This document shows positions 1-64,000 of a DNA stretch of 64,000 nucleotides, one piece after another. Source of the stretch: an uncultured Candidatus Saccharibacteria bacterium (GTDB taxonomy: Bacteria > Patescibacteriota > Minisyncoccia > Phycocordibacterales > DATDWN01); contig CAYVNM010000002.1 of NCBI GenBank assembly GCA_964453075.1, positions 4,279 to 68,278 of the forward strand. The letters run 5' to 3'. Within the stretch, counting starts at the first letter, position 1. Each line of letters starts with the position of its first letter. The notes under the pieces were generated by a model. The model had not been told where the DNA came from, ran no database searches, and worked only from the letters and a program-made list of their open reading frames with translations. Both the position numbers and the translations under genes were made by a program.

Positions 1-1598
<1,598 letters not shown>

Positions 1599-1628
1599 TC
1601 ATTAAACCAAAATTAAAATAGAGCAACA

Positions 1629-2123
1629 CTAATATGACATTATAACCCCTCTTTCGTAGCGTCTTTGGGCTGTCACATCACAAGTATTGTAACCCCTAGA
1701 GTCAATAGTAGTTACAGTAGCTGGTCCAACACCTGATTTAGTGACTCTAACGATTGCGCACCCCTTAGGAAAATCAATCTTGAATATACTATTTGCACTA
1801 CCACCAACAACACTTGGTTGCGAAGGAATTGTAGGTACAGTCTGACTACCTGTAGTTATAGTCTGTCCGTTACAAATTATCGTTCCGGGTGTTACAGTGT
1901 CAAACTCACTAGAAGTACTATCTACAAGATCCCAATACACAGCACACTCGGTACCAGCATCAGCAGCATAGAAAGCATACTGAGATTCTTTGCCAGCATT
2001 AGCTAGGATCAATTGCTTTAAGGCCACATTAACAACAACAAAACTAACGATAAGAAGCATGGTTGTAATTATTATGGCTATAAGCAAAGTGAACCCTGAT
2101 TCTTGTATGCTTTTTTTTCTCAT
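1629..2123 (-). CDS. Pseudopilin / minor pilin with an atypical prepilin N-terminus (GFTLLIAI, no Glu at +5).
   Basis: N-terminal SGFTLLIAIIITTMLLIV hydrophobic class-III-like signal. It is the last of four pseudopilin genes downstream of pilD. Confidence 0.55.
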   Translation of the reverse strand: MRKKSIQESGFTLLIAIIITTMLLIVSFVVVNVALKQLILANAGKESQYAFYAADAGTECAVYWDLVDSTSSEFDTVTPGTIICNGQTITTGSQTVPTIPSQPSVVGGSANSIFKIDFPKGCAIVRVTKSGVGPATVTTIDSRGYNTCDVTAQRRYERGVIMSY

Positions 2124-2125
2124 AT

Positions 2126-2731
2126 CTATTGTCTGTTAAAAATGTTTTCTGTTATCTCAAATGATTTTGTACCCCATCTGCTGGTCCAACTCATCCTCAC
2201 TTTTATTTCTACTTCCCTTCCATCAACTACATTTCTAAGCTGTATTTCCCTCCTAAAAATAGTGGGTGTACCGGATTGATGACCAAACAAATCGTTGGGG
2301 CCTTTTAATAAAAATGGACAAGTACCAAAATCACCAGAACAAGCTTGTATGGTATCAGCCGGTAAAGCTGCCGTTACATCTACAATACAAGTTTTTCTAC
2401 CAATAGCACCCACACCGACACCAAACCAACAATCATCATTAGGAACATCTGAAATACCGGTCAACCATCTTGTCACCGTAGGTGACTCATTCAAGGATAT
2501 TAACGCATTTTCGTCTCGTTTGTTTTTTATAAATTCAACAGCTTCTTGAGCAAGATAGAAAGCTGTCGTTTGGTCCTTAGCTATTGAAGAATTCTGTAAA
2601 CTATTCTGTACAGCAGTAAATGTTGCCGCAATAGACATTGATAATATGCTAATAGCTACTAGCGATTCAACTAAGGTAAAACCGTACTTTTTAATATTTA
2701 ACCTATTTTCTTTTTTAAATATTCTATTCAT
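2126..2731 (-). CDS. Pseudopilin (prepilin-type N-terminal cleavage/methylation domain).
   Basis: KYGFTLVESLVAISIL prepilin motif, in a T4P operon. Confidence 0.7.
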   Translation of the reverse strand: MNRIFKKENRLNIKKYGFTLVESLVAISILSMSIAATFTAVQNSLQNSSIAKDQTTAFYLAQEAVEFIKNKRDENALISLNESPTVTRWLTGISDVPNDDCWFGVGVGAIGRKTCIVDVTAALPADTIQACSGDFGTCPFLLKGPNDLFGHQSGTPTIFRREIQLRNVVDGREVEIKVRMSWTSRWGTKSFEITENIFNRQ

Positions 2732-2740
2732 TGTGTTATC

Positions 2741-3337
2741 TTAATTTTGAGAATCAAAAACTCTTTGAGACACAGTCGTTTGTAGTAAGAAAGATGATCT
2801 ACTAGTTGGCTTAGAACCGGAATAACCACCAATGGTAATTATAACTTGTGGCTGAAGCACATTTGCCCCACCACTATATCCATACGAACCTATAACTCTA
2901 AAAGTTGTGGTAGCAATAAACACATCAGAAGACGTTAAGGCATAATCAGAACTATCAGTTCCAATCAAACTATCAACATCGCGTTTTATCTGACCATTAT
3001 CCAATTTGTAAGTGACAATATCTCCGTTTGAAGCTCTAACTACTATAGAGGATGCTCCAGAAGCACAATCATTTGGTGATGTTATTGGTGGTGTAGTATC
3101 CGCAACATCACAATGATAATTAGTGCCAAAACGAATAGTTCTAGTCATAGCTTCTATTGTAAAATTTAGATTATCCATGACCGTTCTCAGTGTTTGTGAT
3201 TTTCTGTTTGCATCCACTATGGTGACTATAGTACCCATACTTATGGTCATTACTATCATAAAAATAGAAACTGAAACCATTATTTCTATAAGAGTAAAAC
3301 CTTTTTGATTTTTTTTAGTATTTTTTAAAAAATCCAT
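2741..3337 (-). CDS. Pseudopilin (prepilin-type N-terminal domain).
   Basis: QKGFTLIEIMVSVSIFMIV motif. Confidence 0.7.
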   Translation of the reverse strand: MDFLKNTKKNQKGFTLIEIMVSVSIFMIVMTISMGTIVTIVDANRKSQTLRTVMDNLNFTIEAMTRTIRFGTNYHCDVADTTPPITSPNDCASGASSIVVRASNGDIVTYKLDNGQIKRDVDSLIGTDSSDYALTSSDVFIATTTFRVIGSYGYSGGANVLQPQVIITIGGYSGSKPTSRSSFLLQTTVSQRVFDSQN

Positions 3338-3350
3338 TTCATTGTAAATT

Positions 3351-3974
3351 TTATATTATTGGGCCCACCAAAATCTGACCGGTCCCTTCTATTGTTATTG
3401 TTAATTTCTTTCCTTTTGGTGAGGTCAACTCTACTTTACCAGTTAAAGACGGACCAGAGAGTGTTGTACCAGCATTATTAGTAAAAATAATATTTGCATC
3501 TGGATTTGGTCTGGTAAAACTTACATTCATAACCACACTACCGCCGGGAGAACAGGTCGAGGCATTACAAACATTGGATATAATGACACCGTTTCTTAAT
3601 GTTAATTTTTCAACACATTCAGTAGTAACACTCCCACAAGTTCCAGATCCGACATCATATTTTTTATTTGCCGGATCAACCAATAACGAATCCACAAAGA
3701 GATAATAGTTGGAAGGATCATTTTTATTAAAATAAACCCCATATGCCTTATCAAACAAGCCAGTATTTGATTTGACTTCCCTAACTGTCAGACCATATGT
3801 TTGAGCCTGCCTTATTGAAACTGCTAGTTCTTGTGCAGCAGAACTTAAAGCCAATCTGTCATTAAAAGAAGAATAATTAAAAAGAACCGTAAGCATAATA
3901 ACGGCAACAATAGAAAGAGAAACTAACATTTCAACTAAAGTAAAGCCATTTCTGTTTTTTTTGTTAAGAAACAT
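3351..3974 (-). CDS. Pseudopilin (prepilin-type N-terminal domain).
   Basis: RNGFTLVEMLVSLSIVAVI motif. Confidence 0.7.
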   Translation of the reverse strand: MFLNKKNRNGFTLVEMLVSLSIVAVIMLTVLFNYSSFNDRLALSSAAQELAVSIRQAQTYGLTVREVKSNTGLFDKAYGVYFNKNDPSNYYLFVDSLLVDPANKKYDVGSGTCGSVTTECVEKLTLRNGVIISNVCNASTCSPGGSVVMNVSFTRPNPDANIIFTNNAGTTLSGPSLTGKVELTSPKGKKLTITIEGTGQILVGPII

Positions 3975-3980
3975 AAAAAA

Positions 3981-4829
3981 TTAATTGAATAAACTCAAAA
4001 ACTCACCCAATCCCATAACATCTATACGCAACATAAAAACGATCATTATTGCAATGATTAAAAATGGAGCAAATGGAATTTCAGTTTTCATTCCTATCTT
4101 TGTATCATTACTTATTTTGCTATGAATTAAGAGGATAATACTCCACAAAGCCCCGAGCCAAAAAGCCAGTACTACGGAGCCCACACCAAAAACAAACCCA
4201 GACATTGCACCTATTCCAAAAACCAATTTTGCATCACCAAATCCGATCCATCTTCCACCAGACACCAGCCATAATAAAGCAAAAGGTATAAACAAAATAA
4301 ATGGTGCAGATAAATCAAACAAATCTACAGGTCCAAGTGAAAAATCCTTACAGTAAACAAAAATAAATAATTTCAAAAAGCTCAAAAAAATAAAAGTATA
4401 TACTAAGGTGTTTGGTATTATTTTATGTCGTATATCATAAAGCATCACCACTATCAACAAACTGAAAACAAAAGCGTAATAAATAAAGAATAAAACTGAA
4501 TAAATCAGTCCGTGTTCAAAGGCACCATATATTGGCCACAAGGCAACTTGTCTCATTGCTATCGCCAAAAAAACGAGACCAGTCAATAATTCAACTATTG
4601 GATATTGTATGGAAATACCGTTTTTACAAGAACGACATCTGCCTTTTAGAAAAAAATAACTTAAAATGGGTACTAATTCATACCACTCTAGTTCTTTGTC
4701 ACAAGAAAAACACCTAGATCTGCCTTTTGTAATAGACATACCTGTATTAAAACGGAAAGCTATTACATTTAGAAAACTACCTATTAAAGTACCAAAAACA
4801 AATATGTAAAAAAAATTTAGAGGATTCAT
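3981..4829 (-). CDS. pilD: Prepilin peptidase (A24 family) PilD.
   Basis: N-terminal CxxC...CxxC zinc knuckle (CFSCDKEL...CRSCKNG), polytopic membrane protein, and the GFGDAKL catalytic Asp motif. Sits immediately downstream of the pilins. Confidence 0.85.
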
Positions 4830-4905
4830 ATGTACTTATTATTATACATTGAAATTACATAAATAAAAACAAAAAAGTATAAAAACCAATTTTTGTGCTT
4901 TGATG

Positions 4906-5352
4906 TTATGGACAGACAGGTGCCACAACTGCGGAAGCAGAAACCTTAATTGATCCAGCACTATCTATACACCAGTGTTGACCAGTTTTAAGCGGAGAAC
5001 TAATAGCCCAAGCGCTGGAAGACTGAGAACATCTATCTCCTGTTGTATTGCCTGCACCGGCCTGTGAAGCCGCATTCAGCATACTTACGATTTTTGTATC
5101 ACTACAAACACCAGTACCCTGATCTCCTCCGGTAGTAAAATCAGTAGCATCAGTAAAGGTCAAAGCAATTTGTGATCTAGCATTATGAAGATTCTCCTTA
5201 ACAGCCGAATCACTACCTTTTCTTCTGGCGTCATTTAAGGAAGCCATCACTATAGACGACAATACCCCTATAATCGCTATAACCACGAGAAGTTCGATGA
5301 GTGTAAAACCTTTATTATATAATTTTACCATTTCGTTTTTAGTAAAAACCAA
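4906..5352 (-). CDS. Type IV pilin, paralogue 4.
   Basis: KGFTLIELLVVIAIIGVLSSIVMASLN prepilin leader plus hydrophobic helix. C-terminal Cys pair. Own extended -10 (TGTATAAT on the minus strand near 5383). Confidence 0.8.
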   Translation of the reverse strand: MVFTKNEMVKLYNKGFTLIELLVVIAIIGVLSSIVMASLNDARRKGSDSAVKENLHNARSQIALTFTDATDFTTGGDQGTGVCSDTKIVSMLNAASQAGAGNTTGDRCSQSSSAWAISSPLKTGQHWCIDSAGSIKVSASAVVAPVCP

Positions 5353-5443
5353 ACAAAAACTGTATTTTAATTATACATTGAAAATCATATAAGCAAAAAC
5401 CCAAAATCGAATATTTTTAACTTTTGGGTTTTTCAAACTGACA

Positions 5444-5974
5444 TTATTGGCAAACTGTACCTGTGGTACTAAGAGCTGTCATGTTTGCGGCTGTCTGACC
5501 TTCAGAGGAACCAGTTGAATCCACACACCATCCAGTAAAAGTACCTTCTGCTAATTTTAAAGTTGTATAGGCTGCCCATCCTGTGGCAGAAACATTACAG
5601 TAAGCAGTGGCACCAGCGGCAAAAGCTGCTGCAGCTACACCTGGACCAAGAACACCAGCACCAGTAGCTGCACAAACACCAGTTCCACCGGTCCAAGCAC
5701 CTGCAGAAGTAACTGAACCAGTACCTGCTGTTCCGTAAGTACCATTGCCTGTACCATCATAGTAAAGTGCTGCCTGAGCTCGAAGATTACCTAGATTAGA
5801 TTTTATGGCAGAGTTGGCCCCCTTACTTCTAGCCGTATTCAAGCTAGCTAATACCACAGACGAAAGAACACCTATAATCGCTATAACCACGAGAAGTTCG
5901 ATGAGTGTAAAACCTTTATTTAAACGAGTGACAAAAATATTACTCTTAAAAAAAATGTTTGTATATCTGCTCAT
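5444..5974 (-). CDS. Type IV pilin, paralogue 3, with an unusually long leader.
   Basis: ...TRLNKGFTLIELLVVIAIIGVLSSVVLASLNTARSKGANSAIKSNL. The only ATG gives a 21-aa leader (MSRYTNIFFKSNIFVTRLNKG). C-terminal WCVDSTG...CQ motif shared with paralogues 1 and 2. Terminator hairpin at 5396-5434. Confidence 0.75.
   Translation of the reverse strand: MSRYTNIFFKSNIFVTRLNKGFTLIELLVVIAIIGVLSSVVLASLNTARSKGANSAIKSNLGNLRAQAALYYDGTGNGTYGTAGTGSVTSAGAWTGGTGVCAATGAGVLGPGVAAAAFAAGATAYCNVSATGWAAYTTLKLAEGTFTGWCVDSTGSSEGQTAANMTALSTTGTVCQ
5830..5925. repeat. Near-identical roughly 90-bp block shared by the 5' ends of pilin paralogues 2 and 3 (also about 50 bp with paralogue 4).
   Basis: gccgtattcaagctagctaataccacagacgaaagaacacctataatcgctataaccacgagaagttcgatgagtgtaaaacctttatt occurs at 5835-5923 and 6347-6435. 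The 3' roughly 50 bp recurs at 5266-5320. Confidence 0.7.
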
Positions 5975-5995
5975 AAAAATAAAGAAAATAATAAT

Positions 5996-6439
5996 TTACT
6001 GACAGGCTGTACCTGTGGTACCTAAAGTTGTAACATTAGCTGCTGTTTGACCCTTTGATGCTCCAGTACTGTCTACACACCATGTTGTAAATGTTCCTTC
6101 TGTAGCTTTCAAAACAGAATAAGCTGCCCATGCTCCAGCTGCATCATTACAATCATTGGTAGCAGTACCAATAGTTCCACCACCAGCAGTAGCTGCAGCC
6201 GCCATAGCTGCTACAACTTGAGTATTAGTACAGACGTTATCATAACTTCCGCTGTCGTTATCATAAACCAGCTCAGCCTGTGCACGAATGTTAGCCAAGT
6301 TTGATTTAACAGCCGAATTTGAACCTTTAGCTCTCGCCGTATTCAAGCTAGCTAATACCACAGACGAAAGAACACCTATAATCGCTATAACCACGAGAAG
6401 TTCGATGAGTGTAAAACCTTTATTTAATCTTGTTTTCAT
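5996..6439 (-). CDS. Type IV pilin, paralogue 2.
   Basis: MKTRLNKGFTLIELLVVIAIIGVLSSVVLASLNTARAKG...WCVDSTG...TACQ. Confidence 0.85.
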   Translation of the reverse strand: MKTRLNKGFTLIELLVVIAIIGVLSSVVLASLNTARAKGSNSAVKSNLANIRAQAELVYDNDSGSYDNVCTNTQVVAAMAAAATAGGGTIGTATNDCNDAAGAWAAYSVLKATEGTFTTWCVDSTGASKGQTAANVTTLGTTGTACQ

Positions 6440-6598
6440 AAAAAAATGATTTATTAAAATATTAAAATCAATAATATCAATTATACTAGATATACTGGTT
6501 ATTTATCAAAACACCTGTTGATAACTGTTTGCGACTTATAAACTCAAAGAACCGGCAAAAACCGGTTCTTTGAGTAACAAATTTAAAGAAAATAATTC

Positions 6599-7048
6599 CT
6601 ACTGACAAGCGTAAGAGTTAGAAGCCAAATAACCTCCCGTGATTTGTTTTGATGCTCCAGTACTATCAACACACCAACTGTTAGCAGGCGTTTGCTTCAA
6701 AGGTGAGTTAGCTGCCCATGCTCCAGCCGAGTCATGACAAACTGCAGTAGAAATAGATCCTGCAGTAGCTGCAGTAGTTGATGTTCCTACACCAGCTGCA
6801 GTAGCAGCCGCATTCAACTGTGCCAAAACGTTAGCGTTTGTACAAATACCAGTATAGTTGCCGTTAGAATCGTAAAGAATCTCAGCTTGTGCACGAATGT
6901 TGGCTAAGTTTGATTTAATTGCTGCATCTGAACCCTTACCTCGGGCTGTGTTTAGTGACGCAAGAACAACTGATGAAAGAATTCCTATAATGGCGATAAC
7001 AACTAGCAACTCAATAAGTGTAAAACCTCTATTTAATCTTGTTTTCAT
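6599..7048 (-). CDS. Type IV pilin, paralogue 1 (first in the operon, followed by its own terminator). Likely the major pilin.
   Basis: MKTRLNRGFTLIELLVVIAIIGILSSVVLASLNTARGKG...WCVDSTG...YACQ. Strong hairpin terminator ctcaaagaaccggcaaaaaccggttctttgag at 6544-6575. Confidence 0.85.
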   Translation of the reverse strand: MKTRLNRGFTLIELLVVIAIIGILSSVVLASLNTARGKGSDAAIKSNLANIRAQAEILYDSNGNYTGICTNANVLAQLNAAATAAGVGTSTTAATAGSISTAVCHDSAGAWAANSPLKQTPANSWCVDSTGASKQITGGYLASNSYACQ

Positions 7049-7213
7049 ATTAAATGATAAATTTTAATTATTAATAAATTTTATAATATATAATTACTTA
7101 ATTCGACCATCTCTCTCTTTACAGAGAATTCCGTTTATTCAAAGGATAGCTATATTATACGGCTATATTTGAGCAGTGAAAAGAGGTGCTGTGGATAAGC
7201 GAGATTTTTGAGG

Positions 7214-8416
7214 TTAGAATGAGGCGATATTATAAATAGGCATAAGTACAGCAGCAAGTAGTATACCTACCCCAAGACCTAGCGCTACAATCATTACTGG
7301 CTCAATAAGACCAACCAAAGTATCAACCGCTGTTATAACTTCACGCTGATAGAATTTGGCCAAAGATTTCAAAATATTACCCAATTCTCCTGTCTCCTCC
7401 CCAACTTTTATCATTTGAGTCATAAGATTTGATATCTCCTTATGTTGACTAAATGCGTTAGAAAGAGAAACTCCTTCCTTAACTTTTACCAAAGCATCAT
7501 CCAGTACGGCTTTATATATACGATTATCCACAACGGAAGCCGTGATTTCCAAAGCTTTCAGTATTGGAATACCACTCATAATCATTGTATTCATGTTGTC
7601 AGCAATACGTGAAAGATAGAGTTTGTTATACAAATTACCTATGTACGGCACCCTGAGGCGTAGTTCATCAAAAAATATAGCCCCCTCCTCTGTTCTGTAA
7701 TACCTCCAAGCCAAGAATCCTGCAACAACCACACCTGCACCAAGGAATATACTATAATTTACAAACACATTACTTATTCCAAGAACTATCTTTGTGTAAA
7801 AAGGAACTTCTTGACCAGAATCAGTTATCATCAGAGCTATTTTAGGAATAATGAAGGTAAGCATCAAAACCATAACTCCTACGAAAGTGGCAATAACGAA
7901 GGCAGGATAAACCAAGGCATTACGAGCTTTTGAAGTGACTTCATACGTTCTATCCAAATAATCAGCCAGATAATTAAATATTTCATCCAATTTTCCTGAT
8001 TCCTCCCCAGAACGAACCATATTTACATAGAAAGTAGAGAAAGCATCTGGGTATTTATTCAAAGCCTGAGAAATAGATGTTCCGCCCTGCAAATCCTCCG
8101 CTATACTTGTTAAGTATTTCTGCAAAATAGTATTATCCGCCTGGGCACTAAGCAATCTAAAAACTCTAAGGGCTGAGACCTGTGCCTGGAATAAAGTAGC
8201 TATCTGTCTTGATAATATAACTATGTCTTTATTGGATACATGAGTGAAAAAAGAAAAAAGATTTGTTTGTAATATATCTTTTTCCTCACCATGAATTTCA
8301 GAAATAATGAGACCTCTTTTTTGTAATTGACTTATAGCCACATCAACATTGATGGCCTCAATGACTCCGGCTGTTTGTTCCCCTTTTTCGTTAAAAGCTT
8401 TGTAGTTAAATACCAT
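7214..8416 (-). CDS. pilC: Type IV pilus assembly platform protein PilC (GspF family).
   Basis: 400 aa with two T2SS-F repeats and three TM segments. Position between pilT and the pilins. Confidence 0.8.
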   Translation of the reverse strand: MVFNYKAFNEKGEQTAGVIEAINVDVAISQLQKRGLIISEIHGEEKDILQTNLFSFFTHVSNKDIVILSRQIATLFQAQVSALRVFRLLSAQADNTILQKYLTSIAEDLQGGTSISQALNKYPDAFSTFYVNMVRSGEESGKLDEIFNYLADYLDRTYEVTSKARNALVYPAFVIATFVGVMVLMLTFIIPKIALMITDSGQEVPFYTKIVLGISNVFVNYSIFLGAGVVVAGFLAWRYYRTEEGAIFFDELRLRVPYIGNLYNKLYLSRIADNMNTMIMSGIPILKALEITASVVDNRIYKAVLDDALVKVKEGVSLSNAFSQHKEISNLMTQMIKVGEETGELGNILKSLAKFYQREVITAVDTLVGLIEPVMIVALGLGVGILLAAVLMPIYNIASF

Positions 8417-8420
8417 ATTT

Positions 8421-9488
8421 TTATAACATTTTATCTAGACCTTTTTGATTTTGAGAATACAAATAAGCATTTTCTATTGTTATTTCTCCTGCCCTTACTA
8501 AATCGCTTAAGTATCTGTTCAAATCTATCATTCCTTGATCAGAACCTGTCTCTATAACCAAACCAATCTCATGAACTCTGTTGTCACGAATTAGATTTGC
8601 TACTGCACTATTATTTATCAATAACTCCACTGCTGGAATAAGCCCTCCAGACACTCTTGGGATAAGTCTTTGTGAAAATATTCCAATAAGACTCGAGGCT
8701 AGCTGTGTACGAATTTGGGTTTGTTGTCTAGTATCAAAGGAATCTATTATACGTTCTATGGTCTGTGCGGCATTATTCGTATGCATGGTAGAAAATACCA
8801 AGTGACCAGTCTCCGCAGCAGTCACTGCTGTAGATATATCATCCGGAGTCCTCATTTCTCCCACCATGAGAACATCTATATCTTGACGAAAAGCGCCATG
8901 AAGAGCTGTACGAAAATCTGGAGTGTCCTGTAAAACTTCTCGTTGATCTATAATTGATTTTTTTGATTCAAAAATGAATTCAACTGGATCCTCAATAGTA
9001 ATAATGTGCTCAAGTCTCTGCAAATTAATCTGTTCAATCATAGATGCCATGGTAGTACTCTTGCCATGACCCGTAGGTCCCACTATAAGAAAAAAACCTT
9101 GCTGTTTATTGGTAAAAGTTTCCAAAATGTCAGGCAATCTTAACTCATCAAATGTCTTTATTTTTTTAGGAACCAAACGTAAAGCAACACTTATTTTGTC
9201 CATCTGAAAAAAGGCATTTCCTCTGAACCTAGCGTTATTGTTGTCATAATAAGCAAAATCAACCTCTCTTTTTTCTAAAAATATTTCCTTCTTCTGAACA
9301 TCTAGCACTTCGTCTAGTATGTTTTTCATATCTTGCTTGGTTAATTCTGGATGAGTTGATAGTGGTATAAGAAATCCATTACTACGAATAATAGGCTTAC
9401 GTCCCTCTGCCAAATGCAAATCCGAAGCTTCTTCTTTCAAAACTATGGAAATCAAACTATCAAATTCTTTTTTATAATCAGAAGACAT
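8421..9488 (-). CDS. pilT: Twitching-motility / retraction ATPase PilT.
   Basis: 355 aa with Walker A GPTGHGKSTT and PilT-like Asp/His boxes. Confidence 0.8.
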   Translation of the reverse strand: MSSDYKKEFDSLISIVLKEEASDLHLAEGRKPIIRSNGFLIPLSTHPELTKQDMKNILDEVLDVQKKEIFLEKREVDFAYYDNNNARFRGNAFFQMDKISVALRLVPKKIKTFDELRLPDILETFTNKQQGFFLIVGPTGHGKSTTMASMIEQINLQRLEHIITIEDPVEFIFESKKSIIDQREVLQDTPDFRTALHGAFRQDIDVLMVGEMRTPDDISTAVTAAETGHLVFSTMHTNNAAQTIERIIDSFDTRQQTQIRTQLASSLIGIFSQRLIPRVSGGLIPAVELLINNSAVANLIRDNRVHEIGLVIETGSDQGMIDLNRYLSDLVRAGEITIENAYLYSQNQKGLDKML

Positions 9489-9877
9489 TATTTTTTATTT
9501 TTATTTTTATAAATATCCAATACTTGCCCAACTACTTCGGAAGGTATGGTGGTTGCCTTGATAATATAACCATCTATCACTAAAGCCTTAGCTTTATCAA
9601 CATCTTCTGACTGGTTGGTTAGCATAATGACAATTGCATTTGGACATAACTTCTCACTTCTTATAGTTTTTAACAACTCTAAACCATCCATTGTCGGCAT
9701 TATTATGTCCAAAATTATAATATCGTAGATATTTCCCCCTCTTAATTTATCCAAAGCACCCAAACTACTAGCTACGGGATCTATGTCTACATTAGCTTTT
9801 TTGAATTTCAAAGAGTACATGTCCAGAAGAAACCGATCATCATCCACAAGAAGAACTTTTAAATTATTATTTTCCAT
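9488..9877 (-). CDS. Single-domain response regulator (CheY-like receiver).
   Basis: KVLLVDDD...ILDIIMPTMDG...IVIMLTN receiver motifs. 129 aa. Embedded between pilB and pilT. Confidence 0.8.
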   Translation of the reverse strand: MENNNLKVLLVDDDRFLLDMYSLKFKKANVDIDPVASSLGALDKLRGGNIYDIIILDIIMPTMDGLELLKTIRSEKLCPNAIVIMLTNQSEDVDKAKALVIDGYIIKATTIPSEVVGQVLDIYKNKNKK

Positions 9878-9896
9878 GACGTTTTATTATACAGAA

Positions 9897-11621
9897 TTAT
9901 AACACATTAACCTCTTCAAAAGGAATTACTCTATGCATAGTTTTTAGTATTGCATCCTCTTTCATTGTGAGCATACCTTGTCCTCTGACTACTTTTGTAA
10001 TTTCAAGTTCTGTAGGATTTTTTAAAATCACTTCCTCCAACTCATCAGTCATCTTGAACACCTCAACTACTGCTATACGACCTCTTGTACCGTTTGGACA
10101 ATCAGCTGTTTCACTTGCTTTATAAACTTTATCAGTGAAATCAAGTCCTTTTTTAAATTCTAACGGCAAATCTTTGAATTGATCGTCTATCATTGCTTTG
10201 ATACTACCCTCTACAGGTATAGCCTCACCCGCATCTGGACAAAGACCAAGTGCCAACCTTTGAGCCATAGCAAGAATAAGAGTAGGTGCTATAAGATAAG
10301 GATCGATACCCATATCAATAAGTCTAGGAATAACACCCACTGCACTGTTGGTGTGGATAGTTGATAACACCAAGTGACCAGTTAGAGCAGCTTGAATAGC
10401 TAGTTGTGCCGTCTCCTTGTCTCGAATCTCACCCACCATGATAACATCTGGGTCCTGACGCAAAGTCGTTCGGAGTCCTGTAGCAAAGGTATATCCGATT
10501 TCTGATTGAACCTGTGACTGAGATATTCCCTCTATGTTGTATTCAATAGGGTCTTCCAAAGATAATACGTTCTGATGTTCCCTATCCAACTCATTCAACA
10601 TAGAATAAAGAGTTGTGGTCTTTCCAGAGCCAGTAGGTCCTGATATAAGTATCAATCCGTAAGATCTTTTGATTGCCTCTCTAACCAAATCTATGTTTCT
10701 TTGACTCATTCCTATATCTTCCATCTTCTTAACCCCCTTTTCCTGATCCAAAAGTCTCATCACGACTTTTTCTCCAAAATATGTTGGAAATGTAGACACA
10801 CGAAAATCAATTTTCCTTCCCTCTACTCTCGCAGTAAACCTTCCGTCTTGTGGTTTACGCTTTTCATCCAATCTCATACCATTGGTAAGAATTTTTATAC
10901 GAGCGACAAGAGCCGAGTGTATTTTTGTAGGCAAAACTAGACTGGTATTCATAATACCATCAACACGGAAACGAACTTTTACACTTTCTCTCCATGGTTC
11001 TATGTGTATATCTGAGGCATTTCCATCCGTAGCATATCTCAATATTGTTGCTACAATTTTTGTAATTGGAGCATCCTCAGTTATAGCTTGTATATCTTCT
11101 TCTGTATAATTTTCTTTTTTCTCTTTCTCTAATCTATTTTCTGTTTCCGTTTTTAATTCTATTTCTAGTTCAGACAAGGATTTGGACACTTCGTTGGAAA
11201 AACCTTTATACAGAGCAAATGCTTTTGAAAAGTCTGTCTCTGTAATGAGAAATATCTTGAAAGGCATGCCTATCTTCGAAGATATGAAATTCAAAGCATC
11301 CCTAGCCTCAATGTCATCAGGATTGACCATTCCTATTTCCAGTACCCCATTGGCAACTTTTATAGGTATTATTCTGTAATGATTAGCAGAATCTTCTGGT
11401 ATATAACTCAATGTATCCTGAGAAACATCATGCTCCTCAAGACTTTTAACAGGAATATCAAAATACTCGCCTTTTGCAGACAATATATCTTTTACAGAAA
11501 CACCTTTTTTTACAAGAACCTCCTCAATGGTCAGACCGGACGAAGTAGATTCTTTTGTAATTTTCTCAATGTCTTCCTGTAAAATAACTTTTTTCTTAGC
11601 AAGTATTTGAAGTATATCCAT
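9897..11621 (-). CDS. pilB: Type IV pilus assembly ATPase PilB (GspE family).
   Basis: 574 aa with a GSPII_E N-domain, Walker A GPTGSGKTTT, and Asp/His boxes. Confidence 0.85.
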   Translation of the reverse strand: MDILQILAKKKVILQEDIEKITKESTSSGLTIEEVLVKKGVSVKDILSAKGEYFDIPVKSLEEHDVSQDTLSYIPEDSANHYRIIPIKVANGVLEIGMVNPDDIEARDALNFISSKIGMPFKIFLITETDFSKAFALYKGFSNEVSKSLSELEIELKTETENRLEKEKKENYTEEDIQAITEDAPITKIVATILRYATDGNASDIHIEPWRESVKVRFRVDGIMNTSLVLPTKIHSALVARIKILTNGMRLDEKRKPQDGRFTARVEGRKIDFRVSTFPTYFGEKVVMRLLDQEKGVKKMEDIGMSQRNIDLVREAIKRSYGLILISGPTGSGKTTTLYSMLNELDREHQNVLSLEDPIEYNIEGISQSQVQSEIGYTFATGLRTTLRQDPDVIMVGEIRDKETAQLAIQAALTGHLVLSTIHTNSAVGVIPRLIDMGIDPYLIAPTLILAMAQRLALGLCPDAGEAIPVEGSIKAMIDDQFKDLPLEFKKGLDFTDKVYKASETADCPNGTRGRIAVVEVFKMTDELEEVILKNPTELEITKVVRGQGMLTMKEDAILKTMHRVIPFEEVNVL

Positions 11622-11654
11622 AAATTACCTGTAAACTTAAGCTGTATGTAAAAA

Positions 11655-12020
11655 CTACCTTGTTCTACTCGAGCTTGCTGTTTGTGTTTGGGTCTGTGAT
11701 ACAAAAGCAGAATTATCAAAACCTATAGCTGCGAAAGGATTGGGTCTACCTGTAGCTTCTGGAAATATATTTACTGTAAAATCCATTAGACTAGTAAATG
11801 ATCGATCTTCGAATATCTCTTGTGTTATTGAAATTCTTTGTAATCTATCTACTAAAGATAATATTTCTTGCCCAGCCAAATCTGTTGGGTTCAGAGCTTC
11901 TTCTACCCCATCTACAACAACCGCAACTTGCGACTCTCCAGAAAAAGCCCTATAGCCCCAGAAAATCACCAAAAAAGCTACACATCCTCCTATTATCATT
12001 TTTTGTGTTTTTACGGACAT
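11655..12020 (-). CDS. Small membrane-anchored T4P-associated protein (PilP-like position).
   Basis: Single N-terminal TM helix. Location between pilO and pilB. Confidence 0.4.
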   Translation of the reverse strand: MSVKTQKMIIGGCVAFLVIFWGYRAFSGESQVAVVVDGVEEALNPTDLAGQEILSLVDRLQRISITQEIFEDRSFTSLMDFTVNIFPEATGRPNPFAAIGFDNSAFVSQTQTQTASSSRTR

Positions 12021-12024
12021 AGTA

Positions 12025-12582
12025 TTATCTTAGAGAATAAGTCTTAACTTCTAATGTAAACTCCAAATCATTATCTGTAGACTTAGTGCCGCCAATATTT
12101 CTTATCACCAATTTTTCAACATCTATTAGACGCAAACTCGCCTCTATCTCTTCTAGAAACTTTATGAAACTATCGTATTCTCCCACCACTTTGAAAGAAA
12201 CTGTGTTTGTTATGTAAGTCTTTCCTTGAACTTCACCTGTTATGAGACTTCTGTCCTCTGTTTTTTGAGTTTCTGTTTTAAAATCTTTAACAGTTAGATC
12301 ATTATTCAGGATCATAGAATTAATATCGTTTGCAAACAAAACAGCATTAAACTCTACTGGGACCAGCTTATTTAATTTTTCTGCATTTGTCTCTGATATG
12401 TTGCCATAATCCTTAAGAATTTTATCTCTCAGAGCTCCGAGTTCTACAGATTTTTTTAAAACCTCTTCATAATTTGATTTTTTTTCTCTAAGAGCCTGAA
12501 CTTCAGGAATAGCAGAATCTATATAGAAAAAATACATGCCTATTGAAACTCCTATGACTATAAATGGTGCAAAAAATTTCAT
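12025..12582 (-). CDS. pilO: PilO-like pilus assembly protein.
   Basis: N-terminal TM helix followed by a coiled coil (ALREKKSNYEEVLKK). 185 aa. Position after pilN. Confidence 0.6.
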   Translation of the reverse strand: MKFFAPFIVIGVSIGMYFFYIDSAIPEVQALREKKSNYEEVLKKSVELGALRDKILKDYGNISETNAEKLNKLVPVEFNAVLFANDINSMILNNDLTVKDFKTETQKTEDRSLITGEVQGKTYITNTVSFKVVGEYDSFIKFLEEIEASLRLIDVEKLVIRNIGGTKSTDNDLEFTLEVKTYSLR

Positions 12583-12586
12583 ATAG

Positions 12587-13189
12587 TTAATTTGAAGGTG
12601 TTGAATCCATTATCTTTTTATAAGAAATCAAACCGGGATCTATATCTGCAGAAAATTTTACAGAAATATAACCATTATCTCCCAAATTAAAATCCGTGAA
12701 TTTAGAATTTCTAATAAACTCATTTTTTGAGAAAACCTCTTGTTGTTCGGCCAGAGCGTTATAGGTTTGTATATCTCCCGATATCATAACTGTAGGGTTA
12801 CTGCCTTTTTTTAAATACTCAAAACTAGTAAATCGCATCTTTTTTAATGTCAGATCTTCAAGTAAAGTGAGCACCTTGGAAACAGCCACATGACTTCTTA
12901 AAAGATTTTTGGCTGAAGTCATTTTATTATCTATATCAATGAGTTCCTTAATTTTCTCTGGCTCATAAACTTCCCTAGCCTCTATTATGGCCTTATCTGC
13001 CTTATTTATTTGACCTTTCAGAATTTTTCCATAAACAAACAGTCCGCCTGAAACCAAAAGTGCCCCAACAAAAATAATTCCAGATATCACAGAAAAAAGA
13101 CTGGTTGAACGAACTGTCGCCACAGCAGATTCTTGTGGCAAACCCATTGGTTTTTTGGGAATGAATGAGTTTTGAAATTTTGGTTCCAT
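12587..13189 (-). CDS. pilN: PilN-like pilus assembly protein.
   Basis: TM helix (SVISGIIFVGALLVSGGLFVYG) followed by a coiled coil. 200 aa. Position after pilM. Confidence 0.6.
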   Translation of the reverse strand: MEPKFQNSFIPKKPMGLPQESAVATVRSTSLFSVISGIIFVGALLVSGGLFVYGKILKGQINKADKAIIEAREVYEPEKIKELIDIDNKMTSAKNLLRSHVAVSKVLTLLEDLTLKKMRFTSFEYLKKGSNPTVMISGDIQTYNALAEQQEVFSKNEFIRNSKFTDFNLGDNGYISVKFSADIDPGLISYKKIMDSTPSN

Positions 13190-13263
13190 ATTATGTTCTA
13201 ATTATAGTATACACAGAAATAAAAAACCATTTAAACTGTGTATAAAAAATATAAAATTAGAAA

Positions 13264-14397
13264 CTAATCTAATTCTTGTAATCTGCGAAGGGCAACCCCC
13301 ACAGCAACAGCAAACTCTGGACCAGTCTCATGAAGAACTTTTTCCAAAAAAGCAGGAGCAACCACCTTTGAAAATGGATCTCCAGCAACAACTTCTGTTT
13401 GAAAACTCTCTTTTGCAACATCTACAACACCTTTTAAGGCGCTTCCTCCACCAACCAATACAACCTTACTAACATTTTTGTTATATTTCTTTTGATAAGC
13501 GAGAACAACCCTGTTTGACTCTGAAAAAATATAGTTTAAGGTTAAACCAACGACATCTTTTATCTTTGTACCGTTGATTTCACCAACGAGACCTTTTTCT
13601 CTTTTTAAATATTCAGCATCTACTACTGATATTCCCAAAGATTTTGATAATTCATCTGTAATACTCTGAGAACCACGATTTACAGAGTGAGAGGACCTGA
13701 GTATCCCCCTTTCTATTATGTATAGTTTTGTACTAGTAGCACCCATATCTACAATAAGAACAGGAGCAACCTCTTGATCCATAATAGATCTCATGGTACT
13801 AAATATTTCTATTTCAAAAAAACTAGCATCCAAAGCCGTCTTGGTGACAATATCCTTGTAGCGAAGAAGTGTATCATTATGCAGAGCAACAATAAGAACC
13901 TCTAGTGTTTGGATATTAGATTTTTTATTATCTTGAACCACATTTTGCTCGGTGTCAGGATTTTTATCTTTTGGAATTATGTACCAATCAAGAGCAACCT
14001 CTGATATTGGCACTGGTATATATTTTCTAGCCTCTACAGGAATCATTATTTCTAATTGTCTCTGCGGTTGAACTGGCATTTCCATCACAGCCATAAGACT
14101 AGAAGCAAAAGGTATGGCCACTCCACATACCCGTGTACTTATATTAACCTCTTTTTCTTTCAGCATGTCTAAAATAGCTTCTACTATCTTTTCTGGTGAC
14201 AAATTAGTTGCTTCCCCCACACTCTTCCCTGCATATGGACCTAGCGCCAGTTCTCCATAAGTTTCCAAAATAGCATGCCCGTTTTTACGACTTATTTGGA
14301 CCATTTTTATGGACGAAGATCCTATGTCTATACCCAAAACACTCTGGCTTTTCCTACCAAAGACAGAACCAACAATGTTTGAAACAAAATTCGCCAT
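13264..14397 (-). CDS. pilM: PilM (actin-like ATPase of the T4P inner-membrane complex). Start probably at the second Met, MANFVSN.
   Basis: VLGIDIGSSSIKMVQI actin-fold phosphate-1 motif. About 375 aa. Confidence 0.8.
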   Translation of the reverse strand: MANFVSNIVGSVFGRKSQSVLGIDIGSSSIKMVQISRKNGHAILETYGELALGPYAGKSVGEATNLSPEKIVEAILDMLKEKEVNISTRVCGVAIPFASSLMAVMEMPVQPQRQLEIMIPVEARKYIPVPISEVALDWYIIPKDKNPDTEQNVVQDNKKSNIQTLEVLIVALHNDTLLRYKDIVTKTALDASFFEIEIFSTMRSIMDQEVAPVLIVDMGATSTKLYIIERGILRSSHSVNRGSQSITDELSKSLGISVVDAEYLKREKGLVGEINGTKIKDVVGLTLNYIFSESNRVVLAYQKKYNKNVSKVVLVGGGSALKGVVDVAKESFQTEVVAGDPFSKVVAPAFLEKVLHETGPEFAVAVGVALRRLQELD

Positions 14398-14439
14398 AAA
14401 AATAATAGGTATATAATAGTATAACATAAACAAACTGTT

Positions 14440-15096
14440 ATGTTACAAAATATAAAGAAATTATTTCTGGTAATTATTGACTTAATTCTACCACCAAGAA
14501 CGGATTTTGCTATTGTTAACAAACTAGATGAAGAAAAAATAAATAATCTAACAAAATCTCCTCCTGTAGATGGGGCTGATTGGATTTCCTCATTGTTTCA
14601 TTATAAAAACAATAATGTCAGAGCCATAATTTGGGAATTAAAGTACAGAGAAAACACAAAACCATTACCACAAATAGGAAAATTACTTTATGATGAGATT
14701 ATTTCAACTGTATCTGACATTATAACCTTTGATAATGACGCAAAATTCCTATTAATACCAATACCCATTACTAAAGAAAGACGAATAGAAAGAGGTTTCA
14801 ACCAGAGCGAACTAATAGCCAAATCTATTTTAGAAAATGATCTCTCCAGGACCCTACTTTATGCACCACAATGGTTTCAAAAGGTTAAAGACACACCAAA
14901 ACAAAGTCGTAGTGAATCTAAACAAGAAAGAATAATAAATCTTCTGGGATGTTTTGAGGCTGACCCAAGAGTGGAAGGAAAATATATAATATTGGTTGAT
15001 GATGTTGTCACAACTGGTAGTACCTTATCAGAAGCCAGAAAAACCCTACTTTCTACAGAAGCTCGAGATGTTTTGGCATTTACCATAGCTCATTAA
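14440..15096 (+). CDS. comFC: ComF-family phosphoribosyltransferase (ComFC), a DNA-uptake competence protein.
   Basis: ERGFNQSELIAKSI and the PRPP-binding YIILVDDVVTTGSTLSEA motif. Divergent from pilM. Confidence 0.75.
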   Translation: MLQNIKKLFLVIIDLILPPRTDFAIVNKLDEEKINNLTKSPPVDGADWISSLFHYKNNNVRAIIWELKYRENTKPLPQIGKLLYDEIISTVSDIITFDNDAKFLLIPIPITKERRIERGFNQSELIAKSILENDLSRTLLYAPQWFQKVKDTPKQSRSESKQERIINLLGCFEADPRVEGKYIILVDDVVTTGSTLSEARKTLLSTEARDVLAFTIAH

Positions 15097-15118
15097 AGTA
15101 TGCTAAAGTGTCTTAATT

Positions 15119-15207
15119 GGAGACGTGTCAGAGTGGTCTAATGTACCTCTTTGCTAAAGAGGCGTGCCCTTTAAACGGCACCGACGGTTCGAATCCGTCC
15201 GTCTCCG
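15119..15207 (+). tRNA. tRNA-Ser(GCU), type II with a long variable arm.
   Basis: Acceptor GGAGACG/CGTCTCC. Anticodon arm CCTCT-TTGCTAA-AGAGG. Long variable arm GTGCCCTTTAAACGGCAC. T-arm GACGG-TTCGAAT-CCGTC. Discriminator G. Confidence 0.8.
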
Positions 15208-15229
15208 CAGAAATTCAGAAAATTATCCA

Positions 15230-15646
15230 ATGAAAAAATTTTTCAAAAAACTCGATAAGTTTGAAACACACCACAGGGTTGTCGTTTTTTGCCTAGTTTT
15301 AATTGGTACTGTTATGGTTACTCGATTTCTTGTTTTATTTTACAATCCAAACCCAGTGCTTTTTGGAGTTGAACTGCACCACTTTGATTATGGCCTCTTT
15401 TTACTTTTGATAAGTTCTGGTTTAATGCTGTTTGAACCAAGAAAATATATAAACGTAAACCTGTTTTTTACTGCCATAGCATCAGGACTCATTCTTGATG
15501 AATATTGGCTTGTCAGAAAAAGCGTTGTAGAAGATACGACAAACAGCATAGAATTATACTACTCTTCCCTTCCGACAGCTGTAATTATAGGCACAGTAAC
15601 AATATTAGTTATTCTGTTTTTTAACTCAATCCTAAAGAGAAGTTAG
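15230..15646 (+). CDS. Small polytopic membrane protein of unknown function.
   Basis: MKKFFKKL... with 3-4 predicted TM helices. The upstream part of the tool ORF (15164..) overlaps the tRNA and is rejected. Confidence 0.5.
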   Translation: MKKFFKKLDKFETHHRVVVFCLVLIGTVMVTRFLVLFYNPNPVLFGVELHHFDYGLFLLLISSGLMLFEPRKYINVNLFFTAIASGLILDEYWLVRKSVVEDTTNSIELYYSSLPTAVIIGTVTILVILFFNSILKRS

Positions 15647-15684
15647 ACTTTTTGTTAATAAATTGATAATTTAGATAAACATCT

Positions 15685-15771
15685 GGACAGATGAGTGAGT
15701 GGTTGAAACTAGCGGTTTACTAAACCGCCGTACCCTAACAGGTACCGTGGGTTCGAATCCCACTCTGTCCG
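15685..15771 (+). tRNA. Type II (long variable arm, Ser-like D-loop) tRNA whose 7-nt anticodon loop reads TTACTAA, i.e. apparent anticodon ACU.
   Basis: Acceptor GGACAGA/TCTGTCC. D-loop GAGTGGTTGAA. Anticodon stem GCGGT/ACCGC with loop TTACTAA. Variable arm GTACC-CTAACA-GGTAC. T-arm GTGGG-TTCGAAT-CCCAC. Confidence 0.6.
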
Positions 15772-15823
15772 CTAAAATTTGGAATCAGGTGTATAATAAA
15801 AACATACAAGCTAACAAAAAATT

Positions 15824-16225
15824 ATGTTGAAAGAATTCAAACAATTTTTACTAAGAGGAAACGTCGTGGATTTGGCTGTTGGTGTTGTTGTAGGTGCAGC
15901 ATTTGGCAGCATAGTCACAGCCCTTGTAACAGACTTGCTAACACCGCTTATTGCCGCAATAGCAAAAGTACCAGACTTTGGAGGCTTATCCTTTACATTA
16001 AATGGCAGTAAATTCATGTACGGACATTTCATAAACGCCTTGATTTCCTTTATTCTAGTAGCAGGAGCTGTGTTCTTCTTTGTAGTAAAACCAATGAATG
16101 TATTGATTTCTCGTTCTCGTAAAGAACCCCCTACCGATCCAACAACCAAAAAGTGTGCTGAGTGTCTAAGCGAAATACCTATACAAGCCAAAAGATGTGC
16201 TCACTGCTCACAAACAGTAGCATAA
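15824..16225 (+). CDS. mscL: Large-conductance mechanosensitive channel MscL.
   Basis: MLKEFKQFLLRGNVVDLAVGVVVGAAFGSIVTALV... is the canonical MscL N-terminus. 133 aa. Confidence 0.85.
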   Translation: MLKEFKQFLLRGNVVDLAVGVVVGAAFGSIVTALVTDLLTPLIAAIAKVPDFGGLSFTLNGSKFMYGHFINALISFILVAGAVFFFVVKPMNVLISRSRKEPPTDPTTKKCAECLSEIPIQAKRCAHCSQTVA

Positions 16226-16256
16226 AGAACAAAAACCAGAGACAATCCTCTGGTTT

Positions 16257-18449
16257 TTGTTTGCGTGTTACAATGGTTTTATGAGATTAGATTCTCCATT
16301 ATCTGAAGTTACTAGAATATTACCAGTACACAAAAACGCCCTAGAAAAACTTGGTCTAAAAACCATAGAAGACTTACTCTACTACTTCCCGGTTAGATAC
16401 GGTGATACTAGCCAAATGAAGAATATAAAAAATCTACAAAAAGGTGACGTCTCTACGGTTTTTGGAAAAATATCAGGATTAAAAACCAGCAAAGCTTTTA
16501 TAAAAAAGATTCCAATGTCAGAAGCTTTTGTAACAGACGACACAGGAAAAATAAAAATTGTTTGGTTCAATCAGCCATACATAGCCAAAATGATTCATGA
16601 TGGCCAACTGGTCAGAGTAGAGGGAAAAATCTCAGAAAGAAAGAACGAGTATTACATGAGTAATCCAAAAGTAGAAGTGGTTGAAACATTACCAACTGCT
16701 TTTGGTGATTCTCTATTTGTTAATGACACAACATCTTTAAATGACACTCACGTAATGTACCCGGTATACCCAGAGAGTAAAGGCGTAACATCACATTGGA
16801 TATACCACATTATTCAAAAAATATTTAACTCGGGAATCCTGGATAATATTACTGACCCAATACCACCTGATATCTTAAAGAAATATAATTTACCTGTGAT
16901 AAGAACAGCTTTTATTTGGATTCACACACCCAAAAAAGAAAGCGATGGACTTTCTGCTCGTAAAAGATTTGCCTTTCAAGAAATATTTTTTATACAACTA
17001 CAAAAACAAAAAGAAAGAAAATTGTGGAAAAATCAAAACGCTTTCAAAATAGAAACAAAAACCAAAGACATTGATGAATTCGTAAAAAGATTCCCCTTTG
17101 AACCTACAGACTCTCAGCTAAGTGCAATCAAATCAATAGTAAACGATTTTAAGCGAGGTTTTCCTATGTCTCGCCTACTTGAGGGTGACGTTGGTTCTGG
17201 AAAAACCGCAGTAGCTGCTACTGTAATATACGCCATCACACAAACGAGACCTATAGGAAAGGATTATGGTAACTTACAAACAGCATACATGGTTCCCACA
17301 GAAATATTAGCAAAACAGCATTACGAGAATTTTATTTCTTACTTTAAACACTTACCAATAAAAATTGGTCTTGTAACCGGAAGTGGTTGTCAAATCTTCC
17401 CTTCAAAGAGTGACGGTACAAAACCAACAAAAATATCGAGGAGTCAGCTTTTGAAATGGGTTGAAAATGGTGAAGTGCCGATACTCATAGGAACACATAC
17501 GCTTATACAAAAATCTGTTAAATTTAAACATTTGGCGCTGGTTGTAATAGACGAACAACATCGTTTCGGCACCGCCCAAAGACAAAAACTTACAGACAAA
17601 GATAAAATAATCCCCCATTTACTGAGTATGACCGCAACCCCTATACCAAGAACTCTCGCTTTGACGATATATGGTGACTTAGACTTAACCCTACTTGATC
17701 AAATGCCACACGGTCGCAAACCCATAATCACAAAAATAATTTTACCCACAGAGAGAGAAAAAGCATATGAACAAATACGCATGGAATTAAAAGCTGGAAG
17801 ACAACTGTATGTTATATGCCCTCGAATCGACGAACCAGACCCAACAAAAGAAATGGCAGTAATAGCCAAATCAGTAACCTTAGAAGCAGAAAGGTTAAAC
17901 AGAGAAGTGTTTCCAGAATACATGATAGATATATTACACAGCAAGATGTCACCTGGAGAAAAAGAAAGTGTAATGGCAGATTTTTCTTCTGGTAAAACAA
18001 AAATATTGGTTGCAACTTCTGTGGTAGAAGTTGGAGTAAATGTTCCAAATGCAACAATGATTGTAATAGAAGGTGCAGAAAGATTTGGTCTAGCACAACT
18101 ACACCAATTAAGAGGTCGGGTCATCCGTAGCAACCATCAAGCATATTGCTTTGTTTTTGCTGAAAGTAACGGTCAAAAAACAAAAGATAGGATGAAGGCG
18201 CTGATCACAGCTAAAAATGGCTTTGAATTAGCAGAGTTTGATTTAACACAGAGAGGCTCCGGAGAATTATACGGCAAAAAACAATGGGGTATCTCAGATC
18301 TGGCCATGGAAGCAATAAAAAATATAAAAATGGTAGAAGCTAGCAGAGAAGAAGCGTCGCGTATTGTGGAGGAAGATGAAAACTTTGATTTACACCCATT
18401 GATTAAAGAGTATTTCCAAAACCAAAAAGACAAAATTCATTTTGAATAA
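16257..18449 (+). CDS. recG: ATP-dependent DNA helicase RecG (possible true start at MRLDSP, 16281).
   Basis: Wedge domain, Walker A GDVGSGKTAVA, DEQH box VVIDEQHRFG, and a helicase C domain. Confidence 0.85.
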   Translation: MFACYNGFMRLDSPLSEVTRILPVHKNALEKLGLKTIEDLLYYFPVRYGDTSQMKNIKNLQKGDVSTVFGKISGLKTSKAFIKKIPMSEAFVTDDTGKIKIVWFNQPYIAKMIHDGQLVRVEGKISERKNEYYMSNPKVEVVETLPTAFGDSLFVNDTTSLNDTHVMYPVYPESKGVTSHWIYHIIQKIFNSGILDNITDPIPPDILKKYNLPVIRTAFIWIHTPKKESDGLSARKRFAFQEIFFIQLQKQKERKLWKNQNAFKIETKTKDIDEFVKRFPFEPTDSQLSAIKSIVNDFKRGFPMSRLLEGDVGSGKTAVAATVIYAITQTRPIGKDYGNLQTAYMVPTEILAKQHYENFISYFKHLPIKIGLVTGSGCQIFPSKSDGTKPTKISRSQLLKWVENGEVPILIGTHTLIQKSVKFKHLALVVIDEQHRFGTAQRQKLTDKDKIIPHLLSMTATPIPRTLALTIYGDLDLTLLDQMPHGRKPIITKIILPTEREKAYEQIRMELKAGRQLYVICPRIDEPDPTKEMAVIAKSVTLEAERLNREVFPEYMIDILHSKMSPGEKESVMADFSSGKTKILVATSVVEVGVNVPNATMIVIEGAERFGLAQLHQLRGRVIRSNHQAYCFVFAESNGQKTKDRMKALITAKNGFELAEFDLTQRGSGELYGKKQWGISDLAMEAIKNIKMVEASREEASRIVEEDENFDLHPLIKEYFQNQKDKIHFE

Positions 18450-18486
18450 ATTTTACATAGAAAACAAAAGTGATATCATTTATGTA

Positions 18487-18768
18487 ATGAAAAACTTTTT
18501 AACACAAAATAAAAAACATATACTATTATTGTTGGTAGGTTTGGTTTTACAAGTATCAATGAAGTACCCAAAAATTTTCAGTCTCATGCCACAAGAAATA
18601 GAGAATCAAGCCTCTATTTTAGTATTTCTTGTTTTACCATTTTTATTTCCATACCTTGGGTACCGCACCTACAGAGACAACAAAATTATTAGTATAATGT
18701 ATTTTCTATTATCAATTTATCCGATTATATTGCTTGTAATAGGAACAATTATGTTATTATCCTGGTAA
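18487..18768 (+). CDS. Small membrane protein, hypothetical.
   Basis: Hydrophobic segments. Followed by the bidirectional terminator at 18782-18819. Confidence 0.35.
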   Translation: MKNFLTQNKKHILLLLVGLVLQVSMKYPKIFSLMPQEIENQASILVFLVLPFLFPYLGYRTYRDNKIISIMYFLLSIYPIILLVIGTIMLLSW

Positions 18769-18781
18769 AATAAAGCATTAA

Positions 18782-18819
18782 CCCCAGTACCGCTTAGTTA
18801 GCGCGGTACTGGGGTTTTT
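18782..18819. terminator. Bidirectional intrinsic terminator.
   Basis: ccccagtaccgc-ttagttag-cgcggtactgggg followed by ttttt. An A-run on the other side serves minus-strand gene K. Confidence 0.7.
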
Positions 18820-18827
18820 GGACCAGA

Positions 18828-19019
18828 TTACACCTTCCTCTGTCGAACCTTCCTGGTTCCATTGTGCCCGTGAGAACCCTTCTTCGGATCCTGTGGCACA
18901 ACCTTCTCTTCTCGTCCCTTGGGTGGATTGACCAGAACTTCCGCCTGCGCGGACCCCTCGGTTGCGACTGCAAACGGAGAGTAGAACGCTTTCGTTGCTG
19001 GAAACAATCTATGGGCCAT
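18828..19019 (-). CDS. Small basic protein of atypical GC-rich composition (gene K), unknown function.
   Basis: 63 aa: MAHRLFPATKAFYSPFAVATEG...KKGSHGHNGTRKVRQRKV. Strong SD (taGGAGGttgtccaATG). Local GC far above background. Upstream palindrome CAGAGTCTcccAGACTCTG (19239-19257). Confidence 0.45.
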   Translation of the reverse strand: MAHRLFPATKAFYSPFAVATEGSAQAEVLVNPPKGREEKVVPQDPKKGSHGHNGTRKVRQRKV

Positions 19020-19301
19020 TGGACAACCTCCTATACCAGGATACTAAAAACTTAGATTAATACAAGTATTATAGTTAAACCAGAGCCTACGAGACTCTGC
19101 TGAGAGTGAACCATATCGTCACGAGTTTTAAAAAGCCGACACTTAAGAATCTCGAAACTTACAGTTTCTGTACACCTGTTCTGTTTTTTACTTCGTAAAC
19201 TCGTAAAAAACTATCACAGGTTTTCGAGTCCTGACACAGAGTCTCCCAGACTCTGCTGAGGGTAAACACGTAAAAAAGCACCTTACGTGCTTTTTTTCGT
19301 G

Positions 19302-19375
19302 TCCGCCCTCCAGGACTCGAACCTGGGACCCCAGAGGTATAAGCTCTGTGCTCTAACCAACTGAGCTAAGGGCGG
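19302..19375 (-). tRNA. tRNA-Ile(UAU) (AUA decoder).
   Basis: Minus-strand sequence CCGCCCT-TA-GCTC-AGTTGGTTA-GAGC-A-CAGAG-CTTATAC-CTCTG-GGGTC-CCAGG-TTCGAGT-CCTGG-AGGGCGG-A. The anticodon loop CTTATAC gives UAU. Terminator hairpin lies immediately downstream (19273-19300). Confidence 0.7.
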
Positions 19376-19429
19376 ATTTTGGTTAGCTAGTGACTATAAC
19401 AAAATAACACATTTTACAGAAAAACAAAA

Positions 19430-19639
19430 TCAATGATAATCAGTTTTTCTATTCACTATCTTATGAGCTTCTGCTATAGCCTCTTCCGGTGTAATTTCAC
19501 CTTGATTTAGAGCTATAAGTAGATTATCAAGAGCAGGTATCTCAAAATCATTGGCACCCATCACAGCGGCCTGTTGTTTCATTTCCCCTATTATCATAAC
19601 CGCTTGTTCTTTTTGATTTTTGTTTGGCTCTCCTTCCAT
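19430..19639 (-). CDS. Small acidic hypothetical protein downstream of ftsH.
   Basis: 69-aa ORF. Confidence 0.3.
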   Translation of the reverse strand: MEGEPNKNQKEQAVMIIGEMKQQAAVMGANDFEIPALDNLLIALNQGEITPEEAIAEAHKIVNRKTDYH

Positions 19640-19652
19640 AAAATAATTATAT

Positions 19653-21608
19653 CTATTCTTGGTGTTCGATGTCTAATTTTTTCTTTGGAACAATACCGTT
19701 GGCAACCAAAAGTGTTTCAAACTCCGCTCGTTCTATTGTTTCTGTTTCTATAAGTCTTTTTGCTATTGCATCCAAAAGTTTTTTGTTTTCTGAAATAACT
19801 TTCTCTGCTTTTTCACGTGCTTCTTTCATTATACGACTAACTTCTGCATCTATATCTGCAGCAACTTTCTCTGAAAATTCTTTTTCCTCAACACCTCTTC
19901 CAAATAAAACTTTCCCACCCTGTCCTTCAAGAGCAACCGGACCTAGTGTTTCTGACATTCCATATTTTGTGACCATGTCTCGTGCCAGAGCTGTTGAAAC
20001 CTGCAGATCATTTGATGGGCCGGTGGTCAAATCATCAAATAGCATTTTTTCTGTTACATATCCTCCAAGAGAAACCGCGATATCATCCAGGAATTCTTTT
20101 TTAGATTGTAACTTTGTATCCTCTAAAGGAAGATGCAGAACATAGCCAGCCGCACGACCGCGAGATATTATCGATATCTTGTGAACAGGATCAGCATAAG
20201 GCAGAATTGATGCAAGCACAGCATGTCCTGCTTCATGGTAGGCTGTTATTTCCTTTTCCTTTGTTGAAAGAATGTGACTTTTTCTTTCTGGTCCTAGCAT
20301 TACCTTTTCTATTGAACGTATAAGATCGTATTGAGAAACTTTTGTACGATTTTCACGTGCAGCCAAAATTGCACCTTCATTCATAAGAGAATAAAGATCG
20401 GCTCCAGAAAATCCCGGGGTCCTCTCCGCTATTACTTTCAAGTTTACATCTTCTGCAAAGGGTTTCTTTGTACTGTGTACTATCAAAATATCCTCTCTGT
20501 CTTTGCGATCTGGTAGATCCAAGGTCACACGTCTATCAAACCTTCCTGGGCGAAGGAGAGCAGGATCTAAAACATCCGGTCTGTTTGTGGCAGCCATAAC
20601 AATTACCTTCTCATTTGGCTCAAAACCATCCATCTCAACCAAAATTTGATTGAGGGTTTGTTCTCTCTCATCATTTCCACCACCAGCCCCAACACCCCTC
20701 ACTCTTCCAACTGCATCTATTTCATCAACAAAAATAATAGCCGGCGAGTTTCTCTTGGCCATCATAAATAGATCACGAACTCTTGATGCACCAACTCCAA
20801 CAAACATCTCCACAAACTCTGACCCCGAAATTGAGAAAAATGCCACACTAGCTTCTCCAGCCACAGCACGAGCAAGTAATGTTTTACCTGTACCAGGAGC
20901 ACCCATCAATAAAATACCTTTTGGTATACGTGCTCCTATATCAAGAAACTTTTTTGGATTTTTCAAAAAATCCACAATCTCCGCCAGTTCTTCTTTTGCT
21001 TCTTTGCAACCAGCCACATCCTTGAATGTCACTCTCTGATTTTTATCATTTGGATCTATCATTCTTGCTTTAGACTGTCCAAAAGTCATAGCTTGCATTC
21101 CAGCACCACGCATTTGTCTGGAAATAAACCAAATAAATACTAAAATAAATAGTATTGGAAAAATTATAGGCATCAAATTTAGAAACCAAAAACCCAAACC
21201 ATTTTCTCTCTTTATATCTATTGTGATTTTAGAAATCTCTTCTTTTGTAACACCATAATTAACTAGTGTTTGTAATAATGCCTCTCCTTCTTCCTTTTTA
21301 CCAGTTTTTTTGTCTCCACTCTTATATTCAACATCCAAAGTATCCCCTTTCACAATAATAGACTTCACTAAATCTGACTTTATATCGGAAGATATCTGAG
21401 AAATAGGAATTTCAACAGCCTTCTCGGAAGTCCTGTCTGTAATCAAAGAATAAATGGTAGATAAAATTATAAATATAATCAGAATAGAGGCTATATAACT
21501 TATTATAGACCCTCCTTCTGGAGTTTTTCCCCCATTATCCCTTCTTTTTATTATTGGTTTTTGTTTTTCTGGTGATTTTGAGGTCTCCATAGTAGCCCCA
21601 GTATACAT
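19653..21608 (-). CDS. ftsH: ATP-dependent zinc metalloprotease FtsH.
   Basis: AAA+ Walker [22 protein letters not shown], and a zinc-binding HEAGHAV motif. N-terminal TM helices. Confidence 0.9.
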
Positions 21609-21752
21609 CCCAAAAGAGTTTTAGCAAACAAATATTCCCCCCTCTAGAAAATGTTGTGGTGTTACCTATTATAACGCCCCATCCCTACAATGAAAAACTC
21701 TAACGGGACAGGTAAAATAAGTAAAATAAAAGTGTGTTATAATCAGAAAATA

Positions 21753-22196
21753 ATGTCCCTTATATCAAACAAAAAAGCATACTTTAATTATGAAATTGGA
21801 GAAACATACAGTGCTGGTATGGATCTTTTTGGTTATGAAGTAAAATCACTCCGTAAGGGACAAGGGTCTCTCGAAGGGGCATATGTCACAATTCGAGGAA
21901 ACGAAGCCTTCCTTATAAACTCTTTCGTACCACCATATCAAGAGAAAAACGCACCCACCGACTACAATCCACGCAGAAACCGAAGGCTTTTGCTAACAAA
22001 AAAAGAGATAAAGGAACTGGGTGATATTGAGAAAACCAAAGGCTTGACAATTGTACCTATTTCGGTGTATAATAAAGGAAGAGTTTTGAAGATTGATCTC
22101 GGAATAGGTAAAGGTAAAAAGAAATTTGATAAACGCGAGACACTGAAAAAAAATGATATGGACAGAGAAATCCGTAGAGAGTTTAAAGATAGATAA
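21753..22196 (+). CDS. smpB: SsrA-binding protein SmpB.
   Basis: MSLISNKKAYFNYEI...GYEVKSLRKG...YNPRRNRRLLLTKKEI SmpB signature. The tmRNA gene follows immediately. Confidence 0.85.
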   Translation: MSLISNKKAYFNYEIGETYSAGMDLFGYEVKSLRKGQGSLEGAYVTIRGNEAFLINSFVPPYQEKNAPTDYNPRRNRRLLLTKKEIKELGDIEKTKGLTIVPISVYNKGRVLKIDLGIGKGKKKFDKRETLKKNDMDREIRREFKDR

Positions 22197-22241
22197 ATCA
22201 ATAATTCCCGAAAAGTATTAGTTTGTAAACTAATTTTTCTC

Positions 22242-22637
22242 GGGGATGCCAGGTTTAGACAAGTAAATTCTTTGACAATGTGCATGGTAGAGCTCTAGAA
22301 TCTCTTTAAACCTCTAGAAAATGTAAATGCAAAAAATACATTTACAAAAGCAGTTCCTTCACCATTTATGGCGAATGGATTTGCTCTCGCTTTCGCTTAA
22401 TCTTTTAGATTAAACCAAAACGGCGGCTATTCTCTGAAGTCTGTTACGGGAAATAGTTGATATATCTTCGGACTAGGAATCGTTTTAGTTTCGAGACGCT
22501 TCTGAACTAAAGAAAACTGGACTTTTATTTATTTTGTAAGCTTAAAGAATAAAAGTTGAGAAAAATAAAACTTACTACACCATGTAGAAACATTATCAAA
22601 ACTTATTTGCACGGGGGTTCAATTCCCCCCTTCTCCA
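22242..22637 (+). ncRNA. ssrA: tmRNA (ssrA).
   Basis: 5' GGGGATGCCAGGTTTAGAC. Tag reading frame GCG AAT GGA TTT GCT CTC GCT TTC GCT TAA (22371-22400) gives ANGFALAFA-stop. 3' tRNA-like T-arm GGGGG-TTCAATT-CCCCC plus acceptor CTTCTCC-A. G3:U wobble as in tRNA-Ala. Followed by a long hairpin terminator (22629-22684). Adjacent to smpB. Confidence 0.85.
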
Positions 22638-22920
22638 CAATAACGAGCCACCCGCAAGGGTGGTTTTCGTTATTGTGGAGAAGGAGCAAACCAGACGGTT
22701 CTGGTTTGCGTGGGGATTTGAAAACCTTTGATAGTTTTTTGTGAGTTTGCGAAACAAAAAACAGAAAAGTTATACTGAAACTGTAAGTTTCGATTCCCCC
22801 TATAATAGATATTTTGTGAGCGGCAACGAACAAAATATTCCTGACCTAATCCACCCTTCTCCACAACTATTGACATTAATTAATTGGTGTGATATCTTGT
22901 GTAAAGGAGGGAGATTTGCG

Positions 22921-23109
22921 ATGACCGAACTGGAAATGAGCCTCGGGAACATCAAGACTGCTGTCGACGCTCAGGCAAAGCTCTTGGAAGCTGCGTTGGC
23001 ACTTGCCGAGGGAAGTGTGGATAAACACAATTCTCTCCTGCTTGAAGCGAAGAACATTTTCGATGCACGCATCGCCGAGCTCAAGAAGGAACTCGAGCAG
23101 ATGGAGTAG
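22921..23109 (+). CDS. Small coiled-coil protein of atypical GC-rich composition (gene E).
   Basis: MTELEMSLGNIKTAVDAQAKLLEAALALAEG...ELKKELEQME. Promoter TTGACA-17-TATCTT (22868-22896), SD AAGGAGG, and terminator agaccgc...gcggtct after the stop. Confidence 0.5.
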   Translation: MTELEMSLGNIKTAVDAQAKLLEAALALAEGSVDKHNSLLLEAKNIFDARIAELKKELEQME

Positions 23110-23275
23110 CCACACCCACCAACAGACCGCATGGTTCGCCCAGCGGTCTTCGTCTTTATATAAATTTAAATAATTTAAAAAAATAAAATATATTCCCCTG
23201 TATACCACCCCCCTCCATTGACTAACCTCCCAAAGAGAATATAAATATATACAGACAACAACCCAGGAGGGCTTT

Positions 23276-23443
23276 GTGGAACAGCAACAAGCGTTCACCG
23301 AGAAGCCTCTCCAGCGTTTTTTAATGGATGTGGCTTTTGGACTTTGTATCTGTTTGTTTGTTTTCCTTTTTCATCTTGTAGAAGTCAAGAAACTTGAGAT
23401 GAAAAAGGTAAACGATGCTTCGATGACCACGCCCACCCCCTAA
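23276..23443 (+). CDS. Small hydrophobic peptide (gene L, about 55 aa, GTG start), atypical composition.
   Basis: cAGGAGGgctttGTG start context. Promoter TTGACT-16-TATAAA (23218-23245). Product ...MDVAFGLCICLFVFLFHLVEVKKLEMKK.... Terminator cccgccacgtcccccacggacctggcggg-ttt. Confidence 0.35.
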   Translation: MEQQQAFTEKPLQRFLMDVAFGLCICLFVFLFHLVEVKKLEMKKVNDASMTTPTP

Positions 23444-23745
23444 CCCGCCACGTCCCCCACGGACCTGGCGGGTTTACCATTGTTATTCTATTTTAAAACA
23501 AAAGCGCCTGTAGGGGCACTTTTGTTTTGAACCTAAAACCAAGTATATTTTTTAAAACAAGGAGAAATTTTTTACAATAAATGCCATTGTAATAATGTTG
23601 GTGATCAATGTCGCCCATAGAATTAAGTAAGCTGACATTGGTAATTTTATTTTTTGTGGATTCATTGTTTTTAGTATTATTTTTAGTAAAGCCCTACGCA
23701 AAACCTTATTATAGAATTAATTTGTTTATTAAACAACACCAGATG

Positions 23746-24321
23746 TTAATTAAATTTAACATAAGTTGGTTTAGCCAACATACTTCCGACTTTTGACCAA
23801 GCGTGACAATCATAACTAACACTGTTTGAATTAGTACCCAAAACTCTACCGCTTGTTATATCCTCTGGAATAACTTCTGGTAATTCTGAGATAGATTTTG
23901 GCTCTGTCCTTATACCCGTAGACATTCCTTCTGTCCAAACATACAAATACCTACCATCATAAACCATCATGGTTAATGTAGATTTACCAGTAGAATATCT
24001 CGTCCTGAACTCTGCCCTCAATTTGTTATCAGCTAGATATATAGAGTTTGTACTAGTTTGAGTTTGACTTACTTGCTCATACTTACATTCGTAACTTCCT
24101 TTTATGGATAAAATACTTTTTAGTGTAACTGGCTTTGTTGTAGTATTTTTTGTGGTAACAGAAGAAGTGCTATTTTTTACTTCTTCAGTACTGGTTCCTA
24201 CCACAACCCGATCATCATTTAGACCAGATTCATTTATTGTGCTTTTTGGAGAACGCACAAACCAAACGACCAACAAAATCAAAACCACACCCAAAATTGA
24301 TAATATCTTTTTGTATTGCAT
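23746..24321 (-). CDS. Membrane-anchored hypothetical protein.
   Basis: N-terminal signal anchor ILSILGVVLILLVVWFV and a Ser/Thr-rich linker. Confidence 0.4.
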   Translation of the reverse strand: MQYKKILSILGVVLILLVVWFVRSPKSTINESGLNDDRVVVGTSTEEVKNSTSSVTTKNTTTKPVTLKSILSIKGSYECKYEQVSQTQTSTNSIYLADNKLRAEFRTRYSTGKSTLTMMVYDGRYLYVWTEGMSTGIRTEPKSISELPEVIPEDITSGRVLGTNSNSVSYDCHAWSKVGSMLAKPTYVKFN

Positions 24322-24420
24322 ATAATTTATTAAATAATAATTCCTCTATAATTTTACCATGAAAATGGCCCCTCGTAACACAACATAGAGCAGTTCTAAT
24401 GCTTGTGTTATAATCACGGT

Positions 24421-25053
24421 ATGAAAAAATTTGTTTTATTCATAATAATCGTAGCATTACTGACTGGATATTTTTTTGTCTTCAAAGATAAGAATTCAAC
24501 AAAAAAAGATACTAATATTGAATCGTATAGAAACTACGGACTAGGCATATCGTTTGATTATCCAAAAGTATTAGACGTCAGTACTTCTGATGGAATCATA
24601 GTATTACATCACGATATTCCATTCGAAAATACAGGTGCCTGTGACATGATGGGAGAAGAAAAAACATACCCGAGATTAACAGACTTTAGAGTTACTATTC
24701 AAAAAACAAACAAAGGGCTCGTAGAGACCATGAAAGCAATGAGCCCATACATACCTCAAGAAAATTTTGTAGATAACCAAGTTGTAGAATCACCAGGATT
24801 TATTGATAAATTCTCAGTCGGCACCCTAAAAGGTTACGCTATATATGAAGGTGCTGAGGGCTGTGGGCAAACCACATACTACTTCCCAATAAAAGACGAT
24901 CAGACTCTCATAATCGGTAAGGCTTCTATACAAATACTTTCTGGTATATTTTCAGACAACAGAGAAAAGGAGGTTCTAGCCGTTCCAGGTGTTATTTCAA
25001 GAGAAGAATCAAACCAAATATTCCTATCAATACTACAAACACTAAAAATATAA
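24421..25053 (+). CDS. Secreted or membrane-anchored hypothetical protein.
   Basis: MKKFVLFIIIVALLTGYFFVF signal-like N-terminus. Confidence 0.4.
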   Translation: MKKFVLFIIIVALLTGYFFVFKDKNSTKKDTNIESYRNYGLGISFDYPKVLDVSTSDGIIVLHHDIPFENTGACDMMGEEKTYPRLTDFRVTIQKTNKGLVETMKAMSPYIPQENFVDNQVVESPGFIDKFSVGTLKGYAIYEGAEGCGQTTYYFPIKDDQTLIIGKASIQILSGIFSDNREKEVLAVPGVISREESNQIFLSILQTLKI

Positions 25054-25265
25054 ATATTGTGTAATCGTTCAAAACGTGCTATATTTATGTTGTATTTATT
25101 GAATTTTATTACCAAATTAATAACAAAATTTCAGATTTGAACCAAGGTCAAGGCGAAAGCTTTGAGAAAATCCGAGGTGTACTAAATGTACAGCGAGGAG
25201 TTTCGAGAAGTTTTCAACGCAGAGATTGGTCAAATATGGAATTTCCGAACAAATTGTCACTATAT

Positions 25266-25763
25266 ATTAGGATAAATAATCAGATCAGTGCACCAGAACT
25301 TCGTGTAATTATGGAAGACGGTTCAAACCTGGGAGTTATATCCACAAAAGAGGCTTTGGACAAAGCACGAGAAGCCGGACTTGATCTAATTGAAATATCA
25401 CCAAAAGCCAATCCGCCAGTTGCAAAAATCATGGATTATGGTAAATTTCAGTATGCTGAAAACAAGAAGCTAAAGGTGGCAAAAACCAAGGCCCATACCG
25501 TAGAAATCAAGAATATACAGGTAAAAGTAGGCACGGGAGACCATGATTTGGAGCTTAAAGCAAAAAAAGCCTCTGGATGGTTAAAGGAAGGAAATCGCAT
25601 AAAAATAGACCTTTTTCTACCAGGAAGAACAAAATACATGGACATTAAGTTCCTCAAGGAGCGCATGGACAGAGTTTTGAAACTAATCACCGAGGAATAC
25701 AAAGTTGCCGATGAGGCCAAAAAGTCTCCAAAGGGGTTAAGTATAATAATAGAAAAAGCATAA
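25266..25763 (+). CDS. infC: Translation initiation factor IF-3, probably with a non-AUG (AUU) start.
   Basis: ...INNQISAPELRVIMEDGSNLGVISTKEALDKAREAGLDLIEISPKANPPVAKIMDYGKFQYAENKK is the IF-3 signature. The in-frame ATT at 25266 matches the known AUU autoregulatory start. The upstream ATG at 25137 would add a non-homologous extension. Confidence 0.75.
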   Translation: MRINNQISAPELRVIMEDGSNLGVISTKEALDKAREAGLDLIEISPKANPPVAKIMDYGKFQYAENKKLKVAKTKAHTVEIKNIQVKVGTGDHDLELKAKKASGWLKEGNRIKIDLFLPGRTKYMDIKFLKERMDRVLKLITEEYKVADEAKKSPKGLSIIIEKA

Positions 25764-25777
25764 ACACAAAATTTATC

Positions 25778-25963
25778 ATGAGCACAAAAACAAACAAGTC
25801 ATTCTCAAAAAGATTGAAAGTAAGCAAAAACGGTAAAATTACCGCACGAAAAAGTGGTCAAAACCATTTCAATGTAAAAGAAAGCCGTAGATCACAGTTA
25901 GCCAAAAAGAAAGGTGTTTCCTTTACTATCAGCAATAAGGACCGTGCCCATTATATAAAATAA
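25778..25963 (+). CDS. rpmI: Ribosomal protein bL35.
   Basis: 61-aa basic protein in the infC-rpmI-rplT context. Confidence 0.8.
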   Translation: MSTKTNKSFSKRLKVSKNGKITARKSGQNHFNVKESRRSQLAKKKGVSFTISNKDRAHYIK

Positions 25964-25996
25964 AAAAATTAGTAAGATAATTATAAAACAACCAAC

Positions 25997-26374
25997 ATGA
26001 CAAGAGTAAAAGGTGGTGTTAACGCACTAAAATCAAGAAAGAATATCCTCCGAAAAGTAAAAGGATACAGACACGGCAGAGGAACAAAAGAAAGACAAGC
26101 TACAGAAGCCATCTTTCACGCTGGTACATATGCTTTTGCACACAGAAGAGACAAGAAAACAGATGCTAGACAACTATGGAATGTTAAGATTTCTTACGCC
26201 TCAAAAGAACTTGGTACCTCATATAGCAAATTAATGGGTAGCCTAAAAAAGAAAGGCGTACTATTAGACAGAAAAATACTAGCTACTTTGGCAAAAGAGA
26301 GTCCAGAGACATTCAAAAAAGTGGCTGAGTTTGCCAAATCATCCCCTGCTCCCAAAGCAACAATAACTAAATAA
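25997..26374 (+). CDS. rplT: Ribosomal protein bL20.
   Basis: MTRVKGGVNALKSRKNILRKVKGYRHGRG...LWNVKISYASKELGTSYSKLMGSLKK. Confidence 0.85.
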   Translation: MTRVKGGVNALKSRKNILRKVKGYRHGRGTKERQATEAIFHAGTYAFAHRRDKKTDARQLWNVKISYASKELGTSYSKLMGSLKKKGVLLDRKILATLAKESPETFKKVAEFAKSSPAPKATITK

Positions 26375-26376
26375 AC

Positions 26377-26403
26377 AAAAAACCGGCCAAAAGCCGGTTT
26401 TTT
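26377..26403. terminator. Bidirectional intrinsic terminator between convergent rplT and the MBL nuclease.
   Basis: aaaaaaccggcc-aaaa-gccggtttttt. Confidence 0.7.
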
Positions 26404-26416
26404 GTTCTTTTTTAAC

Positions 26417-27787
26417 TCATAAGTTATACCTCTTACCTCTCTCTGGATACACAGCGTCTACCTCCAACTCTTCTCGCAACCTCTGGACTAGATAGGTGGA
26501 TGCTTTCGGCTCACCCATTACCACAAAAACTTTTTTCACTGTCTTAGCAGTATTAGAAACCATATCTACTATTCCATCAGAATCTTTGTGAGAAGAGTAC
26601 CCAGATATCATTTCAACTCGTGCTTTTATTGGTACTTGTCTGCCGTTTATTTCTACATATTTTGGTCTTTCTTGTATCTGCCGGCCCAAAGTTCCTATAG
26701 CCTGATAACCCATAAGAAGAATTGTGCTTTTTGGGTCTGGCAAGAAATTCATCTCATGCCACATTACCCTACCACCAGTAGACATACCCGACCCAGCTAT
26801 AATAATCTTTGGATTTGCTGTGTTTACTATGGATTGTGAGTCGCGAGAACCATGAGTGATATTAAGTTTTGGAAATTCAAAAATATTATCCCCACTTTTT
26901 ATTTCTTTTTGCACCTCTGCATTAAAATCTTTTTTGGAACGAGCATACACTTCTGTAACTTTTTGACCCAAGGGGGAATCCAGAAAAACAGGCACAGAAG
27001 GAATGAATCCTCCTTCTACTAGATTATTTAATTCATACAAAACCACCTGGGTTCTTTCTATAGAAAAAGCCGGGATCACAACCGCCCCATTGTTTTTTAT
27101 TGTCTCGGTAATCACCTTGCGAAATCTAGCATCTCTCTCATCTTTTGGTTCATGATTGCGGTCACCATAAACACTGTCTACGATCAAGTAATCTGCATCA
27201 GTAATTTCTTCCGTGTCTTTGAGAAGAGGTGCGGGTGAATTACCAGAATCACCCGTAAAAACTATTTTTTTACCATCAAAACTAAATTCATAGATAGCAG
27301 AACCTAGTATATGCCCCGCATCCTTAAGATACACAGAAAAATCTTTGTTAATCTCTATATTCTTGTGATAAGCAACAGTTTCCCACAACGAAAAAGCTTT
27401 ATTAAAATCATCTATATCATACAAAGGAATCTCTCGAACCCCTTCAATATCTACCTTCTCTTTCATATCCATAACCTTCAGAGCATCCATGAGCATCAAG
27501 TGAGCCAATTCTTTGGTTTCTTTCGTAGAATAAATCACTCCTTCAAATCCGTCCTTGACCAGCTTACACACCCTACCTATATGATCCATGTGTGCATGAG
27601 TAACAAACAAATAATTTACTGATTTAACATCATAATCAAACGGTTTGTTATTTTCTTCATAAGAACCTTGCACACCTTGGATCAATCCACAATCTATTAA
27701 TATTTTTGTTTGGTTTCCTTCTAATAGGAAATTGGCGCCTGTGACCGTCCCTACTCCTCCATAAAATGTGACTTGTAATTTATTCAT
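26417..27787 (-). CDS. MBL-fold beta-CASP ribonuclease (RNase J-like).
   Basis: FVTHAHMDHIG (HxHxDH) motif. 456 aa with a beta-CASP-like C-terminal half. Confidence 0.65.
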   Translation of the reverse strand: MNKLQVTFYGGVGTVTGANFLLEGNQTKILIDCGLIQGVQGSYEENNKPFDYDVKSVNYLFVTHAHMDHIGRVCKLVKDGFEGVIYSTKETKELAHLMLMDALKVMDMKEKVDIEGVREIPLYDIDDFNKAFSLWETVAYHKNIEINKDFSVYLKDAGHILGSAIYEFSFDGKKIVFTGDSGNSPAPLLKDTEEITDADYLIVDSVYGDRNHEPKDERDARFRKVITETIKNNGAVVIPAFSIERTQVVLYELNNLVEGGFIPSVPVFLDSPLGQKVTEVYARSKKDFNAEVQKEIKSGDNIFEFPKLNITHGSRDSQSIVNTANPKIIIAGSGMSTGGRVMWHEMNFLPDPKSTILLMGYQAIGTLGRQIQERPKYVEINGRQVPIKARVEMISGYSSHKDSDGIVDMVSNTAKTVKKVFVVMGEPKASTYLVQRLREELEVDAVYPERGKRYNL

Positions 27788-27922
27788 TGTAATTTTTATA
27801 TGCCCACTCCTTACAGGAGCAGTACACCTTTTGGATTTTTTAATTCACTTCGTTCTTAAAAAATCTCAAGAAGGTCTTGCAGTTGGGTCCCGTCCCAACC
27901 TCACCGCTCAAAAATGTGATGC

Positions 27923-28324
27923 TTAATCTTTTTTCCATATTTTTATTCCGTACAAAGAACCAACTAATCCACCAATCAAATCCAAGATTAAGTCAGACGA
28001 GGTGTCGGTAACATAGGCCATGCCATCAGAAAAAGAAGTGGTCCCGACACTTAGTTCAAGAAATTCCCACAACAATCCTACAACTAAAGTACTAAACAAA
28101 ACCCGAATAACAACTTTCTTATTCGTCCACGTAGAAAAATCTATTGTTTTTTTTATAATAACCAAAGAAAACATCCCAACAATAACCCCTCCCAGAAAAT
28201 GAAGAAGCATATCATACCACCAATAAAACCAGTCTAAATAAAATTTAACACTAGCAAAAAACAAAACAGCAAGAATAAATAACAATATTGAGGCTGTTTT
28301 AAATAAAGTTGTTTTTGTCATCAC
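27923..28324 (-). CDS. Polytopic membrane protein, hypothetical.
   Basis: 4 predicted TM helices. Confidence 0.4.
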   Translation of the reverse strand: MMTKTTLFKTASILLFILAVLFFASVKFYLDWFYWWYDMLLHFLGGVIVGMFSLVIIKKTIDFSTWTNKKVVIRVLFSTLVVGLLWEFLELSVGTTSFSDGMAYVTDTSSDLILDLIGGLVGSLYGIKIWKKD

Positions 28325-28595
28325 TTTCTAATTGTATCAAAAATAAAATTAAAATACCCACGAAAATCGTGAGTGTTTTAATAGGGTTACAGTGATACTC
28401 CCCTACAAAAAAAGTAGGTGGGTGCTCTCACTCATACTCGTCAGAACAAAAAATAAATTTCATGCTCATCGTGGTATAAAAATATTGAACTCCCTTAAAA
28501 ATTCTTAGGTAGAAAGTATCAAAGCAACCCTGTGTTAATTATACTCTCCCGAAAAACCATGCCAACTTGTAACCGAGCAACAAATAGTGTGTAAA

Positions 28596-29198
28596 TTACT
28601 CTAAAATACCGTCCAGATTCACATCATACATTATTTGTTCTTGAACCAATCTATAATCTGACAATTCGTCTTTTTTGAACCAGTGATTTATTTCCATTTC
28701 AGCTTCTTTTGGTGAACCTGATGCATGAATAAGATTTCTTACAGCTCTACCATCAGTATCCGCCATAATGTAAGAATCCAAAACATAATCACCTCTTATT
28801 GTTCCAACATCGGACGATCTTGGCTCTGTTCCACCAGTAATCTTTCTAACAATCTCAACAACATGTGCACCTTCCCAAACCATAGCCACAACAGGACCAG
28901 AAGTCATATATTTCTTTAATTTCTCTAGTATTACTGCAGTTATTTCAAAAGGATCTTCTGTTGGTAAAACCTCCCCCTTCTCCTTGGCTGCTTTCACTCT
29001 TTTCTCCCCTGTAATTCTGCGCCAATCTGGATCTAGAGTGTAGTGTTTTTCTATATGTTCCTCTGTAGGCACACACATCTTTACACCAACAAGCTTCAGC
29101 CCAGTTCTCTCAAACCTTCCTATAATTTCACCTACAAGAGTTCTCTGTACTCCGTCTGGCTTGACAACAACAAGAGTTCTTTCTTTTTTTGGATGCAT
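28596..29198 (-). CDS. ndk: Nucleoside diphosphate kinase (with insertions).
   Basis: ERTLVVVKPDGVQRTLVGEIIGRFERTGLKLVGVKM is the NDK N-terminal signature. Start at MHPKKERTL. Confidence 0.75.
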   Translation of the reverse strand: MHPKKERTLVVVKPDGVQRTLVGEIIGRFERTGLKLVGVKMCVPTEEHIEKHYTLDPDWRRITGEKRVKAAKEKGEVLPTEDPFEITAVILEKLKKYMTSGPVVAMVWEGAHVVEIVRKITGGTEPRSSDVGTIRGDYVLDSYIMADTDGRAVRNLIHASGSPKEAEMEINHWFKKDELSDYRLVQEQIMYDVNLDGILE

Positions 29199-29243
29199 AA
29201 AAATAAATTTTATAAAATAATGCCTTAAGGATATCAAAAAATA

Positions 29244-30011
29244 CTACTTAGTCAAAATAATTGGGTCACCATCTGTTATTGCTATGGTGTGTTCAAAATG
29301 AGCAGCATTTGAACCGTCTGAAGTTTTATAAGTATAACCATCACTACTTAAAACTATCCTATCAGAACCAAGTGTGAGCATGGGTTCTATGGCAATAACC
29401 ATGCCGGGCACGAGTTTTTCTCCGGCACCCTTTCTACCTTCGTTTGGTACAAAAGGGTCTTCATGGACCTTGTAGCCTACCCCATGGCCTGCCAGCCCCT
29501 GACAAATACCATATCCCAAAGGTCTTGCGAAAGATTCTATGGCAAAACCTATATCACCCACGTGGTTACCTCCCTTTGCCACTTTTATTCCTAGAAACAA
29601 GGCCTCCTTACAATGTTCTATTAGTTTCTTGTCTTCTGGCTTGAGTTTTCCAACACCAATCGTAATTGCACTATCGGTGATAAGTTTATCGTGAATTATT
29701 CCAAGATCCAGTGAGACAACATCTCCCTCCTGCAAAATGTGTGGTTTCTCATTTGGAATACCGTGAACTATTTCATTATTTACAGAAACACAAAGAGCTG
29801 CAGGATATGCTCTTTTGGCACCCCTCGGTGTGTAATTTAAAAAAGCCGCCCTATCTCCACCTTCTTCTATAAGTTTTCTTGCCAAATCTTCTAAATCCTG
29901 TGTTGAAACACCCGCTACAACTATCTTTGCCAATTCAGCCAATATAAAAGCATGACGTATCCCGCCCTCTCGTAGTGTTTCTATTTCTTTTTGAGTCTTT
30001 ATATTTACCAT
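29244..30011 (-). CDS. map: Methionine aminopeptidase type I.
   Basis: Pita-bread fold metal ligands (D..D..H..E..E context). 255 aa. Confidence 0.85.
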   Translation of the reverse strand: MVNIKTQKEIETLREGGIRHAFILAELAKIVVAGVSTQDLEDLARKLIEEGGDRAAFLNYTPRGAKRAYPAALCVSVNNEIVHGIPNEKPHILQEGDVVSLDLGIIHDKLITDSAITIGVGKLKPEDKKLIEHCKEALFLGIKVAKGGNHVGDIGFAIESFARPLGYGICQGLAGHGVGYKVHEDPFVPNEGRKGAGEKLVPGMVIAIEPMLTLGSDRIVLSSDGYTYKTSDGSNAAHFEHTIAITDGDPIILTK

Positions 30012-30020
30012 CCAGCTAAA

Positions 30021-30626
30021 TTACATCCCTATCTTAGTCATTAATTCTTTATTAACTTCCACGATAGATTGTTCACCATTTACTGTAATAAAATTATAAA
30101 ATTCATTATCTTTAAAATACTCCATAGCGGGAATAACATTTTTTTCAAACCAATCCAATCTTTTTTCTATTTGATCGATCTTATCATCCCCCCTATCTCG
30201 CTCGAGCAATCTCTCTCTAGCCCAATCTCTAGAAACCTGTATGTATATAACAAATGGTTTCTCTCTTTTATAAAACTTCATTGCAGAGTTTAGTATTGGA
30301 GCCTCGTGTGCACGCCGAGACAAGCCGTCCAAAATCATGTGTTCATCTCCAGAAACATGTTTGACAAAGTATTCAGACCAAATCCAAATAGGCAGAAACT
30401 CTGGAAGCAACCCGCCCTTTTCTATAATTTCATTTGTTTGAGTTGCGGTAAAAGAAGCTTCCGTAATAAATTCTCTGAATCTTTGACCTGTTTCAATATA
30501 CAAAGTCTTTTTCTCAGGATCTACTTTCTTTAGATAATCAATTAAAATTTTTGCTTGGGTCCCCTTTCCTGCGCCAGATGGACCAAAGAATATAAATGTT
30601 TTTGGAGTCATGACTCTATTATACAA
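30021..30626 (-). CDS. adk: Adenylate kinase (short, no zinc lid).
   Basis: P-loop FFGPSGAGKGTQA. Confidence 0.8.
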   Translation of the reverse strand: MYNRVMTPKTFIFFGPSGAGKGTQAKILIDYLKKVDPEKKTLYIETGQRFREFITEASFTATQTNEIIEKGGLLPEFLPIWIWSEYFVKHVSGDEHMILDGLSRRAHEAPILNSAMKFYKREKPFVIYIQVSRDWARERLLERDRGDDKIDQIEKRLDWFEKNVIPAMEYFKDNEFYNFITVNGEQSIVEVNKELMTKIGM

Positions 30627-30683
30627 TAAAATTCAGACTACTTAAATCTTGCTGGAACGATGAGTTCGCCAGATTTAGAAATT

Positions 30684-31955
30684 CTAGTACTCGCGAATAG
30701 ATACCTGAGCATCTATCTTCTTAATCAGATCGATAACCACAGAGACCACGATAAGTAGAGATGTTCCTCCGATAGAAACAGCTGTTATGCCCGTTGCACC
30801 CTTCATTATAAGAGGAAGAACTGCTATAACCCCCAGAAACAAAGCTCCAACCAGTGTTAGGCGAGTTAATATTCTGGATATGTGATCAGATGTAGATTTT
30901 CCTGGTCTCACACCTGGTATAAAAGCTCCATTTTTTTGAAGATTTTCTGATATTTGATCCGGATCAAAAGTAACTGCTGTATAGAAGTATGTAAACACAA
31001 AAACCAAAAAGAAATAAGCAATAGCGTAAAACCAACTATTAGCAAGAATGTTTAGTATAAAACCAGACACTGATTGGACTGTTAAATTACTTGCACCTTG
31101 CAAAAATCTCAAGATCATTTGAGGGAACAAAAGAATAGACAAGGCAAATATTATAGGAATAACTCCAGCTTGGTTGATTCTTAATGGTAAATAGGTAGAT
31201 GTTCCACCATATACCTTATTTCCCCTAACCTGCTTTGCATAAGTAACAGGTATTGGTCTTTCTGCTTCTGTAATAATAACAACGCCAACTATAACAACAG
31301 CCGCAATAGCTATGAAAGCTAGATAAATAGGCAATTGAGATATCTCAAAGGTAAACACCAATTGACCCAATGTTACTGGTAGATTAGCTACTATACCTGC
31401 GAATATTATTAGCGATACTCCATTTCCTATACCGTACTCTGATATAAGCTCACCTATCCACATGAGAAGCACAGAACCTGCTGTAATAACTATTAAGTTA
31501 GTAACCATTTCAAGTGATGTAAGTTTTTCCAAAACTTGCTGGTTTTCCAAAAGCTTTATAAAGCTAAAGGCCTGAATTATAGAAAGTGGAATAGAAAGCA
31601 TTCTACTGTATTGAGCAAATTTTCTTTTTCCAGCCTGACCTTCCTCTTGGTACATCTCTTTCAATCTTGAGGACATAATGGTCATAAGCTGCATAATAAT
31701 AGAAGCAGTAATATAAGGACCAACTCCGAGCATCACAATGGAGAGTTGAGACAAACCTCCACCTGAAAATAGATTGAGCAATCCAAAAAATTCATTACCA
31801 GAAAAGAAAGCAGCTAATTTAGCAGTATCAACTCCTCCTATTGGGACAGAAGCGAGTACACGAAACAGCACCAAAGCAAAAAGAGTAAAGAATATTCTTT
31901 TTCTTAAAACACTGTCCTGAAAAATTAAAACGAATTTATTAAGAAAATTTTTCAT
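30684..31955 (-). CDS. secY: Preprotein translocase SecY.
   Basis: 423 aa with 10 TM helices. Position after rplO. Confidence 0.9.
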   Translation of the reverse strand: MKNFLNKFVLIFQDSVLRKRIFFTLFALVLFRVLASVPIGGVDTAKLAAFFSGNEFFGLLNLFSGGGLSQLSIVMLGVGPYITASIIMQLMTIMSSRLKEMYQEEGQAGKRKFAQYSRMLSIPLSIIQAFSFIKLLENQQVLEKLTSLEMVTNLIVITAGSVLLMWIGELISEYGIGNGVSLIIFAGIVANLPVTLGQLVFTFEISQLPIYLAFIAIAAVVIVGVVIITEAERPIPVTYAKQVRGNKVYGGTSTYLPLRINQAGVIPIIFALSILLFPQMILRFLQGASNLTVQSVSGFILNILANSWFYAIAYFFLVFVFTYFYTAVTFDPDQISENLQKNGAFIPGVRPGKSTSDHISRILTRLTLVGALFLGVIAVLPLIMKGATGITAVSIGGTSLLIVVSVVIDLIKKIDAQVSIREY

Positions 31956-31972
31956 GTATTTATTCTACCACC

Positions 31973-32416
31973 TTAAACCAAACACTTTCCACCAGCCTTT
32001 TCTATAGCTGCTTTAGCAGAAACAGATACCAAACAATTCTTGATTGTTAGACTTTTATCTAATGTGCCTGTGCCCAAAAGCTTAACTCTCGGTGCATCAC
32101 CTGACATTTTTTTGACCAAGCCTGCTTTAACCAAAGCACTAGGAGAAACTACATCACCGTTTTTGAAAACTTTATTCAAGTCACCAAGATTGACCACTGA
32201 GGCCTTTAATTCAATACTTGTGTTTATGTTTTTACCACGACCGCGTAATTTTGGAACTCTTTTTATAAAATCTCTAATCTCTGGTCGTTTCTTGTGACCC
32301 GCTCTGGCATTTTGTCCTTTTGTACCTCGCCCTGCTGTTTTACCACGAGTACCACCACGTCCTATTTGGCGTGTTTTTTTGTTTGGGTGTGTTCTTTTTA
32401 GTTCGTGTGTTTGCAT
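31973..32416 (-). CDS. rplO: Ribosomal protein uL15.
   Basis: GRGGTRGKTAGRGTKGQ motif. Confidence 0.85.
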   Translation of the reverse strand: MQTHELKRTHPNKKTRQIGRGGTRGKTAGRGTKGQNARAGHKKRPEIRDFIKRVPKLRGRGKNINTSIELKASVVNLGDLNKVFKNGDVVSPSALVKAGLVKKMSGDAPRVKLLGTGTLDKSLTIKNCLVSVSAKAAIEKAGGKCLV

Positions 32417-32417
32417 G

Positions 32418-33002
32418 TTATTTTCTTACGACTAGTTGATTTAATGCTTTAACAGCTGCTTTGGCATTGTTTATTTTGTTTTTACTTCTTGAAAAGATTT
32501 TTGCACTTACTTCTTTTATTCCTGCAAACTCTAATACTGTTCGGACAGATGAGCCAGCCAAAATACCTTTTCCAGGAGCTCTCATTATAACAACTCTTGA
32601 ACTTGAGTACTTAGCACTTACTTCGTGTGGAATAGAGCCACTCTTAGTCATTACTACCTTTATCATGTTCTTCTTTGCATCTCTAACAGCCTTGTCTATA
32701 GCCACTGGAGTATCCCCTGCTTTACCAAGACCAACACCAACTCTTCCTCTCCTATCACCTATCACCACACCGACAGAAAAGCTGAATCTTCGTCCTCCCG
32801 TAACAACTCTTGTTACTCTTCTGATGCTTATTATTTTTTGATCAAACTCAGGTTTAACACGAGCCTCTCTTCTAGGAGGAGCCTTGCGAGAATTTTTTTT
32901 GAATTCTCTCGGAGCTTGATGAGCAAAAGATGCATCTTTAGTAGCAACATCTGTTGTATCTTCTACCACCACATCTTCAATTTTTATTTCTTCTGGTTCC
33001 AT
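32418..33002 (-). CDS. rpsE: Ribosomal protein uS5 (N-terminal extension).
   Basis: ISIRRVTRVVTGGRRFSFSVGVVIGDRRGRVGVGLGKA. Confidence 0.85.
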   Translation of the reverse strand: MEPEEIKIEDVVVEDTTDVATKDASFAHQAPREFKKNSRKAPPRREARVKPEFDQKIISIRRVTRVVTGGRRFSFSVGVVIGDRRGRVGVGLGKAGDTPVAIDKAVRDAKKNMIKVVMTKSGSIPHEVSAKYSSSRVVIMRAPGKGILAGSSVRTVLEFAGIKEVSAKIFSRSKNKINNAKAAVKALNQLVVRK

Positions 33003-33010
33003 AATATTTT

Positions 33011-33361
33011 TTAAAACTTAAGACCTCCTTTACGAGCACCATCTGCGACCGCTTTAACATTACCTGTATAAATAAATCCTCCTCTATCAAAAACTACATT
33101 TGATATTTTCTTTGCTAAGGCTTTTTCTGCAATACTCTCGCCCACAAGCGCAGCTTTTTCCATCATGGTTTTACCCTTAACTTCTCTAGAATGAGCAGAA
33201 GCAATTGTTACTGCTTTTACATCATCTATGAGTTGTACTGAAATGTGCTTATTTGATTTGTAAACAGATAAACGAGGTTTTTCAGATGTACCAGAAATAT
33301 TAGAACGAATCTTGCTGTGTCGTCTTGTTCTTTTTTCTAGTTTTGCGTTTAATTTTTTCAT
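33011..33361 (-). CDS. rplR: Ribosomal protein uL18.
   Basis: PRLSVYKSNKHISVQLIDD. Confidence 0.85.
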   Translation of the reverse strand: MKKLNAKLEKRTRRHSKIRSNISGTSEKPRLSVYKSNKHISVQLIDDVKAVTIASAHSREVKGKTMMEKAALVGESIAEKALAKKISNVVFDRGGFIYTGNVKAVADGARKGGLKF

Positions 33362-33383
33362 AGTATTTTATATTACCCCTCTA

Positions 33384-33917
33384 TTAGGCTGTTTTCTTGC
33401 CTTGTTTTCTCTTAACAACCTCACCCTCATATCTGATTCCCTTTCCTTTGTAAGGTTCTGGTTTCTTTAGTGATCTTACGTTTGCAACAAATTCTCCGAC
33501 CACTTCTTTATCAATACCTGTAACAGTAATTACGTTTTTCTCTGCTGTTACCTTTAGAGTTTTTGGTATTGGAACATTAACTGGATGTGAAAAACCAAGT
33601 GCCAAAACCAAATTTTCTCCTTTAACCTCTGATTTGTAACCAATACCCTCAATCACAAGTTTCTTAACATAAGGAGTGGTAACACCAGAAATCATGTTCA
33701 TAATGTGTGATGCGTATGTTCCCCAAAGTGCTCTGTTTTCTAGAGTATCTTTCTTTGGCACCAAAGTTATACTATCTGAACCTATAGTTATCTCAATATC
33801 TTGTTTGAATTTTTTTGTTAGTGTACCTAGAGATCCTTTAACAGAGAAAACTCCCAGAGAATTTGAAACTTCTGTTCCTTTTGGTATCGCTATTACTTTT
33901 TTTCCGATTCTTGACAT
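33384..33917 (-). CDS. rplF: Ribosomal protein uL6.
   Basis: MSRIGKKVIAIPKG. About 177 aa. Confidence 0.85.
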   Translation of the reverse strand: MSRIGKKVIAIPKGTEVSNSLGVFSVKGSLGTLTKKFKQDIEITIGSDSITLVPKKDTLENRALWGTYASHIMNMISGVTTPYVKKLVIEGIGYKSEVKGENLVLALGFSHPVNVPIPKTLKVTAEKNVITVTGIDKEVVGEFVANVRSLKKPEPYKGKGIRYEGEVVKRKQGKKTA

Positions 33918-33931
33918 GATGTTGTTATAAA

Positions 33932-34318
33932 TTACCAAACCTTAAGTAGAGCTTCTCCACCTGTGTTTGCCTCTTTTGCAGACTTATCTGTCATAACACC
34001 TTTTGGTGTTGATAGTATCAAAGCTCCCATTCCACCTTTTACTTTATTAATACCTTTTGCTTTTTGATAAATTCTTTTTGAAGTTTTTGAAACTCTCTCG
34101 ATTCCGTGTATTTTAGAAACTCCATCTTCATAAACCAAAACAACTTCAATGAATTTTGCGATTTTCTTTCCTTTTTTTCCGAATGACTTTATAAATCCAT
34201 CTTTGAATAGAACATCAGCGATAGCAAGTTTTAGTTTTGAATAAGGAAAAACAACAGATTCTTTTTTTGATTCTGTGGCATTCTTTATTCTAACTATCAT
34301 ATCTGCGATTGGATCCAT
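33932..34318 (-). CDS. rpsH: Ribosomal protein uS8.
   Basis: MDPIADMIVRIKNA. Confidence 0.85.
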   Translation of the reverse strand: MDPIADMIVRIKNATESKKESVVFPYSKLKLAIADVLFKDGFIKSFGKKGKKIAKFIEVVLVYEDGVSKIHGIERVSKTSKRIYQKAKGINKVKGGMGALILSTPKGVMTDKSAKEANTGGEALLKVW

Positions 34319-34368
34319 TTGTTTTTGTATTATATCCGGGCAGTATCTCCCCTATAGTTAGGGTTGAC

Positions 34369-34554
34369 TTACCAAGACGACTTTTTAATTCCGGGAATTT
34401 TCCCTTCATTGGCTAGTTCTCGGAAGCAGATTCGGCAGAGACCAAAGTCTCTCATAAATCCACGTCCTCGTCCACATTTAAAACATCGATTAGTAGCCCG
34501 AGTACTGAATTTCGGTTTTTTTGCTGCTCGTGCTTTTACTGATGTTTTTGCCAT
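34369..34554 (-). CDS. rpsZ: Ribosomal protein uS14, type Z (zinc ribbon).
   Basis: [61 protein letters not shown] with a C4 zinc motif. Confidence 0.85.
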
Positions 34555-34731
34555 ATTTAAATAAAAAAGCTCTTTAAAGCTCGGGTTCATACTAGCAATT
34601 AAGCCTTTTAAAGTCAACATGCTGTTTTCATGTACGAAAAACTGGCACACCCCCAAGGGAATGTGCCAGGCGAGAGATTGGTTTCTCTCGAGAACTTGCC
34701 GGGGTTACGCCCGACGCGTGTACTTGTTGGG

Positions 34732-35274
34732 CTAGCCGATTAGCTTATTCAGGACCGCCGCCCAGTCCTTAGACTCAGCCTTCCGACCAGCATCCTGGAA
34801 AAATCGCAGGACGGCACCGTTCGCGAAGCGGAATGAATCACGTATTCTGGATGATTCCTCCAGAATAGACCCTTCCGCATTCTGGTGATGGTGGTTGGAG
34901 AAAACCACCGCCACAAACCTGGTCCCAGCTGCTATTGCCGACAGGGCAAGCTGGTAACCCACCAACTTCTCAGTGCCCCAGTCCGAATTGTGATAAAATC
35001 CATCAAATGGCATCATGCCGTCCGACAACACGACATCCCACGGAACACCAGCACTGAAATCCTCGTAATGCTTGTTGCTCCAGGACGAATAGCTGCCAAT
35101 CGAACGACCTGCCGTGAGATTGGCAACCTTGCGGTTCTCCACCGAATCTCCCCGACTAATGAGCATGTTGCCCATGTCGTAACTTGCAGTGGTGAACACG
35201 TCGTGTGACCCCCCCAATTGGGCGATGGCCCCATCGAGGTTTTCCTGCCGATCGTCAATAACCAAGATCTTCAT
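34732..35274 (-). CDS. GC-rich inserted gene A: divergent CheY-like receiver-domain protein. Unknown function. Lies inside the spc operon between rplE and rpsZ.
   Basis: MKILVIDD...DVVLSDGMMPFDG...RFVAVVFSNHHH receiver-like motifs with long insertions. Extended -10 TGTATAAT, SD AAGGAG-ctacc-ATG. Composition clearly above background. Confidence 0.55.
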   Translation of the reverse strand: MKILVIDDRQENLDGAIAQLGGSHDVFTTASYDMGNMLISRGDSVENRKVANLTAGRSIGSYSSWSNKHYEDFSAGVPWDVVLSDGMMPFDGFYHNSDWGTEKLVGYQLALSAIAAGTRFVAVVFSNHHHQNAEGSILEESSRIRDSFRFANGAVLRFFQDAGRKAESKDWAAVLNKLIG

Positions 35275-35461
35275 GGTAGCTCCTTGGCCCCTAGGGCCGG
35301 AAAAAGTGGTTGTCAAACTGTCCACCTAAAATTATACACCTATTTAATCTCTTTGTCAATTGTTTTTGCCGATACCCACCCTCTAAACAGCAAAATAGCC
35401 CTATATTTAGGGCTATTTTTGCAAAATCCAAGGGGAGTCCTTGGATTTTAGTAATTTTCTG

Positions 35462-36067
35462 TTATTTCTTTATATTCCAGCCTTTCTTTTTTGCCTTTGG
35501 AGCTTCTGTCTTTGCAACTGTTGTCTCTGTACCTGGTTTTTTGAATGGGAAACCTAGATGAGCCAGGAAACTTCTAGTTTGTGCCGCATCATGAACGTTT
35601 GTAACGATAGTTATTGCAATACCAAATATGTCTTTCAAATCCTCGTCTGATGACTCTGGGAAAATGGTATTCTCTCGAACACCTAGAGTGTAGTTACCCA
35701 TTTCATCAACACCTGTTGTTGGTATACCTCTGAAGTCTTTTGTTCTAGGAAGAGCAATGTTTATAAGTCTGTCTAGGAAATCATACATCCTGTCTCCTCT
35801 CAAAGTTACTTGCATGCCAACAGTATCCCCCTCTCGCACCTTGAATGCTGCAACTGATTGCTTTGCTCCCTTTCTAGCTGGTTTTTGTCCTGTGATTTTT
35901 GAAAGTCTATCTGCAATAAGTTCAATTTTCTTTTTGTCTTTTACTGAACCAACACCAGAAGAAACAACCACCTTTAGGATCTTTGGTGCTTGCATAGCAT
36001 TCTTATAACCAAACTCTGATTTCATGGCAGTAAAGGCTTCTTTTGTTTTTTCTTTGATGTTTTTCAT
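35462..36067 (-). CDS. rplE: Ribosomal protein uL5 (Lys-rich C-terminal extension).
   Basis: FGYKNAMQAPKILKVVVSSGVG. Confidence 0.85.
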   Translation of the reverse strand: MKNIKEKTKEAFTAMKSEFGYKNAMQAPKILKVVVSSGVGSVKDKKKIELIADRLSKITGQKPARKGAKQSVAAFKVREGDTVGMQVTLRGDRMYDFLDRLINIALPRTKDFRGIPTTGVDEMGNYTLGVRENTIFPESSDEDLKDIFGIAITIVTNVHDAAQTRSFLAHLGFPFKKPGTETTVAKTEAPKAKKKGWNIKK

Positions 36068-36086
36068 AAATTTATTTCAGTATTCT

Positions 36087-36305
36087 TTATTTTGCTTTCT
36101 TCACATTTGAAACATGAATAGGCATAGTCTTATCAATGATTTGTCCTTTCTCACCGCTCTTTCGTGCTTTTTGGTGCACCTTAAGTACATTAACACCGGA
36201 AACAATGACTTTGTTTTCTTGTGGAATTGATTTGGTCACTGTTCCTGTCTTACCCTTATCTTTTCCTGTAAGCACTATTACTTTGTCGTCTTTTTTGATA
36301 TGCAT
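36087..36305 (-). CDS. rplX: Ribosomal protein uL24.
   Basis: MHIKKDDKVIVLTGKDKGKTG, KOW motif. Confidence 0.85.
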   Translation of the reverse strand: MHIKKDDKVIVLTGKDKGKTGTVTKSIPQENKVIVSGVNVLKVHQKARKSGEKGQIIDKTMPIHVSNVKKAK

Positions 36306-36459
36306 GTTTTTATTTTATATTTTGCTACGTTATCACAAACTTTCAAATTTGGCCAAGGTCGCGTATAAAATTTGAAAAAGAATGGGAGCCTACCTCTGTG
36401 CGTAGGTGACCATTATTCTTCAGATTTTAGACGATGAGATTGGTCATAATTTGGAAGTT

Positions 36460-36831
36460 TTAAACAACCTCTGGGGCGAGAGAGATAATCTTTTGGTAAC
36501 CTACCTCTCCTAGCTCTCGTGGTATCGGTCCGAATATACGCCCAGCAACTGGTTCTAGTTTTTCTTTCATAACAATAACCACTGCGTTCTCATCAAATCT
36601 TATATAAGAACCGTCTTTTCTTCGGAAAGGAGCTCGTTGTCTCACAACTACTGCATATAAAACATCTTTCTTTTTTGTAGTTTTTCTTGGTTCTGCTTTT
36701 TGTACTGAAATAACAACTAGTTCACCGATACTAGCATATCTCTTTTTTGAACTTCCTAACACCTTGAAAACTCGTCCGATCTTTCCTCCGGAGTTGTCAG
36801 CTATTTTTACAATTGATTGTGGTTGGATCAT
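36460..36831 (-). CDS. rplN: Ribosomal protein uL14.
   Basis: MIQPQSIVKIADNSGGK. Confidence 0.9.
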   Translation of the reverse strand: MIQPQSIVKIADNSGGKIGRVFKVLGSSKKRYASIGELVVISVQKAEPRKTTKKKDVLYAVVVRQRAPFRRKDGSYIRFDENAVVIVMKEKLEPVAGRIFGPIPRELGEVGYQKIISLAPEVV

Positions 36832-36849
36832 GGCGGTTTATATATTTGA

Positions 36850-37116
36850 TTAAACTAATTTGAAATTTTTGTCTTTGGAAATCGGCGCACATTCAACAAT
36901 AGTAACTCTGTCACCTACTTTCTTTGTGTTACCTTTGTCGTCTGCTTTGAACTTCTTGTCCCGAGATATGTATTTATCATATTTAGGGTGTTTAACAAAA
37001 CGACTGACTTTAACAACGATAGTGTCTTTCATTTTGTCAGAAGTTACAACACCAACCATGGTCTTGCGACCAGATTTTGTTGTGTTATTTGTTTTTTTAT
37101 CTTTCATGTTTTCCAT
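36850..37116 (-). CDS. rpsQ: Ribosomal protein uS17.
   Basis: GVVTSDKMKDTIVVKV. Confidence 0.85.
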   Translation of the reverse strand: MENMKDKKTNNTTKSGRKTMVGVVTSDKMKDTIVVKVSRFVKHPKYDKYISRDKKFKADDKGNTKKVGDRVTIVECAPISKDKNFKLV

Positions 37117-37127
37117 ATTTGTTTAAA

Positions 37128-37313
37128 TTATTTCTTTTTGTTTAGAAGAGTAAATATTCTTGCAATATCTTTTCTTAGGATATTACCATCCTTAACATTT
37201 CGAACATTACTACCTGCCACAGAAAAACGAAAGTTGCGCAAAGCAAGCTTCTTTTCAGATATAAGCGCTTTTAGTTCAGCTGTATTCTTCTTTAATAAAT
37301 CTTTCATGTTCAT
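37128..37313 (-). CDS. rpmC: Ribosomal protein uL29.
   Basis: 61 aa. Confidence 0.8.
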   Translation of the reverse strand: MNMKDLLKKNTAELKALISEKKLALRNFRFSVAGSNVRNVKDGNILRKDIARIFTLLNKKK

Positions 37314-37315
37314 GT

Positions 37316-37732
37316 TTATTTTGCGATTATTTTGGTCTTAAGAGGAAGTTTCGTTCCGGCCTTTCGCAAAGCCTCTCTTGCTACTGCATCTGTAACACCG
37401 TCCACCTCAAAAATAATTCTGCCTGGTTTAACTGGAGCGCAGTATCCAAAAAGATCACCCTTACCCTTTCCAAGCTTTACTTCAGCTGGTTTTTTTGTAA
37501 GAGGCATATCTGGAAAAATTCTGATCCAAATTTTACCTGTCTTACCCACTGCACGAGACAAAGCTTTTCTGGCAGCTTCAATCTGGTTTGACATTATACG
37601 AGCTCCCTCCTGAGCCTTAATTGCATGAGAACCAAAAGATATAGTTGCTCCGCGAGAAGCCACCCCAACCTTATTGGCGTTCTTTCGCATTGTATGCCAT
37701 TTTCTGTACTTAACTTTTTTAGGTAACAACAT
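37316..37732 (-). CDS. rplP: Ribosomal protein uL16.
   Basis: MLLPKKVKYRKWH. Confidence 0.9.
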   Translation of the reverse strand: MLLPKKVKYRKWHTMRKNANKVGVASRGATISFGSHAIKAQEGARIMSNQIEAARKALSRAVGKTGKIWIRIFPDMPLTKKPAEVKLGKGKGDLFGYCAPVKPGRIIFEVDGVTDAVAREALRKAGTKLPLKTKIIAK

Positions 37733-37741
37733 GGTAGTATT

Positions 37742-38398
37742 TTATTTTTTGAAAATCTCTCCTTTGTATATCCAGACCTTTATACCGATTCCTCCGTACG
37801 GAAGTCTTGCTTCGTATTTTGAAAAATCTACGTCAGCCCTAAATGTCTGAAGTGGAATTCGTCCTCTCTTGATTTTCTCTTGTCGTGCCATTGAAGCACC
37901 ACCAAGTCTTCCTGAAAGTTCAATTTTCACCCCCAAAACATCTCGATTGGCCATAACCTTCTCAACCATTTGTTTTGTAACTCTCCTAAAAGGAAGTCTT
38001 TTTTCCAAACCATCGGCAATCATTTGTGCAACAATAGTTGCGTTTGATTCTGGTGATTTTACTTCTTTAATATCAATCTTTACTTCCCCACCAGAAGAAA
38101 GTTTGTTTTTCTCAATAAATTTCAAAATATCATTTTTTAGTTTAACAGCTCCATCACCTGATCTTCCGATAATCATACCAGGTCTTGATGTTTCTATTAT
38201 GATACGTAGGATTTTTTCCCCTCTTTCCATTTCCACATTGCTTACATACATACCTCTAAGTTTTTTCTCAAGAAAAACTCTTAGCAAAACATCGCTTTTT
38301 AGAAATTCTTTGTATTTATTCTTCACTCCAAACCAGCGAGATTTCCAGTCTCTTACTATACCTAGTCTATGTGAATATGGGTGAACAGTATGTGTCAT
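37742..38398 (-). CDS. rpsC: Ribosomal protein uS3.
   Basis: KH domain and the MTHTVHPYSHRLGIVRDW N-terminus. Confidence 0.9.
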   Translation of the reverse strand: MTHTVHPYSHRLGIVRDWKSRWFGVKNKYKEFLKSDVLLRVFLEKKLRGMYVSNVEMERGEKILRIIIETSRPGMIIGRSGDGAVKLKNDILKFIEKNKLSSGGEVKIDIKEVKSPESNATIVAQMIADGLEKRLPFRRVTKQMVEKVMANRDVLGVKIELSGRLGGASMARQEKIKRGRIPLQTFRADVDFSKYEARLPYGGIGIKVWIYKGEIFKK

Positions 38399-38399
38399 G

Positions 38400-38834
38400 T
38401 TATTTTTTTGATTTTACTGCTTTTTTTGTTGTCTTTGGTTTTTTTGCTGATTCCACTACAACCTCTTCTTTCTCAATTTTTACTTTTTTGTTTTTCTTTT
38501 CTTTTGCTTCTCCAAGTTCTACAAATATTGCGCTTGTTCTCTTTCGTATTGGGTGTGCAGAACCACGAGCAGCAGGAAGTCTTCTGTACATTATTTTCCC
38601 ACTATCTACTTTTATGGTCTTAATAACAAGGTTTTCTGTTGGAATATCTAATGTCTTGGCATTTGCTAATGCTGATTCTATAAGTTTTCTTATTGGAAGA
38701 CTTGCTTTCTTAGCTGTAAATTCAAGATTCACCAAAGCTTCAGCAACTTTTTTACCTCTTACTGCGTTAGCAACCATTCGCATTTTGCGAGGAGCTTGTC
38801 TAAAATTAGATAATGTTGCGTGTGCTGTGGCCAT
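38400..38834 (-). CDS. rplV: Ribosomal protein uL22 (Lys-rich C-terminal extension).
   Basis: SNFRQAPRKMRMVANAVRGKKV. Confidence 0.85.
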   Translation of the reverse strand: MATAHATLSNFRQAPRKMRMVANAVRGKKVAEALVNLEFTAKKASLPIRKLIESALANAKTLDIPTENLVIKTIKVDSGKIMYRRLPAARGSAHPIRKRTSAIFVELGEAKEKKNKKVKIEKEEVVVESAKKPKTTKKAVKSKK

Positions 38835-38840
38835 GATATT

Positions 38841-39182
38841 TTATTTTTTAGCTGCAGGAGCTGCTTTGGCTGCTTGAGCACTAGCAATCTCGCTTTCTTT
38901 TTTCTTTTGCTCCAACTCCTTCTGCATCTTACCTCCGTGTTTAATGAATTTCTTTGTAGGAGAAAACTCACCAAGTCTGTGACCTACCATGTCCTCGTTT
39001 ACTGAAACCTCTATGTGAGTCTTGCCGTTGTGGACACCAAAAATAAAACCTACCATCTCAGGAGAGATCACGCAGGCTCTTGACCATGTTTTAATAACCC
39101 CAGTTTCACTAGATTTTTTACCCTCAATTTTCTTTAGTAATCTTGGGTCAACGTATAGGCCCTTTTTTGATGATCGTGTCAT
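38841..39182 (-). CDS. rpsS: Ribosomal protein uS19 (Ala/Lys-rich C-terminal extension).
   Basis: [32 protein letters not shown]. Confidence 0.85.
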
Positions 39183-39374
39183 ATTTTAATTTGTCCAAAA
39201 CAAAAACCACATTGTTAGTGGTACTTGACGCTTCTAATACCGCAAACAAGAATGTATAAAGCTCATAGCCTTATGTGGCGTTTATACTATACAAAACACC
39301 CAATAATGTCAACAGATACGATGAAGGGCGACCACATTGGTCGCCCCCGTTAGATCCAACTATCACTAATTGGA

Positions 39375-39824
39375 CTACCCACCATCTCCACCAGAGTTCG
39401 CAAGCTCTTCCTGCTTCTTCTGGTAGTACTCCCAAGCCTGCTCCACGGAGGCCATGATTGACAAGATGTCTGGTGAGGTACTCACCACCACTGACATCAT
39501 AGAGACATCGATGAGATTCCTTAGAAGTTTATTCTCATCGACTGAATCATTCGCTGAAATACCCAGACCTTCTTCATGTGCATATTTGACCGCTAACCCC
39601 CAGTAGCGATTGTAAACCACCGGCCCCTCTCGTTGAATCCGTGTCACCACACGCCAGAACTTTGTGATAAACTCCGACTTTTTCACTGAACCACTCCTTG
39701 AGAGCTGGCAGAATTGCCGTCTGGCCCCAACTCTACGCTTTTTAGACAAAACGTCAATGTTAACAAAAACACCACTCGAGTGAGTGGTGTTTACAGTTTG
39801 GCGAATTGTATCTTCGAGAAACAT
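39375..39824 (-). CDS. GC-rich inserted gene C (149 aa, unknown function), inside the S10 operon between rplB and rpsS.
   Basis: Long minus ORF in a roughly 690-bp block of atypical composition. No SD. The start codon abuts a 20-bp inverted repeat. Confidence 0.4.
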   Translation of the reverse strand: MFLEDTIRQTVNTTHSSGVFVNIDVLSKKRRVGARRQFCQLSRSGSVKKSEFITKFWRVVTRIQREGPVVYNRYWGLAVKYAHEEGLGISANDSVDENKLLRNLIDVSMMSVVVSTSPDILSIMASVEQAWEYYQKKQEELANSGGDGG

Positions 39825-39957
39825 CCGCAGGCGCTGAGCTTGGTGTTGTCAACGACCCTGAGTGAAACGAGGGGTTCTTGACGACGAAGCGCCGAGGACA
39901 GAACAAGGCTCCCGCTGGAGGAGCCTTGTGTTTTTGAGAAGATACAATTCGCCAAAC
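39796..39957. repeat. 20-bp perfect inverted repeat pair (GTTTGGCGAATTGTATCTTC / GAAGATACAATTCGCCAAAC) flanking a 122-bp segment upstream of gene C.
   Basis: Copy 1 at 39796-39815 overlaps codons 3-9 of gene C. Copy 2 at 39938-39957 ends 5 nt from the rplB stop. The spacer carries gttgacaac (minus strand) and a hairpin plus T-run terminator (plus strand). Confidence 0.7.
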
Positions 39958-39961
39958 AGGA

Positions 39962-40804
39962 TTACTTTCGCTTTCCTACCTTTCGGCGAGAAACAATGAA
40001 TTTATTTGAGTATTTCTTAGGAGTTCTTGATTTCTGTCCTTTTCCTGTTGGTTTACCATAAACAGATATAGCTCTCTTGCGTCCTCGTCCTTGTACACCC
40101 TCACCTCCTCCGTATGGGTGATCAACTGGGTTTTGTGCTGTACCTCTAACTGTAGGACGAATACCAAGCCATCGTGAACGACCAGCTTTACCGAAGTTTA
40201 CTAGTCTTGTTTCGTTGTTTGATACTTCACCTATACTTGCATATGCTGTTTCTTTTATTTTTCTGACCTCAGTTGAAGGCATTTTTACATCTACATAACC
40301 AGCATCCTTTGCAATAACTTCTATATAGTTACCAGCTGAACGAGCGAGCTTTGCTCCTCCAAGAGGCTTTACTTCAACATTGTATACAAATGTTCCTATA
40401 ACTATGTTTTTCAAAGGAAGTCTGTTTCCTGGCTTCTGCTCTACATTCTCTCCGGTAACACAAACATCTCCCACTTTTACAGAACGAGGAAGAAGTACAT
40501 ACCTCTTCTCGCCATCTCTATATTGAGCTAGACCAATAAAACCCGCTCTGTTTGGATCATATTCTACTGTTTTTATAGTATAAGGGATATCTATTTTGTC
40601 ATATTTAAAATCAATCTCTCTCCAAAGTCTCTTGTGTCCACCTCCTTTGTGACGAGTTGTTATTTTACCATGATGATTTCTTCCTACTGGTCTTTTGAAA
40701 CCACGAGTAAGTGATTTTACTGGATCATTTGAAGTAACGACACCACTATAAGAGATGTTTGACATGTGTCGGCGACTTGGAGATGTTGGTTTATACTTTT
40801 TCAT
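39962..40804 (-). CDS. rplB: Ribosomal protein uL2.
   Basis: GRNHHGKITTRHKGGGHKR. Confidence 0.9.
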   Translation of the reverse strand: MKKYKPTSPSRRHMSNISYSGVVTSNDPVKSLTRGFKRPVGRNHHGKITTRHKGGGHKRLWREIDFKYDKIDIPYTIKTVEYDPNRAGFIGLAQYRDGEKRYVLLPRSVKVGDVCVTGENVEQKPGNRLPLKNIVIGTFVYNVEVKPLGGAKLARSAGNYIEVIAKDAGYVDVKMPSTEVRKIKETAYASIGEVSNNETRLVNFGKAGRSRWLGIRPTVRGTAQNPVDHPYGGGEGVQGRGRKRAISVYGKPTGKGQKSRTPKKYSNKFIVSRRKVGKRK

Positions 40805-40806
40805 AA

Positions 40807-41088
40807 TTATATATTTTCTATCTTAGTTCCTTTCTTTAGATAAACATAGGCCTTCTTGTATCCTGATTTTATCCCTCTTTTACCTCTAACAAATACATTT
40901 TTTGCAGGAATTGTGGTTGTAGTTACTTTTAAGGGATCTATCTTGTATTTTTCTACAAAAGCCTTTGTTATTCCTGTTTTTGTTGATTTTGGATCAACTT
41001 CAAAAACATAAACAGACATCTCAGCTGACATTGTAGCCTTTTCTGTTATATGAGGTCGTATTAAAACGTGATTAAGGTCTTTTTTCAT
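40807..41088 (-). CDS. rplW: Ribosomal protein uL23.
   Basis: 93 aa. Position. Confidence 0.8.
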   Translation of the reverse strand: MKKDLNHVLIRPHITEKATMSAEMSVYVFEVDPKSTKTGITKAFVEKYKIDPLKVTTTTIPAKNVFVRGKRGIKSGYKKAYVYLKKGTKIENI

Positions 41089-41089
41089 A

Positions 41090-41818
41090 TTATTTTCCTA
41101 GTTTATCTGTTATTTGTGGTAGACCTTTTTCTGGGTTTGAAATAAGAACATATTTATATTTCATCAAATCAAGAGGGCTAACATTTCTTATCTCATCAAC
41201 CTCTAGATTTCCAAAATTTCTGAAACTCTTTTCTGTTGTTGTATCCTTTGAAGAAAGAGCTATATATACTGAGTTTCTTTTCTTACTTAGCAAGTCATTG
41301 AAACCTCCAACTTTTGAAAGTGAAGACAAAACATTTTTTGCCTCTGCTGTTTTTATAGCCTTCATTGACATATCGTCAACAAACAAAACATGTCCTTTTT
41401 TGAATTTCTCAGAAAGAATCGTGTAAAGAGCTTTTGCCTTCATTTTTTTGTTTACTTTTCTATCAAAATTCTTTTCATTTCTTGGACCATGAGTAACACC
41501 TCCACCAACCCAAATAGGAGAACGTGTAGAACCATGTCTTGCTCTTCCTGTACCCTTTTGTTGCCATGGTTTTTTTCCTCCTCCAGATACATCTCCCCTG
41601 TTTTTTGTGTGAGCTACATTGTTTCGAGCCGAAGATTCCATTGATACAACCACCTGGTGCACCAAATCTGCATTCCATTTCAAACCAAAAACTGATTCTG
41701 GCAGTGAAATTTTTCCTGATTCTTTGCCTTTTTGGTTGTATACTACAGACTCTAAAGCTACAGGAGACTGTGTCTTTTCTTTTGTTTTAATATTCTTTTT
41801 TACTTTTGTCTCTTCCAT
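41090..41818 (-). CDS. rplD: Ribosomal protein uL4.
   Basis: 242 aa. GGGKKPWQQKGTGRAR motif. Confidence 0.85.
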   Translation of the reverse strand: MEETKVKKNIKTKEKTQSPVALESVVYNQKGKESGKISLPESVFGLKWNADLVHQVVVSMESSARNNVAHTKNRGDVSGGGKKPWQQKGTGRARHGSTRSPIWVGGGVTHGPRNEKNFDRKVNKKMKAKALYTILSEKFKKGHVLFVDDMSMKAIKTAEAKNVLSSLSKVGGFNDLLSKKRNSVYIALSSKDTTTEKSFRNFGNLEVDEIRNVSPLDLMKYKYVLISNPEKGLPQITDKLGK

Positions 41819-41835
41819 GTTTTAAAAATTAGAAA

Positions 41836-42447
41836 TTATCCAATCACTTCTACTAGAGTTCCCTTTCTTCCAGCTATTGCACCTCTAACAAAAATTTCCC
41901 CTGTTTCAGGTTTTACACTGACAACAGTTAGTCCTTTTGTAGTTATTCTGTCTCCTCCCATTCTTCCTGCCATTCTCTTGCCTTTTGCCACACGTCCACC
42001 ATCACGTCCTGCACCTCCAATAGAACCGGGCTCACGCTCTGAGTGTTTTTGTCCGTGTGAACGAGGACCACCTTTGAATCCGTGTCTCTTTACTACACCC
42101 TGGAAACCTTTGCCTTTTGAGGTGCTAGAAACAACAACTGTGTCTCCTTCTGCAAAATCTGTAAGATTTATAACATCACCTACTTTCAATGTTGGCTCCT
42201 CGTCTGTTCTGAATTCTCTTAAAAATCGAAAACTGCCAGTTTTCATGTGACCTTTCTCTGGTTTGTTTATGTTCTTATCTGCTTTTTCACCAAAACCAAT
42301 TTGAACAGCATTATAACCATCAGTGGCAACTGTTTTCACTTGAGTAACAACCATAGGTCCTGATTGAAGGACTGTAACTGGGTGCACCAAACCTTTTTCA
42401 TCAAAGATTTGGGTCATATTAACTTTTGTTCCTAGAATGAATTTCAT
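41836..42447 (-). CDS. rplC: Ribosomal protein uL3 (start at MKFILGTKVNMTQIF).
   Basis: L3 N-terminal signature. Confidence 0.85.
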   Translation of the reverse strand: MKFILGTKVNMTQIFDEKGLVHPVTVLQSGPMVVTQVKTVATDGYNAVQIGFGEKADKNINKPEKGHMKTGSFRFLREFRTDEEPTLKVGDVINLTDFAEGDTVVVSSTSKGKGFQGVVKRHGFKGGPRSHGQKHSEREPGSIGGAGRDGGRVAKGKRMAGRMGGDRITTKGLTVVSVKPETGEIFVRGAIAGRKGTLVEVIG

Positions 42448-42645
42448 ATAAATTTGGAGACGATTTTCGGACAGTAATGAGAAAGTATCTTCCCAACATT
42501 GCCCTTCGCTAGTCCCCACAAAAAAGTCGCTTTAAGCGATTTGGCTATACTAGCAGATATCCATTTTTTATTCAAGTGTTTTAAAGATTAACAAAAAGAC
42601 CCCACAACAGACGAGAGCGCGAGGCCTTTCTGTTGGCAGGGTCTA

Positions 42646-42870
42646 CTACTTCACCTCAACTGACGAGGTCGGGGTCTCGGACTGGATCCTCTCCGCCTGA
42701 AGCTGGGTCTTGATGAGCTCCAGGATTCCCACAAGCTCCACTTCCGGGATGTTGGTGGTTCTCGAGAACTCACTCACATTCCCGATGATCCAACCCATTA
42801 TCCCCGGGTTCTTCCTGATCAGAGCCTTGAGAATCCTATAGGAACTCAAGGCTTTGTGCATTTCGTCCAT
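42646..42870 (-). CDS. GC-rich inserted gene D (74 aa, unknown), between rpsJ and rplC.
   Basis: Own promoter TTGACT-16-TATTTT, SD gaaAGGAGGagacaccATG, and own terminator after the stop. Composition atypical. Confidence 0.5.
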   Translation of the reverse strand: MDEMHKALSSYRILKALIRKNPGIMGWIIGNVSEFSRTTNIPEVELVGILELIKTQLQAERIQSETPTSSVEVK

Positions 42871-42975
42871 GGTGTCTCCTCCTTTCAATAAAATATCACC
42901 TAACTTCAGAAAGTCAACAATATCAAAAAACCACCCAATGGGTGGTTTTTGTTATAATTATTTATTATTTTTGAC

Positions 42976-43368
42976 CTACATAATCTTCACATCAATGTTC
43001 ACACCTGATGGGAGACTAAGGTTTGTCAGAGCTTCCATTATTTTAGGTGTAGGATTTAGAATATCAATAACTCTCTTATGTACTCTCATTTCAAATTGCT
43101 CTCTAGCATTTTTGTAAACGAAAGATGATCGGTTTACTGTATATTTCTTAATCTCTGTTGGAAGTGGAACTGGTCCCTCTATTTTTGCATCATAACGAAG
43201 AGCAGTATCTATGATTTGTTTTACTGACAAATCAAGGATTTTGTACTCGTAAGCTCTAACTCTGATTCGTAGTTTTGAAATAGCATCTGATTTAGGTGCT
43301 ACCTTTCCCGCAGCTTTTGGAGCTTTCTTTGCAACTGTCTTTTTTACTGTGGCTTCTTTTGTTGTCAT
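42976..43368 (-). CDS. rpsJ: Ribosomal protein uS10 (N-terminal Lys/Ala-rich extension).
   Basis: LRIRVRAYEYKILDLSVKQIIDTA. Followed by the terminator ccacccattgggtgg. Confidence 0.85.
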   Translation of the reverse strand: MTTKEATVKKTVAKKAPKAAGKVAPKSDAISKLRIRVRAYEYKILDLSVKQIIDTALRYDAKIEGPVPLPTEIKKYTVNRSSFVYKNAREQFEMRVHKRVIDILNPTPKIMEALTNLSLPSGVNIDVKIM

Positions 43369-43464
43369 GTTGTATGAAGATACTAGCAGATAATGGTTTT
43401 TTGTTCAAGTTTTAGATATATACAAGAAGACCGCCACGAAGAACTAGTGTGGTCTTCTTGACGG

Positions 43465-43692
43465 TCAATTCGCAAGCTTCGTTCTCTTAACCTGAATCGC
43501 CTGTACAGATCTTCCGAGCCTGCTTGCGAGCTCACGATCTGTACAACTTCGATCTTGGATTGCCAGAATTTCATTCTGTGACCAAAATCTCCCCGAGTTA
43601 ACTGCCCCCTTCCTGGTTTTTGCATAATTCCTGGCGCGGTCTCTTTTTCTTGTACCCGGATTTTTTTCATACCACACTTTGTTGTTTGGCAA
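43465..43692 (-). CDS. Small basic HTH-like protein (gene J, TTG start), atypical composition.
   Basis: Promoter TTGACA-17-TTAAAT, SD AAGGAGGgatttcTTG. C-terminal ILAIQDRSCTDRELASRLGRSVQAIQVKR is helix-turn-helix-like. Confidence 0.45.
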   Translation of the reverse strand: MPNNKVWYEKNPGTRKRDRARNYAKTRKGAVNSGRFWSQNEILAIQDRSCTDRELASRLGRSVQAIQVKRTKLAN

Positions 43693-43837
43693 GAAATCCC
43701 TCCTTTATTAATTTAAAGCACTTATACCAGATTTGTCAAATATAAGAACCACCTTTTATTCCTCCTTTAATAACTACCTAGTCTATAAAGTTAAGAACTG
43801 GTTTTGAATTTGATACGAGAATAGTATTATACAAAAA

Positions 43838-43945
43838 TTCCAATTTTAAATGCAGTACCAGGTGGACAAGAAAAAACCGCGAGCCTTACAAAGATAAGGT
43901 GAGCGGCTTTTTTCGTAGTCCAAACGCAATGCATTAAAATTGGAA
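43838..43945. repeat. Intergenic repeat element R1 (terminal IR attccaattttaaatgc/gcattaaaattggaat plus an internal bidirectional terminator).
   Basis: 16-bp terminal IR. Core ggacaagaaaaaaccgcgagccttacaaagataaggtgagcggcttttttcgtagtcc shared with R2. Confidence 0.6.
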
Positions 43946-43955
43946 TTTTTGTAGT

Positions 43956-45152
43956 TTAAGCGACGATTGAAGTCACAACTCCTGCACCAACTGTTTTACC
44001 TCCCTCTCGAATAGCAAATCTCTGGTTTTGTTCTAGAGCAACTGGGGCTACTAGTTTAACTTTGAATGTAACTGTATCTCCTGGCATAACCATCTCTACT
44101 CCCTCGTTTAGAGTCACATCTCCTGTAACGTCTGTAGTTCGGATGTAGAATTGTGGTTTGTAACCAGAGAAGAATGGAGTGTGTCTTCCTCCTTCCTCTT
44201 TCTTTAGGATGTAAACCTCAGCTGTAAACTCTGTGTGTGGAGTCACTGACTTTGGCTTTGCAAGAACTTGTCCTCTGTGGATGTCCTCTTTCTTAGCACC
44301 TCTTAGAAGGATACCTGCGTTGTCTCCAGCCTCTCCTTGTTGTAGAGACTTGTTGAACATTTCAATACCAGTAACTGTGTATTTTTGTGTATCTTTTAGA
44401 CCAACACACTCAATTTCCTCTCCTACTTTCACAACACCTCTTTCAATTCTTCCTGTAACCACTGTTCCTCTTCCTTCAATTGAGAAGATGTCTTCAACTG
44501 GCATTAGGAATGGCTTATCTAGGTCTCTTTGTGGAACTGGGAAGTATGTGTCCAATGCTGTTGCAAGGTCCAAAACCTTCTTTGCCCATTCGTCATCATT
44601 GTTAGCTGATTCAAGTGCCTTTAGACCTGATCCTCTAATAATAGGTGCTCCTGCTCCGTCGAAACCTTGTTTTGTAAGGAGTTCTCGAACTTCCTCCTCA
44701 ACTAGGTCAATAAGCTCAGCATCTGGAACCATGTCGCATTTGTTTAGGAATACGATGATTTTTGGTACTCCAACTTGCTTTGCTAGAAGAACGTGCTCTC
44801 TTGTTTGAGGCATCACACCGTCTGTAGCTGCTACCACTAGTACTGCACCGTCCATTTGAGCGGCACCAGTAATCATGTTTTTGATGTAGTCAGCGTGTCC
44901 AGGGGCATCTACGTGAGCATAGTGTCTTGTAGGTGTCTCATACTCGTTGTGAGAAAGAGCAATAGTAATTCCTCTTGCTTTTTCCTCTGGAGCTGAGTCA
45001 ATTTGATCAACTCCTTTTAGTTTTGCTGAATATCCATTACCTGCTCTGTTAAGAACAGTTAGAATAGCTGCTGTTAATGTTGTCTTTCCATGGTCAACGT
45101 GACCAATTGTTCCCACGTTTACGTGAGGTTTGCTTCTATCAAAATCTGTCAT
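43956..45152 (-). CDS. tuf: Elongation factor Tu.
   Basis: [26 protein letters not shown]. Confidence 0.95.
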
Positions 45153-45322
45153 AATAATTTTTAATTAAATTAATAATTTTTAAACAAGAACCTCTAAAAA
45201 TTTAATGTTCGAGAAATCTAAACTTTTAGAACTTCTGCGTTTACTAATAAATAAAAGCATCGCAAAGCGACACTCAATCATAGTAGACAAAAAGAAAAAA
45301 ATAGTCAAGCTTGGGCTTTTTG

Positions 45323-45619
45323 TTAAGCCGTAACTAGGAGATCTCGCTTTAGATTATTCCTTTCCTCTATCACTATTTGGTCAAATGTGGGTATCTTTGA
45401 CTTAAGAAATGATAATACATCCTGAGGAGTTGAATTGTCGTTATCTAAAATAGAGTCAAATTCTTCTTGTTCCTTTTCAGACAAGATATCTAGAGCTCTA
45501 ACTAAAATTGCCTGATATATCATCTTGCCCATCCTATCAACCACATCAGCCTGTTTATCTGGAGGAAGTGAACCAAGACCCCAGTCTTCTATGATATCTT
45601 TTGATAAAATATTATTCAT
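45323..45619 (-). CDS. Small acidic hypothetical protein.
   Basis: 98-aa ORF directly downstream of the large protein. Confidence 0.35.
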   Translation of the reverse strand: MNNILSKDIIEDWGLGSLPPDKQADVVDRMGKMIYQAILVRALDILSEKEQEEFDSILDNDNSTPQDVLSFLKSKIPTFDQIVIEERNNLKRDLLVTA

Positions 45620-45623
45620 AATT

Positions 45624-48572
45624 TTATTTTATTTGTAAAAATTTCTTCACATTTTTAAAAGCTCGCTCATATGCGTTATCATCAAGAAACCAACCCCCTT
45701 TTAAACCACTATCAAACTTTAGCTTTGGGCTCAAGACTGACCCTTTTACCTCCATTGAACCACTAGCTATCTCTTTTCCATTGAGCAAAACTTTCATTCC
45801 CATTGGATCATCTTTCAATCCTTGAACTATGTAGATCTTCCCGCCCTCAAACTCAACCGCAGTAGGACTTGATCCAATCTGATCAACTCTAGCGCTTTTT
45901 TCAAAAGCTTTTGCAAAGGCACTTCTCAAATCTTTATATTTTGCACCATCTTGAAATTTATCATCCAAGACCAATAATTTTCCGTTACCAAATGTCTGTT
46001 CGTGGGCTATGGTTTGGTCACCAAACTTGACTATTTTACTCTCCCCTTCGGCCAAAACCTCAACCACAGAATCATTGTGAGGAATTTGATAAACAACATT
46101 TGTTGGTCCTGAAGTATCTACTGTTGGTATTATTTTTGGTTCTTCTGGAATTGTTGCCTGTTCTACGGGTGCCATTCTAGAATCCCATTCAGGCACTTTT
46201 GCCTCTATTACTGCCGGATGATCGACATCAACAGGAACATCAGCCAATTTCTCTGCAATCAAAGTAGTATCTTGAGTTGGTACTACTGCTTCTTGGGGAG
46301 CTTGTTTTAAAGTATCTCTACCAATATGACTCAATGTTTCCTTTGTACCATCCACATGTTCAATTATCAACTGTCCATTATCATTCATTGAGAGCTTCTC
46401 TCCAACAAAACCCACGGCACTATCATTAACCTCTCCTGGTTTATATAATCCATAATCTTTTGCTATCTCAACTGTCGGCCTGTCTATTATGTTCTTTTTG
46501 ATTTCTGGAGGAATATTATCACCGTACTGTTTTATAATATTTGCCTTGAGATTATGAATGTCTTGCAAGAATCCCTTTGAACTCAGCTCAACTTTTATGG
46601 AAGACTTTTCAAAAACAGCAGATGGTTTGGCAGTATCAATCGTATTTGCTACCGCTTCTTTATTTGGCAAAGCTGTTTCCAAACTCCCCGCTTGCATTGT
46701 TTTTGGTTTTATTACCCCATCAAATGGAGCTGAAACTTTTGTTTGTGTAATTTTTGGTTTGTTTGGTATTGATTCTGTATTACTTCCTCCAATTCCTACA
46801 CCAGAAGACAGCGCTGACTCTGCAAGTCCTGTCAAAATACCAGCACCTGCACCAGCACCAACCATCACCATGGCTTTTTTTATTCTTTGATTGTTTTTTC
46901 TTTTCAATTCTTCTTCTCTGGCTTGCATGTAACCTGTCTCTCTTTGCTCAAAGGTCTTACCTGAAGACTCATCTGTATAATCTGAAATACTTTTTTCTTT
47001 GGCCTCTGTATTAATTTTATCTGTCCTCTTTCCATATATATTACCAGCAACCCTAGAACCAAAAGCTCCTCCTATACCCCTACCCAAACGAGTTCCTGCA
47101 TATAGAGCGCCAGCGCCAAGACCAGCAGTTAAGCCGACTCCCGTACCTATGAGTATTGGAGCAACAGCCATACGTAAAGGAGCTGGAACTTTTGACCAGA
47201 CCTTAAGTCCTTTGGCAGCCAATTCTTTTACCTTTTGTATCTTCTCATTATCCCCAGAAGACAATGAATCAATTTGCTCTTGTAATAAATTCCACTCTTG
47301 TTCTGCCTGTTCTAATAACTTTATTTTAATTTGACCCAACATCTCCGCTTCCTCTTCTGGAGTCAGGGGTGTACCACCCTGTTCTTTTTCTATAGCTTGA
47401 GTCTCAAAAACATCGATTATTTCGTCTTTTTTTATTTTTTTCTGACTAATGTATGCGGCCAAGGCTTCATCTAGATTATTTTGAGCTTCTTCCAAATCTA
47501 TCTCTGTTGGAGATTTTTCTTTTGAACGTCCAGATAAAATTCCACCAGAAAGCAACCCTTCTAAAGAACCTTTTATTTTATTGTACTTACTATTTTTTTT
47601 GTTAAATTCTATTTTTGCTCGAGCATAATTTTCACGAGCCAAATCCAAATCAGTCTTAGCCTTTTCAACCGTCTCTGGGGCCAAATCAACCAACTTGTGT
47701 TCTGATTCTGTAACCACATCAGGTTCTGGAGTGGCCACTGGTTCAACTGAATCTAGTTTATCAACAGTCGCACCAGACATCTCTGCCGATAAATCATTTG
47801 TTTTTTCTATATTAGTCTCTGTTGGAACTGGATTGATTGCATCTTCTTTTTTTTGTATTGATTGCAACCATACAATCCTCTTTTCCTCATCTTCGATGTT
47901 ACTTACCACCTCACGAGCAGAGCCAAAATTCTTACGTGCAATAAAAATACGAACCAAATCCTCCAGAGACTGATTTTGTTTGTTTTTATCTTTGATTTGT
48001 CTTGCATAACCGATAGCCTTAGTTAGATCCGATGACCATGTATTACCAAACAACGTTAGAAGTTCTTGATCAGAATCTGCAACCACATTATTCATACCTG
48101 TATCTATTACAGATATCTCTGGGTCTGATTCTGATTCATTTTTTGGTTCATCAATAAAACCAAGAGCCGTATTGTATTCTGATTCCGTTAAATAATGCAA
48201 TGAATAGTACTTACCAAGTGCCTTTACCATTGACTTTCTAGGCATATTTTCCATGCTGTGTAATAAAGATCTTTTTGGCACCTTTTCAGATAAACCATTA
48301 ATATAATCCACCAAACCCTTGGGCATAGGAAAAATCTCTTCCCTTTTTTCACCCTCTGGACTGGGTTGATTATTAATTACAGGCGCTGAAGGAGGAATTG
48401 CAGATAAGTCCAAATTGTCTGTTGGTTTTTGGGGAACTTCAGAAAAATCACGTATCCCAGAAGAAGGTTCTGGTTGAAGTTTTAATTCTTGTCCGGCCAA
48501 AAAATCTAGTGGATTTTTTGATGTATTTAGATGCAAATCTAGATCATCTATTCTTTCTGCAGGAGTTGCCAT
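45624..48572 (-). CDS. Large (982 aa) hypothetical membrane/surface protein with glycine-zipper TM segments.
   Basis: Acidic coiled-coil N-terminal half. Two Gly-rich hydrophobic segments (VAPILIGTGVGLTAGLGAGALYAG, VMVGAGAGAGILTGLAES). C-terminal roughly 400 aa globular part. Confidence 0.5.
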   Translation of the reverse strand: MATPAERIDDLDLHLNTSKNPLDFLAGQELKLQPEPSSGIRDFSEVPQKPTDNLDLSAIPPSAPVINNQPSPEGEKREEIFPMPKGLVDYINGLSEKVPKRSLLHSMENMPRKSMVKALGKYYSLHYLTESEYNTALGFIDEPKNESESDPEISVIDTGMNNVVADSDQELLTLFGNTWSSDLTKAIGYARQIKDKNKQNQSLEDLVRIFIARKNFGSAREVVSNIEDEEKRIVWLQSIQKKEDAINPVPTETNIEKTNDLSAEMSGATVDKLDSVEPVATPEPDVVTESEHKLVDLAPETVEKAKTDLDLARENYARAKIEFNKKNSKYNKIKGSLEGLLSGGILSGRSKEKSPTEIDLEEAQNNLDEALAAYISQKKIKKDEIIDVFETQAIEKEQGGTPLTPEEEAEMLGQIKIKLLEQAEQEWNLLQEQIDSLSSGDNEKIQKVKELAAKGLKVWSKVPAPLRMAVAPILIGTGVGLTAGLGAGALYAGTRLGRGIGGAFGSRVAGNIYGKRTDKINTEAKEKSISDYTDESSGKTFEQRETGYMQAREEELKRKNNQRIKKAMVMVGAGAGAGILTGLAESALSSGVGIGGSNTESIPNKPKITQTKVSAPFDGVIKPKTMQAGSLETALPNKEAVANTIDTAKPSAVFEKSSIKVELSSKGFLQDIHNLKANIIKQYGDNIPPEIKKNIIDRPTVEIAKDYGLYKPGEVNDSAVGFVGEKLSMNDNGQLIIEHVDGTKETLSHIGRDTLKQAPQEAVVPTQDTTLIAEKLADVPVDVDHPAVIEAKVPEWDSRMAPVEQATIPEEPKIIPTVDTSGPTNVVYQIPHNDSVVEVLAEGESKIVKFGDQTIAHEQTFGNGKLLVLDDKFQDGAKYKDLRSAFAKAFEKSARVDQIGSSPTAVEFEGGKIYIVQGLKDDPMGMKVLLNGKEIASGSMEVKGSVLSPKLKFDSGLKGGWFLDDNAYERAFKNVKKFLQIK

Positions 48573-48643
48573 GCGTATATTATATCTTCTTTAAAATACT
48601 GACGCAATAAAAAATCTCGCATTTCTGCGAGATTTTTTATTTT

Positions 48644-50785
48644 TTATTTTCTACTTTCTACAATAGTCTTCTCAACGTTTGGTGGTACAACCTCGTAATG
48701 ATCAAACTCCATCATCACACTTCCTCTACCCTGTGTCATAGAACGAATATCAGTAGTGTAACCAAACATTTCTGACAATGGAACTTTGGCATGAATAACT
48801 CTGAGCATTCCCCTCTCTTCCATTCCTTCAATTTGACCTCTCTTTCCTGAAAGTGATCCTGTAACATCACCCATGAACTGTTCTGGCATGATAGCATCAA
48901 CTTTCATAATTGGTTCTAGAATAACTGGACGAGCTCTTTTGGCTGCGTCCTGGAACGCCTGTGAAGCTGCGATCTTGTAAGCGATTTCTGAAGAGTCCAC
49001 ATCGTGATATGAACCGAACGTAAGCTCACAAGAAACATTTACCATTTTGTACCCAGCAACAATTCCTCGGTCCATAGCCTCGTGAACACCCTTCTCAACT
49101 GCTGGAATAAACTCTTGAGGAATGACACCTCCTTTGATTGAATCAATAAACTCAAAATCTTCGTATCTCTTAACGTTCTTTGGAATTTTTGCCCCTTCTT
49201 CTATTTTTTCAAGAGGTTTGATTGTAAGTTTAACGTGACCATACTGACCCTTACCTCCAGTTTGCTTGATATATTTATGTTCTGCTTCTGCTGTACCCAA
49301 AATAGTCTCTCTGTATGCCACCTGTGGTTTACCAACATTAACCTCCACACTGAACTCTCTCTTCATACGATCAACCATAATCTCAAGGTGAAGCTCTCCC
49401 ATTCCTGAAACTATAGTTTCTCCTGTTTCTGTGTTTGAAGAAACAACAAATGTTGGGTCTTCATCAGAAAGTTTTTTCAAAGCCATACCCATTTTCTCTT
49501 GATCTGCTTTTGTCTTTGGCTCAATACGTAAAGCAACCACGGGAGCCACAAATTTAATTGGGTCTAGAACTATTGGTTTGTTTTCATCACATAGAGTGTG
49601 TGATGTTTTTGCGGATTTCAATCCCACAGCCGCAGCAATCTCTCCAGCAAAAACTTTTTTTACCTCCTCTCTTTTGTCTGCCTGAAGCCTCACAATACGT
49701 CCAAGTCTTTCTTTCTCTCCTGTTGTTGAGTTATATATGTATGTTCCTGCTTCTATTGTTCCAGAATAAACACGGAAGAATGTAAGCTGACCAACGAAAG
49801 GATCGTTTTGCAATTTGAAAGCGAGTGCAGCAAAAGGTTCTTCATCAGAAGCATGTCTCACTGTTTCCTCACCTGTCTTTGGATCCAAACCTCTTACTGG
49901 AGGAATATCTAGAGGAGATGGTAAGTATTCTACAACCGCATCCAAAACAAGCTGGATTCCTTTGTTTTTCAATGCTGAACCGGCCATAACAGGAACAAGC
50001 TTTACTTCCAAACACGCTTTTCTAAGAGTTTTCTTCAACTCTTCTATAGTAGGCTCATTTCCATTTAGAAACATTTCCATTTGAGCATCATCTTGCTCTA
50101 CAATCTTTTCAATAAGTTCTGCTCGGAATTTCTTTGCCTCGTCTAGATACTCTGCAGGAATTTCTGCCTCACGAATATTCATACCCATATTTCCCTCAAA
50201 GTAGTAGGCCTTCATTTTCAAAAGATCTATCACACCCTCAAATTTATCTTCCAAACCAATAGGAATTTGAAGTCTAACTGCATTTTTTGTAAGTCTGTCT
50301 AAAATAGATTCGTATGATCTCTCAAAAGACGCACCTGTTCGATCAAGTTTGTTTATTAGACAGATTCTAGGAACATTACCATCATCCGCGTATCTCCAGT
50401 TTGTTTCAGACTGAGGTTCCACACCAGCCACACCGTCAAACACAACAACCGCGCCGTCCAAAACTCGGAGACTTCTTTTCACTTCAGCTGTGAAGTCAAT
50501 GTGCCCAGGAGTATCAATGATATTGAAACGATACTGTGGTTTACCGTCTTTTGGCATGTAAGTAGGATTCCAAAAACAAGTAATAGCAGCGGCGGTAATA
50601 GTAATACCTCGCTCTCTTTCCTGTTCCATCCAGTCAGTCACTGTCTCGCCTTCGTGTACCTCACCTATTTTGTGTGTCATTCCAGTATAGAAAAGCACAC
50701 GTTCTGATGTAGTTGTCTTACCAGCATCAATGTGAGCAATAATACCGAAGTTTCTAACTCTCTCCAATGGATAATCGCGGTTCAT
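48644..50785 (-). CDS. fusA: Elongation factor G (start at [25 protein letters not shown]).
   Basis: [17 protein letters not shown]. Confidence 0.9.
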
Positions 50786-50906
50786 AATAAAATAATAATT
50801 TAATAAATAAAAAAGCCCTAGGGCAATCACACAAAACTATATACTAAAAGAACTTCTGTTGCAATACAGATTAGACTGTGTTAGAAATGCCTTCAGGAGG
50901 TACCCA

Positions 50907-51152
50907 ATGAAAGTGCTGAAAATGTTCGAGGTTGCTGAAGCATTGTTCCGAGTTGGTGGAGGTGAACACAGATTCCAACTCGGAATCCCCGTCACCGTCA
51001 AAAACACCAGTACGGGAGAAGAAATCAGAATCGTCGGAATTGAAGTCAACGAGACCTACAAGGATGTCGTGCATCTGTACGCCGAAAACAGCATCCAAGC
51101 TCTCAGCCCCGACAACTTCGAGATCGTCGGACCAGCGCCAGACGCCCAGTAG
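50907..51152 (+). CDS. GC-rich gene F (81 aa, unknown).
   Basis: Promoter TTGCAA-17-TAGAAAT, SD AGGAGGtacccaATG, terminator aaggccccgagtaattaggggcct-tt (51157-51183). Confidence 0.5.
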   Translation: MKVLKMFEVAEALFRVGGGEHRFQLGIPVTVKNTSTGEEIRIVGIEVNETYKDVVHLYAENSIQALSPDNFEIVGPAPDAQ

Positions 51153-51202
51153 AACCAAGGCCCCGAGTAATTAGGGGCCTTTCGACTACATCAAAAAATA
51201 TT

Positions 51203-51394
51203 TTACTTTTGTTTCAAGGCATTAACTTCTCTCTCTAGATCCTCTAGTCTTTCGTGATCAGATTTATGATGGATGAGAGCTTTTTGTATGAATGGCCAAA
51301 TAAGAAGACCTATAATAACATCAAATATAATAATGAGCATAAGCTCAAAATACCAGTGAGCCGGATCTTTAACTAGATGTAGAAATTCCTCCAT
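51203..51394 (-). CDS. Small membrane protein, hypothetical.
   Basis: One TM helix (LMLIIIFDVIIGLLIWPFI). AT-rich. Confidence 0.3.
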   Translation of the reverse strand: MEEFLHLVKDPAHWYFELMLIIIFDVIIGLLIWPFIQKALIHHKSDHERLEDLEREVNALKQK

Positions 51395-51527
51395 GCAAAC
51401 ATAATAATACTTTTGAGAGTTTTATACAAAAATCCAATGGTTGCCTTTTGGTTTTGTATATACTTACCCGTCAACCCACTGATGGACAGAAAAAAGTTTA
51501 GAATAAACAAGAAGAACTACGTGATAT

Positions 51528-51878
51528 TTACGTAGTTCTCTTTGAGAAATGTACCAGGTGTTCAAGAAGCAGTGAAAGTCTTACGGGCACACCCGCAGCG
51601 TCAGCGATACCTGCAAGGTATCTGAGCTCGTCACCTGTAAGCGTTTGATCCGGCGCCAGAACTCGCTTCCCCAACTTTGAAAGAAAAGCCAGGCGATCGA
51701 CTGGAACGCCAAGAACCTCAGCAACGTGCTCTAGGCGTTTCTTCGGTATGGGGCGCGTACCGTTCAGTACCTGCTCGTACATGAACGCAGAGAAACCAAG
51801 TAGTTTACCAAACTCTCCCTTAGTCTCACCGCGCTCAACTCTTTTTGCCTCAAGTAACTTCTCAATCTCACTCTTCAT
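51528..51878 (-). CDS. GC-rich gene G: XRE-family helix-turn-helix transcriptional regulator.
   Basis: GETKGEFGKLLGFSAFMYEQVLNGTRPIPKKRLEHVAEVLGVPVDRLA is an HTH_XRE motif. Promoter TTGACA-17-TAGTTT, SD AGGAGGgttctaacaATG. Confidence 0.6.
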   Translation of the reverse strand: MKSEIEKLLEAKRVERGETKGEFGKLLGFSAFMYEQVLNGTRPIPKKRLEHVAEVLGVPVDRLAFLSKLGKRVLAPDQTLTGDELRYLAGIADAAGVPVRLSLLLEHLVHFSKRTT

Positions 51879-51973
51879 TGTTAGAACCCTCCTGCTCAAA
51901 AACTACCACAGCGACAAAAGCTGTCAAATTTTATGAGAACTTTTGAATAACCTCAAAATAAGCTAAAAAAGTT

Positions 51974-52088
51974 TTCACAATTTGAATGAAACCCGAGGCG
52001 GACAAGAAAAATGACCCGAGCCGTACTGTCGTACGGTGAAGGGTCATTTTTTCGTAGTCCAACAAAGGAGTTCGTCAAATTTGGAAAC
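51974..52088. repeat. Intergenic repeat element R2 (immediately 3' of the rpsG stop).
   Basis: ttcacaatttgaa...ggacaagaaaaatgacccgagccgtactgtcgtacggtgaagggtcattttttcgtagtcc...gttcgtcaaatttggaaac. Hairpin with A- and T-runs gives a bidirectional terminator. Confidence 0.6.
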
Positions 52089-52091
52089 TTT

Positions 52092-52562
52092 TTACCAAGC
52101 AAAATGGGCAAAAGCTTTATTAGCCTCCGCCATCTTATGCGTATCCTCTCTCTTCTTAACTGCCTTACCTTCGTTTTTTGAAGCTAGTATTATTTCGTCA
52201 GCAAGTCTCTCTGCCATAGGAGCACCCTTTCCCTCTCTGGCTGCATCAATAATCCATTTCATTGATAGAAAAGATCGTCTTTCTGGTCTTACTTCCCTTG
52301 GGATTTGGTAGTTAGCACCACCAACGCGTCTACTTCTTACTTCTGTTAGAGGTCCTGTGTTTTTCAAAGCTGTATCAAACACCTCCATAACATCCTCTAC
52401 TTTGGCCTTTTCTTTGACTGCCTCTAGTGCCTCATAAACAATTTTCTGAGCTGTAGCTTTTTGACCACGCAACATAACGTAGTTGATAAATTTACCAATT
52501 TTTTCTGAACCATATTCATGGTCTTTGCCTACTATATTTCTGTTTGTAACTTTTCTTCGCAT
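52092..52562 (-). CDS. rpsG: Ribosomal protein uS7.
   Basis: VRSRRVGGANYQIPREV. Confidence 0.9.
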   Translation of the reverse strand: MRRKVTNRNIVGKDHEYGSEKIGKFINYVMLRGQKATAQKIVYEALEAVKEKAKVEDVMEVFDTALKNTGPLTEVRSRRVGGANYQIPREVRPERRSFLSMKWIIDAAREGKGAPMAERLADEIILASKNEGKAVKKREDTHKMAEANKAFAHFAW

Positions 52563-52575
52563 GATTTATTTAAAA

Positions 52576-52989
52576 TTATTTACCCTTTGGTTTCTTTACT
52601 CCGTATCTTGAGCGACCCTTTGCTCTCTTCTCTACTCCTGTTGCATCAAGCATGCCTCGTACTATTGTATATCTAACACCTACGTCCTTTACCTTTCCAC
52701 CTCTGAGCAATACCACTGAGTGCTCCTGTAAGTTATGGCCCATTCCTGGAATATATGCTGTTACTTCAAGACCGTTTGTTAGACGAACTCTGGCGATTTT
52801 ACGAATAGCTGAGTTTGGTTTCTTTGGAGTCTTGGTTGTAACTTTTGTACAAACACCTCTTTTGAAAGAAGATGGGTAATAAACCGGTCTGTTTGTAAGA
52901 GTATTGAATCCACGAGTTAAAGCAACGGCCTTTGGTTTTGGTCGAGGTTTGAATCTCTTTCTCTTAATTAATTGATTGATTGTTGACAT
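52576..52989 (-). CDS. rpsL: Ribosomal protein uS12 (start at MSTINQL).
   Basis: [10 protein letters not shown]...[14 protein letters not shown]. Confidence 0.9.
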
Positions 52990-53032
52990 TGCAGGGTTTA
53001 CTCTAATATATCTAGTTAAAAAACGCAAGTAG

Positions 53033-53647
53033 TTAAGCCGTAATCCCTGTGATGAGAGAAAATTCCCAGAATACTAGAGGCAGAAGAAACTTCCACAGGA
53101 AAAATATAAAGAATATCAATATAAATGTGCCGTTTTCCTCTAGAAAATCACGGACATTCTGCATGTGGTATGGCAAAAATGAGAATAATATTTTTGAGCC
53201 ATCCAAGGGTGGAATGGGAATAAGATTAAATGTTGCTAAAACCAGGTTTATTAGAACTATTATGAAAGAAATGTGCGTAAAAGCCTCTCCAAACTGGGCT
53301 GATATGCCAAAACGCATAATCAAACCAAAAAACAATGCTATACATATATTAGATAGTGGTCCTGCGACCGCAACTATAGCCTCGCCCCATTTTTGGTTTC
53401 TAAGGTTATATGGGTTAAAAGGAACTGGCTTTGCCCAGCCAATTATAAACCCCCCAAGAAAATAGGACATGGCTGGAAGTAAAAAGGATCCAAACCATTC
53501 TAAGTGTTTCAGAGGATTAAGAGTTAAACGCCCTTGAAATCTAGCCGTATTATCACCCTGTAGGTAGGCAGCATACCCGTGCGAAACTTCATGGATAACC
53601 ACAGAAAATATCAATATTATTATGGAAAATATGAAATCTATTTGCAT
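53033..53647 (-). CDS. M50-family (site-2 protease-like) zinc metalloprotease.
   Basis: HEVSHG (HExxH) and [11 protein letters not shown] motifs. Polytopic membrane protein. Confidence 0.75.
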
Positions 53648-53679
53648 TTTGTATTTTATATGATAGCATAATCCAACGT

Positions 53680-53922
53680 ATGGCTAAAGCATGTCCAATA
53701 ACTAATAAGAGTTCTCAACTATCTGGTGGTTATTCAAACCGTACCCGTGCAACACAATTTAACCCAACAGGTATAAAGAGAAAATATGCAAACCTTCAAA
53801 AAAAGAGGGTTTACATTCCTGAACTCAAAAAAACAGTTAGCTTGACCCTTTCTGCTCGAGCAATCAAGACTATTCAAAAAAATGGCGCATTTGCCACTCT
53901 CAAGAAAGCCGGATTAATTTAA
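53680..53922 (+). CDS. rpmB: Ribosomal protein bL28.
   Basis: MAKACPITNKSSQLSGGYSNRTRATQF. Confidence 0.75.
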   Translation: MAKACPITNKSSQLSGGYSNRTRATQFNPTGIKRKYANLQKKRVYIPELKKTVSLTLSARAIKTIQKNGAFATLKKAGLI

Positions 53923-54010
53923 TCCTGAAATTACTTTAAATAACAACGAGCGGCCGGTCTCTACACGATAGATCCCGGCCGTTATGATATGCGCCATATG
54001 ATACTCTCCC

Positions 54011-54193
54011 TCACGATGCAGCTCGGTTTTTGTCTGGCGTTTCCTGTTCCCGCCAAACAACACGCCCACACTCTGGACAAGCCCATTTCTCCATGACCGG
54101 CCCAATACCAGTCAAGAAAGGTACGGGTTTGCCGTTGCGATCGAGCACACGCTCGAACTCCACATCACACTTTATGCAAGTTTTCTTGTCCAT
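54011..54193 (-). CDS. GC-rich gene H: 60-aa zinc-ribbon protein.
   Basis: CIKCD...CPECG (C4). Extended -10 tgTATAAT, SD GGAGAGGAGGtgtgccATG. Confidence 0.45.
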   Translation of the reverse strand: MDKKTCIKCDVEFERVLDRNGKPVPFLTGIGPVMEKWACPECGRVVWREQETPDKNRAAS

Positions 54194-54241
54194 GGCACAC
54201 CTCCTCTCCTAAAATAATTATACATTAAATAACAAACAGCT

Positions 54242-54490
54242 TCACCTTTTGGGCGAAGCTGTTCTAAGAAAAGAAAGATCGACGGACGAGACCTGCTCCT
54301 CCACAACGACTTCCACGAGATTGAAGTTTGAACACTCTTCTGGATTCGGGAGACTATCGATGTGGCGCCGAACTACCGCCTCCATCAATCTTTCTGAGTT
54401 AGCCTTGAACTCAAACTTCCCCACGACAAACTTCAGTGGAGAAAGAGAGTGAGCAGTCCTAACCCAAGTAAGTCTGTACTTATGAACCAT
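54242..54490 (-). CDS. GC-rich gene I (82 aa, unknown), immediately upstream of gene H on the same strand.
   Basis: SD GGAGGtgttatATG. Atypical composition. Confidence 0.4.
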   Translation of the reverse strand: MVHKYRLTWVRTAHSLSPLKFVVGKFEFKANSERLMEAVVRRHIDSLPNPEECSNFNLVEVVVEEQVSSVDLSFLRTASPKR

Positions 54491-54542
54491 ATAACACCTC
54501 CAGATGGAACTCTACCAAAAACTTATTCTTATAACAACAATA

Positions 54543-55466
54543 TTATTTACACCCACTCGTTGGCTCTCTCACTTTTTTATTTTTCAATATAAATTCTTTT
54601 CCATCTGATTCAAAATTTATTTGACCTATATTACATGTAACGAGAGTTTTTAATTTTTGTTTATCCAATATTTCTAGAACCTCTTTGTTTGGGTGACCAT
54701 ACATATTATTTGTCCCGGCTGATATGACCACCCACTCTGGAGAAACGGCTTTTACATATTCGTCACTTGAAGATGTTTTGGAACCATGATGTCCCGCCTT
54801 TAGAATAGAACTTGTTAGTTTCTCCGCGCCCAAACCTAAAAGATAGTGCTCTATATTAGACGTGGAATCCCCTTGGAGCAAAACACTCGTCTCGCCATAA
54901 ACAAGTTTCATTACTATGGAACCATCATTTGGAGAAAGCCCCGAGACATCACGGTCCGGAAAAAATATTTCCAAATACACTCCCCCACCCAAGTCTATTA
55001 TCTGACCGCGTCTCGCTATTATTTTTGGAATCTTTTTATCCTTAATTTCGTTTTCCAAAACTCCATATACACTATTTTTATTCGTTGTTCCCGGTTCAAG
55101 CACCACATCAGTTTTAAATCTTTTTAAAAGACCGATGAATCCTTCATAGTGATCTTTGTCTGGGTTTGTAACCACAAGCATATCTATATGCTTGTCGTAC
55201 CAAGGTAAAACTTTAGAAATTTCTTTCATCAAATTGTTGTTTGGACCTCCGTCTACCAAAACCTGCATACCAGTTGGCGACTCTATAAAAATAGAGTCTC
55301 CCTGACCTATATCAAGAAAACTCACGGTCAAAATACCGTCACGATCTTCACGAATTACTACAAACCACAATGTTAAACTAACTAAAAGGAGGATTCCGAG
55401 CACATACCACCTCAAATGGGCACGAATATGAGATAGAATCCTTAACATATGATATATTATACACAC
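54543..55466 (-). CDS. ComEC-type metallo-beta-lactamase domain protein (stand-alone C-terminal part of the DNA-uptake channel).
   Basis: N-terminal TM anchor plus MBL fold (HxHxDH-like NPDKDHYEG, ...AGHHGS). Confidence 0.6.
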   Translation of the reverse strand: MCIIYHMLRILSHIRAHLRWYVLGILLLVSLTLWFVVIREDRDGILTVSFLDIGQGDSIFIESPTGMQVLVDGGPNNNLMKEISKVLPWYDKHIDMLVVTNPDKDHYEGFIGLLKRFKTDVVLEPGTTNKNSVYGVLENEIKDKKIPKIIARRGQIIDLGGGVYLEIFFPDRDVSGLSPNDGSIVMKLVYGETSVLLQGDSTSNIEHYLLGLGAEKLTSSILKAGHHGSKTSSSDEYVKAVSPEWVVISAGTNNMYGHPNKEVLEILDKQKLKTLVTCNIGQINFESDGKEFILKNKKVREPTSGCK

Positions 55467-55491
55467 AAATTAAGAGCCAAAATATAAAAAC

Positions 55492-56085
55492 ATGAAACCA
55501 TTTGAAGAGAAAAAATTTAATATTGGTGAACTAAAAGGAATATCGGCCAAAACAATTGAGGAGCATTTGAAGCTTTATTCTGGATATGTAAAAAACTTAA
55601 ACAACATCTTTACACAAATCGGCGAACTAATGTCTGACCCAACTAAAAACGCATTTCTTATAGGAGAACTACATCGACGCACTGGCTTTGAATTCAATGG
55701 TATGAGAAATCATGAAGTTTACTTTGATTTACTTGAGGGAGGTTCTCACCCACTTCCAGAAAATTCTAAATTTAAAAAACAAATGGAAACCCAGGCGCCG
55801 TCTGTTGAAGCGGCGATGGGAGGATTTAAAACTCTTGCAATGACTCGTGGTATCGGCTGGGCAATACTTTACTGGGACAAAGAGTCAGGACAACTCATTG
55901 CAACATGGGTTGATGAACAACACCTAGGACAACTTCAAGGATGCACACCAATCATCGCTCTAGACATGTGGGAACACTCATACGTTGCCGACTACCAACC
56001 AAGTGGAAAGAAACAATACGTAGAAGACTTCTTCAGCAATTTAAACTGGTCAAAAGTGGAGAAAAACTTTTTAAGTGCTATTTAA
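55492..56085 (+). CDS. Fe/Mn superoxide dismutase-family protein (divergent).
   Basis: NHEVYFDLL, ALDMWEHSYVADYQ, and a NWSKVEKNF C-terminus match the SOD C-terminal metal-binding region. The N-terminal His pair is degenerate. Confidence 0.55.
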   Translation: MKPFEEKKFNIGELKGISAKTIEEHLKLYSGYVKNLNNIFTQIGELMSDPTKNAFLIGELHRRTGFEFNGMRNHEVYFDLLEGGSHPLPENSKFKKQMETQAPSVEAAMGGFKTLAMTRGIGWAILYWDKESGQLIATWVDEQHLGQLQGCTPIIALDMWEHSYVADYQPSGKKQYVEDFFSNLNWSKVEKNFLSAI

Positions 56086-56087
56086 TA

Positions 56088-56303
56088 CTAGTTAGATTTT
56101 CTCCTAAAAAATAAATACAAAATCAAAACAACAATCAATATTATGGGTAAAATAATACCCGAAAGCTCCTTATCAAAAAGATAATTTAACAGGCCAGCTC
56201 CATTCCCTCCAAAACTCCCTCCCAAAAACCTCAAAATCCAATCTATTAGTAAAACAAGTACAATAAATATTACGAATAAAATTATTTTAGTTTTTTTGGT
56301 CAT
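56088..56303 (-). CDS. Small membrane protein, hypothetical.
   Basis: 2 TM helices. Confidence 0.3.
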   Translation of the reverse strand: MTKKTKIILFVIFIVLVLLIDWILRFLGGSFGGNGAGLLNYLFDKELSGIILPIILIVVLILYLFFRRKSN

Positions 56304-57759
56304 GTAAATATTTTAACATGAAAATAATAGCTAAATAAACCATAATTAAAACCCCAAAAGAAAATGCTGGTAGATTTAGTGCACCAAACGGAATACTTGC
56401 TCCGATGTGAACTATTGTGAGCTGATACCACAAAAGAATGTAGGTAAAAAATGCCGGAATAAAAGAAAGATAAATAGAGAATAGTCCCAAAACACCCGTT
56501 ATAAATCCCAAAGACATTGTGAGTGGTATGGTACCCAAAATCAAAACGTTTACAGGTAGAGAAACCAGAGAAAGTACGCCCATATTGTAAATAAGGTATG
56601 GCAAAACTGTAATCTGGGTAGCTATGGTAGAAGAAACTATTTCTTGTAAGCCAAACCTTTCTGTTATCCAAGATAAATACGGGGTTATTTGGGGAGTAAC
56701 AAAAATCAATCCAATAGTGGCCAAGACAGAAAGTTGGAAAGAAGGATCAAAAGCAAGCAAAAGCGGATTCGGAGCGAGCATCAAGACAATAGTAAAACCA
56801 AAGACTCTGCTGGCTTTGTAATCCCTATTAAATTTTTTGGCAAACAAGGCAACCAAAACCATGATGGCTGCCCTCCAGGCACTAGCCCCTCCCCCAGAAA
56901 GAATAGTAAACAAAATTATACTAACAGCTCCAAAACCAAAGGACATATTCTTTGGTAAAAATTTAAAAATCGCCATTATACTACTAGCCACAATAGCAAT
57001 GTTGTAACCAGACAAAACAACAATATGAGAGACTCCTGTTTTTTGAAATTCTGTAAGTAGTTCTTTACCCAAACTTTGTTTCGTACCAAGGAGAAGCCCC
57101 GCAAGCAGACTAGACTCCGGCTCTGATAGTGCGTCATGGATAGAATCGGTGAATTTTCTTTTTGTTTTGAAAAGAAGTGTTTTAACAAAACTTCCGTGAC
57201 CACTTGATACAAACTCCACATTTGTAAAGCGACTTGTATACCACACACCTCGCACACGAAGATACCCCTTATAGTCAAAAACTCTTCCATTGGTTTCAAA
57301 TTCCCCTGGCTCCTCTAGCACAACTTTCGCCCTGACCTTATCTCCGTAAGAAAACTCTGGATATATTGGAACTGTTACTAATATTTTTTCTCGAACAGAA
57401 ACAGTTGTCGTACCGTTCACTACACTTCTTACCCCGATAGTTAATTTGGTATTAGTTTCTCTAACATCTGGTTCACCGACAATTATTCCTTCTATATTTA
57501 TTTGCTTTCCAACGTATTTATCTAACTGAGAATCGGTATACAAATCAGAAACCATAATTCTTCCAACACCACACAAAACTCCAAGCACAATAAATAAAAT
57601 TATATTTAAAACCTTGCGACTATTTTCATCTACAAAATACCTGTATATAAAAAACAGTAGAACCAAACAAATCAAAGCAACAAAAAATCCGACGTTAATC
57701 GGAAAAATTGAACCCAGTGTTATGCCCCCTATGAATCCTAAGACCAGGGAGATCACCAT
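56287..57759 (-). CDS. comEC: ComEC/Rec2 competence membrane channel (DUF4131 plus competence domain), lacking the MBL domain.
   Basis: 490 aa, polytopic. GVSHIVVLSGYNIAIV competence-domain motif. Confidence 0.7.
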   Translation of the reverse strand: MVISLVLGFIGGITLGSIFPINVGFFVALICLVLLFFIYRYFVDENSRKVLNIILFIVLGVLCGVGRIMVSDLYTDSQLDKYVGKQINIEGIIVGEPDVRETNTKLTIGVRSVVNGTTTVSVREKILVTVPIYPEFSYGDKVRAKVVLEEPGEFETNGRVFDYKGYLRVRGVWYTSRFTNVEFVSSGHGSFVKTLLFKTKRKFTDSIHDALSEPESSLLAGLLLGTKQSLGKELLTEFQKTGVSHIVVLSGYNIAIVASSIMAIFKFLPKNMSFGFGAVSIILFTILSGGGASAWRAAIMVLVALFAKKFNRDYKASRVFGFTIVLMLAPNPLLLAFDPSFQLSVLATIGLIFVTPQITPYLSWITERFGLQEIVSSTIATQITVLPYLIYNMGVLSLVSLPVNVLILGTIPLTMSLGFITGVLGLFSIYLSFIPAFFTYILLWYQLTIVHIGASIPFGALNLPAFSFGVLIMVYLAIIFMLKYLHDQKN

Positions 57760-57760
57760 A

Positions 57761-58435
57761 TTATTCCGTAAATTCTTTTATTATTTCTTCCTCATCAGCA
57801 GGAGAAGTAGATTTTTTATAACGGGCCCCAGAAACCCCATTTACCCGTGCTTTGCAGTCATCCCAAGTTTTATGAACTTTTATCTCCCCATCTACCATAC
57901 TTATATAAGAATAGGCTTTGCTTTTACTTTTTGTCTTACTCTTTGAATCTTTTGATTGTTTAATAGAAACATCAATTCCGTATCTTTCTTTAGATCCGTT
58001 ATACAAAACAACAGGTGCCCTGTCAGCAAAAGAAGTAGCGATTACGTCACACCTTTCGTTCCCTGCCGTGCCAGAATGCCCTTTTATTAATTTCCAATCA
58101 ATTATTTTGTGAGAAGTTAATTCAATTAATCTCTCCCACAAATCCTTATTTAAAACATCCTCCTTTTGTGATGTTTTCCATTTGTTTTTCTTCCAACCTT
58201 TGACCCAACGGGTTGCACCATTCAGAACATAAGCTGAATCAGTATATATGGTCATCTCCCTCTCAGACAAAACCGACTCCAAGGCAGATATAACAGCTGT
58301 GAGTTCCATGCGGTTGTTTGTCGTATGATCTTCTCTACCACCAAGTTCCATGGCTGAATCGTCAGTAATAACAATAGCACCCCATCCGCCAGGACCAGGA
58401 TTGCCTCTCGCGCTACCATCTGTAAAAATAATCAT
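57761..58435 (-). CDS. rnhA: Ribonuclease HI with a roughly 70-aa Lys/Ser-rich C-terminal extension.
   Basis: MIIFTDGSARGNPGPGGWGAIV...TDSAYV...HSGTAGNERCD are catalytic DEDD-type motifs. Confidence 0.8.
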   Translation of the reverse strand: MIIFTDGSARGNPGPGGWGAIVITDDSAMELGGREDHTTNNRMELTAVISALESVLSEREMTIYTDSAYVLNGATRWVKGWKKNKWKTSQKEDVLNKDLWERLIELTSHKIIDWKLIKGHSGTAGNERCDVIATSFADRAPVVLYNGSKERYGIDVSIKQSKDSKSKTKSKSKAYSYISMVDGEIKVHKTWDDCKARVNGVSGARYKKSTSPADEEEIIKEFTE

Positions 58436-58454
58436 TCATTGATTATACCAAATA

Positions 58455-58757
58455 ACTTTTTATATACGAAAAACGGCGCCCTCTTTCGAGAACGCCGTGG
58501 AAGTATGGGGGTTGGTTTACGGCTGTATCCCCCGGGGTCGCCAGCCCTTAGCCTACGTGTGCGCCGGGTCTTCCAGCCCAACGACTGAATCTACCACGGT
58601 GGCATTATATTTTAACTCTTAGAAAGATCTTTGAATCCGGACATTTCGCTTATAAGCTGGCTGTTCCGGCAGGCCAAGGAGACTTGAGCCCTGATTCTCC
58701 CAACAGGTCATATTTCTGGCCTTATTTCTGCGACACCCCTTTCGGTTTGTCTTTCGG
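58455..58757 (-). ncRNA. Candidate structured ncRNA (about 300 nt), identity unresolved (RNase P RNA, SRP RNA or novel).
   Basis: Near-consensus promoter TTGACA-17-TATACT on the minus strand (58764-58792). Intrinsic terminator cggcgccctctttcgagaacgccg plus a T-run at the 3' end (58455-58486). GC-rich. No ORF longer than 33 aa and no SD. Confidence 0.5.
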
Positions 58758-58807
58758 TTTATTTATCTTGTATAAGTATATCACAGTACTATATTTCTGT
58801 CAAGCGA

Positions 58808-60559
58808 TTAAAATATGTCCACTATTCGGAGGCGGAGTTCTGGGAAATTACGAAATTGTGACTTTTCGAGAGTAGCAACTAAATTTATACTGTCCCCCAC
58901 ACCGAGAGGCACCATAAATTTGTCTGGTGTTGAAAAAAAAGCGATAGCTGTGACATCAGATCCTTTTGAGTTTCGGAATTTTAATTCCAAATGATTTTGT
59001 TCTTTGCCAAAAAGTTTTACGTTACTTATTTTTATATTTTCAAAAAGAAAAAGTGGTTTTGGATTATCTAAACCAAAAGGAGCAAATTTCTCTATTAGTC
59101 TATATGTATCCCAACTGACTTCATCCAAGGATAACTTTTTATCTACCAGGATATCTTCTATTAATTTATTCTCCTTCACCATTTCTAAAAAAGCTTCGTT
59201 CAACCTGTCCTCAAGTGTATGAATGTTTTCCTGCATAACAGAAAATCCACCTGCACCTTTGTGTCCACCATAGTCCACAAAAACATCTTTGACCTTTTCC
59301 ATGAGACAAACAACATCTGTGTCTCCACCGGCGCGACACGAACCTTTTATGATTGTACTTCCATTACTCCCTTCCCTTCCCCAGAAAAAAACTGGACGAT
59401 TGTGCTCATCAGAGAAACTGTTTGCAACGAGTCCTAAGAGACTAGGCTTCCATTCTGGATTTCCAAAAACTAAAACATTTTTCATTGTATCTCCTCTTTC
59501 TTCAATTCTTTTTTTTATCTCTTTGACCATACTTCCCACCAAACCTTTTCTCTCATCATTTTTATTATTCAAATGCTCAGCCAAAACTCCGGCTGACACT
59601 TCATCCGTAGTAGACATCAGAGAAAACGCGTCATGAGGAATACCCATTCTAGATGCTGCATTGATACGAGGGGTGATCATGAAAGCAATGTCATCCTCTG
59701 TTGCTGTTTGTTGGTTTATTTTAAGTAATGAAAAAAGTTTCTGCAGTCCAACTCGTGGACTTTTCTGCAAAACTTTTAATCCGTAAAAAGACAGGACTCT
59801 GTTCTCCCCAACGAGCGGTACCATATCAGAAAGAGTAGCGAGCCCCACCATATCGAGTAACCATTTTTCCTGACCTTCCTTCCAATTAAATTTTTCTGCA
59901 AAGTTTTTGGATTTTATTATTGCTTGTACAACTTTAAAAATAACCCCAGCACCACATAACATTTTTTCTGGATAATCACATCCTTTTTGTTTTGGATTTA
60001 TTATGGCAAATGCTTTTGGTAATTTTTTTCCGGGAATATGATGATCGGTGATTATAACATCAATACCAAAACTATTGGCCAGATCAACTTGTGTAACATC
60101 AGTAATTCCACAATCAATAGTAATGATTAGTTTCACATTTTGAGAATTTAAATTCTCTATCGCTTCGTCATTCAAACCAAAACCCTCTTCGTTACGTAGC
60201 GGAATATAATTTACAAAATTATTGAAATTTATTTTTTTAAAGAAGTCGTGCAAAACAACAGCACCTGGAATTCCATCTGCATCATAATCACTATATATTC
60301 CAATTTTTTCATTTTCATTTATTGCCTTCAAGATTCTATTCACAACTTTTTTCATGTCCTTCAAAAGATAAGGGTCGTGAAGATGTAACAAATAATCAGG
60401 GTTGAGAAACTGTTCAGAACTCTCTATATCACTTATTCCCCGAGCACATAACATAGACCTTACAAGCGGATGATAAGGTTTCAAAGCCTCATCAACGTTC
60501 TGTGTAACAGGATTTCGTAAGGCATATTTTTTCATCCCGTTAGAGATAGGTCTCGCCAT
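58808..60559 (-). CDS. recJ: Single-stranded-DNA-specific exonuclease RecJ.
   Basis: DHH family motifs (DYDADG, ITDHH, GGHKGAGG). The start may be the second ATG (MKKYALRN). Confidence 0.85.
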   Translation of the reverse strand: MARPISNGMKKYALRNPVTQNVDEALKPYHPLVRSMLCARGISDIESSEQFLNPDYLLHLHDPYLLKDMKKVVNRILKAINENEKIGIYSDYDADGIPGAVVLHDFFKKINFNNFVNYIPLRNEEGFGLNDEAIENLNSQNVKLIITIDCGITDVTQVDLANSFGIDVIITDHHIPGKKLPKAFAIINPKQKGCDYPEKMLCGAGVIFKVVQAIIKSKNFAEKFNWKEGQEKWLLDMVGLATLSDMVPLVGENRVLSFYGLKVLQKSPRVGLQKLFSLLKINQQTATEDDIAFMITPRINAASRMGIPHDAFSLMSTTDEVSAGVLAEHLNNKNDERKGLVGSMVKEIKKRIEERGDTMKNVLVFGNPEWKPSLLGLVANSFSDEHNRPVFFWGREGSNGSTIIKGSCRAGGDTDVVCLMEKVKDVFVDYGGHKGAGGFSVMQENIHTLEDRLNEAFLEMVKENKLIEDILVDKKLSLDEVSWDTYRLIEKFAPFGLDNPKPLFLFENIKISNVKLFGKEQNHLELKFRNSKGSDVTAIAFFSTPDKFMVPLGVGDSINLVATLEKSQFRNFPELRLRIVDIF

Positions 60560-60779
60560 AGTTCGTACAATGATTACTACCGAAATTAATTTATAATATT
60601 ATAATTACCACTTTGTTATTTCCCGTGAATCTCTAACGGGATTCATTTCATTAGTGTAACACACTAATATAGACATAAATAACAACAAATATGATAAAAT
60701 ATTGTCTATGGATCCCGTTAGAAGTCTCAGTGACTCTGATCACGGATTGCAACTTTTATAAACATTTTAATTCAATATT

Positions 60780-61196
60780 ATGTTAACAAACACTGATACT
60801 TCTAACGGGACAAGCAATTGTATATTTTGCAAAATAGTGAAAGGAGATCTTCCTTCACATCGGGTTTATGAGGATGATAATTTTTTGGCATTTCTAGATA
60901 TCAACCCTGAGTCTCCTGGACACACTTTAGTTATACCGAAAGAACACTACCGCTGGGTATGGGATGTTCCAAATGCCGGAGAGTATTTTGAAGTTACCAA
61001 GAAAATTGCACTGGCACAGAAAAAAGCTTTCAACACTGATTTGGTTATTTCTAGGGTTGTAGGAGAGGAAGTTCACCATGCACACATCTGGGTATTCCCT
61101 GCTTCTTTCAACAAAGGAGAATTTGAAAAGACGGCAGGTGACAAAAAAGACTTCGCTGGAAATGCAGAAAAAATAAAAAAGGAATTGCAAAACTAA
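60780..61196 (+). CDS. HIT-family (histidine triad) hydrolase.
   Basis: CIFCKIV...PESPGHTLVIPKEHY...HHAHIWVFP. Confidence 0.8.
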   Translation: MLTNTDTSNGTSNCIFCKIVKGDLPSHRVYEDDNFLAFLDINPESPGHTLVIPKEHYRWVWDVPNAGEYFEVTKKIALAQKKAFNTDLVISRVVGEEVHHAHIWVFPASFNKGEFEKTAGDKKDFAGNAEKIKKELQN

Positions 61197-61951
61197 ATTG
61201 ACTCAACTAGTTTTATTATTTCAATAAAATCTTTTGCTCTTAAACTTTCTCGTCCAACTAAGAGGCCCGAAACATTTCCATCACGAACAAGCGAGTCTGC
61301 GTTGACCCTATCAACATCTCCTCCATAAAGAATTTTCATGCTATCTGAAAAAGTTCCACACAAATCTTTCAAAACTTTTTTAATAAAAATAGAAGTCTCA
61401 AGTAGGTCCCTTGGGCTCATGGACTCCCTCGCTCCGATAGCCCACAAAGGTTCGTAAGCAATAATAACTTTGTCTAACATTTTTTTTGGAACATCTTTGA
61501 GTCCAGACACAATTTGCTGTTTTATGAAATTATAAAAATCTCCATTTTGATCTCTCATCTCCTCCCCTACACAAAGTATGGCCGTCATACCACCACCAAC
61601 TACTGCTCTAACTTTTTTATTTATCAACTCATCACTCTCTCCCATTTTTCTTCTCTCTGAATGTCCGACAATCACATAGTCAACTTTGAAATCTGATAGC
61701 TCCGTGTAGCTCACTTCACCAGTGAAAGGTCCTTGTGACTCATAGTTTGCATTTTGAGCACCCAGAAAAAAATTAGAATCTGAAAGAGAAGTGAGGGGTG
61801 GTAGAAAAACAAAAGGAGGACAAACAACCACATCTGTTTTTTTCAGTTCTCGTGTTGCTCTCTTTACACTCTGCGCTAGTTTTTTTGCTTCATCCAAACT
61901 TTGTGGGTTCATCTTCCAATTTCCCACAACAAGCTTTTTAGATTTCTTCAT
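61193..61951 (-). CDS. tpiA: Triosephosphate isomerase.
   Basis: GNWKMN, IVGHSERR, and AYEPLWAIG catalytic motifs. Confidence 0.85.
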   Translation of the reverse strand: MKKSKKLVVGNWKMNPQSLDEAKKLAQSVKRATRELKKTDVVVCPPFVFLPPLTSLSDSNFFLGAQNANYESQGPFTGEVSYTELSDFKVDYVIVGHSERRKMGESDELINKKVRAVVGGGMTAILCVGEEMRDQNGDFYNFIKQQIVSGLKDVPKKMLDKVIIAYEPLWAIGARESMSPRDLLETSIFIKKVLKDLCGTFSDSMKILYGGDVDRVNADSLVRDGNVSGLLVGRESLRAKDFIEIIKLVESI

Positions 61952-62201
61952 CCCGTTAGAAATAGGAAAGCTTTTTGAAAAACCTTTCCATAGTTACTTA
62001 ATAATAAATGTAAATGATTATGTTTCCCGTTATAACCAGCATCTCTCACAAAATAACAAAATGATTTCTAACGGGACAAGTCCTTACAATTATATCACAA
62101 CAGTTTTTATACGAAAAAACCCGATACAGAGAATCTGTATCGAGTGTGTAGGTAGGGTGCCGAGGCACCCTACCTTGGATGTACTACCCACTGCCCAGGA
62201 A

Positions 62202-62630
62202 CTAGCAAGCGGGCTTGCGAACCCCGAGAAAACGATCGTCCTTGTACCAGCTACCTCTCCACACACCAAGCCCTCGCAAAGAGGAGCAGAACTTGCTGAG
62301 ATATGCCACACAAAGGTCAGTGTGGTCCCAGCAAAATGAGCCCAAAGCGACAATCACGAATTCTCGCTGGATGTGGGGATACTTCGACCCAAAATCCAGA
62401 AGTTCGTGGATGGTTGCCGGTCGGAATCCCAACCTGTCTATCTCCGAGATAGCCTCACTGCGCGAGATGAACCTGTTGAGGTGTATGAGCTCGGCGCTCA
62501 CTTGCACTTCGCCAGTTCCCGTCTTGGGGAAATTCGCCTCGGTGATGCGAAAGTCAACCTTATCGTAATTTCCAGCCGCAACCATGTCGGCCACGGTAAG
62601 ATTGTGGTTAACAACGAGTTCGTACACCAT
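62202..62630 (-). CDS. GC-rich gene B (142 aa, unknown).
   Basis: Extended -10 TGTATAAT, SD AAGGAGatataccATG, and a double-hairpin terminator at 62100-62200. The 5' region is homologous to that of gene A. Confidence 0.5.
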   Translation of the reverse strand: MVYELVVNHNLTVADMVAAGNYDKVDFRITEANFPKTGTGEVQVSAELIHLNRFISRSEAISEIDRLGFRPATIHELLDFGSKYPHIQREFVIVALGSFCWDHTDLCVAYLSKFCSSLRGLGVWRGSWYKDDRFLGVRKPAC

Positions 62631-62768
62631 GGTATATCTCCTTGGCTCTGATAGCCGAAGTTGTTGTCAAACTGTTCTGAGTACTATTATACACCTAAAT
62701 AGATAGAATGTCAAGGATTTTATGGTAAAAATGGCAAAAAAGACCTAAAATAGGCCATTTTGCTAAAA

Positions 62769-62881
62769 CTTCCAAATTTGGATGAAATCCGACGTGAGAA
62801 ATTAAAAAGGCGAAGAGCCTTACTGTCGTAAGGTGATGAGCATTTTTAATTTGGGAACGAGGAGTTCGCCAAATTTGGAAG
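62769..62881. repeat. Intergenic repeat element R3 (immediately 3' of the stop of the large secreted-protein gene).
   Basis: cttccaaatttgg...gccttactgtcgtaaggtgatgagcattttt...gagttcgccaaatttggaag. Terminal IR CCAAATTTGG and an internal CCTTAC-TGTC-GTAAGG hairpin as in R2. Confidence 0.6.
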
Positions 62882-62883
62882 TT

Positions 62884-64000
62884 TTACCTGATCTCGTCCC
62901 AGGAGACTATTTGGTATTGATCGGAAGTCAGTGGAAAACTCGGAGGCGGACCATACAACAAATTTGCATCATAAGTTATATTTCTAGTGTTATACCCAGT
63001 GCCATCTGTATAAGCAAAACCATAACGTATATTTGTACCTATCATTCCAAATAAAGTTATAGAATTTCTATCATAACCACTACCACAATTAGAAGAATAG
63101 TAATAACGACCAACACGACCATTTTGAGCGATAAGAGCAGCATCTATTCTCAAATCATTCAGACTTCCAAGTCCAGCATTGATGTTACCCTGAGCAATGA
63201 GAGAGATGACATCTTGACCGTCATAGTTTGTGTACAAAAGATTGTTGTTCACAGTAATACTTGGTCTGGTACTTGCATTGTCTGGAAATCTACCTGCAGC
63301 TAGAGTTACACGAGCAGTATTGATTTGTCCTTCTGCCCACACGTTATCCTCCACAAAAATTAATCCATTTGCAGGAATTGGATAATTACCAATAAGAGTT
63401 TGGTTACCACTTCCAGTAGTTCTTATCGTCCACGTCCCCCACCCTGATTGGTTTGCAGAGTTACTACAACCACTAGGAGCAGACATTAAGTTGTTAACTC
63501 TATAAACATCAAATGTGTCATTCGTCTTAAAAAGTATTCTATAACCCAAGGCACCAGAACCGGACAGATATCTCCCACTGGCTTGAGCATCACTTTTTAT
63601 TTGAGCCAAATCTGTAGTCAACCCGACAAAATCTATTGCTGGAACCGGAAAAGATCTACCTATCATAAAAACATCTACACGACTAGCCACTCCGCTTGGA
63701 GGAGCTTCGGCAGCTCTGAACGTATCATTTACTCCACTTCCAGGTGGTGGATTTACATGTGTGTGTACTCCAAACTCCATATTTCCCGAATGGTCTGGAT
63801 CGTCATAAACATCTTTTGCACTAGTAATAATATTATGAGCTATTCCATCAAAACGTATACCTCCATTTGAGTGTATCGGACCAAAAACTTCTGTTCCCTG
63901 ACCAAAGCGCATGCTGTCATTTGCAGCGATAGCATATCTGGCAAAAGAAGGGATAGCCAACTGAACAACTATGGAACGAGAAATGGTTGGGTCCACCAAT
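62884..64000 (-). CDS. Large secreted/surface hypothetical protein (C-terminal part. The N-terminus is beyond the window).
   Basis: At least 371 aa, Gly/Asn/Thr-rich, beta-rich. ORF open to the window edge. Confidence 0.4.
   Translation of the reverse strand, partial: LVDPTISRSIVVQLAIPSFARYAIAANDSMRFGQGTEVFGPIHSNGGIRFDGIAHNIITSAKDVYDDPDHSGNMEFGVHTHVNPPPGSGVNDTFRAAEAPPSGVASRVDVFMIGRSFPVPAIDFVGLTTDLAQIKSDAQASGRYLSGSGALGYRILFKTNDTFDVYRVNNLMSAPSGCSNSANQSGWGTWTIRTTGSGNQTLIGNYPIPANGLIFVEDNVWAEGQINTARVTLAAGRFPDNASTRPSITVNNNLLYTNYDGQDVISLIAQGNINAGLGSLNDLRIDAALIAQNGRVGRYYYSSNCGSGYDRNSITLFGMIGTNIRYGFAYTDGTGYNTRNITYDANLLYGPPPSFPLTSDQYQIVSWDEIR

What the first reader, a model, noticed from the sequence alone, without database searches (positions are those of the whole stretch)
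58455..58757. GC-rich roughly 300-nt promoter-to-terminator unit without an ORF: unassigned structured ncRNA
Between rnhA and recJ a minus-strand unit has a near-consensus sigma70 promoter (TTGACA-17-TATACT) and ends in a strong intrinsic terminator. It has no credible ORF or SD and is much more GC-rich than its surroundings. I could not match the RNase P P4 (AGGAAAGTCCGGGC / ACAGAACCCGGCTTA) or SRP domain IV (GGAAGCAGCC) consensus convincingly by eye. It is either a divergent RNase P or SRP RNA (CPR often have reduced versions) or a novel ncRNA with the same foreign GC signature as the inserted protein genes.
Basis: seen in the sequence. Interest (0 to 1): 0.65.

Follow-up and report, generated by a model that had tools for sequence, protein, structure and literature searches.

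The report
Unassigned pseudoknotted RNA gene, portable 3' module
Between recJ and rnhA this candidate-phyla-radiation (CPR) bacterium carries a real, self-contained gene for a roughly 300-nt pseudoknot-rich RNA that matches no known RNA family, is not RNase P or SRP RNA, and ends in a 98-nt module that also terminates an unrelated small-protein mRNA in other genomes.

Summary
The recJ-rnhA spacer (58436-58807, minus strand) has an 11/12 sigma70 promoter with an extended -10, an 11-bp terminator, no conserved ORF and 50-57% GC in a 37.6% GC window.

It matches no Rfam 15 family, either at gathering score or at E<=10. The RNase P/SRP reading is not supported.

Seven homologues show a modular RNA:
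- a 5' H-type pseudoknot plus a hairpin;
- a variable middle;
- a 98-nt 3' module, in which a hairpin loop (GGAAG) pairs with CUUCC directly before the terminator and encloses a second pseudoknot.

Compensatory changes occur in Pa, PKa, Pc and PKb of the 3' module, and in S2 and H3 of the 5' module.

The RNA is accessory. Most close relatives have an empty spacer or an unrelated small cassette. The two nearest relatives have a different 400-nt structured RNA behind the same promoter.

The 3' module alone also follows a genuine 77-aa protein gene in the rpoC-ftsK spacer of other genomes. Downstream genes have their own promoters, so the RNA is not their leader.

My best guess is a trans-acting folded RNA whose portable 3' module, stacked on the terminator, acts as a 3'-end handle for stability or protein docking. 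The function is untested.

The parts
58798..58803 (-). -35 hexamer TTGACA of the RNA's own promoter, starting 5 nt after the recJ stop codon
   Evidence: The promoter is homologous in L004/L005 (83-85% over 60 nt), and similar promoters precede the RNA in L031, L015, L059 and L029.
58775..58783 (-). Extended -10 TGATATACT. The inferred transcription start is near 58768.
   Evidence: Variant contig L001 has TATAAT here. The transcription start is inferred, not measured.
58712..58768 (-). 5' leader specific to this window, containing a tandem AAACCGAAAG; absent from the homologues
   Evidence: In the homologues the conserved core begins 10-25 nt after the promoter.
58637..58711 (-). 5' module. 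It is an H-type pseudoknot formed by S1 (CCUG 58704-58707 with CAGG 58690-58693) and S2 (GGGAGA 58696-58701 with UCUCCU 58677-58682), followed by hairpin H3 (58662-58669 with 58637-58643) around a conserved GCCAG / GCnAAA internal loop.
   Evidence: Alignment A6 of 4 sequences: 94% of cells paired, 5 pairs changed on both sides, slid controls 32-63%. S1 never varies, so it is untested.
58595..58636 (-). Variable middle region; each homologue has a different hairpin here
58497..58594 (-). Portable 3' module, a nested double pseudoknot:
- Pa: 58577-58583 with 58562-58568
- PKa: loop GGAAG 58570-58574 with CUUCC 58499-58503
- Pb: GGCU 58550-58553 with AGCC 58521-58524
- Pc: 58545-58547 with 58535-58537, closing a CUGGCGA loop
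- PKb: GGGGG 58529-58533 with CCCCC 58507-58511
   Evidence: Covariance model R1 scores 111.8 bits here and 71-100 bits in L069, L031, L062, L059, L029 and L015; nothing else in 759 kb scores above 16 bits. Pair counts: 93% of cells paired, 5 pairs changed on both sides, 0 of 500 shuffles reach the covariation score. RNAalifold found Pa and Pb independently on a plain MAFFT alignment.
58469..58498 (-). Intrinsic terminator (11-bp stem, GAAA loop, U5), starting at the nucleotide after the PKa 3' strand
   Evidence: The terminator directly abuts CUUCC in 6 of 7 homologues; L062 has a 3-nt gap.
58442..58450 (-). rnhA's own extended -10 (TGGTATAAT), 6 nt before the rnhA ATG at 58435. It is not part of the RNA, and it shows that rnhA does not depend on read-through from the RNA.
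   Evidence: The same TGnTATAAT + ATG arrangement occurs in empty and filled spacers.

Best explanation
This is a real, independently transcribed, accessory gene for a roughly 300-nt structured non-coding RNA. It is one of many alternative small cassettes that occupy the recJ-rnhA spacer in this Paceibacteria/Zambryskibacteria-like clade.

The RNA is built from modules: a 5' pseudoknot-plus-hairpin module, a variable hairpin, and a 98-nt 3' module. In the 3' module a hairpin loop pairs with the five nucleotides that directly precede the terminator, and this long-range pairing encloses a second H-type pseudoknot.

I infer that the 3' module together with the terminator hairpin forms one compact 3'-terminal fold. 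This fold would act in cis on whatever transcript it ends, as a 3' handle that protects the end from exonucleases and/or docks a protein. The 5' module would then be the cassette-specific working part of a trans-acting folded RNA.

What is shown and what is inferred:
- Shown: the gene signals, the lack of coding capacity, the helices and pseudoknots, the portability of the 3' module, its direct adjacency to the terminator, and the independence of the downstream genes.
- Inferred: transcription itself, coaxial stacking on the terminator, and the handle function.

Confidence:
- About 0.85 that this is a genuine, previously unassigned structured RNA.
- About 0.35 for the 3'-handle mechanism specifically.
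For: - Gene signals and strand-specific folding.
- No Rfam family.
- Homologues with their own promoters in L031, L015, L059 and L029.
- Compensatory changes in Pa, PKa, Pc and PKb and in S2 and H3. Pa and Pb were also recovered by RNAalifold on an unfitted alignment.
- The 3' module occurs behind three unrelated transcript bodies: the 5' pseudoknot module (window, L031, L015, L059), a different structured 5' part (L029), and a 77-aa protein gene in the rpoC-ftsK spacer (L062, L069).
- That 77-aa gene is truly coding: codon positions 1/2/3 differ 277/254/567 times.
- Other homologues of the 77-aa gene end in a plain terminator instead (L070-72, L083), so the module is an optional 3' add-on.
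- The PKa 3' strand touches the terminator stem in 6 of 7 cases.
- Downstream genes differ: rnhA, a membrane peptide, an ABC exporter, ftsK and a PaaX-like gene. rnhA and ftsK have their own -10 elements a few nt before their ATG.
Against: - There is no expression data.
- Only 7 distinct sequences exist, and the pair-count alignments were fitted by hand to the proposed structure.
- Pb and S1 never vary, so they are untested.
- A plain terminator hairpin already protects 3' ends. It is therefore unclear why an elaborate fold with about 35 invariant positions would be needed; such conservation fits a ligand pocket, a protein site or an active site at least as well.
- No partner protein was identified.
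- RNAalifold on the full-length alignment prefers a long-range pairing of CCUUGGCC (5' module) with GGCUAAGG (3' module). If real, that pairing would make the two modules interact rather than act independently. It shows no compensatory change and is broken in L059.
Confidence: 0.4

Rival explanations
1. The constant 3' module is a scaffold recognised by a specific effector or chaperone protein, and the variable 5' bodies provide specificity. The logic resembles Hfq-type sRNAs and 3'-UTR-derived sRNAs, or guide RNAs with a constant terminator-proximal scaffold. The RNA would work as a ribonucleoprotein, not merely as a stabilised transcript.
For: The same module sits on unrelated 5' bodies, including an mRNA. 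Many invariant nucleotides lie in unpaired junctions, for example GCA after Pa, GGCUAAGG, GAUACAGCC and AAACCA.
Against: No conserved neighbouring protein gene exists; the flanks differ between loci. No RNA-guided nuclease or chaperone gene was seen next to any copy. The 5' bodies are long and structured, or coding, and are not guide-like.
Confidence: 0.2
2. The 3' module is a ligand-binding aptamer fused to its terminator, that is, a riboswitch-like conditional terminator. It would tune read-through from the strong cassette promoter into the downstream genes.
For: A compact pseudoknotted fold with conserved junctions lies immediately upstream of an intrinsic terminator. An aptamer embedded in a terminator has a precedent in the HMP-PP/thiS riboswitch (title and abstract of PMC6478431, as listed). 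The U-tracts are weak in L031 and L029, and in L031 an ORF with a Shine-Dalgarno sequence follows with no obvious promoter.
Against: Downstream genes are unrelated in function. rnhA and ftsK carry their own -10 elements next to their start codons, both in filled and in empty sites. The terminator hairpin is self-contained. I found no conserved alternative (anti-terminator) pairing: the only candidate, Pa 3' CGGCGC with the terminator 3' strand, is 6 bp in the window but decays to 3-5 bp elsewhere (by eye on the sequences). There is no match to any riboswitch family.
Confidence: 0.1
3. The 3' module (or the whole RNA) is a self-cleaving or otherwise catalytic RNA of a new class that processes the transcript it is embedded in.
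For: Its size (about 100 nt), nested double-pseudoknot topology and strongly conserved junction nucleotides are typical of small ribozymes. It sits at the boundary between a variable body and a constant tail.
Against: There is no match to any known ribozyme family. The topology differs from the HDV, twister, pistol and glmS folds as I recall them (my knowledge, not tested). No cleavage-site signature can be inferred from seven sequences.
Confidence: 0.1
4. It is the genome's highly diverged housekeeping RNA (RNase P RNA, SRP RNA or 6S RNA) that Rfam models fail to recognise, as is known to happen in candidate-phyla-radiation (CPR) genomes.
For: The size, strong promoter, terminator and pseudoknots fit. 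Lui et al. 2021 (PMC8172020) found that 10 of 35 circular CPR genomes needed the RF00010 threshold lowered to 5 bits, and that many lack P12-P17 or the UGG motif. Short stretches in the window copy, GCGAAAUGUCCGG and ACAGCCAGCUUAU, resemble CR-I and CR-V.
Against: - No RF00010, RF00011, SRP or 6S match at E<=10.
- The CR-like stretches are in the wrong order, lie adjacent to each other, and are not conserved in the family: L059 has AAAAUUCCC and L031 has GCCAGACUAAU.
- No long-range P1 or P4 helices; the supported fold is local.
- Absent from the same spacer in most relatives, and replaced by an unrelated RNA in genomes with 92% identical RecJ and 98% identical RnhA.
- A strict signature scan of 241 million metagenome contigs found only two true copies.
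- The 3' third sits in an mRNA 3' UTR.
Confidence: 0.03
5. The structure serves the mobility of the cassette, at the DNA or RNA level, or is a decaying remnant. The unit would be a selfish small insertion with no cellular function.
For: The spacer is a hotspot holding many unrelated small units. One of them has 20-bp terminal inverted repeats. Presence and absence differ among close relatives.
Against: - Folding stability is specific to the transcribed strand.
- Compensatory changes include G-U intermediates, which argue for selection on the RNA.
- The promoter and terminator are intact in all copies.
- No terminal repeats or target duplications are visible at its borders.
- Nothing similar was found in phage, plasmid or viral collections.
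Confidence: 0.07

Closest known systems
Bacterial RNase P RNA, type A (Rfam RF00010), including the diverged forms described in candidate-phyla-radiation (CPR) genomes (Lui et al. 2021, PMC8172020)
   Same: About 300 nt, pseudoknotted, G+C-rich relative to the genome, with its own strong promoter and terminator. CPR versions are known to escape the default Rfam thresholds.
   Different: No model match at E<=10. No P1 or P4 long-range helices, and no conserved CR-I or CR-V. Sporadic rather than universal in distribution. One third of it recurs in an mRNA 3' UTR.
Modular sRNAs with a constant terminator-proximal 3' module, and 3'-UTR-derived sRNAs that share their 3' end with an mRNA (for example Hfq-dependent sRNAs of enterobacteria; from general knowledge)
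   Same: The same 3'-terminal module plus terminator is found both on a stand-alone non-coding transcript and at the end of a protein-coding mRNA. The 5' parts vary.
   Different: The module here is a 98-nt nested double pseudoknot, not an A/U-rich stretch plus a hairpin with a U tail. No chaperone is known. No seed region or target was identified.
Pseudoknot aptamers in which a hairpin loop pairs with a 3' tail, and the terminator-embedded HMP-PP (thiS) riboswitch (PMC6478431)
   Same: H-type and loop-to-tail pseudoknots with an A-rich connecting strand (AAACCAA). The fold is directly contiguous with an intrinsic terminator.
   Different: No conserved downstream gene class; the downstream genes have their own promoters. 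No alternative pairing was found, and there is no Rfam match.
Orphan large structured bacterial ncRNAs (raiA motif, OLE, ROOL, GOLLD)
   Same: Stand-alone, highly structured RNAs with several pseudoknots, a function not deducible from context, and a patchy distribution.
   Different: No sequence or structure match to any of them. Far rarer (7 copies found). Restricted to one CPR clade. Visibly modular.
Exoribonuclease-resistant RNAs (xrRNA) of viruses
   Same: A compact fold closed by a pseudoknot between a hairpin loop and a distal strand, and a role at transcript ends.
   Different: xrRNAs block 5'-to-3' decay and protect downstream RNA. Here the fold sits at the extreme 3' end, next to a terminator. 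Resistance has not been tested.

Membership tests
RNase P RNA (bacterial type A/B) | Match to the Rfam covariance models RF00010 or RF00011 | tested here: not met
   No match at gathering score in the window or at E<=10 on 58300-58950. Caveat: Lui et al. needed a 5-bit threshold for some CPR genomes, which is lower than I could set.
RNase P RNA (bacterial type A/B) | Long-range P4 helix between conserved CR-I (GGAAAGUCC) and CR-V (ACAGAAnCCGGCUUA), and a P1 helix joining the 5' and 3' ends | tested here: not met
   The look-alike stretches are adjacent, in reversed order, and not conserved in L031, L015 or L059. The covariation-supported helices are all local. The 3' end is a self-contained terminator.
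RNase P RNA (bacterial type A/B) | Essential single-copy gene conserved across related genomes | tested here: not met
   Absent from the orthologous spacer in most relatives and replaced by an unrelated RNA in L004/L005. Only 2 true hits among 241 million metagenome contigs. Whole genomes could not be scanned.
SRP RNA (4.5S, Bacteria_small_SRP) | Rfam match and the helix-8 domain IV motif (GNAR tetraloop with a conserved symmetric loop) | tested here: not met
   No match at E<=10. The CCGGAA..CAGCC stretch in the window copy is not conserved in L015 or L059.
6S RNA | Rod-like hairpin with a large central bubble formed by pairing of the 5' and 3' halves | tested here: not met
   No Rfam match. 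The supported structure is multi-domain with local pseudoknots.
Riboswitch (transcriptional) | A conserved aptamer upstream of a functionally coherent gene set | tested here: not met
   The downstream genes are rnhA, a 69-aa membrane protein, an ABC exporter, ftsK and a PaaX-like protein. rnhA and ftsK have their own promoters.
Riboswitch (transcriptional) | Mutually exclusive terminator and anti-terminator pairing that involves the aptamer | tested here: inconclusive
   No conserved alternative pairing was found by inspecting the seven sequences. This was not tested with co-transcriptional folding models.
Known self-cleaving ribozyme classes (hammerhead, twister, twister-sister, pistol, hatchet, HDV-like, glmS) | Match to the family model | tested here: not met
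   No match at E<=10 in the window region or in L069. Catalysis by a new class cannot be tested with these tools.
Independent structured ncRNA gene (generic) | Own promoter and terminator, no conserved ORF, and a conserved secondary structure with compensatory changes | tested here: met
   Transcription itself was not tested.

The most novel reading that the evidence does not exclude
The 98-nt module is a new class of portable, terminator-stacked double-pseudoknot RNA domain, possibly a new aptamer, ribozyme or nuclease-resistant 3' cap. CPR bacteria would shuffle it between non-coding and coding transcripts. The recJ-rnhA spacer would be a dedicated landing pad where whole small-RNA and small-peptide cassettes are exchanged behind a fixed promoter.
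Probability: 0.3. Interest if true: 0.7.

Novelty: categorically new. Interest (0 to 1): 0.55.

Why it matters
Candidate-phyla-radiation (CPR) bacteria have tiny genomes and almost no characterised regulatory RNAs. A strongly promoted RNA with several pseudoknots, kept in an otherwise streamlined genome, is therefore likely to do something specific.

The finding gives a concrete, testable object: a 98-nt domain with defined helices that can be assayed for nuclease resistance, ligand or protein binding, and cleavage. It also gives a natural comparison, because the same small-protein gene occurs with and without the module.

It further shows that a promoter-to-terminator GC-rich unit in a CPR genome should not be assumed to be a degenerate RNase P. 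Finally, it exposes a cassette-exchange hotspot that may be a general route by which these organisms acquire small RNAs and peptides.

Tried and rejected
1. Rfam at gathering score on the window and on 11 related loci, and at E<=10 on the region, on the L005 unit and on L069. Only terminator-like chance hits appeared.
2. A circularly permuted RNase P, suggested by eye from the AUGAC, ACAGCCAGCUUAU, GAAAUGUCCGG and GUAAACCAACCCC stretches. I rejected it because these stretches are not conserved in the family and the order does not fit a simple permutation.
3. A small protein. The 30-aa frame is not conserved. A concatenate of all open translations of the 3' module found no protein at E<=10, so that route to more copies failed.
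4. A leader of rnhA. I rejected it because rnhA has its own extended -10 in both empty and filled spacers.
5. Phage or plasmid origin. There was no blastn match in 50,697 phage or 72,556 plasmid records. Four pattern scans of viral contigs gave either nothing or chance matches inside coding regions. The 77-aa protein has no relative on viral contigs.
6. Hammerhead-like CUGAUG..GAAA..GUC stretches. The window and L031 have CUGUUG, which lacks the essential A, and there is no model match.
7. More homologues via RecJ relatives P0003, P0005, P0007, P0008 and P0089. All had empty spacers or other occupants.
8. A long-range pairing between the 5' and 3' modules, predicted by the minimum-free-energy fold and by RNAalifold. 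I did not adopt it: it has no compensatory change and is broken in L059.
9. Pfam and PHROGs on the small proteins of the hotspot. The only hit was a TSCPD domain.
10. L060 and L061 from the metagenome scan are chance matches in high-GC sequence; L061 lies in an apparently coding region. The covariance model R1 does not score them.

Full report
**1. The observation**

The spacer between recJ (58808-60559, minus strand) and rnhA (57761-58435, minus strand) is 372 nt long. On the minus strand it contains:
- TTGACA (58803-58798), a 17-nt spacer, and TGATATACT (58783-58775). This is the best promoter-like site in the surrounding 3.5 kb, with 11 of 12 consensus positions and a TG.
- An 11-bp, GC-rich hairpin followed by UUUUU (58498-58469; -19 kcal/mol).

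G+C reaches 0.50-0.57 here, against 0.376 for the window. The minus strand folds 3.8 standard deviations better than dinucleotide shuffles. The plus strand does not (z = -0.63).

The only reading frames are 30 and 49 codons long. The 30-codon frame is interrupted at codon 3 in two homologues. No protein in a 5.8-billion-sequence collection resembles any translation of the region.

**2. Known families**

cmscan against all 4227 Rfam 15 families found only tmRNA and three tRNAs in the window. At E<=10 on 58300-58950 it found only a terminator look-alike. The homologous module in L069 is equally unmatched.

The organism belongs to the Patescibacteria (Paceibacteria/Zambryskibacteria-like), judging from the names given to RecJ relatives. 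Lui et al. 2021 reported that 10 of 35 circular genomes of the candidate phyla radiation (CPR) needed the RF00010 threshold lowered to 5 bits to reveal RNase P RNA (PMC8172020). I therefore did not rely on the negative scan alone.

**3. Homologues and distribution**

I fetched 55 loci around RecJ relatives from species-representative genomes. recJ-rnhA synteny is kept in about 40 of them, but the spacer ranges from about 20 to 2500 nt.

nhmmer and a covariance model found the window's RNA, or its 3' module, in only a few recJ-rnhA spacers:
- the same strain (L001-L003);
- L031, L015 and L029;
- L059, which came from a metagenome pattern scan.

The two nearest genomes (L004 and L005; RecJ 92% and 87% identical, RnhA 98% and 93%) keep the promoter (83-85% identity over 60 nt). 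Behind it they carry an unrelated ORF-less RNA of about 400 nt, which is also strongly structured (z = -4.2) and also absent from Rfam.

Most other relatives have an empty spacer: the recJ stop, then TTTGTTATAAT, then the rnhA ATG 6-8 nt later. The rest have other small cassettes.

A strict signature scan of 241 million metagenome contigs returned two true copies and two chance hits. An essential housekeeping RNA would not behave like this.

**4. Structure**

*The 5' module (58711-58637).*
- Hairpin S2 (GGGAGA/UCUCCU) has a loop containing CAGG that can pair with CCUG just upstream (S1). Together they form an H-type pseudoknot.
- Hairpin H3 follows, closing a conserved GCCAG...GCnAAA internal loop.
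- On a 4-sequence alignment, 94% of cells are paired and 5 pairs show changes on both sides. Slid controls fall to 32-63%. S1 is invariant, so it remains untested.

*The 3' module (58594-58497).*
- Hairpin Pa (CGUYGRG/CYCGGCG) carries the loop GGAAG.
- That loop pairs with CUUCC 70 nt downstream, forming PKa.
- Inside this long-range pairing, Pb (GGCU/AGCC) holds a small hairpin Pc with a CUGGCGA loop, and a G-run.
- The G-run pairs with a C-run after Pb (PKb), reached through the A-rich strand AAACCAA.
- On a 7-sequence alignment, 93% of 187 cells are paired and 5 pairs have compensatory changes. Examples are PKb GGUGGG/CCCACC and GAGGG/CCCUC, PKa UGAAG/CUUCA, and Pc GGC/GCC.
- None of 500 column shuffles reaches the observed covariation score. 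Sliding the partners drops pairing to 39-58%.

*Caveats.* The sample is small. I set the alignment register by hand to fit the structure, using N-padding. Pb does not vary. As an unfitted check, RNAalifold on a plain MAFFT alignment recovers Pa (with its compensatory pairs) and Pb.

**5. The 3' module is portable**

- In L029 the 3' module follows a different structured 5' part.
- In L062 and L069 it lies in another genomic slot, between rpoC and ftsK, at the end of a transcription unit with its own TTGACT-17-TATACT promoter, a Shine-Dalgarno sequence and a 77-aa ORF.
- That ORF is genuinely coding. Six homologues differ 277, 254 and 567 times at codon positions 1, 2 and 3.
- Other homologues of the ORF end in a plain terminator (L070-72, L083), carry another structured element (L073-75), or have a partial version (L082).
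- The covariance model scores all seven other copies at 71-100 bits. Nothing else in 759 kb scores above 16 bits, and the rest of the window has no second copy.
- In six of seven copies the terminator stem begins at the nucleotide after CUUCC.

**6. What it is not doing**

rnhA is preceded by its own extended -10 element 6-8 nt from the ATG, both in empty and in filled spacers. ftsK likewise has a -10 a few nucleotides before its ATG, with or without the module upstream.

The genes downstream of the module are unrelated: rnhA, a 69-aa membrane protein, an ABC exporter, ftsK and a PaaX-like protein. I found no conserved anti-terminator pairing. A classical riboswitch or leader role is therefore unlikely.

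Nothing similar occurs in the phage, plasmid or viral-contig collections.

**7. Interpretation**

The shown facts fit an accessory, independently transcribed, folded RNA assembled from modules. Its last module, together with the terminator, makes a compact 3'-terminal structure that can be attached to unrelated transcripts.

I commit to the reading that this module is a cis-acting 3' handle, giving nuclease protection and/or serving as a protein docking site. The 5' pseudoknot module would be the cassette-specific functional part.

I put the confidence at about 0.85 for 'genuine new structured RNA' and about 0.35 for the handle mechanism.

The rivals are listed with their tests: a protein scaffold in a ribonucleoprotein, a ligand-controlled terminator, a new ribozyme, a selfish remnant, and a diverged housekeeping RNA.

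**8. Comparison and novelty**

The RNA fails every tested membership criterion for RNase P, SRP and 6S RNA, and for the known riboswitch and ribozyme families.

In logic it most resembles sRNAs and 3'-UTR-derived sRNAs that share a constant terminator-proximal module with mRNAs. The module itself, a nested double pseudoknot abutting a terminator, has no described counterpart that I could find (literature searches).

It is rare (seven distinct copies found) and confined to one CPR clade. I therefore rate the interest as moderate (0.55). It is a new family, and possibly a new kind of portable RNA domain, but without function or expression data.

Noticed in passing
window 58436-58807 and the orthologous spacers in L004-L031, L050, L057, L064, L066 and L084-L087: The recJ-rnhA spacer is a cassette hotspot. 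Empty sites are about 20 nt long: the recJ stop, TTTGTTATAAT, then an apparently leaderless rnhA ATG. Filled sites hold unrelated units, each with its own promoter and terminator:
- 100-140-nt ORF-less units (L050, L025, L011, L012, L006)
- a 29-aa hydrophobic peptide (L022, L064)
- small membrane proteins (L018, L031, L004)
- a 123-aa protein (L014, L017)
- a TSCPD-domain protein on the opposite strand (L010, L013, L016, L017)
- an ABC exporter (L015)
Between the window and L005, homology runs through the promoter to about 15 nt past the start site and resumes at the terminator T-run. Only the RNA body has been exchanged.
   Followed up: partly
L005 3388-3795 and L004 (same unit, about 6040-6460): A different ORF-less RNA of about 400 nt sits behind the orthologous promoter in the two closest relatives. 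It is strongly structured (z = -4.2) and has no Rfam match at E<=10. This is a second unassigned ncRNA candidate.
   Followed up: partly
L057 7750-8040 and L085 4268-4529: An element of about 230 nt in the same spacer has 20-bp perfect terminal inverted repeats (GTTCCTCGAATAATACCTCC ... GGAGGTATTATTCGAGGAAC). It could be a MITE-like insertion or a long hairpin RNA.
   Followed up: no
L062 1027-1260, L069 3064-3300, L070 1806-2039, L073-75, L082, L083: A conserved 77-aa protein of unknown family (no Pfam or PHROGs hit), 60-70% GC in roughly 40% GC genomes, lies between rpoC and ftsK with its own consensus promoter. Its 3' UTR is modular. A second shared structured element (CGGAGGGGCAYGUCG...GGAGACC plus a UUGCCUGAAAGGCAG hairpin) occurs in L069 and L073-75.
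   Followed up: partly
window 62202-62714 (minus) and 34732-35359 (minus): Two other GC-rich cassettes sit behind near-consensus TTGACA-17-TGTATAAT promoters. One is a 142-aa ORF (62202-62630) followed by two hairpins. The other is a 197-aa ORF (34732-35325, GC 0.54). They have the same cassette style as the RNA gene.
   Followed up: no
window 50831-52091: The region upstream of a 728-aa ORF (48644-50830, size-compatible with ftsK but not checked by any search) holds an accessory islet: a 119-aa (123 aa from the listed TTG start) ORF that I read by eye as HTH/XRE-like (no domain search run), a 63-aa putative membrane protein (by eye), and a 97-aa GC-rich ORF on the opposite strand. The 77-aa protein and the 3' module are absent from this window.
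   Followed up: no
window 22242-22640: The tmRNA gene is only 36% GC, the same as the genome, and encodes an unusually long tag (AKNTFTKAVPSPFMANGFALAFA). Not all structured RNAs of this organism are therefore GC-rich, which makes the 50-57% GC of the finding somewhat more notable.
   Followed up: no
window 58712-58768 (minus): The window's copy has an extra 5' leader of about 55 nt containing a tandem AAACCGAAAG repeat. No homologue has it.
   Followed up: no

Follow-up and report, generated by a model that had tools for sequence, protein, structure and literature searches.

Probable MITE-like palindromic elements at translation start codons in Patescibacteria and other bacterial phyla

Why do inverted repeats lie directly against the start codons of several genes in one bacterial genome? 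The question arises from a 64,000-nucleotide stretch of contig CAYVNM010000002.1 (hereafter the window), which belongs to an uncultured Candidatus Saccharibacteria bacterium. A first-pass annotation had pointed out three inverted-repeat pairs of the form CCCGTTAGA…TCTAACGGG next to recJ, a HIT gene and tpiA, and had suggested a cis-regulatory RNA switch or a family of invertible promoters. All three pairs are present, at 60535-60641, 60713-60810 and 61951-62076. The analysis leads to the conclusion that they are neither gene-specific RNA switches nor invertible promoters; very probably, they are copies of a non-coding, palindromic transposable element of ~100-125 bp, which resembles a MITE and occupies a start-codon niche.

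Elements and flanking signals in the window

The features are as follows (distal and proximal refer to the adjacent gene):

21581..21708, minus strand: partial copy upstream of ftsH; 5' arm intact (21707-21699), 3' arm gone
39346..39354, plus strand: solo arm CCCGTTAGA, adjoining a GC-rich hairpin, without a partner arm
60531..60534, no strand: gene-proximal repeat of the 4 bp duplicated by E1; plus strand TTCA, recJ sense TGAA
60535..60641, minus strand: E1, 107 bp, at the recJ start; arms 60536-60544 and 60632-60640
60642..60645, no strand: distal copy of the E1 target duplication
60653..60661, minus strand: extended -10-like box TGTTACACT, 6 nt 5' of the distal recJ ATG
60692..60700, plus strand: extended -10-like box TGATAAAAT, 7 nt 5' of the distal HIT ATG (60708-60710); putative function
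60713..60810, plus strand: E2, 98 bp, at the HIT start; arms 60714-60722 and 60801-60809
61951..62076, minus strand: E3, 126 bp, at the tpiA start; arms 61952-61960 and 62067-62075
62089..62097, minus strand: extended -10-like box TGATATAAT, upstream of E3; putative function

Exact copies of CCCGTTAGA occur eight times on the two strands of the window, compared with 0.20 expected, and none of 100 shuffles reached this number. Including the terminal pair, the arms read ATCCCGTTAGAGAT / ATCTCTAACGGGAT in E1, where the pair consists of T60535 and A60641, and CCCGTTAGAAAT / ATTTCTAACGGG in E3. The arms of E2 are CCCGTTAGAAGT…ACTTCTAACGGG, and here the helix extends to at least 17 bp with one bulge. 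The arms had been described as 10-11 bp long; they are real, but this length is an underestimate, as the closing helix of each element comprises at least 13 bp once the terminal T…A and three covarying positions (see below) are counted. The predicted RNA folds of the three elements are more stable than those of shuffled sequences (z = -3.8, -6.2 and -4.5), and the arms can indeed form a long-range helix that is in contact with the start codon at its base.

The reported junction ...TCTAACGGG-ATG was confirmed on the minus strand at both recJ and tpiA, genes whose identities were established by Pfam. In both cases the element contributes the A of the ATG: base 60535 of E1 for recJ (ATG at 60535-60533, minus strand) and base 61951 of E3 for tpiA (61951-61949, minus strand). 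For HIT, the sole in-frame ATG (60780) falls within E2, and the earlier placement of the arm at codons 7-10 holds only if this internal ATG is accepted as the start. A small ORF at 62061 was likewise proposed to abut an arm. Its approximately 31 codons run into the intrinsic terminator (62145-62119) that belongs to the gene upstream, which makes it an implausible gene. E3 contains a short upstream ORF (uORF), ATGGAAAGG…TTCTAA, whose stop is the TAA of the arm, 4 nt short of the tpiA ATG. The partial copy upstream of ftsH carries a CAGG-type flank at its 5' arm, which lies (21699-21708) in the ftsH/smpB intergenic region, together with a ACTATGGAGACCT module; an ATG within this module (21590-21588) is a candidate for the ftsH start. 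A GC-rich stretch at 62.1-62.7 kb was considered as a possible RNA gene and turned out to be a protein-coding cassette.

Insertion history and anatomy of the family

Comparison with related genomes indicates that E1, E2 and E3 are insertions. All three copies are missing in the closest relative (L121), whose TpiA is 96% identical, as well as in the more distant L122, L123 and L124. Empty sites exist in these four relatives; at the HIT start of L122, other palindromic elements are present. The recJ site of L121 reads ...AATGAAATGAAAAAATAC (ATGAA|AAAATAC), and the filled site reads ATGAA-T[E1]A-TGAA-AAAATAT. E1 is thus bounded by a clean 4-bp target duplication and the flanks are otherwise identical. 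The old recJ start, ATGAAT, is made up of the distal duplication copy plus bases 60646 and 60641, with its ATG at 60646-60644 on the minus strand. The TGTTACACT box upstream of this distal ATG is unchanged in the element-free relative and represents a putative leaderless recJ promoter. Similarly, the TGATATAAT box upstream of E3 has a homologue in the relatives, TGGTACAAT, at a distance of 7 nt from their tpiA ATG.

One flank of E2 and one flank of E3 lack the duplication (…CTTG-Y / R-CAAG…). E2 has the canonical ATGGA-T on its distal side (TGGA at 60709-60712) and the atypical A-CAAG (60810-60814) on its proximal side; in E3, the proximal duplication copy is TTCA at 61947-61950 and the distal flank CTTG-T (62080-62076) is atypical. 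A simple cut-and-paste event does not explain these flanks. An inversion between E2 and E3 as their source was rejected, since the gene order is the same as in the relatives. A duplication of 6 bp was also considered and discarded, as the sixth base differs in the recent recJ insertion and ATG…GTG pairs are numerous.

The pattern of presence and absence bears directly on the suggestion of invertible promoters, according to which a site-specific recombinase would flip the AT-rich segment and thereby switch the flanking genes on or off. AT-rich DNA with -10-like hexamers does lie between the repeats, and across the family the interior is seen in both orientations relative to the gene (32 copies against 4). 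Yet the relatives differ by insertion or absence together with a target-site duplication rather than by inversion, and three same-species assemblies, all colinear, contain no inverted allele. Furthermore, the best promoter-like boxes are found beyond the repeats and persist in relatives that have no element, and the targets are housekeeping genes. The two hallmarks of fimS- or Bacteroides-type switches, namely both orientations of a segment and a recombinase, were not found in the three assemblies and in ten of the larger window ORFs, respectively. This explanation is considered highly improbable.

A scan of species genomes identified more than 120 loci in other genomes, mostly of Patescibacteria, Omnitrophota, Planctomycetota and Desulfobacterota; the family extends over many phyla of uncultivated bacteria. 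Each end consists of (T/C)CCCGTTAGA followed by three variable bases that are generally paired with the opposite end. Nine positions of each arm are invariant because they were fixed by the search pattern. The variable positions show covariation: the terminal pair is complementary, either T…A or C…G (UA in 71 copies, CG in 57), and at the three extension pairs both sides have changed in 52-54 sequences, with only 5-7 of 136 unpaired. When partners were slid against each other as a control, pairing fell from 88% to 33-46%. The closing helix of the family comprises 13 bp, and both its terminal pair and three further positions have undergone compensatory changes. A strand test based on G-U versus A-C mismatches in the helix gave 4 versus 1, numbers too small to be informative. 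In 90 of 136 copies both flanking 4-mers are identical, with the consensus T-N-N-A; flank identity per position is 0.74-0.84 in this core compared to ~0.5 immediately outside.

Arm-to-arm length ranges from 78 to 144 bp across the family (98-126 bp for the window copies), and minimal hairpins of 27-29 nt also occur. Lengths are unconstrained, being spread over all three values modulo 3. The recJ and tpiA units had been regarded as homologous over their full length. They share the arms, an internal ACGGGAAA and an ACTATGG…CCTAT module, but their interiors are at background similarity, which holds for E1, E2, E3 and most other pairs (median 0.55, maximum 0.78); two copies in L052 appear alike along their length by eye. 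E1, E2 and E3 thus have unrelated interiors, yet all three were inserted after the split from the 96%-identical relative. A GG…CC hairpin is optional: of 46 oriented copies, 23 have it locally, and about a dozen more have a long-range version. The inner hairpin occupies the gene side more often (32 copies) than the far side (4 copies). The nested TCCCGT/ACGGGA hairpin described earlier exists in E1 and E3. Since an internal ACGGG or CCCGT is present in merely 24 of 137 members (~10.5 expected), it is not a feature of the family.

These data also address the other suggestion, a cis-regulatory leader RNA family (riboswitch, thermometer or protein-binding switch) whose arms would alternately occlude and release the start codon, depending on a signal. 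Several observations are in agreement with it: the A and U of the start codon belong to the base of the helix, the helix covaries, the internal ACGGGA of E1 and E3 is a possible competitor for the 5' arm, and a pairing of CUUGY with RUGAA, including G-U pairs, is suggested in E3 and several other copies when flanks are inspected by eye. However, the orthologous recJ, HIT and tpiA leaders of close relatives are without elements, which largely refutes this reading. The closing helix alone is general in the family and no conserved core of the riboswitch kind was found beyond it; the background-level similarity of the interiors argues against a ligand pocket, and the alternative hairpin is not general. 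Searches of Rfam at gathering and at permissive thresholds returned no family match, only chance microRNA and snoRNA hits. The 71 downstream proteins contain 90 Pfam families from diverse housekeeping genes and share no function; therefore, they do not constitute a regulon, and neither a coherent gene set nor conservation at orthologous leaders is observed. A regulatory leader RNA is thus regarded as unlikely.

The insertion of a MITE-like element accounts better for this combination of features. The copies are small and non-coding (under ~300 bp), have terminal inverted repeats with 13-bp complementary ends, are flanked by target-site duplications (with one atypical flank each in E2 and E3) and are polymorphic among related genomes; similarity of same-genome copies over their whole length is absent for E1, E2, E3 and most pairs. 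Transposase-mediated mobility is inferred from these properties. Against it, searches of the window, of 0.9 Mb of related loci and of viral contigs turned up neither a transposase nor an autonomous copy bearing the same ends, and Pfam searches of ten large window ORFs revealed neither a transposase nor a recombinase. Arms 0.4-4 kb apart with matching duplications were examined as potential autonomous copies and proved to be neighboring small copies, lone arms lay inside long ORFs, and three GC-rich viral-contig hits lacked the canonical termini and duplication and were judged unrelated. Identity with integron attC sites was dismissed by inspection, as the GTT…AAC order is opposite to that of R''/R' and attC insertion leaves no target duplication.

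Start codons and possible routes of expression

The association of the motif with gene starts, for which a genome-wide count had been recommended, is clearly non-random: 72 of 137 copies abut the ATG or GTG of a real gene, compared with 1.5% of random positions. In CPR genomes, 55 of 84 copies are located on a start codon, whereas 2.5-4.5% would be expected if every non-coding site of the target type were usable. Most surviving copies in Patescibacteria reside in A|TGRA, i.e., on a start codon, which is rebuilt from the terminal purine of the element and the duplicated TG. Off-consensus duplications (TATG, CATG and ATGG) retain the overlap with the ATG. Of the three frames through the arm, the two wrong ones are closed by TAA and TGA just ahead of the rebuilt codon, and the third (S-N-G) is open.

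The translation signals of the host may be relevant to this placement. Shine-Dalgarno (SD)-like motifs were found at 2 of 63 genes, and -10 boxes peak exactly 6 nt upstream of the ATG; many genes of this genome are considered leaderless. On insertion, 4 bp of a target with the consensus T-N-N-A are duplicated, the old ATG is retained upstream together with its putative promoter, and a new ATG or GTG forms right against the 3' arm from the terminal purine and the duplicated TG. In the proposed model of expression, the element would be transcribed as a 5' leader and fold onto itself into a helix of at least 13 bp, which would hold the ~100 inserted bases apart from the coding region. The rebuilt start codon could then be used in two ways. 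Either it is recognized by SD-independent initiation, which would be the norm in an SD-poor genome rich in leaderless genes, or ribosomes begin at the old ATG, translate the element as a short uORF, terminate at the TAA or TGA of the arm and re-initiate. Transcription start sites and the translation route of element-bearing genes are to be read as predictions of this model. A subset of copies with CUUGY flanks may additionally clamp the start codon.

Statistics of the uORFs are consistent with the second route. In 19 of 60 copies, the frame from the old ATG stays open as far as the 3' arm, whereas shuffled interiors give 4.6 and the other two sense frames give 6 and 7; these frame controls were restricted to the interiors because the arms contain stops. 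The enrichment is weaker against antisense frames, which are open in 7-16 of 60 (P ~0.001). Conservation of the uORF peptides ends at MNPVR.

A different fate of the transcript is conceivable, in which the element behaves like an intron: the helix would unite the duplicated ends, and a host nuclease such as RNase III, acting alone or together with a ligase, would cleave the RNA at the foot of the helix to yield a leaderless mRNA at the rebuilt AUG. A perfect helix of 13-14 bp terminating exactly at the start codon and the dependence of the host on leaderless mRNAs would suit such a pathway, as would the fact that exact removal of E2 (96 nt) gives ATG GAT ACA AGC AAT TGT, in frame with HIT. Correia elements of Neisseria, when transcribed, are RNase III substrates. 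On the other hand, the lengths of the elements are unconstrained and the helix is short of typical RNase III substrates. Moreover, the frame-specific open uORFs argue for the passage of ribosomes through the element over its removal. Processing of this kind is therefore considered improbable.

Relation to known systems and biological implications

Bacterial MITEs such as Correia/NEMIS in Neisseria, ERIC/IRU, RUP and Chunjie (the latter 178-235 bp; PMC10969869) resemble the window family in their small size (~100-235 bp), non-coding nature, terminal inverted repeats and short target duplication, as well as in gene-adjacent insertion and presence/absence among strains; co-transcription and hairpin folding, known from these MITEs, are predicted for the family too. 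The family differs from them in its end sequence and in a duplication of 4 bp (T-N-N-A) rather than TA. Only ~10 bp are conserved per end, with three more positions covarying, and the interiors are essentially copy-specific. In addition, the family spans several phyla, and most of its copies have inserted exactly at a start codon, which they rebuild. Neither start codons nor leaderless genes come up in a 2024 review of prokaryotic MITEs (PMC10969869), and literature searches on the motif, on MITEs in CPR, on start-codon MITEs and on leaderless genes in Patescibacteria found no precedent.

With regard to the ends, there may be a likeness to piggyBac/IS1380-type DDE transposons. The target duplication of piggyBac is TTAA, a 4-bp T..A tetranucleotide, and the ends of piggyBac (CCCTAGAAAG) and ISEcp1 (CCTAGATT) begin with CC(C)…TAGA. 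The family likewise shows a 4-bp T..A duplication and ends of the form (Y)CCCGTTAGA, and its low copy number and diverged copies would fit precise cut-and-paste transposition. In contrast to piggyBac/IS1380, an extra Y/R base is located between the duplication and CCC (ends Y+CCCG), and the target is T-N-N-A instead of strictly TTAA, as in piggyBac.

Mobile palindromic inserts that are tolerated in expressed genes by way of translation are also represented by the Rickettsia palindromic elements (RPE) and the mitochondrial byp elements of Magnusiomyces. RPE are translated in frame as protein segments and byp elements are skipped by elongating ribosomes, whereas the family is inserted at the initiation codon and out of frame. 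A further likeness to byp elements and T4 gene 60 is that the insert is flanked by identical codons, which serve there as take-off and landing sites. Signals acting across intervening RNA, as proposed here, are known from split ribosome-binding sites brought together by a stable hairpin (e.g., T4 genes 38 and 25) and from termination-reinitiation at uORFs that end at the start codon. These are fixed features of single genes, unlike the mobile family, for which the mechanism is deduced from sequence statistics.

A more far-reaching interpretation is that these elements are cross-phylum palindromic transposons specialized for translation starts, in which the rebuilt codon, the stops in the arms and re-initiation via the uORF by ribosomes from the old start act together. 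This interpretation is offered tentatively, as a possibility that falls short of being the favored one. On this reading, the element would be adapted to, and perhaps dependent on, SD-less or leaderless initiation in Patescibacteria. The cross-phylum 9-bp core points toward a putative cognate enzyme. For genome annotation, the elements represent a hazard, as they can give rise to duplicated start codons, false small ORFs and spurious N-terminal extensions (e.g., from the ATGs at 60559 and 60780). If the interpretation is true, mobile DNA would have found a safe harbor in the start codon itself, and the copies would provide a natural experiment on SD-independent and leaderless initiation in unculturable lineages. 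It would also explain how the gene-dense, tiny genomes of CPR bacteria can carry transposons and still keep their essential genes, among them those for ATP synthase, topoisomerase I, a release factor and SecDF as well as tpiA and recJ.

Insertions in the tpiA-HIT-recJ region

The three inverted-repeat pairs CCCGTTAGA / TCTAACGGG reported in the first-pass annotation are present at the positions assigned to them, and the claim that the arms adjoin the ATGs of recJ and tpiA was confirmed for two arms. Counted across the 64-kb window, the 9-mer occurs eight times, against 0.2 expected by chance. The RNA hairpin predicted to form from each pair is far more stable than shuffled sequence (z = -3.8, -6.2 and -4.5), and an Rfam search of the elements gave no family match.

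Features of the window, with genes assigned by Pfam where indicated
58808-60535, minus strand: recJ (Pfam)
60780-61196, plus strand: HIT-family gene (Pfam)
61193-61951, minus strand: tpiA (Pfam)
21581-21708: partial fourth copy, upstream of ftsH
39346: solo arm
62076-62080: arm-R-CAAG (= CTTG-Y-arm) in place of the expected duplicate
60810-60814: same junction
21708-21712: same junction
62202-62630, minus strand: 142-aa ORF inside a GC-rich stretch
62145-62119, minus strand: intrinsic terminator of the 142-aa ORF

Judged by its TpiA homologues, the window belongs to a Zambryskibacteria-like lineage of Parcubacteria, and the syntenic locus was compared in four relatives, L121-L124 (TpiA identity 96%, 93%, 78% and 75%). 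The motif is absent from this locus in all four, and the comparison indicates that the three pairs are insertions. At recJ, L121 reads TGTTACACT-AATGAA-ATGAAAAAATAC and the window reads TGTTACACT-AATGAA-ATGAA-T[CCCG…CGGG]A-TGAA-AAAATAT, and, apart from the insertion, the HIT-recJ spacer of 70 bp is identical in both. The insertion here is clean: the element ends in T…A, and 4 bp of target (TGAA) are duplicated. The tpiA and HIT elements have one canonical flank (gene-distal or gene-proximal), the other being an equal-length stretch ending in CTTG-Y in place of the expected duplicate. In two more same-species assemblies (99.7-100% identical), all three copies are present and oriented as in the window. 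The invertible promoter suggested initially was rejected: copies are polymorphic for presence or absence, and these assemblies are colinear.

In the same-species assembly L125 (3893-5547), the recJ call is split into two ORFs (312 and 239 aa). Aligned with the window, this assembly shows just one gap, and the split is thus a frameshift or an assembly error. In relatives, the HIT-recJ intergenic region carries other palindromic elements (L122:1356-1550; L123:4265-4430; L124:5128-5312), namely two in L122 with arms like CCCG(A)TAGTAGAA / TTCTACTACCGGG adjoining the HIT start codon, and a palindrome with arms of 18-39 nt in L123 and L124. This spot is a hotspot for palindromic insertions. The short palindromic repeat GGATTTCATCCAAATTTGGAAGTTTT upstream of tpiA (window ~62770-62800; L122:5-35; L124:3915-3945) is a different small repeat family. 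The minus-strand stretch at 62105-62760 looks like a horizontally acquired cassette. Its 142-aa ORF (50-58% GC versus ~36% locally), without a Pfam match, has a canonical TTGACA-17-TATAAT promoter and an AAGGAG Shine-Dalgarno (SD) site; only one other SD-led gene was found in the window. The terminator end of the stretch also lies beside tpiA in L121; the stretch is missing there in L123 and L124, and L122 covers only 87 nt upstream of tpiA. Elsewhere, ARAGORN called tRNA-Ser with anticodon ACT (15685-15772) and tRNA-Ile with anticodon TAT (19301-19375); both anticodons are unusual and may stem from decoding that depends on modification or from miscalls.

Anatomy of the element family

One genome per species was scanned for a pair of arms separated by 77-107 nt, and at least 120 loci matched. 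Among the matches listed, nearly all lie in MAGs of Patescibacteria, Omnitrophota, Planctomycetota and Desulfobacterota, and these taxa differ from those that chance matches would favor. The 4-mer at -5..-2 equals that at +2..+5 in 90 of the 136 copies listed, and in 10 more with one mismatch; per-position flank identity is 0.84, 0.74, 0.76 and 0.80 in this core and ~0.5 immediately outside. The target consensus is T-N-N-A (TGAA/TTCA, TAAA/TTTA, TGGA/TCCA, TGAG/CTCA), and the terminal bases beside the arms, T…A or C…G, are nearly always complementary.

At three positions inside the 9-mer, ~95% of copies are paired, with at least 17 different triplets. In the helix structure, 88% of cells are paired, against 33-46% in a control with the partner slid, and at each of the four variable pairs both sides have changed in 52-59 sequences, which provides the compensatory changes that the first-pass annotation had proposed to look for. 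The helix ends after 13 bp. Many copies have a second hairpin, YAC-GG(N5-7)-loop-(N5-7)CC-T, immediately inside one arm, others show a long-range version of this pairing, and minimal hairpins of 27-29 nt consist of the arms alone. Interiors are at background similarity (global identity median 0.55, maximum 0.78); the unrelated interiors of the three recent insertions would fit relocation of old copies by cut-and-paste.

A cis-regulatory RNA switch, the other initial proposal, was abandoned: the copies have neither a regulon nor conserved interiors, and orthologous leaders lack the element. An integron attC site was rejected by inspection, since the core runs in the reverse order and no duplication results when attC inserts. 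The anatomy is that of a small non-autonomous transposon (MITE), as an element type ordinary. The 4-bp T..A duplication and CCC…TAGA ends hint at a possible resemblance to piggyBac and IS1380-type elements; no transposase or autonomous partner was found in the window, 0.9 Mb of related loci or viral contigs.

Tandem or nested copies with one common duplicated target (…CGGG-ATTCAT-CCCG…) occur at L030:7674-7895, L082:6534-6677 and L049:3170-3273, an arrangement to be expected if a usable target is regenerated at every insertion. In a Spirochaetia MAG (L095:432-538), an arm pair with a 12-bp helix encloses, judged by eye, an apparently complete tRNA gene and not AT-rich filler.

Placement at start codons

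In 72 of the 137 copies listed, the base after the arm begins an ATG, GTG or TTG of an ORF of at least 60-80 codons, as do only 1.5% of random positions in the same loci; the motif is thus not distributed at random relative to gene starts. Start-abutting copies make up 55/84 in CPR loci and 7/38 in other loci, where TAAA duplications and C…G termini predominate. A Pfam scan of 71 downstream proteins matched 90 families, including ATP synthase, topoisomerase I, release factor, SecDF, PGK, ThyX and type II secretion protein F; the downstream genes are real, often essential, and have no function in common.

The duplicated 4-mer corresponds to ORF positions +2..+5, so the upstream copy retains the original ATG (e.g., ATGAAT, ATGGAT, ATGAGT). 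As the element supplies the first base of the downstream codon, ATGAAC|…|GTGAAC goes with C…G elements. Even the rare duplications other than T-N-N-A (TATG, CATG, ATGG) overlap the ATG. In the window, the start-codon register holds 2.5-4.5% of non-coding target-type sites, and the placement is therefore due to selection for or targeting of the start codon and not to the target sequence alone: either insertion is targeted, or those landing there survive.

Proposed initiation and expression through the element

SD-like motifs precede 2 of 63 genes in the window, one being the foreign GC-rich gene, and TAnnnT boxes peak sharply exactly 6 nt before the ATG (11 genes). In L121, TGnTAnnnT lies 6-7 nt before the ATG of tpiA, HIT and recJ alike. 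The scarcity of SD motifs and the TAnnnT peak imply widespread leaderless mRNAs in this Parcubacteria lineage, and we infer that this genome ordinarily uses leaderless transcripts and SD-independent internal initiation.

After insertion, transcription would begin at the old ATG and run through the entire hairpin; in the predicted fold, the rebuilt ATG would lie at the base of the helix, ahead of A-rich sequence without structure. The one-sided junction CTTG-Y / R-CAAG occurs in the HIT and tpiA elements and ~10 arms elsewhere; loci with it include L034, L047, L057, L065, L095, L107 and L114. By eye, and with G-U pairs required, CUUGY could in ~8/10 cases pair with RUGAA or RUAAA in the opposite flank; this pairing, if real, would lengthen the helix across the start codon in RNA alone.

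Together, the 3' arm and start codon read TC-TAA-CGGG-ATG-A: one wrong frame contains TAA, the other contains a TGA that overlaps ATGA, and the gene's own frame is open (S-N-G). The frame opened at the old ATG (uORF; M-N/D/S-P-V-R…) is stop-free to the arm stops in 19 of 60 copies, compared with 4.6 for shuffled interiors, 6 and 7 for the other two sense frames and 7-16 for antisense frames; the peptides are unrelated to one another. The inner hairpin is oriented toward the gene in 32 copies and away in 4. In the window, the recJ uORF ends early (MNPVRDSREITKW), and RecJ could gain 8 residues from an in-frame ATG at 60559; the HIT element is the source of HIT's only in-frame ATG (60780); and in the tpiA element an internal uORF terminates at the arm TAA, 4 nt before the tpiA ATG.

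Literature searches retrieved no account of this motif, nor of MITEs at start codons. What is unusual is the niche at the start codon, the rebuilding of that codon, the stops carried in the arm, and an end of 9-10 bp conserved across phyla. The arm stops, open uORFs and hairpin orientation suggest that selection on the element acts at the transcript and ribosome level; the route to expression of the gene would be either termination-reinitiation or simply insulation of the insert through self-pairing.
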